From contig JBNZDD010013510.1 in the NCBI GenBank assembly GCA_050575255.1, positions 124,001-188,000 on the forward strand: a stretch of DNA of 64,000 nt. Direction: 5' to 3'. Under the pieces are notes generated by a model. That model ran no database searches, had not been told where the DNA came from, and worked only from the letters and a program-made list of their open reading frames with translations. Each line of letters opens with the position of its first letter. Position 1 is the first letter of the stretch. The stretch is from Harriotta raleighana. Lineage: Eukaryota. Position numbers and translations under genes: made by a program. Positions 1-64,000 of the stretch are shown in pieces.

Positions 1-1897
1 ATTCATAGTCTTTCTGTGCCACCAGCAATGAAAACTTATTTGAAGGAATACCACTATAAACAAAAAGTCCGAGTGCTCAGGTGCAATGAACTGTAGTGGT
101 AACGTGAATCAGCAGAAAACCGATGGCCTACAATAAATTCTAATTTATAAAGTACCATGAACATCACTAATCCATAAAGAAATTAGTTAGTATTTGTTTT
201 AAATAGAAGTTTACTGGCACAGTATTTTGATAAGATACCTTTTATGGACTGTTTACTTTAACATTATTCTCTATTGTATTCAAACATTCCCACTTGATTT
301 CCTTTCTTTACACCAGTGCATTTAAAACTGCTGTACTGTACAAAATATTGATTTGACTTTTTCTCATGACACTCAGCTCTTATGATTTTACCTTAAAAAG
401 GTCTTTGTCATTTCATCCATCTGAAATCCAAGTGTATTGAGTTCGATCTCAAGACTAAACATTTCTAAAGCCAATTCAAAACATCAAAGAATGTATAACC
501 ACAATTTTATTTGCACTGTTTTTATACTTTTCCAAATGTATTAATCTATAATTTGTAGAGCTCGACAAGTGTAACAAAATACAATATGAATGTAACCTGG
601 GTTATTACACTGTAACTTTCCAATTCATTTTACATGAGTAAAAACTAACAAAATGCTATTGTTTGAAGTCTGTTTTATACAATAATGCAGTTTAGAAATG
701 TATTCTTAACTTTCTAATAACAAATCTAACAATTTAATGTCAACTGATCTCAAAAGAGATAACCAAAGGTTAATCAAAGGTTCATTAGAAATCAAGCCAG
801 AGAATGACAAAAAGACCAATCAGGACCTAAAGAGTGTACATGTGAGCAGCAGAATACTGACCAAATAAAACTTAAAACACATGTGAAAGGATGCAACTGA
901 ACAGAAAGAAATGGAACTGAAGTCTAAATTAGAATATTTAAAGCAAGACAGTAAACAGCTGGAAAGTAGAGGGAATCTTTAAAGAGTTAAAAGTAAGAGG
1001 GTTTCATTTTTACTTTGGTCAGGTGGGGGGCTGACACAGAAATGTATCACGATAGTATTCAAACCAGACAAAATTTACATAATGTCAAATTTAATAATTC
1101 CTTTACAAGAAGTTAATTAATAATTTAATAAGTATATTCTATATTCACTTTGCTTAAAGGGTTGTTTGAAATCACATGAGACTTTTGTCTCTGCAGAGTA
1201 CAATAAACGTGATATATGCTTCCGAATTTAACATTGGAATTTGTGGCAATATGTAACTGGATTGCTCAATAAGCAACAATGACAATAAGGGAATGACATC
1301 ATGCTGACTCATGAAAATCCACCTTGGAACATAGACGCTAAAGTCACGCTCACTTACTTCCAATTTTCTTATTAAAGAACCAAGTGAGAAATTGCCACAT
1401 TCTGGATGCCATTAAAATTTTAGGAAGATTTCATTGTTTAAATACAGCATCCTTGTGTTTAATCAAAAATGTTATGTAACACCCGGATTGAAAACAAACT
1501 ACCAACTGACTAATGGAATACACCATGGAAGGCTTACAAAGAGTGTGAGGGGCTGACTCCCAAGTGCTTAAATCAAGTTCTTGTTCAGAATCATTCTGTT
1601 TTTGGAGGCAATCTACGCTTAACTGCCGCATACCACTCTTGTAAACAAAAGTGCATTACAGGGTGTACTAAATGGATGGTTGTGCTGAAGTAATGCTACC
1701 GTCTCTAATAAAAAAAACATTGTAACTAACTCAAGTTTGAAGAATTCCATCATTGCATCACCACCACCACACCCACCCTAACCCCACATAGAATTATACA
1801 GAAGTCTTTGGTGTAACTTCTAAGATGCAGAGATACACATTTTTCTATTTTCAACATATAAAAAAAGCCCTGACTCAAGCATTTTTAGCATTCATCC

Positions 1898-2080
1898 AAC
1901 AACAACAATAAAATTACATTTGTATAGCACCTTTCACGTTGGGAGGACGTCCCTTAGGCGCTGGATAAAGTGCTTCAGATCTGAGATGGGCATGAGATCT
2001 GGGAGGGTGGAGGAAAGTGAGGGGAAGGGAGGTGACCAATGGAACCATTGAAGAGATGTGTCGAGGCAGATAGGGAGCGG
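1898..2080 (-). mobile_element. L2-type LINE 3' fragment
   Basis: caacaacaac tail and GGACGTCC hairpin shared with the other L2 ends. Confidence 0.65.
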
Positions 2081-2931
2081 GTGAGGCAGGGATTGCGGAA
2101 TTGAATTACAGAGGTTGGCGACAGCGTGGCTGGGAGTGAAAATCAGCACAGTAGTAAATGTATGCAGAGTGAGACAATCTGACTTGATCAAGTTTGCTGT
2201 TGGCTAACTGTCTGGTTCTGCTTATTACAGATATGGAGAATTACTTTTAATAATTAAGGCAAGGGCTCAGTTATGAAAATGGCTTTGTATGAAGGTGGAA
2301 GCTTTTGGATGGTCTTGGGGTTGGATTATACAGTATTGTTTCCTGTATAGTATTTTCTAAATAATATCCAAAGGATTAAATATTATAGATAAAATATAAT
2401 TGTGGTCGAGAAATATAGAAAGCAAACGATACAAAATGTAAATTATAATTAACCAATCTCAGTAGTATATATATTTGAAAAAATAATCCAATCTCAGAAG
2501 TCTTTCATCATAAAATGCATTTGCAGAGAAGTTAATGTTCTTCACTGATACTCCAGTTGTCCTTGTGTTGGGTGAATGATCTATTAATAACATTATGAGA
2601 ACTTCCCGGTATTGCCTAATGAACAGTATGTCTCCTTGCTAAGTGAATGTGACATGTGAACGTCAGTGTTTAGGGAAATTCCCATATTAATGAATTTCAC
2701 TTTGATCCGCTGTTCCAATCACTCAGAAATAAAGTTGATTTAAGCTATTAAATAATGCAGCTGTGTTAGTGCACCCTAACTGTGAAACATAATGAAATAA
2801 GAACACTTAAGAATCATTCTAAATCGTTATAGAATACATTTTGCAAGAGATTAATTTTCTGACGGCTTTTAGAGCTGAAAGAGTGATGTTGCTTGATCTG
2901 TAAGTGTAATTACTCCATGAATACTGTATAT

Positions 2932-3711
2932 TGTTGGGATATGGAGGTATTACAATTAATTATAGTTAGTTCCAATTAGGCACCAATTAAAACAATCTAT
3001 CCACAACACAGGCATGCTCAGCAACCTTCAACAAAGGGGAGAAAAGAACTGAACAAAGGTGCAAAGGAATGTAGTGTGGAGGGGGCTTCAGGCTAGAAAG
3101 AAGGTATAACTAGACACAGCGTTTGGGAAATTGCCAAGTGAGTAGCAGGAGCACCATCTCAAGGTTTGGGAAAAGAAGAGGCGAACAACTCCCTACAAAC
3201 CTAGCTTTTTAATTGTCCGGTGTTGATATCGCTTCTGGACAATGTCCAAGTGATCAACTGGCTGAGTAAGTTATGATGACGCTGGTGGAGAAGTATAAAG
3301 AGAGGAGAGAAAGAGTGGCTCATTACAACAGTTGAGGAGTGTCTCAGGGTAAACCAAGATCTCCAGCTTGCCACTGTTGTCCAGAACTACTGGAACGGGT
3401 CATAATTCCAGTTGTTCTATTTTAAGTCAGGCAAGGGTCAGTTAGAGAAAGGAATACAGTGTGTTGGGGTAGAGAGTTAGAGAAAGGGTAGAGCAGAGAT
3501 AGGAACAGAGAGGGTGAGTATTGTGGGAAGCCTGAACCTGACTTATGGTATACCAGCTTGTATCCAGCTTTAACTGGTGGTATGTTTTATTTCTCTTTCA
3601 CTCCATTTGAATCATTTGTGTATCTCTTAAACCATGCTAATTGTAATAAAATCATATACACCTTTACCAAGACTTGTTAGGTCCTGACTCTCGGGATCTG
3701 AAATCCCAACA
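2932..3711 (+). mobile_element. solo LTR (ERV- or Gypsy-type)
   Basis: TG...CA termini with 9-bp inverted repeat TGTTGGGAT/ATCCCAACA; ATAT duplicated on both sides (2928-2931, 3712-3715); TATAAA at 3294-3299; AATAAA at 3645-3650. Confidence 0.85.
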
Positions 3712-4390
3712 ATATTCCATTAGAAATATCCTACCATATATTCCACAGTAACCCCAGTTCTTAACATTCTACAAGCAGTAGCATTATTAGGCATTGGATC
3801 GAGATCAGAAGAAAAGTGGACAGTTTAGAATGAATTACAATTGACACTTATGTGAAAGGGGATAGAATAAGATTGGGACACCAACGTCTATTGGGAATTG
3901 GATAGCTTCTTGGTAACGGAAATAGATTATAGTGGTAGATTGGCTTTTCACTGCAGAACATTTCCGAGGTTATTTCCAATGGGATATCCTATCATCACAA
4001 GCAGATCAAACCACTTCACGCTTCCATCTTTAAAAGCGTGCAGACAATTAACCTCAGATTGGCTTGTTGGTAAAGGAAACAGATTGTAGTATGGCAGATT
4101 AGGTTTCTTGGTAAAGGAAGTAGATTGTAGTTCTGTAGAATGTACAGTAGATTGGGGGGTAAGAGAGAGACTTGTGCATATGACTTTTTTAAAATCTTTG
4201 GGACTGGTCAGATGTACTTGATAGTCTTTCCCATTTATGTTTCTAGATTCACTCACAATTATTGAAAAGATTGCATTAGTGTAACTAATTTACTGCATAT
4301 GTGGGAGCATCTATTATTTGCTCTAGCTGATTGTTTGTAATGATTGAAAGACTTATGCTGAAAATCTAGTTAAGACTGAATTGTGCATTT

Positions 4391-4402
4391 GCCATCTAGT
4401 GG
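4391..4402 (-). promoter_or_regulatory. CTCF-like motif
   Basis: CCACTAGATGGC on the minus strand; similar motifs at 22233-22244 (-), 63564-63575 (-) and 16361-16374 (+). Confidence 0.45.
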
Positions 4403-4530
4403 GCAATGCAAGTCACTAAAGGTACAATGAGAGTTTCTATTTGAGACTTGTTTTTAAACTAAATGTAAATTGAAAGATTTACTTTATTGAGTGCAGGGAG
4501 CAGAGTAATCCCCCAGGTTCTTTCAAAATG

Positions 4531-4562
4531 TTACAAGGAACGTAGGGAGAAACACCATAGGC
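4531..4562 (-). CDS. candidate terminal exon of the OST-alpha-like gene
   Basis: Strong acceptor tttttttcttcttcctcccctcag, phase-compatible (C)LWCFSLRSL then TAA, AATAAA at 4483-4488. Confidence 0.4.
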
Positions 4563-5251
4563 CTGAGGGGAGGAAGAAGAAAAAAATCATAGATTTTGAG
4601 ATCACTGCTGGAATATGAACCTGTGAGGATGCCTCATATTCTGGTGAGAACAAAATCGAGTTCAGTTGAACCCTGCTGCTGAAATAGTCTGCCAACACTC
4701 GCCCTCAAGGCTCGCACATAAAAAAAATATGAACAGCAGAGGGGCAGAGCTTGGAGAAGAATATGCCAGCAAGACAGGATAGGAGGAAATAAAACTGGAG
4801 AGAAAACTAAAATGAAAATGGAACACAAGCTGTGTGTACTAATATTGCTGTGTGAACATTTGCTCTCAGTTATTGCTGAAATTAATATTCTTCAGAAATC
4901 AAAATTAAGGGTTTAATTGATTGAATGTGATTCGTTGTGTTCATGAAAGTATTGAAAGCAATGGACAATTGCTGCAATAAGTACAGTCCACCAATTGTAA
5001 CAAAGAATGATACCCATTTAATATGAATGACATGATTATAGTGTACTACAATGCACCAACATACATAATACACAAGATAATTCTAACATTAATTCACATG
5101 TGGAAACTTTCTATATCACAATATAATCTGATCTGGTTATTTATCCATTTTTACATACACATATCTTTTGGTTACATTCACATATGTTCTGATAGGCTCT
5201 CACACCACTCTATCAATGAGCAAATGTCACTTAAGAGTAAATATTGATTAG

Positions 5252-5372
5252 GACATAAGAATTAGGAGCAGGAGTAGGCCATTCGGCCCTTCGAGCCTGC
5301 CCCGCGATTCAATAAGATCATGGTTGATCTATTCTTATTCCACCTACACGCCTTATCCCTGAATCCCTTTAG
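5252..5372 (-). mobile_element. CR1-type LINE 3' end
   Basis: Reverse complement ...ggctcgaagggccgaatggcctactcctgctcctaattcttatg, typical of shark CR1 tails. Confidence 0.75.
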
Positions 5373-6315
5373 ATTTCAGTCTGAATGTCAAGTTAAAATC
5401 ATCAATATTATAACTTGGTCTTGATACCCTGCGTGAAGTACGCTATATAAATGCAAGTTATTGCTTGTTATATAACAACGGTATGATCACCAATTAGCAT
5501 TGTGTCACTGGTCCCTTCATAGCACATGCACACTAAAAGCAGACAAGCTCCATCAGCACACATCATCCTTCAAATTATGATATAGAGCGTCAAAATGAGT
5601 CATTGAGGATCGTGCTGTCACACTTCACCTCAAAATATGTCGAAGAGCGATGAGTACCCTTTGAAGATCAACAATGCTATTTGAAATATTCTGACTGGTA
5701 ATGGAGCCAGATATTTTGGGAAGCAATTCTTAGGGTCCACACTCAAATCACACTTTTGGCATTGGTTTGCTTACGCAACTGACAATCAATAAGCAGCAGA
5801 GATCATTCAGCAGTGAGGCTTGCTGGAAACATACATTCAATGAAAGATATCCAGTTTGAAAAGTGAATTTACAGGCTATTGGAAAAGTTGAATCAGAGGC
5901 AAAACGTTCGGCCTTTCCGTTCGATGTTCAATTTGGTACATATGGTAGCTACAAAATAACTAAAATCATTTATAAAAATGTTAGCATATCAGAGAGTCCC
6001 ATTTCCTCTTCGCATCCCATTATTCAGCAGGACTGCTTGATTCAAAGCTCTCAACAGGAATGTGGGGGTGAAAACATACTCAAACTGGTGACGAGCAAGC
6101 AAAATAGACTGTGAGGTATCAGAGAAGGTACAGTAATTGGAAAATCACACCTCACAGAATTTCATGCCATAAAGCATAGATTTTTTTTTGCTGTTTAGCT
6201 CAATCACTGCTTAAAAAGGCAAATGCTGTTTTTTTCAAGGAATATTGTGAAGTGGGTTTTCAAAATACAGTGGAGTGGATTCTGGCAACCTTTGGTGATA
6301 ATACTTTCTACTTAC

Positions 6316-6432
6316 AAGGAGTAGCACAAACATTTCCAGAATCTTTGCATGGTGATCTATTTCTGTAGAGAAATGATAAGCGAGTTATTGGAAAGCAAAT
6401 GATAACAAAAAATAATACCAATCTCAAAATAT
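6316..6432 (-). CDS. OST-alpha-like exon 7 (last TM and YR motif)
   Basis: (H)ILRLVLFFVIICFPITRLSFLYRNRSPCKDSGNVCATP; gtaagt donor, or read-through to TAG at 6308-6310; acceptor choice uncertain (second AG 7 nt upstream). Confidence 0.65.
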
Positions 6433-7294
6433 CTGATTACTGCGTCAATAGTAGATCGCAATAAACATAGTAATTAAACAAACCGACATGGATGAGATTA
6501 TCATCACAATGTAGAATTAGCAACAATTTGTATAGCGTTTTTCTTATTCAGTGAGAGGACATCTCAATGTGCTTCACTCAACTGAAAGGGGATAATAAAT
6601 GAACATTGTAGGAATGATTGCCTGGAATTATTGGAACAGGAATAGTTGGGTGGAGAATATTTATCACATTTATAGAAGTGGTGCTGAATACAATGCCAGC
6701 AATATAGGGCCTGTAGGGAGGTGCCAAGATAAACAACATCCTACATATTTCCTGTTAACTAAGAATGGAATATTTCAGCCTCATCATCTTAAAATACCCT
6801 GCCGGCCTTCACTGTTCAGGTTCACACCAAGAATGAATGGCGAGTAAATTTGAACAACCAAAGCACCACAACAAAGCTTAATCCTGTCTTTATCTGACAT
6901 CTGCATGTGCAAATATACTAGCAAGGATCAATTGATAACAGCTATGGGCAGAACCACTCCATGACTCTTGGGTTATAGGGTTTTTCAACTTCCTCCTACC
7001 AACCGGTTGAGATCAGCCAATTCAGCACAGCTGGGGGGAGAATTTAGCTTTAAACTTGCTCTGTTTGGCTCATATTAGTTATGCTTTTTATCCAGCTAGC
7101 TACAAATCTATATCTAAGTACAACACTGCTTAACAATATTTCAGAAGACAATCCTTATTCAATATTACAATTAGGTGGCACTTGTCCATCCTGCTGAAAT
7201 CTAGAAGCAAATTCTAACTATTGTATTTTGCTGCATACAAAGGACAATCTGATGTCTGTACTGAGAAAGTTGATGTTGCTACTTTGATACTTAC

Positions 7295-7550
7295 GCAACG
7301 CTCTGTTTTTGGAGGAATATAGGGGCACGCAAGGAATGACATTGTAAGTCGCAAGATTGCTCAGTATCAGTGGCTGCAGATTGCAAAGAAGGATGTAGAC
7401 AATGATAATTGCATATTTAGCCACAAGATGATATCCTGTTTCTGCGATGCCAATGGCTGCTTTCAGCAACAAGTTGAATGCATACAAGGATAATAAAGCA
7501 GACACATTCAGCAGGATCTTGATGTACAGCAAGGGATCCATTGTGTGTAC
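7295..7550 (-). CDS. OST-alpha-like exon 6
   Basis: VHTMDPLLYIKILLNVSALLSLYAFNLLLKAAIGIAETGYHLVAKYAIIIVYILLCNLQPLILSNLATYNVIPCVPLYSSKNRAL; I-x-C-x-P-x-YS motif; 256 nt. Confidence 0.9.
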
Positions 7551-8224
7551 CTGGAAAAGGAAGTTTCATTTATTAATATAGCTCAATCTTAAATTTCAGG
7601 CCTTGAGGGCCACTTCAGAATTATCATACAACCTATTTTCATTTATATACATATTTTATTGTACAACATACAATATATTAATTCTCAGTGCCTTGGGACA
7701 TCCTCCCGACATGAAAGGCACCCTTTTAATATAATTTTGTAGTTGTTGTTCAGGGAAGTACAATATATTTTTCTAGAATATATTGTATTTCAGTAAACTG
7801 ATTTAAATAAAGCATAGTACTGTACATTTTGGTGTTTCTAAACTACACCATCAGTGAGAATATACAAAACCAAATGTTTTACTAAATATGAAATACATCA
7901 AATATAAAGCATTTTAAGAATTTAATTTAAACTTGAAAGAATACTAATGATATATATTTTTCCAAAGTTGCATTTTATTCCAGGACCAAGTTCAGGTATT
8001 CGAGGATCCAGTGGAATTTTAGATAATCATTAAGATTAGATTGTCAATTTTAGCGTAGATTAATAATTCCGTCAGCACTCGGAGGTTATAAAACACAATG
8101 TAAACTTAATTTTGCTGAAGCTGGCAAAAATAAATCTGTTGATAAAAATGAACCCTTTCGTGAATGAAATGAATTGCCTGAATTCTTGGACATGGAAAAA
8201 AAAACGCAGACCGAATTCAGTTAC

Positions 8225-8336
8225 CTGTCCATTATTATATTCACCATCGGCCCATAGGATGGTAGAGATGAACTGGAGTAAAGGCTGCAGGGTCAATGCT
8301 TGCAAGATGCCAATTCGAAGGATTGAGTAAGCTTTT
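8225..8336 (-). CDS. OST-alpha-like exon 5
   Basis: KAYSILRIGILQALTLQPLLQFISTILWADGEYNNGQ; cag/gtaact; 112 nt. Confidence 0.9.
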
Positions 8337-9416
8337 CTGTGGAACACATATCCCAAATAACGTCAATTATCAGAATGACATTTCTGGATTTACTTTCTAA
8401 AGTATCTCACACAACCCACATTTCCTCCTTTATGTGTGGCATAGTTTCAGTCATCTTTATTTAATTCATTGCTGATAGAGTGGATTATCAGACATTGTGT
8501 AGCAAAAACACTCCTTGCTTTTTATATAATGCTTTTCACATCAGGAGGATATCCTAAAGTGAATAGATTCAATAGCTTGAATAGATTTACCTAAACGAGG
8601 CATAACTATGAGGCTTAAAAAAAATTTAATCAGGAGGATTTTTAGCCAGGGTAGAAGAAACTATCTTCTCTTTTTATTCAGCGCCACAGAATGTTTAACA
8701 TCCAGTTGAATGTTATTCCATGTGAAGGGTGCTATATAATTGCATTTTGTTGTTGATTAAGCAGAAGGGACCCTGGATTAAGTCTTTGCTTTGTAAACTA
8801 CAAAACAAGTTAATTCATATAAAACATTAACCATGAACCTGCAAATGTCATATGTAAATAGTGCTTTCTTCAATAGTACATTATTATACTTATTATCTTC
8901 ACTTCAAATGATCCCAATATTTTGTTACTCAGAATGAAATGTGATCCGGATAAATTGCTAATATAGTAAATATATGTTCTCAATTTTTAACCTTATATTT
9001 TATGAGTTTATACTTTTATAATTATTTTACTTGATTGGATTCCTGCATTTAATAAACAAGCACATATTGCATCAAGAAAGACATTTAAGACACCGAGTCT
9101 TAAAATACTGCATGTGAAGCATTTTCATACAATTTATTGCCCACAGACAAGAAAGATCCTGGATCACTTGATATCCAAAGGGAACAGTTTTAGGTAAGAA
9201 TGACAGGACCAGTTTTATTCCTCTCTATACTGTTTTGCTGGTGGCATTTCAACTTATCTGCATCCAAGAGTCCCACACAATGGATGAACTAGGACAATGA
9301 CTGACTAATGGTTCACTGGACATTAACTGAGCGAATAGAAAGCAATAAAGAAAAGCACTATAGCATATATAATAGCTATGTATTCTATTGTTGAAAGATA
9401 TGTGGCAATACTGTAC

Positions 9417-9575
9417 CTGCTTATTTTGACCTTTGGGAGGCAGGTACAACAGCAGCAGCAAGGTCCCAAATTTAATGGTGTATCCACATATTGCAGTTTA
9501 TCAATAGCTTCAGTGACTCCTCCAAGGTAAGCAATAGTGAGGTGGAAGAAACTAAACAAAGATAGACTGGCATAT
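9417..9575 (-). CDS. OST-alpha-like exon 4 (cysteine-rich loop)
   Basis: YASLSLFSFFHLTIAYLGGVTEAIDKLQYVDTPLNLGPCCCCCTCLPKVKIS; GPCCCCCxCLP is the hallmark OST-alpha motif; 159 nt. Confidence 0.93.
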
Positions 9576-9668
9576 CTATGCAGAGAAAGTCAGATTAGAA
9601 TCAAAAATACATCCCTTATCAATGCCAGTCATGCAAAGCATCTTCAATATACAATAAAGTAAGAGTAA

Positions 9669-10020
9669 GTGGAGTCCTGTAGCTCAGTGGTTAGAGCACT
9701 CGCCTCACAAACGAGAGACCTGGGTTTGATTCCCAGCAAAGCGCTTGTGCAAGTTTCCTTACTCCACATGCCTCTGCTCACCGAGCAGTCAGTAGGAACC
9801 CAGTTGTTAGTTGATTGGCGGAACGCTTTTCCGGGGGTATTAATTCCTTTGATTGTTCACTTTAATCCACGAGTGTTTGTGGGACACAGCTGTGCGCAAT
9901 TGTCTGCCATGTTTCACCCACAAACTGGAGTCAATTCACTTTACAGTATATTCTGTGAAGTGAGTCTCAATGACGCGATAAGGCACTAGATGAAATGTAA
10001 GGATTGATATTATTATTATT
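9669..10020 (+). mobile_element. tRNA-derived SINE, variant middle segment
   Basis: Head TAGCTCAGTGGTTAGAGC (A box) with degenerate B box, shared body gtttgtgggacac...gtgcgcaattg, (ATT)n tail. Confidence 0.85.
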
Positions 10021-10031
10021 ACATTACTTAC

Positions 10032-10105
10032 ACTGCACTCACAAAGTCCACCAGGACTCCTGCCCTTGGAACAAACATCCCCAACTGATAAGCGATGGTA
10101 GTAAC
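10032..10105 (-). CDS. OST-alpha-like exon 3
   Basis: VTTIAYQLGMFVPRAGVLVDFVSA; G-x-x-x-PR motif of the OSTa/TMEM184 family; tag/gtaagt; 74 nt. Confidence 0.88.
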
Positions 10106-10576
10106 CTAAGAAAAAAAAAGAGCAGAATTTTTTTTCCTGAGATTGCTTTATCTCCTGTACTTTGTATTTTTGTGAAGGTTCACAGAACAACACATTTAAG
10201 CAGTATTCGGCTGTGATGAAAATCCAATCAAATACTAACTGAATATCCTGTAAACTATATCAGCAAAGTGCGGGTGGGAGAAAGGAATAGGAAGTGGATA
10301 GGGATAGGAATCCATGCACTAAAACTACTGCTAGTCAACAACCAAAACAGTGTTAGATACAGTGTTAGATACAGCTTGGCAAGAGCCAAGGTTTGTGTGT
10401 GTGTGAGAGGTGTGTGTTAGGGTACTGTTGGAATACTAATAGCCCATAGCTTGCAATTGAGAACATAGCCTGGCAAGCCTTCCTATCTGTTAGGTCTTTG
10501 GCTCAACAAATGCACTGACCGAGAACGTACATCACATAATGAGGTCTGAAATGTATCTTGATGGTTAAATTGCAAC

Positions 10577-10887
10577 AATAATAATCCTTGCATTTGATAT
10601 TGCGCTTTTCACATCGTCTCAAAGCGCTTCACAGAATATACTGTAAAGTAAATTAACTGTATAGATGTGGGTGGAATGCGCCAGCCAATTGCGCACAGCA
10701 GTGTCCCACAAACAGTCATGGATTGAGTGAGTCAATTATTCTAGTTTTTTTTGAGGGGATGGATTATTATTAGGCGTGTGGAGTAAGGAAACTTTCCCAA
10801 GGTTTCGCCCTGACCTGCCTGGATTCGAAACACAGGTCTGACGCTTGTAAGGCGAGTGCTCTAACCACCGAGCTATAGGAGCTCCAC
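10577..10887 (-). mobile_element. tRNA-derived SINE, full length
   Basis: Reverse complement of the same head, body and tail. Confidence 0.88.
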
Positions 10888-10901
10888 AATACAATACTTA
10901 C

Positions 10902-11056
10902 AGGAAATAAGGCCAGGACCACCATAGTTTTCTCCTTGATTAAAGTATTCATGACATTGTTGTTTACATATATCCATAGCTCTACGAAGATGCAATAATT
11001 GGCAATCGCGACAGCATTGAGTAAAACCATGATAGCGATTCCAGCAGGTGTGAGGC
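10902..11056 (-). CDS. OST-alpha-like exon 2 (TM1)
   Basis: LTPAGIAIMVLLNAVAIANYCIFVELWIYVNNNVMNTLIKEKTMVVLALFP; tag/gtaagt; 155 nt. Confidence 0.85.
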
Positions 11057-11929
11057 CTAGAGTAAGAAAGGAATAAAAAGATACCAAATTGCTCTCAGTG
11101 TTATTTGAATTTCCATGAAAAGTGGAAGATTAAGCTGGCATGATCAGCACATTGATATTTAATACAGTAGTTAAGGGAATACAAAGGTAACAGTTTGTGA
11201 TAAGGATTTCACTGGGCCAGTATCTGCATGCCTGCGTGTATCAATTGCATGTCATTTATTTCAGGAATTATACCACATTTCTATGCAACGGATGCCATCC
11301 CTCTTCCCAGCCGGCCTTTCTCCCTCAGGCTTTAAGTGGTAATTTACAGACAGCACTGGAATCTCTGGAATGCTTTCGTTATCTGTTCCAGTGAAATCAG
11401 TTTCCAAGCGGTTTTTAAACTGGTGCAGCCCAGACGACGCAAAGTTCATCGAAGGGCACCCGCCTTTTTACAAACAGCACCCACAGCTCAGACGTGTCAT
11501 ACACTCAAGCTGGGGCTTCTGGACAGCCTTCAGTAGCAGTGGTAGGAGACAATCTGAGCCAACCCGCAATATAAAAGTCCCATCGTTTGGGGGTGCTCAT
11601 CATTTCTCGCTGGCTTGCTGACTCCTTTGTCTTTATTTTCTGCTATCCCCGACTGGTTGCGACAGTATTATTAACTGTGAGCTCCCATCACATCATGCTC
11701 GGCTGTGGAATGTTGGCAGAATATTAATCCCCTTTCACTGCTACAATTCCACGCGTCTGACTTTCAGATACGACTTGTAGAGATGAAAGAAATTGTACAA
11801 ATGTGATTTATTGTAGTTGTTGTGGTGGTTGTAGCATACCCCCCCGGTTTGCCTTGAAGACAAGACTTCGCAGAAACCTTTGGGGCTTCTTTGCCCCGTC
11901 AAGTTTCGCTAAACCTCAAATATATAACC

Positions 11930-12136
11930 CCACTTCCATGACTGTTTTGTGGGACACCGCTGTGCGCAATTTAGCTGCCGCGTTTCGCCCGCAAATATAG
12001 AGTCAATTTTCCTACTTTCCTTTCCCCGACCCCTCCCACCCTGCTCTGATCCCTACTTGATTGTTCAGCGCCTTGGGACGTCCTCCCGACGTGAAAGGCG
12101 CTATATAAATGTCATTATTGATTCATTGATTGATTG
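11930..12136 (+). mobile_element. SINE 3' half with the alternative L2-type tail ending in (TTGA)n
   Basis: Shared body, C-rich linker, then cagcgccttgggacgtcctcccgacgtgaaaggcgctatataaatg; related copies at 12437-12597 (-) and about 57165-57320 (+). Confidence 0.75.
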
Positions 12137-12839
12137 AACATATGCTGCTCAGTTGACATTGTTTCAACAACAACAACAACAACAACAAAATTACATTTGT
12201 GTAGTGCCTTTCATGTTGGGAGGACATCCTCTAGTTGGTAAGTGTATGCTGTGCTGATTCCCACTGAATTCCTGCCTTTCAATTCAAAACTCTAAATATA
12301 AAATTGTCCTACGCCCGAGCTCACAGTCCAGCTGTCTGATCCAAATTGTTGTACACTGTACGATTATAACTTGCCTTTTGGATGAAACGTATAAACATGA
12401 GGTCTGTTTGGCCTGTTTTTAGGTGGGCGTTAAAGATCAATCAATCACTCAAAACTTACATTTATCTAGCGCCTTTCGCGTCAGGAGGACGTCCCAAGGC
12501 GCTGAACGGTCAGGTAGAGACCAGAGGGTGTGGGGGGGAGGGGTTGGGGTAGAGGGAAAGAGAGTAGGAGAATTGACTGTATATTTGTGGGTGAAAAGAT
12601 TCCCCGATTCCGTTCCAAAAACAGAAAGGATTTCCCCTATTTGGTCACGCAAGGGGCTTGCTTTAACAATCATGTGATAGGAAAGAACAAAATGAAAGAA
12701 TGAGCAGATTTTCCTGGATTTAGTTCCACCAGCTTCTCAGCCGTGGTCCCTGCAAGGAAAGCACACAATACGGCATTGAACAAATCCGGGCGGACAATTC
12801 GGTAAATCACTTGCAGTCATTCCGTAACGTAAACTTTAC

Positions 12840-12888
12840 CTTCCAGCAGCTCGTAAGAGTACGGCAAACTGTCACTGCAGTTGGGCAT
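12840..12888 (-). CDS. OST-alpha-like (SLC51A family) first coding exon
   Basis: acaATG context; MPNCSDSLPYSYELLE-G; gtaaag donor in phase 1 joins the next exon in frame. Confidence 0.7.
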
Positions 12889-13039
12889 TGTTACTGGTAA
12901 TAAGCGAAGCTTCGGGTGAAATGGTTCAGGAATATTGAGGACTAAACATCCCACTTCTGTCGAGTGCTGCTGTGGCTTCTTCTTGTTAAAGATCTGGTTG
13001 CTGTTCGATACTTTGTTGTACCCAAGCAAAGATAAATAT

Positions 13040-13099
13040 TTGCGCAACAATGCGCCCCCCCCAGCTATATATTCCCCCTCCCCAGCTACTCACCCCCGC

Positions 13100-13140
<41 letters not shown>

Positions 13141-13240
13141 CAGGCAACAAAATCTGTTCTCCAGACAAGACCAGACTCATTGATTGCTGAGTCAAACTGA
13201 GGGAGAACGAAGCAAGAAAAGTGAACTTTGCAATGTAACC
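13040..13240 (-). promoter_or_regulatory. putative promoter of the OST-alpha-like gene
   Basis: TATATAG near 13065-13072; TTGCGCAA C/EBP palindrome at 13040-13047; HNF4-like CAAAGTTCA DR1 at 13222-13234; motif-level evidence only. Confidence 0.35.
13103..13138. repeat. (CA)n microsatellite
   Basis: Direct inspection; others at about 14636-14687 (GT then AT), 24287-24333 (GA), 31612-31633 (GA), 34382-34406 (AC), 46309-46330 (TAA). Confidence 0.9.
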
Positions 13241-13613
13241 CTTCACATGCTGTAAGCCCCCTTTTCATTCCTATCGTGCTAGTTAAAGGACCAAAGAATC
13301 GCTGTCTCTCTTGACAATATTTTCACTACTGAAACGACACTGAAAACTCAAGTGAAGGATTAGGAAAATGAGTGAATTCTGCCACCTCACCCTTTGAGAT
13401 GGTGACGGCCTTTTTGGTCCAACAAGGGCGTCCAAATCTGCAAAGGGTTAAGGTTTTATTAGCTACAAGACTAATAGGCACCCAGTAATAAAAGCAGGAT
13501 ATCGAACTGAGATATTTGATGTGGACAGAAGGTGGGAGTTGGGACAATTGCCAAGTGTGCAAACAATCTGACCAGAATTGGGTGTGAATGCAGCAGCCTA
13601 CTAACTGGAGCTA

Positions 13614-14300
13614 CGACAACAACAACAAAATTACAGTTAAATCGCGCCTTTCACGTCAGGAGGTGCTGGATAGGTTACTGCTTCAGACCCGAGCCAAGGG
13701 CAGGGGGGATTGGGGGGAGCTGGGGGGGGCAGGAGTCACCGATAGGAGCATCGCAGAGGAGTCTTGAGGCGAGACTTGAAGGAGGCCAGGGAGGGTGTGA
13801 GGCAGAGGTACTTTGGGATGGAGTTCCAGACATTGGGGGCAGAGTGGCTGGAAGGCTCGCCCGCCGATGGTTGGGGGACATGGAGCAGGCCAGAGTCTGC
13901 TGAGCGGAGGGGGCGGGCAGGTTAGTAAGGGGATAGGAGGTCGCAGATGTAGGGTGGGGCGAGGTTGTGGGGGGGCTTTATATGTGAGGACCAGGATCTT
14001 GAATTGGATCCTCTGGGTGATGGGTAGCCAATGGAGTCGGGCAAGGATGGGGGAGATGGCGGAGATTGGAATGGTAGAGGATACGGGGTGCAGAGTTTTG
14101 GATTAACTGCAGCCTGTGGAGGGAGGAATTGGGGAGGCTGACCAGCAAGGCATTTGCTTAGGCGAGCCTGGATGGAATGAAGGCATGGATGAGGGTTTCA
14201 GCGGGCTTTAGGGGTGAGGTAATGGCGGAATCAGGAAATGTTATGGAGGTGGGGAAAGGCAGAGCGAGTCATTGCTTTGATGTGAGGGAGGAAAGACAGT
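13614..14300 (-). mobile_element. L2-type LINE 3' fragment
   Basis: (TTG)n tail and a minus-strand relic of the L2 ORF2 C-terminus (LHWLPITQRIQFKILVLTYKA). Confidence 0.8.
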
Positions 14301-15096
14301 TGAGCTAGTGATACATTTAGGGCTTGGCTTTAAGATAATTTACAGCAAATTAACTCTACGCAGCAAAAATAAAGGACCCTCAGTTGTATTATCACCATAA
14401 TAATGGAAGTTTTGAACACTAACAACATCAATCTAGCTTGTGGCCTGACCAGCAACATTAATTTTGTGAGCCAGCAGTGGTCTTCTCTAGGGTTCGAAGC
14501 TGCAACCACCTCAAACCTGCTGAGCAACACGCTTCGCTTGGAAATCTCCAAAGAGCTTTGAATAACCTGACATTTTGGCGTCTGGAATCCAAAAGGAAAA
14601 ATCCAGGTTTAGGTGGCAAGGTAGGAAGAAATCCATGTGTGTGTGTGTGTGTGTGGGTATATGTACATATATATATATATATATATAGTTTTTGTATGTC
14701 GAAGGATTATTACTGTTACCACAGCCCTTTTCTAGCTAGAAAAAACATCTTGAGAGAAAGAGAGGATGGGCAGAAAGTCTCTTTGGCCCATTTATCTCTT
14801 CCTTCCACAATACAAACACGATAGTTATCCCTTCACATTATTTTTTAAAAGTAAAAAAAAACACTTTATCCAGCTTCCTGGTCTTCCCCGGCCTAACTGC
14901 TAACTCACTCCAGTCACTGATTAACCTCTGAATAAATAAATGCTCCTTGGTGCCCATGGCTTTGCATTTCTCTGTGTCTTCTTAATTACCATACAATTAC
15001 TCGCTCATTTGTCACACTGCTTTGAGCTACCGTCTATCTTCCCATTATAATATTCAGCTGTGTTTTTTAAAAAAAATCTCCATAGAAGGAAACACT

Positions 15097-18000
15097 TGTG
15101 TGCTCTTTTCTCTAAACTTGATGTCCACAAAGCCACAACTTCTACAACCTAACTGGTTATGTAACTCTCCTCTTCCCCTTAAGTCAGAAGACTGAAAACA
15201 GATGTTAGTGACTGAATCAGATTCCATGAGAATTGACATGAGATAATCAAAATGCAGCAACCAGAAGCAAACCAGTTCAGTTTGCTTTCCAGATGAGGCC
15301 TCAATATGCCAAGTACAGTATTTGAGAATCAACCAGTGTAACCCCAGCATTGATATGGAACATGGACTACAGTGTTAGATCTTAACAGCGAGATCTTAAT
15401 CAATAAAGAGAGCGAGACCGCATAACCCAAAGTTCTTTGCCCTTTCGCTGTGGTGTGTTAATTCAGATTCCACATAATAATTCTTGCATTTTGATATATG
15501 GGCTTTTCACGTCTTCCAGACGTCTCAAAGCACTTCACAGAATAAATTGTACAGTTAATCGACTGTATATTTGCGGGCGAAACGCGGCAGCCAATTGCAC
15601 ACAGCAGTGTCCCACAAACAGTCATGGATTGAGTGACCAAATTATTATAGGTTTTTTTTTGACGGATTATTATTAGGCGTAGGGAGTAAGGAAACTTGCC
15701 CAAGGTTTCGCCCTGACCTTCCTGGATTTGAAACGCAGGTCTCACGTTTGTAAGGCGAGTGCTCTAACCACTGAGCTATGGGACTCCAGAAATTCTCAGG
15801 GTCATTGATTCCCTCAAACTCGTTCCCCAGTGAACATTCTTGACAATCTGCTGTTCAAACACTGCTTCAAAATTAACGAACACTACAGCTATTGTCGCAA
15901 TAGGAATTGATTTAACCTGATGTGTTTGCATGGGAATGTATCAGAAATCCCAGTGCACAGACCCCGAACTCTAGTTCACACTCGATCCACTCTTCAGACA
16001 ATGTTTTTACATTTAAAAAAAAATCAAAACAAGCAAAAGATTTGTAAAACAAAGTCATATGTTCTGGAACTATTAATACTCTCTTGCAACCATCATTAAT
16101 CCCCAACAAAGGGCCTCTTATACCAGTGGCAAAAATCAATAATAATCCTTGCATTTGATACAGTGCTTTTCACATCTTCTAGACAACTCAAATCGCTTCA
16201 CAGAATATGCTGTAAAGTGAATTGAAAATGAACTTGCGAAGCAGCTTCATAAAAGCAAGCCAACGAAGAAACATTTCTATTTAGTTTCAAACATATTTGC
16301 TTCATAAGGATTAAGGGTTAATAAGGATTAAGGGTTAATTGCATTGCTTGAATAGGATGACCACAAGATGGAGCTCAGAATACATGTTCAATGCAAACAT
16401 TTGCCTTTTGTCCTATTACAGTATTGTTTCTCAGTTTATTCAACAATTAATCATTCCCACCAAAACTATTCCGAGCAGTCTCCACTGAGCTCTCGCACAC
16501 CTATCTAAAGCTGTCAGCTTCCTTCCTTGAATCGATGGCCCTAAATTCGAATCTTTTCTTTTCATCCAAATGTTTTGTGAGATGAAATCAACGTTACACT
16601 TTTGCTTTGTTGTAAACAACGATTGAAAAGGTGTTGGATGAGAGACCTAGAAATTTAAATTGCCTGCAGCCTACAAGCAAATATTGAGCTTGTGTAAGTT
16701 ACTGCACAATGACTAATCGATATTCAGTATTCAGTGCTCAATTTCTACATCATCTTCACTCACTGCACAACACACCATACATATTGCCCGGTTTTTTGCT
16801 GTTCCTCTGTCACCATCCTTAACCTCTGAGGGTTGATGCTTTCACATTCTGAAATATTACATTGTGGAGCTCCTAAGTGGTTAGAGCACTCANTGTGTGC
16901 TCTTTTCTCTAAACTTGACGTCCACAAAGCCACAACTTCTACAACCTAACTGGATATGTAACTCTCCTCTTCCCCTTAAGTCAGAAGACTGAAAACAGAT
17001 GTTAGTGACTGAATCAGATTCCATGAGAATTGACATGAGATAATCAAAATGCAGCAACCAGAAGCAAACCAGTTCAGTTTGCTTTCCAGATGAGGCCTCA
17101 ATATGCCAAGTACAGTATTTGAGAATCAACCAGTGTAACCCCAGCATTGATATGGAACATGGACTACAGTGTTAGATCTTAACAGCGAGATCTTAATCAA
17201 TAAAGAGAGCGAGACCGCATAACCCAAAGTTCTTTGCCCTTTCGCTGTGGTGTGTTAATTCAGATTCCACATAATAATTCTTGCATTTTGATATATGGGC
17301 TTTTCACGTCTTCCAGACGTCTCAAAGCACTTCACAGAATAAATTGTACAGTTAATCGACTGTATATTTGCGGGCGAAACGCGGCAGCCAATTGCACACA
17401 GCAGTGTCCCACAAACAGTCATGGATTGAGTGACCAAATTATTATAGGTTTTTTTTTGACGGATTATTATTAGGCGTAGGGAGTAAGGAAACTTGCCCAA
17501 GGTTTCGCCCTGACCTTCCTGGATTTGAAACGCAGGTCTCACGTTTGTAAGGCGAGTGCTCTAACCACTGAGCTATGGGACTCCAGAAATTCTCAGGGTC
17601 ATTGATTCCCTCAAACTCGTTCCCCAGTGAACATTCTTGACAATCTGCTGTTCAAACACTGCTTCAAAATTAACGAACACTACAGCTATTGTCGCAATAG
17701 GAATTGATTTAACCTGATGTGTTTGCATGGGAATGTATCAGAAATCCCAGTGCACAGACCCCGAACTCTAGTTCACACTCGATCCACTCTTCAGACAATG
17801 TTTTTACATTTAAAAAAAAATCAAAACAAGCAAAAGATTTGTAAAACAAAGTCATATGTTCTGGAACTATTAATACTCTCTTGCAACCATCATTAATCCC
17901 CAACAAAGGGCCTCTTATACCAGTGGCAAAAATCAATAATAATCCTTGCATTTGATACAGTGCTTTTCACATCTTCTAGACAACTCAAATCGCTTCACAG

Positions 18001-18689
18001 AATATGCTGTAAAGTGAATTGAAAATGAACTTGCGAAGCAGCTTCATAAAAGCAAGCCAACGAAGAAACATTTCTATTTAGTTTCAAACATATTTGCTTC
18101 ATAAGGATTAAGGGTTAATAAGGATTAAGGGTTAATTGCATTGCTTGAATAGGATGACCACAAGATGGAGCTCAGAATACATGTTCAATGCAAACATTTG
18201 CCTTTTGTCCTATTACAGTATTGTTTCTCAGTTTATTCAACAATTAATCATTCCCACCAAAACTATTCCGAGCAGTCTCCACTGAGCTCTCGCACACCTA
18301 TCTAAAGCTGTCAGCTTCCTTCCTTGAATCGATGGCCCTAAATTCGAATCTTTTCTTTTCATCCAAATGTTTTGTGAGATGAAATCAACGTTACACTTTT
18401 GCTTTGTTGTAAACAACGATTGAAAAGGTGTTGGATGAGAGACCTAGAAATTTAAATTGCCTGCAGCCTACAAGCAAATATTGAGCTTGTGTAAGTTACT
18501 GCACAATGACTAATCGATATTCAGTATTCAGTGCTCAATTTCTACATCATCTTCACTCACTGCACAACACACCATACATATTGCCCGGTTTTTTGCTGTT
18601 CCTCTGTCACCATCCTTAACCTCTGAGGGTTGATGCTTTCACATTCTGAAATATTACATTGTGGAGCTCCTAAGTGGTTAGAGCACTCA
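15097..18689. repeat. 1796-bp near-identical tandem duplication across a single N (likely assembly artefact)
   Basis: 15097-16892 matches 16894-18689, offset 1797; N at 16893; only two substitutions noticed. Confidence 0.9.
15474..15788 (-). mobile_element. tRNA-derived SINE (repeated at 17271-17585 by the assembly duplication)
   Basis: Same family consensus. Confidence 0.88.
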
Positions 18690-18981
18690 CCTTGCAAGTG
18701 TGAGACCCGTGTTCGAATCCAGGCAGATCAGGGCGAAACCTTGGGCAAGTTTCCTTACTCCACACAGCTAATAATAATCCCTCCCAAAAAACTACAATGG
18801 TAAAATTGGTCATTTCAATCCACCACTGTTTGTGGGACGCTGCTGTGCACAATTGGCTGCCGCGTTTCGCCCACAAATATACAGTCAATTCAGTTTACAG
18901 TATATTCTGTGAAGGGCTTTGAGACGTTGATTAGATGTGAAAAGTGCATTTCATCAAATGCAAGGATTCTTATTATTATTA
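18661..18981 (+). mobile_element. tRNA-derived SINE, full length
   Basis: Head with GTTCGAATCC B box, body and (ATT)n tail. Confidence 0.88.
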
Positions 18982-20124
18982 TATATATTTTAGATGACGG
19001 AGATTAAACAACAACAACAAATTGCGTTGATATTGGGTGTCTCGGAGAGTTTAACAGTAGCAGAGCCTGACACCAATCAATGACATGTATTCTACAAATG
19101 TAAAGCGACGTCTGCCTTTATGTCGTACATGGAAGAGTTACAACTGATCAACGTGAGAGCAGGAAAACAATGGAGCATTAACAAGACATTGGCTTCATAA
19201 AGCTTTCGAAAGACAAAGAGTAGTGTATGTGCAAGTGGTAGGGGAAAAAAAATCTCTCCTCGTAATGTAGGTCGTGTGCATGCACATCACAAGCACTCGA
19301 CAGCATTCTATTCCGACTCAGGAAAGCCTCACAGCAGAGATCGCACAAGTCTACGCAACATACTTGGGAGTCCGTGAGGGGAGATGGCCTTTGTATCTTG
19401 AGATGCTTTGCCAGGCGCTTGCCCCACACATATACTGCTTTTTTGTCCAATTCCAAGCTTTCAATCCAACAAATTCTATTTGCTTGCACATTACTGTTTT
19501 CAGCTCAGTAAAGCTGAAAAGTCATTGACTGCCTCCCCTTCTCCAAACACCCCACCCGCCCCCCCCGCCCACCCACCCCATAGTCTAATTTCCCAACCCA
19601 ATCTCGATTTGAATGATCAAAAGTGTACTTTTAACAACTCTCTGCTGAATCTAACAGCATGTTTGCAGCTGCTAGTCTGCCTTTCTTCCAGCTCCAAAAG
19701 GCACAATGTGACAAATGCCCTCCTCCTGTGCTGTGCTCATTATAATTCTATGACAAATGTCAACTCAAGTAAGAAGATAAAGGGCCCCCGTTTGAATTTG
19801 GGCCCAATTTCTTGCACAAACCTGGAGGAGAAAGGAACACTCTCTTTTCTTTGTTACTACACGGGGAAAGTGTCACTTGGTATCTAATTGCGAGCTGCCT
19901 CATTTCCCAAGAGCAGGTATTGCGTTAAGTGTGCTGCACAGACCTTGCCCTTTATCCATCGCTTACATATGTTGCCGCGAGCTACGTCCATGGAAGCCAT
20001 TTTGTAATTTTAAAAATCATTAAATATCATAAACAGGGGCACTCATTACATTCAATGTAATGATGCTGTCTTTTAAAAAAAAAGAAAAGTCTGAAAATAT
20101 TTAACATATTTATAAAATAAATCC

Positions 20125-20130
20125 TTTATT
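20125..20130 (-). terminator. probable ACTN1 polyadenylation signal AATAAA
   Basis: tttatt on + strand about 370 nt past the stop codon, followed on the minus strand by a T-rich tract. Confidence 0.55.
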
Positions 20131-20498
20131 ATGCTGTGTAATGAGTGAACTTGAATTTTTTTTGTGTGCGATGGTGAGTTACAATGTGGCCTGTTTTCAT
20201 TATACATAACAGGTGTACGTTAGTAGAAAAACATGGAATGCGACATTGTGCTTGACTACAGACATCACAACAAACGTAAACGGTACATTTTGATTTTTGG
20301 GGGGGAACATTTTGAGAAAAATACCTATTTCTATAATAAAATATGTTTTTTTTAAAGTTGCCTGAAGAAAAAAACGTGGTTTTTCTTCTGTAAACTGCAC
20401 TTGCCATCCCAAGCAGACATTCCGCAATTTCTTTAGTTTAAAGCCAATAGAGGTGAGCAGACACTGGCTGCATCTGAGAGATGCAGTTTGTTTTATTT

Positions 20499-20726
<228 letters not shown>

Positions 20727-21222
20727 TTACAAAATTAATACTATTTCCAACTAAACAACTTTTTAGAAATGCCACCGTTTACCCAGAGGACACACTTTGC
20801 GCTTCCGCTCATGTATATACAATAGGAAAGAAGGAATCCCTCCCTCCCTCCCTCTCTCCTCAAAAATGTTTTCTATTGAAAAGGTTGATCTTCTACAATG
20901 AAACCTCATGTTAAACATGGTGGTCGGCATCCATAAAATTGCCTGCCCGCTATTTCTTCAACCAAAAGAAAAGTCAACCTCCAAATCATCAGGTCACCGT
21001 CAACTTCTGTTTGGCGCACACGATGAAGCAAACGGGAACTGTGTCAGTGGTTACTAAGACATGGACGTCTATTTTAGCGTGAAAATAAATTTAAAATAAA
21101 TCAGTATTTCCAACAGATTTGCGCATTCAAGTATGTTTTAATGGACAGCGATCCTAAACTGTAACCTTGGCTGGGTTTTCTTTTAAAGCTTCGTTTGACA
21201 ATGTCAGTACAATTGAACTCAC

Positions 21223-21381
21223 CTTATCACCGGCTAGCACTTTAAAGGAGGCCATGACCTGGTCAGCAGTGTCTGTATCTGCTGTTTCCCGGGACATGAA
21301 GTCAAAGAACGCCTGGAATGTCACCACTCCTAAGTGGTTGGGGTCAACGATGTTCATGATGCGATTAAATTCTTCTTCACT
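21223..21381 (-). CDS. ACTN1: alpha-actinin-1 exon 20
   Basis: [53 protein letters not shown]; 159 nt. Confidence 0.97.
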
Positions 21382-23438
21382 CTGAAATCAATCAGAAAAA
21401 TTGCGCTGAAGTTCGCTTAGATCTATAACGGATTGGCCCTCTCAAAGACCTTGGCTAGTGTATTAATTCTAACTAAGTGCGTGCCTGTAATTTTTTGTTG
21501 TTGTTCCTGTTGCCATCAGAATTCCTAGCCTTGGATTTCCATTGAACTGGTTAAAAAAGGGGTTAGGTGGGGAATTGGCAATCAACCTATTCAAAATGCT
21601 TGCTTGATCCAAGTTTAGAATTACCACTGTACCAATTTTCCATTCACTGCATTTTATACAGCAATTTCTAAATGAAACTCCAGTTGCAAATCTAAAACCA
21701 CCTTGATTAGGCCTTTAATGCTCATCACAATAAACTAAACATATGTAAACCTTGACTTAAACCATGGGAACCTTAACTCATGGGTGCTTTTGTATGAATT
21801 CAAACTGCTCCATTAGAGGAGAAGACCCGAATAGAGAACACTTGCTGGATTAATTGTAGTGTTGAGATAAAATCCTGTTACCTGGATATTTTATGTAAAA
21901 CAAAACATGAAATATTTCTTTCAAGTCATTACATTATGCAAAAAGACCAGATGCAAACTCATGGCATGGGACAGTCTCTGGCTTCCCTGCGAAAGCCAAA
22001 TTAAACAAGAACCTCTTGGATGGTTATAGCTGGTTTTCATGAATTGACGGAGAATAAAGTCTCCTGTACAAGCAGGCGATACAATGTCCTCCCCAAAATC
22101 TGATTCAGTGATTGATATCTTGGACATGGCTTGGGTAGTTCTTTCTTTAGTAATTTATCTTTCCTCCAATGTTCTCTCTTTCTCACCCAAGGCTGATAAA
22201 TATTGTTGAGGTGTCTTGCTGTACAGACATCAGCCACCTGCTGGTATACTGGCCCAAGTGACTATTGGTCATCCATAACTTGGGATGCTTATTTTTGGCA
22301 GGTTGTTCAAATTTGGGAGGTCTTTACAGCTCAACTCAATTCTGTCCTCCAAAACTAGGACAATGTGAAAGAGGAATTTAGACTGATGTTTATTCCCCCG
22401 CCCTAACCCAATCTGAGCAATCTCAATTCAAGCTGCAAATTAGATCAGAGGTTCAGCTAAAACCAAGGATCTTACCTGGACAATCGTGGTCAGAATGGTT
22501 TGTTAATGTCCTGAGCAGTGCATTTACTCACAGAAGCTTCAACGCATCTTTGTGAAAAGTTGGAAAACACTACAATTTTTCATCCTGTACACCATGTGTC
22601 TGCATCAACCACTCTTAGGTCAGATATAACAATACAAATTGCAGAGCTTAGGTTCGCTCTACTCTAACCACTGGTCTTAACCCAAACCTCGGAGAAAAAA
22701 CATAACTAAACCAACATAGTTTGTGTTATACCAGACACTGTTATGACGTGATGAAACTGTAATTTTAGTGAAAATTTATCTCGTGGGTTCATGTCCATCC
22801 AGTTGAACACACTTTTTGGTCCCAAACTTTCCCCCCACCTTACACCAAACACCCAATAGGGAGAGAAGTATGCAATACAAAGATAAGTCCTAGTGGGTGA
22901 AAATAGACTGGGAGCAAGATCTAATTCCTCCCACGTTACGTCTCATTCAACAGGGATACACTGCCTAGATAAGAATTCCCTCCATGTGATCTGAAACTGT
23001 CACCCAAATCGAGATCAGTTTCAGGAACATGCTCTCTCGCCACTGCTCTCCTTGTCTGTGCAATTAGTGGAAACATACGAGTATTGCTCAGCAGTGAATA
23101 TTTGCCAGGATGTATACATTTGTATATTTTTCCAAACTAAGCATTTTTAGAATTCCTAATCGATTATGATATTTAGTTGAAGGACAATGTACAAAGAGGA
23201 TGCATAGCACCATTGCAGTTGTACTGTACAATCCCATTGGCCCTCAAAACAATTTGCTAATCTTAAATCCGTAGAGGAACAGTGAAAGTGTTCCTGCACA
23301 AATTGTACAGTTCAATCAATTCGAGTCACTTGTACGGAAGCTTCTGGCAGGTCGCCAGGATTTCTTACAGTCACGACCCAGCTTTACAACCAGGTTACCA
23401 CTTAAAGTGAAAGCATAAGGAACAGGAAATCACCATAC

Positions 23439-23504
23439 CAGATTGTAACCCATGGAGATAAGGCAAGCTCTGAAATCATCATTGTCCATCATTCCAGTCC
23501 TCTT
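23439..23504 (-). CDS. ACTN1: alpha-actinin-1 exon 19 SM (smooth-muscle, Ca2+-insensitive)
   Basis: KRTGMMDNDDFRACLISMGYNL; tag/gtatgg; 66 nt. Confidence 0.94.
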
Positions 23505-23907
23505 CTACAGAAAGAGGAGGAAGGAGACACCGACAAGACAAACAGGACAGAGAGGGTGGGGGGAGGGAACCATAGCAAAAGGGAAGTCAGGAGAGCAGGG
23601 CAAGAGACACACCCAGTAGAAAAAGATGTCAAGGTGAAAGGAAGGTGGGGGGGAAACATGACCAGATGACACAGAACAAGGGGAAGGGCAGTATCTCAAA
23701 GAATACAGTTGCCAAGGTCACACAAAGAGGGTGATGGGGGTGGATGAATTGTCACCAGTTGGAACGTGAAGACAGGTCACAAATAGAAATCGACACAGAC
23801 GAGGACGACGGGTCAACACAAATAACGGGAAGAAAAAAAAAATACAAGTTTAGTTTATTCAATGCACGTGTTAAGAGAGCTTCACATTAGATACCATCAG
23901 TCAATAC

Positions 23908-23988
23908 CTGTGCGTCATTTCCAATATCGTACCCCAAGCTGATGAGGCAGGCTTTGAACTCCTCTGCTCCAAGTGTGCCAGAATGGTC
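23908..23988 (-). CDS. ACTN1: alpha-actinin-1 exon 19 NM (non-muscle, Ca2+-sensitive EF-hand)
   Basis: [27 protein letters not shown]; cag/gtattg; 81 nt. Confidence 0.95.
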
Positions 23989-23990
23989 CT

Positions 23991-24176
23991 GGGGTTAGGC
24001 AGTGCCACGAAGTACAGCATGCATGGTGATGGAGGTAGTAATAGGGAGGGTGAGGGTGGGGGGAGGGAGTGAATGGTTGAAGGTGAACATGCGAAGGGAA
24101 AAGGTGGGAAAGAGTCATGCAAATGAGAGAGGAAAACAAAGTGCACAAAGTTAGACATCGCAACAGTTCAAACATC
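23991..24176 (-). promoter_or_regulatory. splicing-control region upstream of the NM exon
   Basis: No AG for 186 nt upstream of the acceptor; GTCTAAC branch-like motif at 24150-24156; TGCATG at 24018-24023 and 24116-24121; clustered CAC motifs. Confidence 0.7.
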
Positions 24177-24286
24177 CTCGGTTCCAATACTATAGCTTTG
24201 TTTCCTGAATACAGAAACTGAATTCTACAGTGGGCGGTTTGACAGGGATAAAAAAAAAAACTGATCTCTTCAACAGGGGAAAGCTC

Positions 24287-24319
<33 letters not shown>

Positions 24320-26005
24320 CGAGAGAGAGAGAGAAAATAAAATTATAAACCTTACACTTCTATCCAGAACTTAAAATCTTACCAAGGGATTAAAGCTTCA
24401 CATCCCTAAAGGAGTCAAGACTGACACCATTTTTTTTTTTTAAGTGTATGATCAAAAAACATACAGCAGCTTTCAAAGGTCATCTTCACTAACCAACGTC
24501 TTTCTAGATTATTTGTAGCCTTGTAACTCTGCCTCAGATTTGCTTCAAATTTGCTTCCTGAAGAGACTCCTGAATGTTCAGCAAGATCATAAGGGGCAAG
24601 GGAATTTCAGTGTGCTTCAACAGTTCCTATTGGTTATTTTGGCCCAGCATAAACTAGAGTTGGGAGATCCATGCTTTTATTCAGTGACAGAGCTCGCTGA
24701 AATAAGAGGAGGGGGTTTTTGATTGATTAAACCATCTTTTGGGTCGAAGGAGGGCAAAGAAAGGGATATAAAGCATCTTCATAATTCCAGGTTTACAGGC
24801 TGTGTGTGTGTGTACCCGTACGCACAACTTTCTACATGATAGATGCTTCGCAATAAGTCTACCCTGATTCTGCATCAAATGATTAGGGCTTCAGTTAGAG
24901 CTACAGAACAAATCTTCTGGAGAGATGACAGCAAAATAGAAAGTTAAAGTTTCTCTTTATACTTCGAACCAAATGTTTCCATGGACAGACTCTGTTCTTC
25001 CCCCAAACATATAAATGATAATTAATATCCCTCCTCGATGATAATTGATCATGATAATTAATATCACTGTTAATTCGTGAAATTAGTTAGAACGGTTTGG
25101 TTTGTTATTTGAAAACCTTAAGGTGGGTACACTTTCACAGTAGAATTTAACAAAGCAGCACTTCCAAGAGTGGATATATCTTTTAAGGCAGTGACGCACA
25201 CAGCACTCTGGTTAAATAAATGCAGTGACAGCAATGCAGTAACAGAGAGGTGAGAGCAGTCACAGAGATTCTCAGCGCTTCTCTAAACTAAAGCTTGCTT
25301 TGAAATAAGGCTGTTCATTTAATTTCCCATCAGTAATATCAGACATTAAAACATTTTCCGAAGGATGTTCACTGCTGTCTCGATTCACAACGTTCATAAC
25401 AATGCACAAGGGAGTAGTATTTCTGTGTGAATATCTCATCGATGGGAATAAAAAAAAACAAATCCCTTTGGTGTCTTGATTACCATTATCAAACGAATAA
25501 CATTTAATTTGATTTACCAATTAAATGCCAGGTTCCAGAATAAATATTTCACTTTTTAAAAAAATACCAAAATAACTTCATTTAATTTCTTATTGCATAT
25601 TAAAATGCTCTTTTTATTAATTTTAAAATGCAAAGGCACTATTTTATTCCTTCCTTCCCCTTCCTGGGTGTGTATTACCTGTAGGATACAACAACTTAAA
25701 GTTATCCCCTTACCCGACAACATGCAGCTGTCTGTTTTTCAGAAAACCCTCCCCAAGCTCGTGTTAATTATTTCTTTACATAATCCCCAAGTTTCTCCGA
25801 GCTAAAATAGCCATTAAGCCGCAAATGCATGACGCAATCCTGATCCTTTTCAATCTCAATGGATGACCTGTGCAGTGAGCACTGGCCTATCACGTTGGTT
25901 TCCACGTGAAAATATCGCCACTGCTTCTCTAAATCGTTCTGAATTAGAAGGCCGATCGAATAACAGTGAATGAAACATCCGCAGCAATTGTGAATGCGAG
26001 CTCAC

Positions 26006-26152
26006 CCGGTCAAAGTGGTTAAAAGAGGCTCGGAACTCGTTCATCTGCTCCTGGCTGATGCCCTTGGCGTCTCTGGTCAGGACCTGGTTCTCAATCTCGT
26101 TGATGGTCCTGGCGATTGTGGTGAGCAGCTGCTCCCAGCCCACACGGATGTG
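26006..26152 (-). CDS. ACTN1: alpha-actinin-1 exon 18
   Basis: [49 protein letters not shown]; 147 nt. Confidence 0.97.
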
Positions 26153-26255
26153 CTGAAATGAAGACACAAAAGAAATAACACCCATCAATACAGAAGTCTC
26201 ATTCAAGTCACTTGCTGATCGATCAAAGGGATACTCTTTAGCTTACGGCAATTCA

Positions 26256-26717
<462 letters not shown>

Positions 26718-27311
26718 CTAGCAAATGAAAGACAGGGATGTTAACGGTCAAGGCTGAACTGTCAATAACTCTACCCTGAGCTGCGAACCCACCGGGATTG
26801 CAGGCTCATGTACGGACAAGCCCTGCGGAACAATTCAGGAACAGCATCACTCTTGTGAGCTGGTTAATAGCGACAAAAAAGACCAGGGCTTGAAAACCGC
26901 GGGGAATACTGCACTGCAGAGGCTCAGGCTGTGGACACCTCAGTCACTTTTCACAGCATTGATTTACGAAATGCGTTATTGAAGGAATTCAAACTTCTTT
27001 GAAACGTCTTGACACACAGCCATCCGTCAGTTTTTTTTTTGCATTGGAATTATTTGATTCAAATAAAAGCTCCATATGTCAAATTCACGGACTGAGCAGG
27101 AGCTAGGATTCTGCAAGAGATTGATTCAGCGACTGCAGGTTCTATGGTGGGTGGTGGGGACATTGACTCCTGGGGTACAGCTCTCACTCTGCCTGCATCC
27201 TCACCGCAGGTAATAATGTGACACTGGAACTTGTGTTGATATGGTGCCTCTCACGCAGGGTAGAGTCCCACCACACTTTGCATTGGAACACTTTGCAATC
27301 AGATAAGTTAC

Positions 27312-27446
27312 CTCCATCTTGGTTTGAATCCAGGGACCAATGACATTAGCCTGGGTTGAGAACTGCTTTCTCAGCCTTTCGTTGGATTGCTGTCGAGCAT
27401 TCTCCTCCATCAGAGCATGGTCTCTCTGAGGCACCAAATGCCGAAC
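27312..27446 (-). CDS. ACTN1: alpha-actinin-1 exon 16
   Basis: [45 protein letters not shown]; 135 nt. Confidence 0.97.
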
Positions 27447-27671
27447 CTGAAAGCAGACGTTGGTCAGTAAAAAAAAATTGTAAAAAAAAATTCACTCCAC
27501 ACAAATTGCTCTTCACAAAACAAGCTGCAACGCAAAGTTTTGGGAACAGGAGCTTTTAGTGTTAAAATTCCTCCTCCTTCGACTTTTTTTTTTCTCTCTC
27601 TGACTGGGGATTTGAAACCCAATTTGAAGAGAGTGGGGGATGAGAAATGAGGCAACAGGTTGGATTCTCAC

Positions 27672-27854
27672 CTTTTCCCACATGCCATTGATATCCTGCG
27701 GGCAGATGGCAGTGTAAGGGTTGGTGCCTGCCATGTTGACGTGGTAGGTTTGGACAATCTTGGACACTTCGTTGTGGATGCCCAGGATGGCCTGACGTTC
27801 ACGGTCAGCCTCTGGCAGTGTGGCTTTGAACTGCTCGTGAGCTGTGATCAATCC
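27672..27854 (-). CDS. ACTN1: alpha-actinin-1 exon 15
   Basis: [61 protein letters not shown]; 183 nt; the [15 protein letters not shown] segment is ACTN1-like. Confidence 0.97.
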
Positions 27855-28189
27855 CTAAATGTGCAGGAAGGAAGCATCACATCACAAACGGGTCTTTAAT
27901 CTGTTAAACATCTCCAGAAACAAGGCGAGGACATGGGCAAGTGACTCTGCTAGAGAATCATTTGTTATCCAGACACCTAAACTGGCTATTGTAAATGGCG
28001 CGTCAAAGTAGAGGAATTAATGCAGCAGATAAGAATTATAAGTACTGCAATATGAAAATAAGTCCATCAATAATAGAACACTGAGATATAAATATGTGAT
28101 GAGGAATTGGTCATGTTATTCCAGGATGAGCAAAGCTATCAAAACAACGATGAACAGCCAATGCTCCAGATTCTTACTGACACGTGAAA

Positions 28190-28510
28190 AATAATGCTTG
28201 CATTTGATGTAGTGCTCTTTTCATGTCTTCTAGATATCTCAAAGCGCTTCACAGAATATACTGTAAAGTGAATTGACTGTATATTTGTGGGTGAAACGCG
28301 GCAGACAGTTGTGCACAGCGGCGTCCCCACAAACGGTCGTGGATTGAAATGACCAATTTAGTGTTGTTTTTTCGAGAGATTCTCATCAATTTATTGTTGT
28401 TTTTTTCGAGAGATTGTCATCAGGCGTGTGGATTTCGTCCCTGGGTTGAATTGAACCCAGGTCTCTCACTTGCAAGGCAAGTGCTCTAACCACTGAGCTA
28501 CAGTACTCCA
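28190..28510 (-). mobile_element. tRNA-derived SINE
   Basis: Family consensus with a small internal tandem duplication; head repeated across the N at 28543. Confidence 0.82.
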
Positions 28511-29760
28511 ATATCCTGTTGGCGAACTTCCTTCTGATGCCTNAACCCAGGTCTCTCACTTGCAAGGCAAGTGCTCTAACCTCTGAGCTACAGTACTCCA
28601 ATATCCTGTTGGCGAACTTCCTTCTGATTCCCACAACTAGCTGGAGAAGGACGTCAGACAAAAGCAAATGAAATAGATCAACCCACAGGCCGACATTTTT
28701 ATTTCCCCTTTTAAAAAGCAGCTGCAATCTGGCGATGCTAATTCTCAGGCACTCCTCGTTTATAATTTGGATTAAAAACCCATTCAAGTCAGTTACTCTC
28801 CACAAGAACAGATGACCTGGACATTTCCAGACTCTTTCACGCAAAAACTAACGAGGAGGAGTCAAGTTTCCTCGGTGAAATCTGGATATTTCAGAATGAA
28901 AGAGAAATGGCTGAACTTTTATATATATTTTTTTAAATGTCTAAAACGTGATGGGCTGGTGACAATGTGGATACATGGAACGTTCCGGTATTCGGTGTTT
29001 GCCCGTTTGCCAAAACAAATTGCTGAAGCGAGATTTGGGTCAAGAAACAGAAGTTTGGTTGCCTCCAGCACGCATTTGTTGGGTTAATATAGTCTGGAAA
29101 TTTCTGTAAATTGCATAGTTTGTCCTCTCTTTCCCACTCCCTCTCCTATATTCACCCACAGTATACCACAGTAGGAACATTACTACCAAAGTCACATGCC
29201 CCATCTCCCACGCCCTCGTACTTTGCACTATTTTCTGCATAAATACTTTCTATTTCACCATGGCAAGTAATCTCGGAGATCACACTTCAGTGAAGAGCGC
29301 CAGTCATCACAAACACATGACAAACTGATCAGAAACGAGTGCTATTTGACAGGTAATCTTTACAAAATATATGTTAAAAAATACGGTTATTATCAATTGA
29401 TTTAAAAAATATTCTTTTCAGCTTGAAAGGCCAGCAGACCTGATCCCAAACACCCCCTCACCCTCATGACACTGTATAAACCAGTCACTAGATGGAGTGC
29501 TGTGCAGTGTTGAATCACTAATTACAGTATGTGGCTAAACGCAAACATGACATTTGGTAAATCAAAGGTTGAACCCCACACCCTCTCTCATGTTCTTCCT
29601 AAATATTTACACATGAACTTTCCAGTACGTGTCAGAAAGCCCAAATAAATCTCATTAGACTGTGGTTGATGTTTTATCTAACTCGAGGCGGGTGATAACA
29701 TGGGATACACTTCGTACCAAATTTAGTTTCCAAATTCAGTCGAGTTTGACACGAGTGTTA

Positions 29761-30100
29761 ACCTATTTTACAAGAACTTGCATTTCTATAATTCCTTGTC
29801 ACATGGAGTTTTGGGAGTCACGTGAAGTCCTTTTCAAGTGAGGTACTTTAGTAGGGCTGGTCATCAACTGAATGGTGGGGGAAAAGAGGAGGAAAAGTGA
29901 TTTGATGGCTTTTGAAGACAGAGATAGAGGGGGAGAGAGAGGATGTTGTATGAGCTGGAGAGGGCAGGGAGAAGGACATTTGAAAACTTGGATCTGGGGA
30001 AATCACCAAAAACATGAATGAAGGTTTTGACCCATGTTTGGTAGAAACTAGGATGGAAATGGGCGATGTGGCTAAGATGGAGGAAATTTGAAACCTGCTT
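29761..30100 (-). mobile_element. old L2-type LINE fragment
   Basis: Degenerate tail aacttgcattt...ata and purine-rich L2 3' region. Confidence 0.5.
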
Positions 30101-31429
30101 CAAATCAGTTGATAGGTACTTTTATCACATCCATTCCATACTTTTATTTGATTTCAGGATCCGATTTCTGACTCCACTTTCACAAATGCAAGAGTTCTGT
30201 CTCTTGTCTGGATCTAAGTTGTGTTAAGTAAAGAGAGTAGTTCTTAGCTGTATTGTGTGCTATTTTTGAAGCGTTGTGCTTTCTTTACCGTTTCTATTCA
30301 GGGAAGTGTTCCCTCTAAAGTACTAAATCATTCTCAGGTGATAATGTAGTTCATTTTGTTTTTAAAAAGGGGCTTCTTTACAGTGTTTTTGAATAGTCTT
30401 GCATGACAGAGAAGGCTAGCGGGCTAGACTTGTGACAACAAATATCCCCAAAGCAAACTCACAGTTGGATGACAATCGCATCATAGATGGAAAAAATTTA
30501 GCACACCACATGTCTGTCAGGAGACATTCATATTTATAAAGGGTTCTGTCAGCAGAAGCATAAACTTTAATAGCCCAAGAAGAAAAATAAATAAATGCTG
30601 CAACTGAACTGGTATCATCCATCTGCAAACAAGATTGTTATTGCCTCACTGGCATTGTAAAAGTGAACTTTGTTCCCTCATCTCAGTGTTTCAATGTGCC
30701 CCTGCACACAACTGCCCAAGAGGGTGGCAGCCAGACACTCGCAATCATTAGCAGTTCCTTCTCCCGTGCAAAAAATGCTTCCTACCGATTGGCCTGAAGG
30801 TGTTCGATTGATACCGGAGAAAGCTGCCAAATGCAGAGCACACACTTTTCAAAGACACAGTTGCATTGACATTTACCAACCCAAACTCCAATGGCCGCGA
30901 GCGGCAAGCAGTCCGCACGCTAAGATATCGGAATATCTTCTAGTTGTACGCAACCAAGGCTATTAACAGGTTTCCAATACTTTCAGCACTCTTGTTGAAA
31001 CCCGTGAAAGCAGGTCACATTTCTCCGAACGAGCCCAATATTGTGTCCACGAGGATCACCACTAGAGGGACTCAAGCGATACAGTTATACATTTTTACCA
31101 GATATTTCTGTGTCTTGTTTAGCTGCTCGAATGCAAAGTAAGGCACTTCCCAATTGAAACTGTTTATGTTGCAGGTGCTGCATTGTGCTGGATACCAATT
31201 GCTCTGAGAATGTTGAAGTGTTAGTACAAAAGCACCGAACAAAAGACACAGTGACTCACACCAACATTAAGCAAATGTGCTAACTAGTTTGGGCTTGAAA
31301 TAGCAGCAGTACAAATCTTACTCAACATGATTCCTATGCCAAAGTACAAATGCATGTACCTGTATTTGCAATGCTTGTGAACAGTCTCGGGGGGGGGGAT
31401 AGGGAAGGTAAGGACAACAGTTTGTGTCA

Positions 31430-31681
<252 letters not shown>

Positions 31682-32749
31682 CTAATGGCAGCTAGAGTAT
31701 GTTACTGCAGTCCTCATTTCTGAAAATGGCTTGATCACAGAAGCCAAGGAATTCCTTGGTTCAGCATCAAGGCAAATTAGTCAATGTGGTATTCAGGCAA
31801 CACGTACTGAACTATATTGTGCTCTCTCGTACATTCATTTCTTTTAAAGACACATCAGAGACTATACTATTTAAGCACAGGATCCGTTTACTAAACAAGA
31901 TGATGGTCAGCTCACATTTTAACCAATAATGTACACAAGGATCACGACTTAAAGGAGGTAACAGTCAAGCAACCCAGTGAGATTGCCAGATAATGTGCCC
32001 GTCTTGTTTATCCACACATTCGCAAACCAGAACTGATAGGATAAGCAACATAGACGGTCTGTGTAGCAGGTTCTTCCTGATTGAAGACACTGGAATCATT
32101 TGAATCTGCCTGGACTAGCAGACAATATACAGACAAGACTGGAAAGATACTTTTTCTTCCCCACCTTTTAATGCACGAACTGCATTGAGAAAAGTCCACA
32201 TTCTCGTGTGCAATGACTCATTGCTCACAAGTGTGTGCAGGCTATAAAATAGGCCCTTTTTCTTTCCCCTTCCTCTCAATTCTGACAAGCAATTGCCAGG
32301 TTTCACATAGGACAGCTGGCATTTGGCTCCACTTGAAGGTGAATCTCATTACTCAAAAACAGAGAACCGAAGACTTAGAAGGCTCCCTTCAGTCACGTCC
32401 CATAGAAACCAGATTCAACTAAATTCGCTTGAGCCTGGCTCAAATTGTAACCTATGCTGACTTGCCATTTCGTTACTTCATGAATAAATAGCTACCTTGC
32501 ACTGCAATGATTTCAGCCATTGCAAACACCTTCAAGCATTTCCCGAAAGCTAAAATGGCCGCAAATTACGTAAGAAAGCTGGACCCAGAATCAACACAGG
32601 GCAGCCCTTTTAGGCCACCTTAAAATCAGTGGGGCAAAGGAACTTGTTTAAACCTCTGATCTCACAGCAAAGCAAATGGCCATCCTCTATGTGCTTTGCT
32701 GTAAACAATCCATAAAATCCAGAAAGAAACACATGCAAGACTGAGGTAC

Positions 32750-32858
32750 CTCCAAAGCATCTCTCCTCTTCTGCGTCAGAACTCCAAGATTATCCCACTG
32801 ATCACAAATCCTCTGGCATCTCTCGTTCACACTTGGAGAATCCCAGTAATCTAGCTCA
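32750..32858 (-). CDS. ACTN1: alpha-actinin-1 exon 13
   Basis: [36 protein letters not shown]; 109 nt. Confidence 0.96.
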
Positions 32859-34475
32859 CTGTAAAGACCAAAAATATGCTTAATGGATGATGTGTCTTGA
32901 ACCCACACCCACACACCGTTAATTTTTCAGTCTCATTCTCTGAAAATGTAGGTAACTGAACTAGGAGCCAAGAAATGGAGGCAAAGGGAGACCTGCGAGC
33001 TGAAGTGAGTGAGGAACCTATCTACCATCTGGGCTGCAGATGGGGCAAACTAAAATAAAATGGTGGGTGTGGGGAAACAGAATACCTCCTCAATAATTCA
33101 GATGCTAAAGTAAAAAAAGTGTATCACACGACTGATCCATATACACCCAACAAGTCCTTAGGTTTCGGAATGCTTTTGACATGAGCTGTACAGGACAAGC
33201 TCCCAAGTCATATTTGCTGAAAGGGTCAAAACGACTTCAACTGAAAGCATTACCGTCGCCTAGCACATTACCGCACATTGCTGGCAGTCAATGTCATAGC
33301 TGCAGGCATCAGCTCATTCCACGTCTCCCTCTCCCCATTCCAGGCAAGTTACAACAAAGGTTCAGCTAACCAAGCAAGCAGCATTTTTTAAAAGATAAGA
33401 GGAGGAAAAAAAAATTATGCGCTAGCCCAGTATGTCACCACATCTGGAGTCATCTCCAATGCTGACCACACCTTATCTCTGTCTCTCTCGCTCACACACA
33501 CACACACATACTTAGCTCCACAGAGCAGCATCACTCAGCTTTTACTGACAGCCTCAGGAATTCCAATAAGAGGCATCCTAGTTAATACTTAATGCCGACC
33601 TGTCAAGCTTTAACACTCAACATAATGTATAGGCCAGTGAGGAACTGTACAAACAGCATCGTTGTAAATCAAAGCCCTTTTATATAACAGAAAACGAAAT
33701 CCATTCTGCGGTGCCAGTATTCACTCCTCTTCCTGCTTTATTAGTTTGGGAGGTGATAGGTGGCAGAAGGAGAGGGGGAGGGAGAAGAGAAATAGAGATC
33801 AGAGGGATTTCAATCCAAGCCACGGATATATAAATGTCTTTCTCTCATTTAGAGCTCAGCTGGCAGAACTGTAACAGGGCAGGAATGTGTAGTGACTGTG
33901 CAAGTTGCAGGCAATAGTCAAAAGCAACAATGCAAGACCAAGCCCAAAATGCTTTCCACTTCAGTTATGTNGTGTAGTGACTGTGCAAGTTGCAGGCAAT
34001 AGTCAAAAGCAACAATGCAAGCCCAAAATGCTTTCCACTTCAGTTATGACACTGTTCGAGCAGTTTTCTTTTGACTTGCAAAGCTACTTTTATACGGTAA
34101 AGGAAGGATTTTTGCCCATCTATGTAAACCAGCCAAAACAAATGGCCATGATAAATGATAAAGGAGAGAGCTCTGTCAACGATCACAGCCACAGGAAGTC
34201 TGGCCCCAGAAACCTCACCTCACCCCTTCTGTTTACTTCTCAGCTCCGCAGATTTCTCCTACATTATTTCCAATGTAGCGATTGCGAGCAAAGCAGGAAA
34301 AGGAGTTGGCAGATGAGAAATAAAGAGGAAATGGATTCCGCCGGTTCACAGTAATTTGTTTGGACATGAATATTCTCCCCAACACACACACACACACACA
34401 CACACAATTTCAGCCTCACTCACAAACTTAATTATACTTCTTTACGTTGACTTTCAATTTGAAATGAAGACGTAC

Positions 34476-34626
34476 TTTAGCTCCTGGGCGATGGCAGCGA
34501 TCTGCTCAACACGGTCCTGGTGAGCAGCCAGGTCACTCTCAAAGGCCTCGTGCTTTTTCAGTATAGCCTTGATTTCCGACAGCGAAGCCCGGTCAAAATC
34601 CGATGCCATCAGCATCTCCTCCTTAC
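34476..34626 (-). CDS. ACTN1: alpha-actinin-1 exon 12
   Basis: [49 protein letters not shown]; cag/gtacgt; 151 nt. Confidence 0.96.
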
Positions 34627-36224
34627 CTGGGACAGGGAGACAAAGACGTCATTCAGTCGAACTGTTGTTAACTACAACAGTTAACATGAATTAACTTCTT
34701 CCATTGAGTTAAAAAACCTCCGGGCCTTATACATTTATTGGCATAAAGAGACACACACAAAAATGAGTGGAAAAAAGAGAAAAACTGCATTGGAAAACAT
34801 CCTGCAATCACTCTGCAAAGCCGAACTTTTAAAACCGTGTTACTCAGTTCTTGCAATTGATCCCTTTCCCTTTCCCCTTCACCCCACAACTTAATTCAGA
34901 AAGCAGATGGCCACGGGTCACGTCATTGGTGCTTCAATGACTAACCAGCTGGTAGGAGATGTGTCTAGTTGACTCTATGCTCAATTCACCTTTGGCTGGA
35001 AAATATTCTGGTTCCGCATCTGCCCCAGCAACATGGCTGAGATCCAAAGGCACTGTCTGAGGAAACACAGCCCTAAAGGGGGTTCCTCCACCACACATGC
35101 TCTATCACTGGGCTGCAAGCCCAACTCTATTATTAAAACACAGCACATCCTCAATTTCGCAGCAGGCCTAGAGAAGGGCATTAGAACAGGACGTGGACTC
35201 GAGCCAATTGGTTCCTCATAGGTTCTGTCCTGCATCTTGCTCACGTCATTCAGGGAAGATTAAGCAGAGGCTAGGTACTTGGTGACTGGGAAGGAAATAA
35301 CAGGGACGTGGGAAAACCAAGGAACCAAAGGTAAAACGTAAAAAAGTAAAGGACCAGGGGTAAAGCGTAATGAGGACATTTTCACAATTTAGAACTTAAG
35401 ACACACTTGTGTTAAAAATGACCATCTCTGAGCCTCTCCTGAGTGTGATTCAAGAGCATGGCTTGGGAGACTACAACCAGCATAGAATTTACTGTAGTTT
35501 TGGTGCAGTGAAGGAACATGGCACATTTAGTGCTGTCAAAACCCTGATCATCTCCATTCAGCGTGACACAGCAGCGAAATAATNTAGTTTTGGTGCAGTG
35601 AAGGAACATGGCACATTTAGTGCTGTCAAAACCCGCTGATCATCTCCATTCAGCGTGACACAGCAGCAGCGAAAAATTTTTTTTTTTTTACTCGCAGGCA
35701 GGTTCAGGGAGGAATCCACCAGAGAAAACTCAAATCGAAAGCTGTCACTCTCTCTCTCTCTCGCTTGACAGTTTGTAACGGTCTAATTGAGATACCTCTG
35801 GGCAACTCCCAATGGACTGTGATAACTGCCCTAATGAAGCACAAGTTGGCAATCTTTTCTTTCTCCTGGAGATTATTTGATGAAAGAACTGAAGTAAAAA
35901 AGCGATCGCCGTGTGTCTGTGAATTGGTTCTTTCATAGACTGTATGCATTGGGGGCTTGAAATCAGCCAGCAAACTCCAGAATACTGGACGAGACTAAAT
36001 CAGAGAAGCTCCCTACTAATTTGAATGGGAGGCACAATTGGCAGAAACATGGCATCTGTATACTGCCATTGTATCGGGTTTTAATTCTTCTGTCAACTCA
36101 TGGCCCCAACATTCTCCACGGGAGATTATTATGGCTAGCTCACAACCCACCATCTGCAGGTTGGTGTAGCTTGGTGAGGAGAGCACCCATTGAAGCCATG
36201 CACTGACCAGAAACGCCCTCGTTA

Positions 36225-36419
<195 letters not shown>

Positions 36420-36881
36420 CTACAATCATCAACGACAACTAAAGTCATCGGCTCACAATGGCTTCTCAGGAAGCGGGCGGTTGGAATAGGAATCATTCAC
36501 CCGCTCTTCAACCCAGAGCAACAACAATATTAATTTGCACAAAGATTTTTTTTTTTTTTTTTAAATCAAATCATTTTTGTATCACTACTTGATGGATACT
36601 GCACCAAATCAACCTGACCTGACACATAGCACGGGACAAAGTCACCACAAACAGCCTGACAAAGCTGTCAGTCAGTTCTTCCGACAGTTCTGACGAAGGG
36701 TCGTGGACCCGAAACGTTGACTCACTGTCCTTTCTCCATGGATGCCGCCTGAGTTTTCCCAGCGACTACCGTTTTTGTAACCCAACAGCCTATTTGGAAG
36801 CTCGCTACGCATTGCCTCTTCAGGACCAGTGTGTTGTTGTTGTTGTTGTTTTAAAAAAAAGAAAAAAAACACACCACATAC

Positions 36882-37112
36882 CGACACCATCTTGCCTTCC
36901 GAGGGCATGAAGGCCGGCCTGTTGCTCAGCCGCAGTTTGGTTTGCAGGGTGTTGAAGTTGATCTCCAGCTGGCACTTCTCCTGCACTTTCGGCGGCTTGT
37001 GGAGACGCCGGTAGTCGCGGAAGTCCTCCAGTTTCTGCTGCATGGCCTGCATGGTGTTCTCTGGGGCTCGGTTCTCCAGCCAGGGAATGGTGCGTCGGAT
37101 CCATTCCAGAAG
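36882..37112 (-). CDS. ACTN1: alpha-actinin-1 exon 10 (spectrin repeat 1)
   Basis: [77 protein letters not shown]; 231 nt. Confidence 0.97.
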
Positions 37113-38503
37113 CTGCAACGAGACAGCGCCATTAGGAATGGAACTAAACGTCACCTCCACTGAAACATGTGCCACTCCACACTGCTCCCTCTGTCACACT
37201 GTATAAATGCACTGTGCTCCCCATGGGCGCACTTCATCTCGTTTCTCTAAATGGCGATACATTAAAAAAAAATTGGTCTCGCCCGTTATCGAATTGTACT
37301 ACTGTGAGCGAAAGATTTGGACTCAGTAAGGATGTGTGCCTGAACTCCTGATAAGAGGGCAAACTTTGTTGGGCAATTTTAAGAGAGCAAAAAGGAAGTT
37401 ATTTCTATACCTAGAGAGTAATCAACAACTGGAAATGGGTTATAGTCTGGGAGGCAGAGGCCAAGTGGTTGGAACTTTCGAAAATTGCTTGACGTCAAAA
37501 TGGATCAGACTTTTCTTGTGATCTTCCAGTCTTTCAGTCTGCCGTTAAATCAGTATGAACGAGCGAGTTCCTTTCAATATATGAAGGAGCTACCAATGCA
37601 TTGACTTCATCATAGAGATGTGAGACGTGAAGGTTGATAATTGGGATCTCATATAAAAGATACATAAAAAAGAGAGAGAGAGAGAGAGCAGCATTCCATA
37701 ATCCACTTAATGGCATTGCTTGACCATTAAAGCAACTTCTACATTTTGATCAATGCAATTCAAGTGTGTGTTAAAGCTATTATACTTGGCCGTGTTCAAG
37801 TGATAACTACTCACAACGTGACAGATTACTTCTCAGTTAATTCAAGCTCATTTCTTCATCGTACATCAGGATAGAATGAGGTGGGCGATGGTGGAGATGG
37901 GAACGGGTGAAATTAGCTTATGTGTGGAAAGAAAAAGGAGGCACGTTCTTTTACCTGAAGAAACGGCCCACTTTTCCTCCAGGTATGTGATCGACCAATG
38001 CTTATGGAAGCCGAGTGCTTATGGAACATGCACAGAGTGACACAGACGACAAGTAACAAGATAGTGAGAGGCCAAGTGCCTGCCCTGCCTGCCATATGGC
38101 AATTACACAACGCACCAGCCTATGCTAACTTCATATATCCCTTCAGCCTATTACAATTCCGCAATGGGTCACACTTGGTAAGCAGACACGTGAGATATTA
38201 CACTACAAAATTACATTTGTACAGAGCCTTTCGTGTCGGGAGGACGTCCCAAGTTGCTGGTGATGGGAACATAATGTCCGTCATATTCACACCCTTCTTA
38301 TTGTAGCTCGAAGCGTGGCATGGCCAGAAGCATATTGGCGATAAAGCACTTGAGTGTTTGTCGTTGGCAAGGCTGCCCAGGACTGCGCTTAGCTCTTTAA
38401 TTCCGGTATTTACATCTGCACTGGGCATTTCAGCCTCACGCCAACCTCCCTCCAGCTGTAAAGCAGCAGTCGAGCAATCAAAGAGAAACCTCTTGAACCT
38501 TAC

Positions 38504-38596
38504 ATCAGTGGCCAGCTTCTCGTAATCCTCCATCAGCTGTTCGTTCTCCTGGTTGACAGCCAGGACTTTGCAGATGCGGTTGGCTGCTGTCTCTGC
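38504..38596 (-). CDS. ACTN1: alpha-actinin-1 exon 9 (neck)
   Basis: [31 protein letters not shown]; cag/gtaagg; 93 nt. Confidence 0.97.
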
Positions 38597-39585
38597 CTGA
38601 AGAAAGGAAAGGAAATCGTGAGAGCGTGCAAGGACATGAAACTCCCCCAGTACCATATTCCCCCACCCCGTGCCACTCGCCCAGTTACCAAAAGGGAACC
38701 TGTATCATGCTCTGTTAAATTGGGGAAGCCACGCAACCACCAAACATTTGGAACACATATTAAACCATAGGAATGGGTCTGGTTTGGGGGAAATTTTCTC
38801 CCCTTCATCCTCTTCTCCTGAGGGAATCGAGTGTTTCTGGGCTACAGTTTCCCGGATTCCAATGGCTCTGTATAGCTGTTTAATCGCATTCTTCCTTTGA
38901 CGAATGAGATAGCGAGTGTCGGTGTCTGGTGGGCTATGTGCAGATGAAATGTCTGAGACACGGGTTGGCAGCAGCCAGGATTTCGGACTCGTTCCACCTC
39001 ATTCACCATGTCACCGGAATGAAACTCTTCAAAACTCAACAAAAAGGTAGTTCTATTCAATACACTTTGTTAACTTCACTGGCTCGAACTTGGGACAAAA
39101 GACTAACTCATCATCCAAGATGATTTTGTTTTTAAAAAAAAACTGTTTGCTTCTTGTTGGTTACTTTTGAGATAGTAATGCACTGAAGTGGAATTTGAAG
39201 GAATAGAAAATGTAGGTAGGCCGACTTTCAGTCTTGTTTGGGCTACAAAATTTGTCGTGAATTCACTTTGCAGTATGTTCCGTGAAACGCTTTGAGACGT
39301 CTCAACGATGTTATAGGCCTCTATATCAAATGCAAGGATCATTATTTTCAGGATTATTATACCAAGGTGATGTACTAATGCTGAAAAGTGGAATCAGGAT
39401 ACTAATAAGGTCCCAACAGATATGAGAAAGTGCACTGCGTTCAGCATGGTGAGCATGCAGTAAAGTAACAACAACAACTTGCATTTTTATAGCANATGTA
39501 CTAATGCTGAAAAGTGGAATCAGGATACTAATAAGGTCCCAACAGCTATGAGAAAGTGCACTGCGTTCAGCAGTAAAGTAACAAC

Positions 39586-39950
39586 AACAACTTGCATTTT
39601 TATAGCACCTTCCATGCTAGGTGATGCCTCAGAGTGCTTCACAATGGCGGAGCCAGGGGGAGAGGGAAAGTGGGCAGAAACACGGTTGACGAGAAAGGTC
39701 TTCAGGCGTGAACTGAAGGTGGGAAAGGAGGGAGCAAAGCAGAGGATTTGAAGGAGGGAATTCGAAAGTTTGGGGCTTAGTGGCTGAAAGTATGGCCGCC
39801 GATGGTGAAGTGGAAGATTTGGGGGACAAGGAAGAGGCCAGACACAGTACAGAGGAGGAAGTGGGTACTGCTACGAGGAGAGAGGTTAGAGAGGCAGTGG
39901 GGTGCAGAGGGGTGGAGGAATTTAAACACAAGAGTGAGGATCCTGAAAGT
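39586..39950 (-). mobile_element. L2-type LINE 3' fragment
   Basis: FRILTLVFKFLHPSAPHCLSNL-like ORF2 end plus (TTG)n tail. Confidence 0.75.
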
Positions 39951-42900
39951 GGCCAGACAGACATATCGGGTCTTCGGCAGCTCACACCACTGACCAATCT
40001 CTCCAGTCACCTCGGATACTCCCCGTCCACTGGGCCAGGAGCTGGCTTATCAAGACCTGGGGCTGTGGAACTAGAGATGTAGAGATGAGCAGATCTTTAC
40101 ACAGCTGCCAAGAGTACGTCATTGAAATGTATAGCCCCATTTGCAATAACAACACTACTGGAGTGAACCTGTAACCACCAGCGCAAAACCTGCCGGTCAC
40201 AGATGGTAATAAGAATCTCCAGATGCGTTCTTCCAGCAGCAGTTGTGACCAACATTCCCTCAAGGAACGCTGGAGCTCAGACTGACTTTGCTGGGAAATG
40301 GGCAGACACTGAGCGGCCTAAATTGCCAGATTCACAAAAGGAGCCACATTTGGCAAATCCCGGGCGGGTTTACAGCTGAACCAAAGGAAATCCATTCAGA
40401 CACAGAAGCCACAGAAATCGGAACTGCGATCGGCATCCGAGAGGCACTCGAGAGGGTCGGGTCTGATGAAGGTGTCAAGTGTAGGCCAGGAACTTCCGAA
40501 CAGGAAGCAACACAATTATTGGAAAGAATGTTATTCCTGCACATTTTCGAGTGGGTGGTTTCAGAGCAGAGGTCGGAGATGCGGGGACACCCTCAAGGAA
40601 AGGACCGGAAAGGCAGGAAAATTGGTTTAGAAAGAGCCGTCTCGTTTCATTTCAAGCTAACAAATAAAAATATATCGGGCGAAAAAAAGAGAGAGGAAAA
40701 AATAAGCAGAAAAACATGTGAGAGAAAATGCCCACACCTCCAAAAATAGGAGTACATTAAGGACATCTTAATTAAACAAAGAGCCTATATCTAAAACAGA
40801 ATCGAAGCTGTTGCACTTCAATCAAGGACCAACTCAAATGGACCCCACAAACACGAACAAGATAGGAAAAGCGAACATCTGACCAGTGCCCTAATAGAAA
40901 ATAAAAATGTTGTCAGTTGTCAGACAAAGTAGAGTTTTTGTCTCGACATGAAATACTATTTCCAGCGGTTTGGGACATTCTCCCGACGTGAAAGGCGCTA
41001 GATAAGTGTAATTTTGTTGTTGTTGTTGTTGTTATGAGGGAGGAAAGCGGGAAGGAGCATCTGTAGATGTGGCCACAAGGCTAACAAACAGACTTGTTCA
41101 CACCACAAACACTTACAAGGGGATGTTGTCTACAATTGCCTCCAAGCAATGTGTTTTTAAAACATACAACATTTTTTTTTAAAAATCGGTGGCAGACTGT
41201 CGAGCAAAACAAAATACGAGTGGGTGATCGAATGATTAACTTAATTGAACAGTCAGTTTGTGTGAGCACACTCAGAGATATTTTCCTGGACAAGGGATTT
41301 TAAAAAAAAACAAGTAAGCCAAATTTAAAAATAATGGAGGATTGACTAGGTTGCAGCTAGTTTGATGCCTAGCACCCAGAGCCCCCATGAAACATTTACT
41401 ATTGACATTTTACTTGATATGGATGCTTAGTGTGTCAGCAGACAGAACTGATGGGATAGAAACCGCTGTCACTCTCTAAGGTGCGTGAGAGCTGAAAGTC
41501 ATTCAGTTGTCAGGCTTCGAGTTCAGAAGTCATGCAGAGGAATAATAAATTGATCGTGTGTGGGTTGCTATTTGCCGTCAGCCACTCAAAACCAATATTG
41601 ATGTGCACAGCAATATTCTCATTTAGCAGTTGAATTCCATATTTAGTTAAGGGAGATAAGAGATTGTATACACGCACGCAATGATCAACTGCAACTACAC
41701 TAGAATCCATTCCAGGCCATTGGCTGGTGCAGTAATGACTGTGTTGAACAGGATCAGGATACTGATTGTGTGTTGGACAAACGGAAATATCTTAGCGATT
41801 ACAAACTTTGTTTTCCCATCGCAATCTTCTTTCCCTTTTCTCCCACCTAAAGCTGTTGAGTCATGCTGGGGTTCTGAAGCAACCCAAGTGGCCGAACATC
41901 TGCTGTTGTTTCATACAAAATACCCAAGTAAACTTTGTGACCATGGATGGGCGGGTTGGGTGAGGGATAGAGAGTAGAGGGAAAACATGAGACAAAAATC
42001 ACTGTGGAAACCCAATCCTTTTTTCATTCGATGTCCAATACACACTTATTCCAGCAACAGATCACTGCACTGACCAGAGAGACTAAGGCCAAACTCTAAC
42101 ACCATCTTGGCTGATTTAAACTAAAACAAAAAAANTTCCAAACCAGGTTTATGCCAGGTGTCTTGAGCAATTGGTTGAACTCCAACGAACAGTATTCTTT
42201 TTTTGGAAAGCAATGCTACTTTCTTGGAATTAAATAAACAAAAGACTTGTATATTATTGACGGCAGAACAGAGGAGATTAGTGAGAAATATCATGCAGGA
42301 TCTAAGGAGCAAGTTCAGAACACACAAGTCAGCACAACGTCAGTGTAAGATTGTAAACACAAGCAGCAAGTGAAGGAAACTCGCAACCAGACCTATCTGT
42401 ACCTGCACAGCAAATAGGAACAGAATGGGAAGAGAAGGAAGCTGCTCATGTGACATTTTTCCTCAGGCCTGGTAATGAGCAACAAGAAGAAGGTTCAAGA
42501 GAGCAACTGACAATTAGCATTTACATCTGTACAACTTAATTTGAGAAATAAGCAGAAGCCACCCATCAAAGCACAATCTTGGCTTCTGTGCTGCATCATG
42601 CACATGAGCTGCCCCCCCACCCTCCCCACCCCTCCTTGATGTGAAGAAACATTTTTGCGTTAAATAGAATTGACCTAGTCGATAAAACCAGACATCTGGG
42701 GAAAAAAAACGCTCTGTCCAGAAATGGATCGGAATAAAAACTGCTCCCTGTCCCTCCAGGGAGATGAGGATGGGTAGAGTTGTGATGAGCAGAGCAAACG
42801 TAACACTCTTTTTAAGAAACTGATCACGCAACACTGAAGGTATATTGACAATCACACTGGTTGTGTTGAGAGTCAGACATCCTTTCACAGGGGCCATTTG

Positions 42901-44584
42901 TGATGAACGACTGCTCACTGCCACACACTCACTGCATAACCAACCATTTCGGACCATTCAGAAGTTCAGTCACTTCAAGAATTTGATAGGAAAGACTTGA
43001 TATCACAAACCTCAACATTGATGCAATTGTTAAAAAAAAAACACAAAGGACTCAGACCAACTTAATGCAGTTTGGAAGCAATACATCACATCACACATAT
43101 CATTGGAACAAAAATCAACTCAATACTTTGGGGAAGCCAGAAGGAGGGAAAGGGGAGAGGAGGAGAAATGTAATAAAAGCTACATAAATGCAAAAACATT
43201 TATAATTTTATTTCAGACGTTGCTAGAGGGGGTTAATAAATTTATTGCTGGTGGGTTGTGCCACCTCCAAAGTTAATCAAGATGAATTATAGCAAATATC
43301 ACAGGTGATGCGGGCGTGTCTAAGCAAGATTTATTAACGGAAAGGTCAGGTCATAAAGAAAATATTGAGCGACAGTGCAGAAGAGCTGGGAACGATCGTT
43401 CCTAATGAAATATAATGACCCTTTGGGAATGCCAATAACATTTTGCACAATTGTTCTCCTTCTGGTAATGAGTCACGTCTAATTCCGACACTGAGCACTG
43501 AAATTCTAAAGAGAGGTCATTGTCGAACAAGTCTCATTATCGAAAGCACTCAAATGCTTCTCCGGTTCTGCTTTGGGACAAGGCAGAACACTTGTATATC
43601 GTGCAACATGGGAGAGAGAGAGGAGATCAAAGCAACACAATTATTCCTGTTATGGACATCAAAGGGATGTCCCAGAAAATAGTTTGGGGGGCGGGCGAAG
43701 AGAATTTATGACTTTATACATGTATATATTAAAAAGGACTAGTTTGGCCCTTAATAAAAAAGTTCCTTATATGAGCAGGTTACTCAGTATTGTCCCCAAA
43801 GATCTACCAACTAATATTGTGCAAGACTGACAGTTCAGAGGTGCTGTATGAAGATTTAATCCTATGCACTGTGTGGAGTCTTGCCTTACAAACAAAACTT
43901 GTTGGGAAGGCATCAAGAGGCCAGTTAAAGAGTTGCACTGACTTCACAATAAGGAATTCAACAGTGAAGGAAAAATAATGTCAAAATGTTTTTTAAACAA
44001 TTGGAAAAAGGCCTAAAGACTCTTCGGGTAGAGAACTCAATACCAGTTGGCCCGCAATTTCATTCTTGGTAATCAAGCTCTCTGTACCAAGATGATTTAT
44101 TTTATTATTTTTTTTGAAAAAAAGAAAAAAAAAGCCTCACTGAACACTTTGCGGAAAGCTGCTCAAAGGAAGGAATTTCCCATGTGATCATTGAGTGAAT
44201 GTCACTATCTGAATCATGGGTCATCAGTCAGCCCCAGAAGAGGGGCACAAAGTGAGTGTGTTAGAGCGCGGACATCTTGAGAAAGGATGCCGTTCTCCCT
44301 CTCTGAAGGCTGCAAATGAACTAAAACATGGGTGGTTAATTTGGGATGAGTGGAAGATTATTACAGCTCGATTAAATCAGATTGATAACCAACCAACTGA
44401 GGTCCACAGTGACCTAGGAGGATCTGGACAAAGGCCACGTTTTACCAGTAGAACCAATTTCTTCTCCAGCGTTTTTAATGGAAGCTAACACAGGAGGAGT
44501 GGAGAGGAAAAGACTTTGTGTTTGTCAAAACAATGAGGAGAAACTAAGGAGGGGAATTCTACAGGGGTGAGGTGGGCTGCTCAC

Positions 44585-44670
44585 CTTCTGTGCACCTGAG
44601 AACGCATGGTAGTAACATGAAACATAGGTCATTATAGCCTTTTCATCCGGCCTAAGCGTGCTCATAATAT
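44585..44670 (-). CDS. ACTN1: alpha-actinin-1 exon 8b (mutually exclusive tandem duplicate)
   Basis: (D)[28 protein letters not shown]; cag/gtgagc; 86 nt, same phase as 8a, mostly synonymous divergence. Confidence 0.92.
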
Positions 44671-44910
44671 CTGTGCAGAGGAGACAAGAAGAGATTGAGA
44701 AAACAAAGTGAGCTGAGCTCTGACCAGAGAGGAATCAAACGCTTGCCAAGCATGCAATGTGGGACATTCTTACCAAGAGCAGAAAGTTCAGCGTGGAGGC
44801 TGAACACAATTCAGCTGAAGAACAGGAAGGAGAGAGGAGTGGGAGGAAAGAAAAGCTTTTGGTTAGCCAGAGAAGTTTTTAAAAACTGCTGGATTCCTTT
44901 TTTGGGATAC

Positions 44911-44996
44911 CTTTTGGGCTCCTGAAAATGCATGGTAGAAGCTAGAGACATAAGTCATGATAGCTTTTTCATCCGGGCGAGCTGTACCCACAATGT
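44911..44996 (-). CDS. ACTN1: alpha-actinin-1 exon 8a (mutually exclusive)
   Basis: (D)[28 protein letters not shown]; cag/gtatcc; 86 nt. Confidence 0.95.
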
Positions 44997-46855
44997 CTGT
45001 CAGGAAACACAGGAGAAAAAGCCATTTTAAACAAGAAAACAATGCATTATGTTATTCATGGTTTAATTTACTAAAATGCCAATTGTGGGAGAAACTCAAG
45101 TTTTTTGGCATTTTGTATTTCNTATGTTATTCATGGTTTAATTTACTAAAATGCCAATTGTGGGAGAAACTCAAGTTTTTTGGGGGGGTTTTCCGCACCT
45201 CCATTTTGTATTTTTTGGCAATTGTATGACCACAGGAAATATAAAATTCACTGATTACATGGGGAACTCGGGAGCTGGAGGTCCGTCGTGGATTTTGTGG
45301 GTCTTGCATTTGCATTAAGTGGACTGTCCAGATTCAGCGAAGACTATCTTAAGCTATTCAAAACTTCTTAACATCCAATAAATATGCATACCTACAAACT
45401 ATTTCCATCCCATAGCCGTCGGATTTTAAAAGCTTATGGCTCTTACGAACGTTATCAAAACTGAATGGACAAATCTCACTTGTCAGGCACCTNAAAGCTT
45501 ATGGCTCTTACGAACGTTATCAAAACTGAATGGACAAATCTCACTTGTCAGGCAGGTGACANACCTGTAAAGTCCATTGGTTGCAGTCTTCTCCTCCCCT
45601 TTTCCCAGCCCATAATATTCCAGGAACATTAATTCTAGAGTCCAGCCAAGAGGGCCGTTTGTGTTGCAGCTGCTTTCAATCTATTATACTGACCATCAGC
45701 CAACTTTAAGTCGAAAACACTGTATTTGTACATTGATGGAGGAGTTGAGAGCGAAGGAACAGAAGTAAGTAATTTGGCATATTGAACAGGCTGTGCCATT
45801 TTAATAAATCATGGTGGATCCCCTTACATGCCAAATGTCTAACCATCTCCCTTTTAAACATCGCTTCAAGTTAGGGTCCATAGATTCTGAGCAGTGCAGT
45901 TCTCATTTTCACACTTTCCTTTCAGTTGCCACATGATGTCATGCCTTAATCCATTGGCCTAATCAGGAATGCCCCAATCCGGAATGAAAATAAACATATA
46001 TGCAGTCGAACATCAAGGGTAGTCCCAATACATCACAACACACCAATGCTTGGAATATTCAGGAACAAAAGTCATGCTAATCTGATCTTGCATATTGATC
46101 AAAAACATTTTAAAAAAACTACATAAAAATGGGAACCATGTGTATGCTCCAGGTTGGCACACCAACGAAAATATTGCCTAAACAATTTAAGGGTGATCAA
46201 TAACCGCAGTTTTTGTTAATTTAAATTATTGTCGTTGCAGCTTTGGTTCTAGAGGAGTTGGGTGATGTTTGATAACCAGAATTTCTGTAGTTGTATATTA
46301 TCTGTATTATAATAATAATATAATAATAATGAAATTACATTTACAGAGCGCCTTTCATGCCGGGAGGATGAAAGAGAGAGACTATTCCTCTAGCTCATCA
46401 ACGCAAATAGAAACAAATTAATGCAGCGTCTCTGTGGGCACCTCCGCAATATCACTGCTTTTGTGCGCTTTACAGATGGGCAGAGAGTAGCAATCTCAAA
46501 ACTTGCCCTTTTAGATCAGACAATAAATGGAAACATTGTGGAATTCAAATACATGCCCATGGATGGATAAACAAAGCACAAAACCCCAAAGGCAACGGCC
46601 TTATTCATTCCAATAACAATCTGACCACAATCGCAATAGCAATATAAACAGCACAGCTACCCTGAGATTTGGACTCAGCTACATTTGTAAAAGCCACGGA
46701 GAAAGTTGCCCTGTTAACTGTGTCGTCATTCGTGTTGTAGGAGCAGCTGACTGATAGTTACCATGGGGATATGTGTGGGGCAGACTTGGTTATTAGTTGC
46801 GCAGTTAAAAACAGCTCCAATCTCCTCTCGTCGCATTTAAATCAGACGGGGATCA

Positions 46856-47032
<177 letters not shown>

Positions 47033-47259
47033 TCAAGGGCACTTACAGCTTCAGTTACTGTCTAACATCAGCATTTTACAGTCAATTTACCGAAAAATGA
47101 TCAAAAGCCCTCAACATTCATAATATTTTATGGCTTGATGAAACGTGACAGATTGAAAATCTGTTTTAAGGGGACTAGTACTTAGAAAGAGCAGATCTAA
47201 GGTAATAACTGGAAGGCATCAATTGAAGATAGTTATTAATTGAGCAAATGGGGAGACTA

Positions 47260-47482
47260 GAAATGTTTTTGTGGACAGAGTAGTTAAGATATGGAACGAA
47301 TGTCGGGAGGGGTGGTTCAGGCAGAATCCAAATTGGCCTATAAGTGGGCACTGGAAAAAATACCCCAAAGAGTCAGCTATGGCAAAATGGCAGATAAACA
47401 GGACTGAAAGGATCGCTTTCAAGGTAGCTGGACACAAACTCAATGGATCGAATGGCCTTCAACTGTGCCATAAATTTCTATT
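47260..47482 (+). mobile_element. degenerate CR1-type LINE 3' end
   Basis: RVVKIWN ORF2 end motif and atggatcgaatggcct tail. Confidence 0.6.
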
Positions 47483-48524
47483 AGTCCAAGCCATTGGAAA
47501 GATCACCCTCCCTAATGAGAGCATGTTACGAGATGGAAGTGATCCTGAGTTACAAAATGCAAGAGAAATAGCATTGAAATCCCTCTGAATGATTCTTAAA
47601 TCCGATTTACCACATAGAGTGACATGCACGTGCAGATGAGTCCAGATTATATACCAGACAGTTGATGTAAAATAGACAGTGAGTCAAGGCAGCTGAAGAA
47701 TATCATACGCATCAGTTTGCAATGTGAAAAGCAAAATCTGTTAAAATACCTTACTTATTCAAGTGTCCTAAATGCAACTTCGTTAAATAATCTGCTTAGG
47801 GCTGATCAGAAACCATCTTCTGAGAGGCACCGTTAACAGATGCGGTTAGATTTCACGCAGAACGTCAAAGTGTTTCAGTTTGATTAGCCAAGCCAAACCT
47901 GACATCTTCTTGCTCTGGAAAATTCGGAGCTGCCCAACATTTGGATTGATTCAAGCTGAGGTTTAAACTTTGTGACAATTTCCCTACCTCAAATAAACCA
48001 AACATTTTTTGTGTCCCAACACAGTTTCTGACTATAGGATTAAATGTTCTATTGTTTGTGCACGTGTGCTAATCCTAGGGCCTGGATTCAAACCAATACA
48101 ATTAGCAAGTAATTCCTGCTTATTCAGGGGCTTACTGGACTGATTTAAATTTTTACATTTCCAGCAGAGTTTAATCAGGACAGTTCTGCAGCAAGTGCAA
48201 TCTATAAACTGCAAATCAGACAGGGTCATTACTCAAAACCAACAGTCACTGACACATCTGATTATTTCACCAGTTCATTGTAGTAACTTGCCCAGATGTA
48301 AGAGTGATGTCAAGTCTGCATTCTTTGGGAATCTTCAACAATGCAAAGTTTTTATGAAAACAGAAAGTGGTAGGTACAAAAATGTTTGTTTCCTTAATTC
48401 GTGAATTGTTCTTATCTCTACACGCCGCAAACCCTTTTACTCAAACCTTTCAGAGGATTCATATCGAACAGTTCTGCCAACTGATTCACAAAGAGTTAAT
48501 GGAGGTGCAGAAATGCAAATCCTA

Positions 48525-48893
<369 letters not shown>

Positions 48894-49222
48894 TCAGTTA
48901 CAAAATCATAATGGCAAGCCTCAAATCATTTGCCTTTACAAATCCCTGTGACCAATATCACCCACGCATCACTCAACAGATGTATTCATATTTTAGTTTC
49001 TATCATGTTCAGAATTTACCCAATTTGGATTTGACTGGGTCGATCCATTGTATTGCAGCTCACGTCCCTTAACACGTTGAAAGCAATTACACACCTGAAT
49101 TGTCTGATAACCACTTCAAATTAGTATTTCTAATTTATTATCTCTCAGCCACTTTTTTTTTGTTTTTTTAAAAAAAAACTACTATTCCTAAACAGGGTAA
49201 CACAACATTTTCAACAGGATTA

Positions 49223-49333
<111 letters not shown>

Positions 49334-49726
49334 TTACAGCAACTGTTACTGATAGATGTGAAAAGCGCTATATCAAATGCAAGGATTATTACCGTATTAT
49401 TATTATTATATCTGACAACCATTGGGCAAAGAAGCAGACAAAGAAATGTGTGTGAAGAAGTAGCGCAAGTTGATCTGCATTTGGCATGGAGTCCTTGGGA
49501 ATTCAATCTCCAGATGATTTCCAAATGTGAAACCCAACCTGTGAACCAGATTTCAATCTGTTTCTCACTGAACAGGTTTTTTTTGAAGCCTTGGATGGGA
49601 TACTTACCATACCTGTGACCCATGAACCCGTAACAGTTTTGCTTAATCATTATAAAGGACTGGCAGAAAGTCAATCCTTGCTCAGTCACATGAATGGCAG
49701 TCATTGGACATGTGTCAATTGACTTA

Positions 49727-49963
<237 letters not shown>

Positions 49964-52298
49964 TTACAATGTTAACTGGTGAGGACATTAATCATCATAC
50001 TATATGCATTGCAATGAAGGATACTTAACTTGGGACTCTTAACAGTTTCAAGGCACTGCAAAGATGCAGTTCATTTGGTCCATTTAGGTTTCACAGCTTC
50101 AATAAAAAAGTTATGATCGTAGGAAAAGGACACACTTCTATATCAGAGGAGCATGCTACAAGCAATTTCAAATTTCCTCCCGACGTGCAAGGCGCTCTAT
50201 CAATCTAATTTTGCTGTTGTTGTTGTAAATCAATGAAACAGGCATTAAATCACAATTTCGTATTTTCTGAGAGAAAGGGGTAATCAGCTAGGAATTTCAC
50301 ACATCCATCCACTCACGATTCAATTCTACATTGGCAGATCAAGGTCATTATTCTTAGGATATCTATCATCAGCATTCTGCAACTCACTGCCAGAATCTCT
50401 CAATGACTATTCACTGCCTATTGATTGTACAGTCCGCTTTACACTTCTGGCGACAATATCACCAAAATCAAGCGCATTAATAGCTAACGATCGCAAACTT
50501 CATTCAAAGTGCAAATTGGAATTCAGATTATTCAGGCATCATCTTAAATAGTACAATGAGACATTGTGAGTTTAATAGCATTGCAATGCGAACATTGCGC
50601 TGAACACATATGCTCCCAAACGCCTTTATGCCCACGATTTTTAAACGACAAGACAATTGGAATATCCAGTCTGTGTATACAGCACAATATTTTGTCATTC
50701 ATTTCCCAAGCAACTCGGGCTCTCACTCTGTTGCTCTAAAGTGCTTTCGATATTCGATGTAAAAGGTTCTATTTAAGTGCAAGATGTTGTTCCCACCATG
50801 GCCTACAGGCTGTGTTTGTGAAATCTCTTCCTCACTTGAAAAGATCTATTCTTCCTGAAGTTGATCCTCAATATCCACAATTACTGTACAATACTCATTT
50901 ACATTTTTAATACCAAACTACACCATGATGTTTACATTCAGCTTTTTACTGTTCTTCACATGAACTGTGAAAAATTGAGTGATAGAACATTATACAATTA
51001 GCATGGAAAATCACAGGAGTAACAAGTGATTATGTGTTACGCATTCAAAGATTAACGCAATTAACTACAGTTAGGGATAGTTTCAGAAAATCACTACCGA
51101 ATGAAACTCCCAGACTGCCACATCATTTCCTTCCATGGTTGCACATGCAACAACATTAGCAACAAGCCGTCTGCACTGAAAGTGATTCTTCAATCACACA
51201 AAGCTCATTAAGAGGAGAATTAGCTGCAAGAAATGAGGCCTACTTTGTGACAAAGAACACAGACGTTTCAAGTGCAGGAAAAGACAATCTGGTCCAACTG
51301 ACACTAATTTGTGACAGACCCTGGAAGTCTGTTAGTCTTTCAGTAAAGATGCTCTGCTCGATTTCCTATTCCCAACTTCCTCATGTTTATCTGGTGATCC
51401 CCAGTTTAAACGTTCATTGGCCAGTGCAATGGTGAAATATATGAAATAGCAAAATTATTTTTGCATGCCTTCCCAATATTTTGCATGCCTTCCACGCATA
51501 GTGTGTCTGTTCAAACAGAACACAAGTATAAGGTGGCGGCAAGTCTAGCAATGTGCTGGCTGAATCTGTGGTTGATTTCGACACAAGCCTGGTCAAATAG
51601 ATATTGCTCAGCTCTAACCAAGATAAGTCACACTGGGAGCAGAATTGTGCACTTATCAGCACAAGCTGAGACACTCCAGAGGCTTCCTCTTTTAGCTTTG
51701 ACTGGTAAGCGGGTAAAATGCAAAATATATTAAAATCTCTCTACAGAAGTTTCTACAATTAACATTAAGCAAACTATTTCTTCGCACGACCCTCCCATCC
51801 CATGACATCAACAACAGTGTGATAAAAGTTAGGCGATTGGCTTCGGAGGGTCCAAAACTCATCGAAAGGGGCGTTTTTTTTTCAATGCTGACATGCAATA
51901 AAACATTGATTAGTAGTGGTGAGGGCAGGCATTGTTTTAATTGCCACAAGACTGAATTGTTCTGCCCAATGTCACACACTGGCCTATATGGAACTTCTCC
52001 TAGTCATTTAAGACAGGCTAGAATGTGGCGAATAGATGTAAAAAGAGACAAGGAAAACAATATGTTTGCATTGCTATATAGGGCCTTTTCACATCAGGAA
52101 AACGTACCAATGTGCCTAATCATGGATAGCTCTTCAGCTGTTCCTTCAGCTGCCTGATAAACTGCCCTCAGTACTCGAGTACTGCTTCAGCAGCCTCAGT
52201 ACTCGAGATTTTAATCAAACGTTGCTCGTTAATTTGTTCTGCAATACCGACATGTCACAACCAAAGATAAATAATGGGCCAATGAAATATCTAATATT

Positions 52299-52643
52299 AA
52301 TAATAATCCTTGCATTTGATATAGCGCTTTTCATGCCTTCTAGACATCTGAAAGCGCTTCACATAATATACTGTAAAGTGAATTGACTGCATATTTGTAG
52401 GCGAATCGCAGTAGCAGCCAATTGCCAACAGCAGTGTCCCACAAAAGGTCGTGAATTGAAGTGACCAAATTATTACTGTGTGTTTTTTTTCCAAGCANTT
52501 ATTACTGTGTGGTTTTTTTCCAAGCATTATTATCAGGCTTGTGGAGTAAGGAAACTTGCCCAAGGTTTCGCCCTGCCTGGAATTGAATCCAGGTGTCTCG
52601 CTTGCAAGGTGAATGCTCTAACCACTGAGCTAGAGGACTCCAC
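52299..52643 (-). mobile_element. tRNA-derived SINE
   Basis: Family consensus. Confidence 0.85.
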
Positions 52644-53449
52644 TAGACTCTAGAAATGCCTTCTGTCCTGTGAAAAATTTAGTTTCATCCACATCAACCA
52701 TTTTTTACGCTGCCATGTAATCAAGTAGGGAAAACGTGGGAAGGGGGTAAATATACTGAGCTTATCACCCTCAGACTGCTGTGCTATTAATGGGGTTGAT
52801 GCATTGAATACCAGAGACTGGCAAATATGTAAATAAAAACATAACCAGCATTTCAGACAATATAAGAAAGGACAGGTGTTCACAGGCATTATCCTATACA
52901 AAGACCACCATATTAGTGTGAGCTGTTGTTGCTGAATCATTTTAATTTGCAGGGCTGCAGAACTAACAAGAGAAGCAATTCCAGAAATTGATGCCTTGCT
53001 CCGTAGACAACATGAAACACTTGTATGTTTAACCGCTCCAATACACTAAACTGATCCAACGATTCGAGACCAGTTGGCAGGAACGAGTTGTGCAAGTAGA
53101 ACAATAGGATTTGCATCTACACGCTGGTTTACTGGCAATATGTTTATTTGCAGCATCCCCTTGGTGTTGGAAACTGCCTTGGGAATCGACTGGCAGCAGA
53201 AGAAACCCCCAGAGAAAGCCACACTGTAGAGTTATTAAATTATGCCACCAACATAAATCATCCCAACCATTATTCTGTATGTTAAAAGTGCACACAAGTT
53301 TTGTGGCATACTGCCATTTGCAGACCAGATCAGTCTTTCCTAAGCAGCCACTGAACAAAATATGAATACTTTCACAAATTGAGGTTCACCCTGCAAACCA
53401 ACACTCTCAGCAGGCGGACTGTCCTCAGTTACATAAGCGTTGCGTTGCA

Positions 53450-53628
53450 TGGAGCTCTGTAGCTCAGTGGGTAGCGCACTCGCCTTACAAGTGAGAGGTC
53501 TGGGTTCAATTCCAGGCAAGTCAAAACCTTGGGCAAGTTTCCTTGCTCCACACACCTAATCGTAATCCCTCAAAAAAAACAAGAATTGGTTATTTCAATC
53601 CTTGACTGTTTGTGGGACATTGCTGTGC
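53450..53628 (+). mobile_element. tRNA-derived SINE, 3'-truncated
   Basis: Head and half of the body only. Confidence 0.8.
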
Positions 53629-54840
53629 TTTGACGTCTCATTTCAATTTGCAGTCTCTGCAACACTAAGCTAGAGAACGCAGAGCCAGTGGTAGAGTGCC
53701 CATACACATTAACACGACCCACACCGAAAATTACCAATCGCAACTAGAGACATCTAGCACAGCTTGAGACCAGCATGATTTCCCAGCTCCATTACCTTCC
53801 AGCGGAGGACAATCACATAGGGGGAGGGGGAGACATGATATTAAGAGAGTCCAGAATTTGACAAACATACAGTGAACACAATTCACAGCAAATCAGTCTT
53901 AAATTTTCAACGAAGGACAACGATGTCAGCCAATAACTTCTTTGTGAATGTAGCAACAATTAGCTTTCATGAGCACTCCGATTATAACACCCCATTAAGC
54001 AAATATTTTCACTAGCCAAGCAATGCCACAGATTAATTCTGAAAACATTCTGCAGTTCCTTTACAGAAGGTTCCTGTCATGCTCCATGTTGTGGGGTGTG
54101 AGAAACATCCTGAATGTGTTTGTACTTTATTTGTTCCACGATTAAATTTTCGTTGCAAATGGACCTGCTGGGAACCCAGCATGAGGAGAAGTTTCAATCT
54201 ACAGGGCTGATCAGAAGCTTTAAGAACAGCAACTAAAATCTACACCGTGGATGTGTGGGTGTGTGTGGGGGGAGGGGGGCAGGATCATACTTGGTAGAAA
54301 CAAGATTTCAATGCTCACACTCACAGGATTGCCTTATCCAATACTCGTTATCAAGGCGTCTAAATGGAAACCTCTCACTTGAATGAAGTGCTAGGAATTG
54401 TCAGTAATTGCTCACTGCACAAATTTGTGCATCAAGCTCAGCAACGTTATTATACATAACATTCCTTTTATTACTGAGCAACGCTGACTGCACCCAGAAA
54501 TTTGTTAAATAACAGCAGTGGCGCACAAGCAATGTCATTCTTTTTATTTGAATACTATACTGGCTGGCTGTACTGGCTGGCTGAAACACAAGACTATTGC
54601 TGGGAGGACAACAGCCTCCCAGCAACTTCTACATGATAATCATACAAGACATTGATACACAACTCCATGGCTCCAGGAATTATTTGTACCGGCTGCTGCC
54701 ATACTGGCTACACAGGCTTCTGATGGGGCAATTACCCCACACACGATAGCAAACGCGGGGCTTTTAAAGCAGTTGGCTCATTCCACTGGGAACTGGGTGT
54801 GAAAGTCGTGACACATTTTGAACTACAACTCTTAGTTCTA

Positions 54841-55053
<213 letters not shown>

Positions 55054-56877
55054 TTATCCCCCCACCTTTCCCCCCTCCTTTTTTGTGGTCTTTCAATCAG
55101 CTTCGCAAGGGATAACTCATCTGCCAAACACCTCCTGAACTGAAGCCAATGTCGAGGGCAGTGTATTTATCGGCAGGAAGCACATCTGGGAATGTATTAC
55201 GCAATGTCAGGATATTCTGCTTCGACTGGCTGCTTCCTTACGTTACACATCTTTTTTTCATTTTTTCATTTGAAAAGGCACTGCAGCACTAACGTCAGCT
55301 CTATTTGCTTTTACAACAGTAGCCTTTACTCAACGCAACTTCGAAAAAATTCAATGAATAAACTACCAATCTGTCCAGCGCCTTGGGACGTCCTCCTGAC
55401 GTGAAACGCGCTCTATAAGTGTAATTTTGTTGTTGTTGTTGTTGTACTAAGCAGCAGTGGACACAGTGGGCAAGCAATACTGCATTTGAATCCGGATTAT
55501 GGTTTTCCACATTGCCAAACTGGATCTGCATCAATCACATTAATCGGTGTTACAGGAGCCAATAGAAAGCCTAAGTGTCCCAACAGTGATCGCGTGCCAT
55601 GTGGGGAAAAGGAACACAAATATACAGCTAATTCACTTCACAGTATATTCTGTGAAGTGCTTTGAGATGTCTAGAAGATGTGAAAAGTGCTATTTCAAAT
55701 TCAAGAATTATTATTATTATGTGCTACTGTAGCATGTTGACACACCATGTTCCTATTCCTATCTATCTGAACTATCCAGGAAAGCAATGCCGCAGATTTC
55801 ATTCTGAAAACATTCTGTAGTGTGTGCTCAAACACAAACCAGATAGAATGAATGAATGAGACTTTTTGTTAAATATAAAAGTGAACAGACACGTTGTCAC
55901 CTGGGAAAGCCTCGTATGGCTGTGATGTTCAAAATAGTTCAGATTACAGATCGCACTGAATTTACAAAAACAGGCTTCAAATTAGTCCAGATGTCTCCTC
56001 CCATCTTATTAAACATGGATTAAGCTAAACAAAAAAGCTGGAATACACTTACAACAGTTCAATGAGTGATGTTTTAGAATGGAATACATTTCAATACATT
56101 TCTTCCTCCATCTGTCCTCACCCGTCTGCAATTTCACTCCCAGGCCTAAGAACATGCACCAGACTCCTACAATAGCAGTTTGTCATCTGGCAGTTTCGGA
56201 CTGGCTCAAAGGATGCTCCTCGTACTTCCAACTAATGTGAACAAAGCTTCGCTACTCCCCCGAAGCCCTCAATTCGTAATCACATCTCATCATAATATTG
56301 CTCAAAGGGATCCCTGGCAACTGAAGGAAGGTAACTGTGGTTGAGTAGTTGAGAGGATAACTGGATGTTCTTGTGTCGGAAAATATTGTGTTAGATACAA
56401 AACACAGAGAGCCAAGATCTAACAAGTAAATATTTTCTTTTATCCTATTCAAATCTGAAGTTTAAAGGGCCTTCCTATACACTATGGCATCTTGCCAAAT
56501 GGTGGGGGTTAGTAACTAGAATTCCAGTATGACCATTCTTCAATTGGCAAGAAGCTTCACCCATTATTCCCTGAATAAATATGCTCAGTTTTATATGACT
56601 CGAAAGGAAAACAAAAATGAATCCATTTCACAAGTACAATAGCACTAATTTCATCTTGGTTTCTACAGGATTTAGATGCTCATGTTAAAGTTGGGAAGTT
56701 TGAATCCCATTCAGTGCTGATTTACTTGATTTCAGCTGGGTCAATGGTTTAGATGTCCCTGTTCTCGTGAGGAGAAAAACCATCTAGAGTTCTTACTCCT
56801 GGTTATTATCCAGAGATCAACATACATCTTCATCATAAGCAGTTGGGGCTGAACAGTTGGGGTGAACTTGAAACTCA

Positions 56878-57051
<174 letters not shown>

Positions 57052-58468
57052 CTATTGTGTTCATACTACTTTCCACAAATAAAAAAAGATTTCTCCATCG
57101 TTTCAGCTCGGTTTACATTAAATGTCTATTACATTAAATTAATGTAATTAATTACATAAAATTTTTGCTCACAAATATACAGTCAATTTTTCCTACTTTC
57201 CTTCCCCCGACCCTTCCCCCACCCCCGCTCTGATCCCTACTTGACTGTACTGAGCCTTGGGACGTCCCCCCGATGTGAAAGGCGCTATATAAATGTAATT
57301 TTGATTGATGGATTGATTGATGTCCTCTGGAAAAGCATATCCAGTTCAGAGAATGGGGCAGCTTTAGTTGACCACAATAGTTCACAAAAGTAAATTTTCA
57401 TCCACCTCAAATCGCTACTGTTATGGGATGGAACACTATTTTGATCACTTCCCAGTGTGTGATTGCCTTTTCACCACCCAAATCGCAACACAGTACAGAG
57501 CAAGTGTGAAGGCCCTCAGAATAGGACAGCGCATCTCAAATACGTGCCAGAAATAACGACAACAACAAAAAAAAATTTAATAGTTATCTGACAGATGCTT
57601 CTATCATTTGCAGTTTGCCTTCACAACAAGGGTGGAATATTTTCCTTCCTTTTCTTCCCCCCACTCTGCAGCACCAGTGAGACATGGTAAACCCAGGCAT
57701 CTCCCTATTCAAGTCACTCTTCAGTTTGAAACAGCCATGCAAGTCACATTCACAAACTCAGAAAGAGATTGGTGACACATTTACAGAGGATAACAATATC
57801 TGCTCTGCTCAAAACCCGTCAGAGTAGAGTTTTCCCAAAAGCCTTGAAAATACCTCCCAAAAACAGACCTGCTGTAAGTCTTTCCCTCGACTAATTCTCT
57901 CAGGAGAGGCACAAAGGCATCCTGCGGTTTTGTGAGGTGGAAAGTAATCTGACAGAAGCCTCGGGCCCAGAATACACAATAACTCTGGTTTGCAGATCAA
58001 TCCCTCCTCAACACACATGGGATTACCCTCAGCTCAAAAAGGTAAAATCTCAATAAGAAGTCCCCTACCTTCTAGCGAAACCCCTTCTCCAACCCCCACT
58101 CTCCTCCTCTCAATATAAATCTGAACAGTTTTTAAAGAGGTAGCTTGCCTTCTGTTCTGTTGATTAACTAATGCATTTAATCTTGTCTGAAGGGCGCACT
58201 CTGTAAAATCTCTGCCTTAAGGCATACAAAATGTATGAACTGAACTGTGAAAGAATTCTTTGTAGTTAATACTGCACCATCCAGTTTACCTTCCCTATAC
58301 TGACTTAACAATGCGTTTTTTTTAAAATTTATTGCATTTCCTTAAAATACAAAGGAATATACACACCGGATCACATGGAATACCAATAATAAAACACCAC
58401 TCATAATACAAGTTGATTTTCTAGAAAGTACGACAGTAGCTTTATTTAGCAATCTCTCAGTACAAATA

Positions 58469-58994
58469 CAGTAAAAGCCCATTTATCCGTGACTCGATGA
58501 ACCAAAAAATCTGTTGAACCGGCACCTCAAAAAAAGTCCCGATTTGATAAACCGGAAGTTATCCAGCAGAACAGTGACGACGCATTTAATGAATCGATTG
58601 TCACACGCGAGTACAGTGCAGCTATATCGGCTGGCTGCTAGTTTGACTAAAGCCGCGCTGCTGACGTTTTTTTAAAAAAAAGTTGCGATGGCGTTTTGTT
58701 TTCCTCCGTGGGGGCCGCCATTGCAGAAGTTAAGTATAAATAATAAAGTACCAACACAATATTCTGTTATTATAGTATCTGTTATTATTGTATTTACTCT
58801 ACTATTTATATGGTACAGTGTACAACATTTACAATAAAATACCCATACAATATTGTATCATCTGTTATTATTTAGTCTATTATTAATATGGTATGTGTTA
58901 AAATAATTTTTTATTTTAAAAAAAGTTCAACCGGAAAGCCATTTAACCGGCTCTGGCCAGGTCCCGTGGGTGCTGGATAAACCTGCTTTTTCTG
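58469..58994. mobile_element. non-autonomous Tc1/mariner (Tigger/pogo-like) DNA transposon
   Basis: TA on both sides; imperfect TIRs CAGTAAAAGCCCATTTATCC versus CAGAAAAAGCAGGTTTATCC (16/20); no transposase ORF. Confidence 0.7.
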
Positions 58995-60544
58995 TAGCTT
59001 GCTTTATCGGAGTCTCTCAGTTGCTAAAAGCTTTTAATGCACATCATTATCAAGTACAAATGTTGCTCGTGGTCAATTTCCTCTTCAATTGGAAGCATTA
59101 TAACTAAACTGAACATAAAAATAAAACTGCCTTTGCCAGGAAGATGCTTAGAACATGTTCATCACATGTACTGAGGAACTGCGGTAAATGTGGCTTTATC
59201 TCCTCAGACTTCTGAACTGCTTAATCCTTCCATTTGATACGGAGCGAGCCTTAACACATCATCAAAACATCACAAAGTGTTTCCGCTCACTGTGGTTAGC
59301 GTCAGTTGGGGTGGGGGGGGGGGAGGGTGTGGTCACTTGGCTAGGACACAATTTGGTCAGCGTTGACGCTCCAAATGAGCCTCCTCAACTAAGCCTTCAA
59401 GTATAACCTTCTATTCCTTTCTCCCTCGTGTACCTGTTTAGCTTCTCCTTAAAATGCATTTATGCTATTTGCCTCAACAACTCCTTGGGTAGCAAGTGCC
59501 ACGTTACTTTGCACTCATCAATAACTAGGTCACGAAGTCATTTGTAACATTCTCTGCAGTTTGTTACCACAGGGGCAGGAAACATGAACAAATAATCTAA
59601 AGGAAACCACATTGCAGAGAAGTCTCAATTCAAATTAGTTCAACTTAAAACGTAAGGTAACGGAAATCGCTTTAGAACGTATACTCATTTTGTGTACATT
59701 GAGGATATGTATGCATTTTGAAAACAGCAGGGATTAATATTTTACATGAATGTTCTGGAGTTTTAGTACGATTACCTTTGAAGTTCAGGAAGTATCTATA
59801 TAGAATTGGAAGGGTCCTGTACACAATAAGATTTTCCTAGGGCTGAATGGTGGAAGGGGTTGGGTTGATGAACTGAATGAGCTGCTGTAGTTCCCTTCTT
59901 TACATTCTGACAGAATTCAAAACTGCTCCAACTTCAATCAATCTTTTCTCAGTTATTGAATGTGACAAAGTTGGGACAATTTCAGGAGGCTGGTCCTAGT
60001 TTTATAATAACATAAAAAGTAACACAATCAGGTCCAATTTTTTTTAATTTAAATATCCTTCAGGCAGACAATTAATCATATTGCATTGGTTTAAATGCCA
60101 TTTCTTGTAACCGAGATCTAAGGATATTGTCCTTCCCAGTGTCAATCCATAGTAAATTCAACTCGCGTATTCATCTACCTCATGATTCCAGTCAACATAA
60201 GATAACATACAGTCCAATCAGAGTGCAATGACTGGAACAATGTGATCTAGTTGTAAAAATGTGTGTACAGTAAACCCTCAAGATTATGGGCACCCCAAGG
60301 AGCAAAGGTGCCCGTCTGAAACTCAATTGATAGCAACCCTGAACATGGAAATAAATTTCAAAATCAAACCATTCTTCTGCGGCCAATGTTGAAAAGCATT
60401 ACTGTCCTTTTGATAAATCACACGAATCTAGCATTTGAAAAGCGTGTGTTACATTCAAGGTCCTAGATTCTTTTGTAGAGCTTTAATTGGAGGAGAGACT
60501 ATTATTAATTGTCCTGTTTGACCCTGAGCTGTCCTTTCTCCCCC

Positions 60545-60970
60545 ACATCCGCATCATGACCAGCACTGCCTTCCATCACCTCAGTAACATCGCCAGACTC
60601 CACCACTGCCTCCCCCCATCAGGCTGCCAAAATCCTCACTCATGCATTCGTCACATCAAGGGATGACTATGGAAACTCCCTCCTCATCGGCTCTCCCAGC
60701 TCTTCCCTTCACAAGCTGCAGATCAGCCAAAACTCTGCAGCTCATGTCCTCTCCCACACCGACTCCATCCCTCCCAACAAGCTGCAGATCAGCCAAAACT
60801 CTGCAGCTCATGTCCTCTCCCACACCGACTCCATCCCTCCCACCCTCTCTCAGCTCCATTGGCTCACCATCCCCCAGAGGATTGAATTCAAGAACCTCAT
60901 CCTCATTTTCAAAGCCATCCACATCCTTGCCCCTTTCTATCTCTCCAACCTGCCTGCCCCTTCTGTATGA
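60545..60970 (+). mobile_element. L2-type LINE ORF2 fragment with an internal 66-bp tandem duplication
   Basis: TAFHHLSNIARLHHCLPP...ILTHAFVTSRDDYGNSLLIGSP...LHKLQ relic; 60711-60776 repeated at 60777-60842. Confidence 0.8.
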
Positions 60971-63694
60971 ATAATGTAAGGACATTTCTGGAAAATATCA
61001 CATTTTTTTCCATCCGTTTCAGTCATATTTTCGTGCACNCCACATCCTTGCCCCTTTCTATCTCTCCAACCTGCCTGCCCCTTCTGTATAAATAATGTAA
61101 GGACATTTCTGGAAAATATCATATTTTTTTCCATCCGTTTCAGTCATATTGTTCGTGCACCACTCAATCCCAAACCATTCACCAGAGTGTAAGTCCAGAG
61201 TTGTTGATACAAGTATTGCAAAAGACCTTTGCAATCCTTATCTGAGAGTGCAGATATGAGCACCAATGAAGCTTTTGGTGATTAGAGATTGAGAAATTGT
61301 CATTACGGTTGGGAGCATGTTGAATCAATATTGCGCAGCAATGTTCGCTTCAGGTACAATGTACAACAACAACTGTGTTATATTGCTCTGCAATTTCAGT
61401 AGCCAACATGCAATGTTCAACAGCAGCTCAGGGATGACTCATCCTCCAATTTCACACCCTTAAACGCCACACGATCCTGCTGAAATCAGCCTTGATCAGG
61501 AACTGAGCAGATCAGGAAGCAGAGTGAATACAGCCCACATCCTACATTTTGTGCTGTACCAAGTTCCCATTGGCCTCCCTTTTCTTCCTTCCAATTTAGA
61601 ATAATAACTGCCTGCAGCTCCCGAGATACTGTATAAACACAAGCTGTTCATCTTGAACTTCGATGAATTATAAAGTGCTGCCTTTTGCTACAGTAGTTCT
61701 GCCTGCTAACTCTACAGTCTCCAGACTTTTTACAGTCCACTACTTAATGCATCAGTGTGTTGCAGGAAAATCACTCTAATGTTTTAAAAGAAACATTTGG
61801 AAGCAATTTCTCCCAAGAACAAAATCACACAATGGTAACTCTGCTGGAAGGAATATTTATTCATTCAACTTGAAGTTCTTAATTCTGTCCTTTAACTGCT
61901 GAAATACCAGATTCACAAAACCGGTAATAGATGCAAATTGTTTTGCACACTCTCCTGCCTCAGCCTCTCACCCCCACAAACAAATGAAAATTACACCTTG
62001 AACAATCAACAATAATTTACACTCCTATGAAGCTTCTCACGTTGAGAAATGGCTTTACAAAGTCTGAGAGGGAGTCTTGACCTCGGAAGCTGTAGGGTAG
62101 AGAGAGATGGCTGAAAACAGGCAAATCTTCAGACAGAGAGGGAAGAAGCGTAATGGAGAGATGCAAACTAACTGAACACTTACCCGCCAATGGTAAGGTG
62201 GACAGTAAGTAGACGGAATGGCCAGTGAGGAGGGTGTAGTGTTACAGATGATCACAAAATGATGCAAAACTGTATAGGCATTTGAAGCCGAGGATTTGGA
62301 TAGTCGGGTATTTGTGGAGAGTGGAAATAGGTAGGATAACAAACAGGTTGTTCGAAAAGTAATCCAGTGTTCACTTGTCAAACAAAGTCTATTTATTTCT
62401 TGCTCACAGCATTGTAACAGGATCTTTGAGAATCATTACAAAGTAAACATTTTTTTGCTGGGGGTCATAAAGGAAGTAGAAACCCTGATCAATCTTGGAT
62501 CATTCATAGAGGAACATCCTTGGAAATTCCTCTGCACACTTTGAACGCAGTCAATGCACTTTACAGTATATCCCCNGGGTCTTAAATCATCTGTCCAGCG
62601 CCTTGGGACGTCCTCCTGACGTGAAACGCGCTCTATAAATGTAATTTTGTTGTTGTTGTTGTTGTTGTTTGAACGCAGTCAATGCACTTTACAGTATATC
62701 CCGTGAAGCAGTTTGGGACGTCTTCCTGATGTGAAAGGTGCTATACCAAAGTAAGGATTATTATTATTTTTTGATTGACTCACATCAAAGAAGCTACAAA
62801 AAGCAAGGAATTAAGCATGTTGCTCACGTACTCAAGTTAAATATTGGAGGTAATTCATCATCTCCATTTCTGTATTATGAATGCAACACAACAGCCAAAT
62901 CTCAGTAGAAGAAATCAGCTACACAACTCAAGACCTTGTGACATATTAAAAGCAATCTTTTAAGAAGCATTGTCAAGAGAACCAAATATTCCATACATTG
63001 GGTTAGAATGTTATTCTTTACACTCCCAAAGGCTTGGTTGAAATCCAGCCCAAATTGATAGATCTAAATTAGTTAGTTATAAATTCCCTTTTCAATGTTT
63101 TCAGTTCCTAGGGGAGAGGAGTGAAAACTTAGGAATGGAGGCAATAATTTGCCATTAAATAGATCATCTCCTTTCGGGAGCCCAAATTTAGGGAAGTCCA
63201 GGGGAATATGGAAAATGACAAAGTAGTAGTGCTTCAGTTTTCATCTGATTGCTCTATCTAATCGGAGGAAGCAACAAACTAAAGGAAGTTATAACCAACA
63301 TTGGGTCAGAATGGCCAATTCAGTATTGGGTTTGTGGTTCATACAACCCTCGCTTCAAAATGCGAGAACCACCCTCTTGTCATAGGTTCTGAAAGCCACA
63401 GAATGCTACCCGCTCAATCAAGGAACTGTGTGAGGTTACCATTAGTCCCCTAGTAGTTAAGCATTTAATTTTTCCCCTCTCCTCCACACCTCCATTCCTC
63501 AATCAACGGCGTAGGTAGATGATTTGCTCCCAACTCTCTGCCAACACTGCTTCGTGACCAGCTGCCATCTGGTGTGTTCAGGCAGGTTGGATTGATTCTC
63601 TTGCTTAATTTTCCCACTGTTCCCATGGCAAAATGTTCACTTGATCTTTCCTCTTAATAAGAGCAAATGCCAGGAAACCATCATGTCGAGAATT

Positions 63695-64000
63695 TGGAGT
63701 CTTTTAGCTCAGTGGTTAGAACGCTCGCCTTACAAGTGTGAGACCCGTGTTCGAACGTTGGGACGAAAGTTGGGCAAGGTTTCTTACTCCACACGCCTAA
63801 TAATAACCCCTCCCAAAAAAAACACAATAATAAAATTGGTCATTTCAATCTCCGACTGTTTGTGGGACACTGCTGTTCACAATTCGCTGCTGCGTTTCTC
63901 CCACAAATATTCAGTCTATTCACTTTACAGTATATTCTGTGAAGTGCTTTGAGACGTCTAGAAGACATGAAAAGCCTATAACAAATTCAAGGATTATTAT
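63695..64000 (+). mobile_element. tRNA-derived SINE reaching the window end
   Basis: Family consensus. Confidence 0.85.

Follow-up and report, generated by a model that had tools for sequence, protein, structure and literature searches.

The window analysed here, a 64,000-nucleotide stretch of contig JBNZDD010013510.1 of Harriotta raleighana (positions 124,001 to 188,000), holds on its minus strand a gene of the OST-alpha family, placed between an alpha-actinin gene and a SOCS4-like gene. The features are as follows:

1–96, plus strand: 3′ end of a SOCS4-like coding sequence, the convergent neighbour 6.1 kb downstream of the OST-alpha-like gene
4531–4640, minus strand: last exon of the initial annotation, outside the conserved coding model and with no ortholog alignment
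6235–6362, minus strand: actual terminal coding exon (128 nt up to the stop), encoding TM7, in which Lys275 is clade-specific and Glu278 family-wide
7295–7550, minus strand: exon 6, 256 nt, TM5-TM6 groove; Lys213, Ile216 and Ile233 are at human positions 241, 244 and 260
8225–8336, minus strand: exon 5, 112 nt, TM4; Gln163 is at the position of human Lys191
9417–9575, minus strand: exon 4, 159 nt, with the Gly-Pro-Cys-rich motif
10032–10105, minus strand: exon 3, 74 nt
10902–11056, minus strand: exon 2, 155 nt, first TM helix; present on the spliced contigs of a relative
12840–12888, minus strand: coding exon 1, 49 nt, ATG at 12888, phase 1 donor; the N-terminus aligns with orthologs
20502–20660, minus strand: final coding exon of the upstream gene, which is alpha-actinin-1-like; it lies some 7.6 kb from the OST-alpha-like start codon

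Regarding the gene model, exons 1 to 6 all have AG/GT ends and compatible phases; the 155/74/159/112 nt exons, which the initial annotation had likened to those of SLC51A, are present as described, and so is the Gly-Pro-Cys5 motif, within exon 4 at about 9466–9434, with six Cys in the window version. The seven-exon open frame proposed earlier stands for these six exons and fails at the seventh: the use of 4640–4531 was rejected, as it gives a C-terminus unalignable to orthologs and only 242/310 identities to the Callorhinchus milii protein P0001, and the contigs of the relative (three runs from one study, guessed to be RNA) join position 7295 directly to 6362. No long piece among the relative's contigs listed covers 4640–4531, which by itself proves nothing. 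With the last exon at 6362–6235, the coding span is therefore 12888–6235, and the corrected protein is exactly 310 aa long, with 276 residues (89%) identical to the C. milii OST-alpha-like protein. The shorter N-terminus already noticed is real, with 3 residues ahead of the first conserved Cys versus 30–31 in most mammal-type rows of the alignment; its reading as the mark of a special loss was dropped because 11 of 60 non-vertebrate rows likewise have three or fewer.

The gene is intact, conserved and spliced in the relative. Among the listed exonic differences from this relative, 23 of 33 fall on third codon positions (p = 2e-5), and the identity to C. milii is higher for this gene, whose lineage is named clade C below, than for the gene of the SLC51A group (89% against 79.5%, 241/303).

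As for the neighbours, the proximity to ACTN1 was confirmed: the upstream gene is an alpha-actinin on the same strand, and its last exon scores best with human alpha-actinin-1 (101 bits versus 80 for actinin-2), a call based on two exons, with no alpha-actinin-4 chain among the matches. Overall, ACTN1-like, SOCS4-like and SAMD4A-like genes flank the clade C gene. ZFP36L1, cited earlier as the neighbour of human ACTN1, was rejected as a neighbour here; the downstream genes are SOCS4-like and SAMD4A-like, no CCCH-finger gene occurs within 100 kb downstream, and the ZFP36L-type (Tis11B-type) genes sit elsewhere, on contigs C13719 and C13709.

The Pfam family PF03619 (Solute_trans_a) matches three of the six exon frames scanned (E 7.8e-9, 7.9e-5 and 0.045), with 35.7 bits for exon 6 alone and 116.5 bits for the C. 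milii ortholog, the cut-off being 24.9. A 7-TM fold of the OST-alpha type is predicted for the clade C product: for the C. milii ortholog (89% identical), AF2 gives a model with a pLDDT of 88.7, while a run with 9 sequences (pLDDT 47) was set aside; Foldseek superposes the former model on human OST-alpha with TM 0.85–0.87 and rmsd 1.7–2.1, VIA gives Z 33–34.5 and rmsd 1.9–2.3 across 295–299 residues, with the next fold at 13.9, and the ESM Atlas search returned the OST-alpha family alone. Human OST-alpha (SLC51A; PDB 9ljg, 9unv, 9uo2) has in common with clade C PF03619, this fold and the Cys-rich loop; it differs in that clade C is only 26–27% identical, non-orthologous, set among different neighbours and about 28 residues shorter at the N-terminus. 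TMEM184 proteins belong to the same Pfam family, have a related fold (PMC13346981), and are encoded at separate loci in the genome.

Two maximum-likelihood trees (IQ-TREE LG+G4 and PMSF) were calculated over the OST-alpha lineages, with TMEM184 sequences left out. Clade C has 100/100 support and a long stem branch (1.0–1.2); it falls outside vertebrate group A, which contains SLC51A together with the lamprey and hagfish proteins (97/93–94), and the tunicate protein groups with A, leaving clade C outside (98/97 and 98/95). In the AU test, joining clade C to A1 (mammal type) is rejected at p = 0.001, to A2 (fish type) at p = 0.0002 and to all jawed-vertebrate A at p = 0.0004; the test does not reject clade C as sister to the whole of vertebrate A (p = 0.088) or to clade B (p = 0.2), the latter being a third lineage described below. 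Gly158 is common to clades C and A, the non-vertebrate consensus being Pro. These placements make clade C an old lineage apart from the SLC51A orthologs, with an exact age that varies with its position in the tree. The divergence beyond ortholog level, suspected from the start, was confirmed: the clade C protein has 27% identity with SLC51A of rodents and 26.5% with that of C. milii, compared with 41% between human and skate OST-alpha (PMC5942847).

Members of clade C were found in sharks, other cartilaginous fish, bichir, lungfish and eight teleosts. The best 27 matches include no tetrapod, and none from gar, sturgeon, coelacanth, zebrafish or percomorphs; the proposed loss in mammals fits the former, and the proposed retention in cartilaginous fish proved too narrow. 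Databases tag these genes "OST alpha-like", automatic labels only, for proteins 45–89% identical to the window protein and in most cases 310–313 aa long; no description of the lineage was found in the literature.

Regarding the rest of the genome, an SLC51A-group gene of the fish type lies at G000:C13720:4334662-4344575, beside a PCYT1 gene, so that the window gene is not the only copy. Human SLC51A is linked to PCYT1A. A further OST-alpha-type gene (si:dkey-16n15.6-type, clade B) is on G000:C12905, an OST-beta-like gene is present, and contigs C13706 and C13677 carry what are, judging by their sequence, TMEM184 loci, separate from the clade C locus. The window gene is a paralog, and this genome has three or more OST-alpha lineages; the "second lineage" of the initial annotation was right as to a separate old lineage and wrong as to the count.

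Under another reading, the window gene would be either an SLC51A ortholog that has diverged or a copy in decay. Searching the assembly with lungfish A1 turned up no mammal-type A1 gene, and the 120 kb surrounding the PCYT1A-like gene (8% N) showed none either; one C. milii member of clade C is called "organic solute transporter subunit alpha" at NCBI. Against an ortholog stand the AU rejection of clade C with A1 and the lungfish, which holds an A1 and a clade C gene together; against decay, a possibility that had been raised for this locus, stand the open frame, the exons joined in the relative's contigs and the third-position bias. Both forms of this reading are very improbable.

The fish-type SLC51A group comprises C. 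milii XP_007901236, teleost slc51a, and the caecilian, lizard and bird OST-alpha-like proteins. Its gene on C13720 has the 155, 74 and 159 nt exons of clade C in the same phases and the Gly-Pro-Cys motif; it differs in its PCYT1 neighbour, in an extra intron that splits exon 6 into 147+106 (a single 256-nt exon in clade C), in the identity of 26.5–33%, and in the retention of basic 191, basic 244 and Gln260. Clade B occurs in coelacanth, eel, rays, sturgeon and tortoise; like clade C, it has a single exon 6 (253 nt), a hydrophobic 260 and a basic 241 in 4/6 rows, whereas its identity is 28–29%, basic 191 and 244 are kept, the C-tail is long and the linkage is to FtsJ-type and MHC-type genes. 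These flanks (read from the first 30 kb of a 38-kb contig) are without actinin or SOCS genes, which leaves the idea of clade B as a genome-duplication twin unsupported.

The substrate path was compared in a 126-row alignment (31 A, 6 B, 23 C and 66 non-vertebrate rows), with human numbering from PMC13346981; the residue roles too were taken from this research highlight, not from the primary structure papers. In human OST-alpha, Arg241, Arg244 and Gln260 form the anion-binding groove, which contains cholesterol in the apo state, the tunnel has the basic Lys191 and the acidic gate Glu116, the Cys-rich motif is palmitoylated, and Gln260Ala reduces taurocholate uptake (PMC13346981). Clade C keeps Cys32, Cys161 (22/23 rows; in the Cys-rich TM3-TM4 loop, with palmitoylation predicted by analogy), Lys255, Cys284 and Glu305, and position 116 is acidic in 23/23 rows; the N-terminal and extracellular-loop Cys, the acidic 116, Lys255 and Glu305 are thus features in common with the human protein. 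The groove is not conserved, and 241 alone stays basic (22/23 rows, compared with 4/6 in B and 5/31 in A). Position 244 is basic in 33/37 A and B rows and in 0/23 of clade C; Gln260 is present in 31/31 A and 54/66 non-vertebrate rows, in none of the 23 of clade C, and is missing in clade B too. Hydrophobic residues replace Arg244 and Gln260, while Gln, Leu or Ile stands for Lys191, a position basic in 37/37 A and B rows and in 0/22 aligned clade C rows. Conversely, TM7 position 302, Leu in human, is Lys or Arg in 23/23 clade C rows and 0/103 others.

A basic residue at either 191 or 302 occurs in 60/60 vertebrate rows, while 21 rows outside clade C have neither; the swap counts as one event, not 23, because the clade C rows share one origin. 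The tunnel charge may have been relocated from 191 to 302, taken as tunnel-facing by helical spacing, with selectivity likely altered. The idea of a different substrate, put forward earlier, is favoured by the fixed changes at 191, 244, 260 and 302. Fixed departures from the non-vertebrate consensus amount to 9/135 in clade C, 10/136 in group A and 17/136 in clade B.

The clade C product is slightly more probably than not a protein of the OST-alpha fold that carries amphipathic sterol-type anions passively, its selectivity shifted off taurine-conjugated bile acids. As in human OST-alpha, the palmitoylated Cys loop would brace an inner-leaflet groove on TM5/TM6, which retains basic 241 and has lost basic 244 and Gln260; the cargo would exit via a tunnel that separates the main lobe from the TM4-5 lobe. 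The basic residue of this tunnel would have shifted from TM4 (191) to TM7, where 302 is flanked by polar 298 and Glu305. With this, the path for anions may have been kept and retuned, e.g., to sulfated sterols or bile alcohols. Against this reading, 241 is basic in just 5/31 A rows, so that single losses are tolerated in bile-salt carriers, and Gln260 is missing in clade B as well. Moreover, the teleosts with a clade C gene are not known to have the bile alcohol sulfates that occur in sharks and lungfish, so that retention of clade C maps onto no single bile salt. The protein may well still pair with the OST-beta-like subunit of the genome, which in our judgement is slightly favoured; modelling the C. 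milii ortholog in complex with the OST-beta-like membrane exon (31 residues) gave 0.00 twice and, with the alignment unused and the partner fold uncertain, is evidence neither way.

It is rather unlikely that clade C is an equivalent isoform, with the same bile-salt and steroid-sulfate cargo and OST-beta as partner, deployed in another tissue or under other regulation, the 191-to-302 change being neutral compensation. The fold, the Cys loop, Lys255, Glu305 and one basic residue each in groove and tunnel are all retained; the apparent repeated loss (among the best 27 matches) fits partial redundancy, and the two SLC51A-group genes of trout differ by tissue (PMC13157367). Against equivalence, the Gln260 invariant in A, whose Ala mutant lowers human taurocholate uptake, is absent from all of clade C, and conservation between the chimaeras exceeds that of the SLC51A-group gene.

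Possible, though still improbable, is that clade C works as a carrier independent of OST-beta, in the ancestral manner of invertebrate and TMEM184-like proteins, for a cargo other than a bile salt (e.g., a neutral sterol or another metabolite). The split of clade C could predate OST-beta because, in both trees, the tunicate protein joins group A and invertebrates have no reported OST-beta (PMC5942847). The short N-terminus resembles that of many invertebrate homologs, the published anion contacts 191, 244 and 260 are non-basic or hydrophobic, and cholesterol occupies the apo human groove (PMC13346981). However, the new membrane Lys/Arg at 302 and the retained basic 241 point to an anionic cargo, the genome does have an OST-beta-like gene, human and skate alpha and beta subunits complement each other despite low identity (PMC5942847), and an origin on the vertebrate stem stands unrejected. 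The fuller version, a pre-vertebrate lineage surviving in fishes with a rewired path, i.e., charge moved from TM4 to TM7 and taurine-bile-acid groove dismantled, for a different sterol-type cargo, is doubtful.

SLC51A is usually handled as a single vertebrate gene, and at least three deep OST-alpha lineages coexist in one cartilaginous-fish genome; "OST-alpha" labels in fish transcriptomes can consequently mix different proteins. In conclusion, clade C is a finding of evolutionary physiology inside a known family and not a new type of system. It has fixed changes where recent cryo-EM work places the binding and translocation of anions; a charge seems to have been swapped between helices, and the clade may serve as a natural experiment on the lateral-access model and on the origin of OST-beta dependence. 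If it were a beta-independent pre-vertebrate lineage, it would link invertebrate OST-alpha/TMEM184 proteins to the bile acid exporter as a natural intermediate, and would reveal what OST-beta contributes and how specificity is set along the lateral-access path.

Regarding its structure, the OST-alpha (SLC51A)-like gene of the window is encoded on the minus strand by seven exons:

12888-12840, minus strand, exon 1
11056-10902, minus strand, exon 2, 155 nt
10105-10032, minus strand, exon 3, 74 nt
9575-9417, minus strand, exon 4, 159 nt, carrying the Cys-rich motif
8336-8225, minus strand, exon 5, 112 nt
7550-7295, minus strand, exon 6, 256 nt
6362-6235, minus strand, corrected last exon, from an acceptor scan, with a frame resembling OST-alpha TM7

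The initial annotation had also proposed seven exons, and its first six are retained, with AG/GT ends and consistent phases, as is the Cys-rich motif, located in exon 4. Its last exon, 4640-4531, gave a tail without alignment to the orthologs and a model only 242/310 identical to P0001, the Callorhinchus milii ortholog; instead, the acceptor scan found an acceptor at 6362 that opens a reading frame like OST-alpha TM7, and the resulting protein of 310 aa is identical to P0001 at 276/310 positions, gap-free. An identity at this level suggests that the source is likely a chimaera other than C. milii. Three public runs of one study on a relative, presumed to be RNA, were compared with window positions 4400-13000: one contig of 1280 bases contains the pieces 11055-10898, 9575-9417, 7547-7295 and 6362-6220, in order and with exon-only spacing; the last two abut (places 819-1071 and 1072-1214 of the record), and a contig from a second run has the identical join of 7295 to 6362. 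These contigs are the relative's spliced form, using the corrected last exon. Third codon positions hold 23 of the 33 coding differences among those listed (p=2e-5), a bias compatible with purifying selection and, coming from listed differences, short of a full dN/dS.

The gene is not the only copy, because its own genome (assembly G000) holds further OST-alpha family genes, found by searching its contigs. A separate SLC51A-group gene is on C13720, with 241/303 identities to C. milii XP_007901236; it has the 155/74/159-nt exons in common with the window gene, and differs in having exons of 94, 147 and 106 nt in place of 112 and a single 256, its exon 5 (G000:C13720:4339843-4339936) being 18 nt shorter. 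This fish-type gene (A2, 'SLC51A' in chimaeras at NCBI) is ∼84 kb from a PCYT1 gene, the two at G000:C13720:4249744-4344575; the neighbour looks like PCYT1B, judged by diagnostic residues. In chicken, according to a preprint (bioRxiv 10.1101/017186), an OST-alpha-like gene lies within a 1-Mb region also holding PCYT1B. Around the other PCYT1 gene (G000:C13729:7813498-7852404), which has TNF-family and GPCR genes beside it, 120 kb yielded no exon of OST-alpha. Instead of being orthologous to mammalian SLC51A, fish 'slc51a' may be its twin from a genome duplication, and a gene of the mammal type (A1) may be missing from this genome. As for trout, it has two slc51a genes (PMC13157367).

A third lineage, of the si:dkey-16n15.6 type, is represented by 3' exons at G000:C12905:225-1814 (L048), with a single 253-nt exon where the window gene has its 256; it also occurs in rays, coelacanth, sturgeon, teleosts and a tortoise, and a literature search on the name found no paper. 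The same GC-rich contig has an MHC-type gene on the minus strand at about 25000-26650 (L050), with weak class II beta/class I matches and a C1-set domain, adjoined by an FtsJ-type methyltransferase and the si:dkey-16n15.6-type gene. Two more distant PF03619 loci are taken to be TMEM184 genes.

Trees were built with FastTree (169 and 119 rows) and, on hand-picked subsets, with IQ-TREE (38 rows, LG+G4; 31 rows, PMSF mixture), most non-vertebrate rows being unnamed. They concur on three vertebrate clades: A, the SLC51A group, with A1, A2, a second lungfish gene, lamprey and hagfish (support 97/93-94) and a tunicate protein as sister (98/95-97); B, the si:dkey-16n15.6 type (100/100); and C, with the window gene (100/100). 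The window protein, as the initial annotation anticipated, falls outside the SLC51A ortholog clade: on the 38-row set, the AU test rejects C with A1 (p=0.001), A2 (0.0002) or jawed-vertebrate A (0.0004), and does not reject C with all vertebrate A (0.088) or with B (0.2). Characters conflict: C has Gly158 in common with A, and with B it has in common a single-piece exon 6 and a hydrophobic residue at 260. Given the length of the stem leading to C, long-branch pull is possible. Our reading is that the split of C would predate the cyclostome-jawed vertebrate divergence; it may even predate vertebrates.

Two initial searches found clade C in sharks, rays, a chimaera, bichir and lungfish. A profile including bony-fish members was then scored on 7998 candidates, with 104 matches, 27 of them at the chosen cut of at least 200 bits: 16 chondrichthyans, one bichir, one lungfish, one unnamed lungfish-like protein and eight teleosts (Polymixia, Lota, Lampris, Arctogadus, Lepidogalaxias, Centroberyx, Muraenolepis and Merluccius, the last a fragment placed by score alone). 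None of these 27 came from a tetrapod, gar, sturgeon, coelacanth, zebrafish or percomorph. A word-free scan with HMMER, covering 1.84 billion representatives, gave one full-length member (bichir, 412 bits), the next full-length match having 205 bits. The range of clade C is wider than the cartilaginous-fish lineage, lost in mammals, of the initial annotation; loss in tetrapods is likely, judged from predicted protein sets rather than genome-level searches. The teleost members detected (P0194-P0200, P0097) all come from gadiforms, beardfish, opah, a berycoid or salamanderfish; provided that the gaps are real, this patchiness implies that teleosts lost the gene several times independently.

Regarding the substrate path, the AF2 model of the C. 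milii ortholog (126-row alignment, pLDDT 88.7) matches three human OST-alpha chains far above every other fold. A 2026 research highlight on two cryo-EM papers (PMC13346981) places Arg241, Arg244 and Gln260 in the human groove, Lys191 in the tunnel, a gate at Pro209-Glu116, and palmitoyl-Cys161 with Trp234. Human numbers were transferred via a 340-aa rodent protein and hand-checked on PDB alignments; the 126 rows comprise 23 C, 31 A, 6 B and 66 others, the window protein being checked separately. Position 191 is basic in 37/37 A and B rows and in 0/22 aligned C rows, position 244 in 33/37 and 0/23; Gln260 occurs in 31/31 A, 0/6 B, 54/66 others and 0/23 C, and position 241 is basic in 22/23 C, and in only 5/31 A. 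Position 302, basic in all 23 C rows and in 0/103 others, likely lies on the inward face of TM7, because it is four past the polar 298 and three ahead of Glu305; in 60/60 vertebrate rows, 191 or 302 is basic. The tunnel charge of clade C would have been relocated from 191 to 302 and the groove retuned, preserving anion transport with an altered preference. Against over-reading, the 191/302 change counts as a single evolutionary event, neither a basic 191 nor a gained basic 302 is present in 21 non-C rows, and fixed departures in C (9/135) are no higher than in A (10/136) or B (17/136).

As for the partner subunit, an OST-beta-like gene (L046, minus strand) has a 91-nt membrane exon at G000:C13553:137164-137254 (Pfam E 4e-5, a single-exon score under the cut-off; human OST-beta is its best match in the PDB) and, at about 136500-136760, what is likely its last exon; no first coding exon was identified. 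In PMC5942847, OST-beta is reportedly missing from invertebrates, and the subunits complement across species. Independence of clade C from OST-beta would be allowed by the deep split and the reported invertebrate lack, and dependence by the complementation and the OST-beta-like gene.

An alpha-actinin-1-like gene lies upstream in the same orientation; the other side of the interval differs from the human order given in the initial annotation (ZFP36L1 downstream of ACTN1), with a convergent SOCS4-like gene 6.1 kb downstream, ending at window base 96, then a SAMD4A-like gene (window 1-96 and G000:C13510:32137-124000 for the two), and ZFP36L-type genes on other contigs. Human SOCS4, SAMD4A and ACTN1 are on 14q, and SLC51A lies by PCYT1A. 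Window positions 15097-16892 and 16894-18689 hold a 1796-base unit twice in head-to-tail order, at 99.9% identity and with a single N between; this is probably a duplication introduced by assembly at a gap.

Databases already label clade C orthologs 'OST alpha-like'; a full-text search of literature other than subscription journals found no paper describing the clade, and an earlier mention is possible. The window gene is a real, conserved, old paralog within a known transporter family, and the substrate path of its clade carries a specific, testable change.
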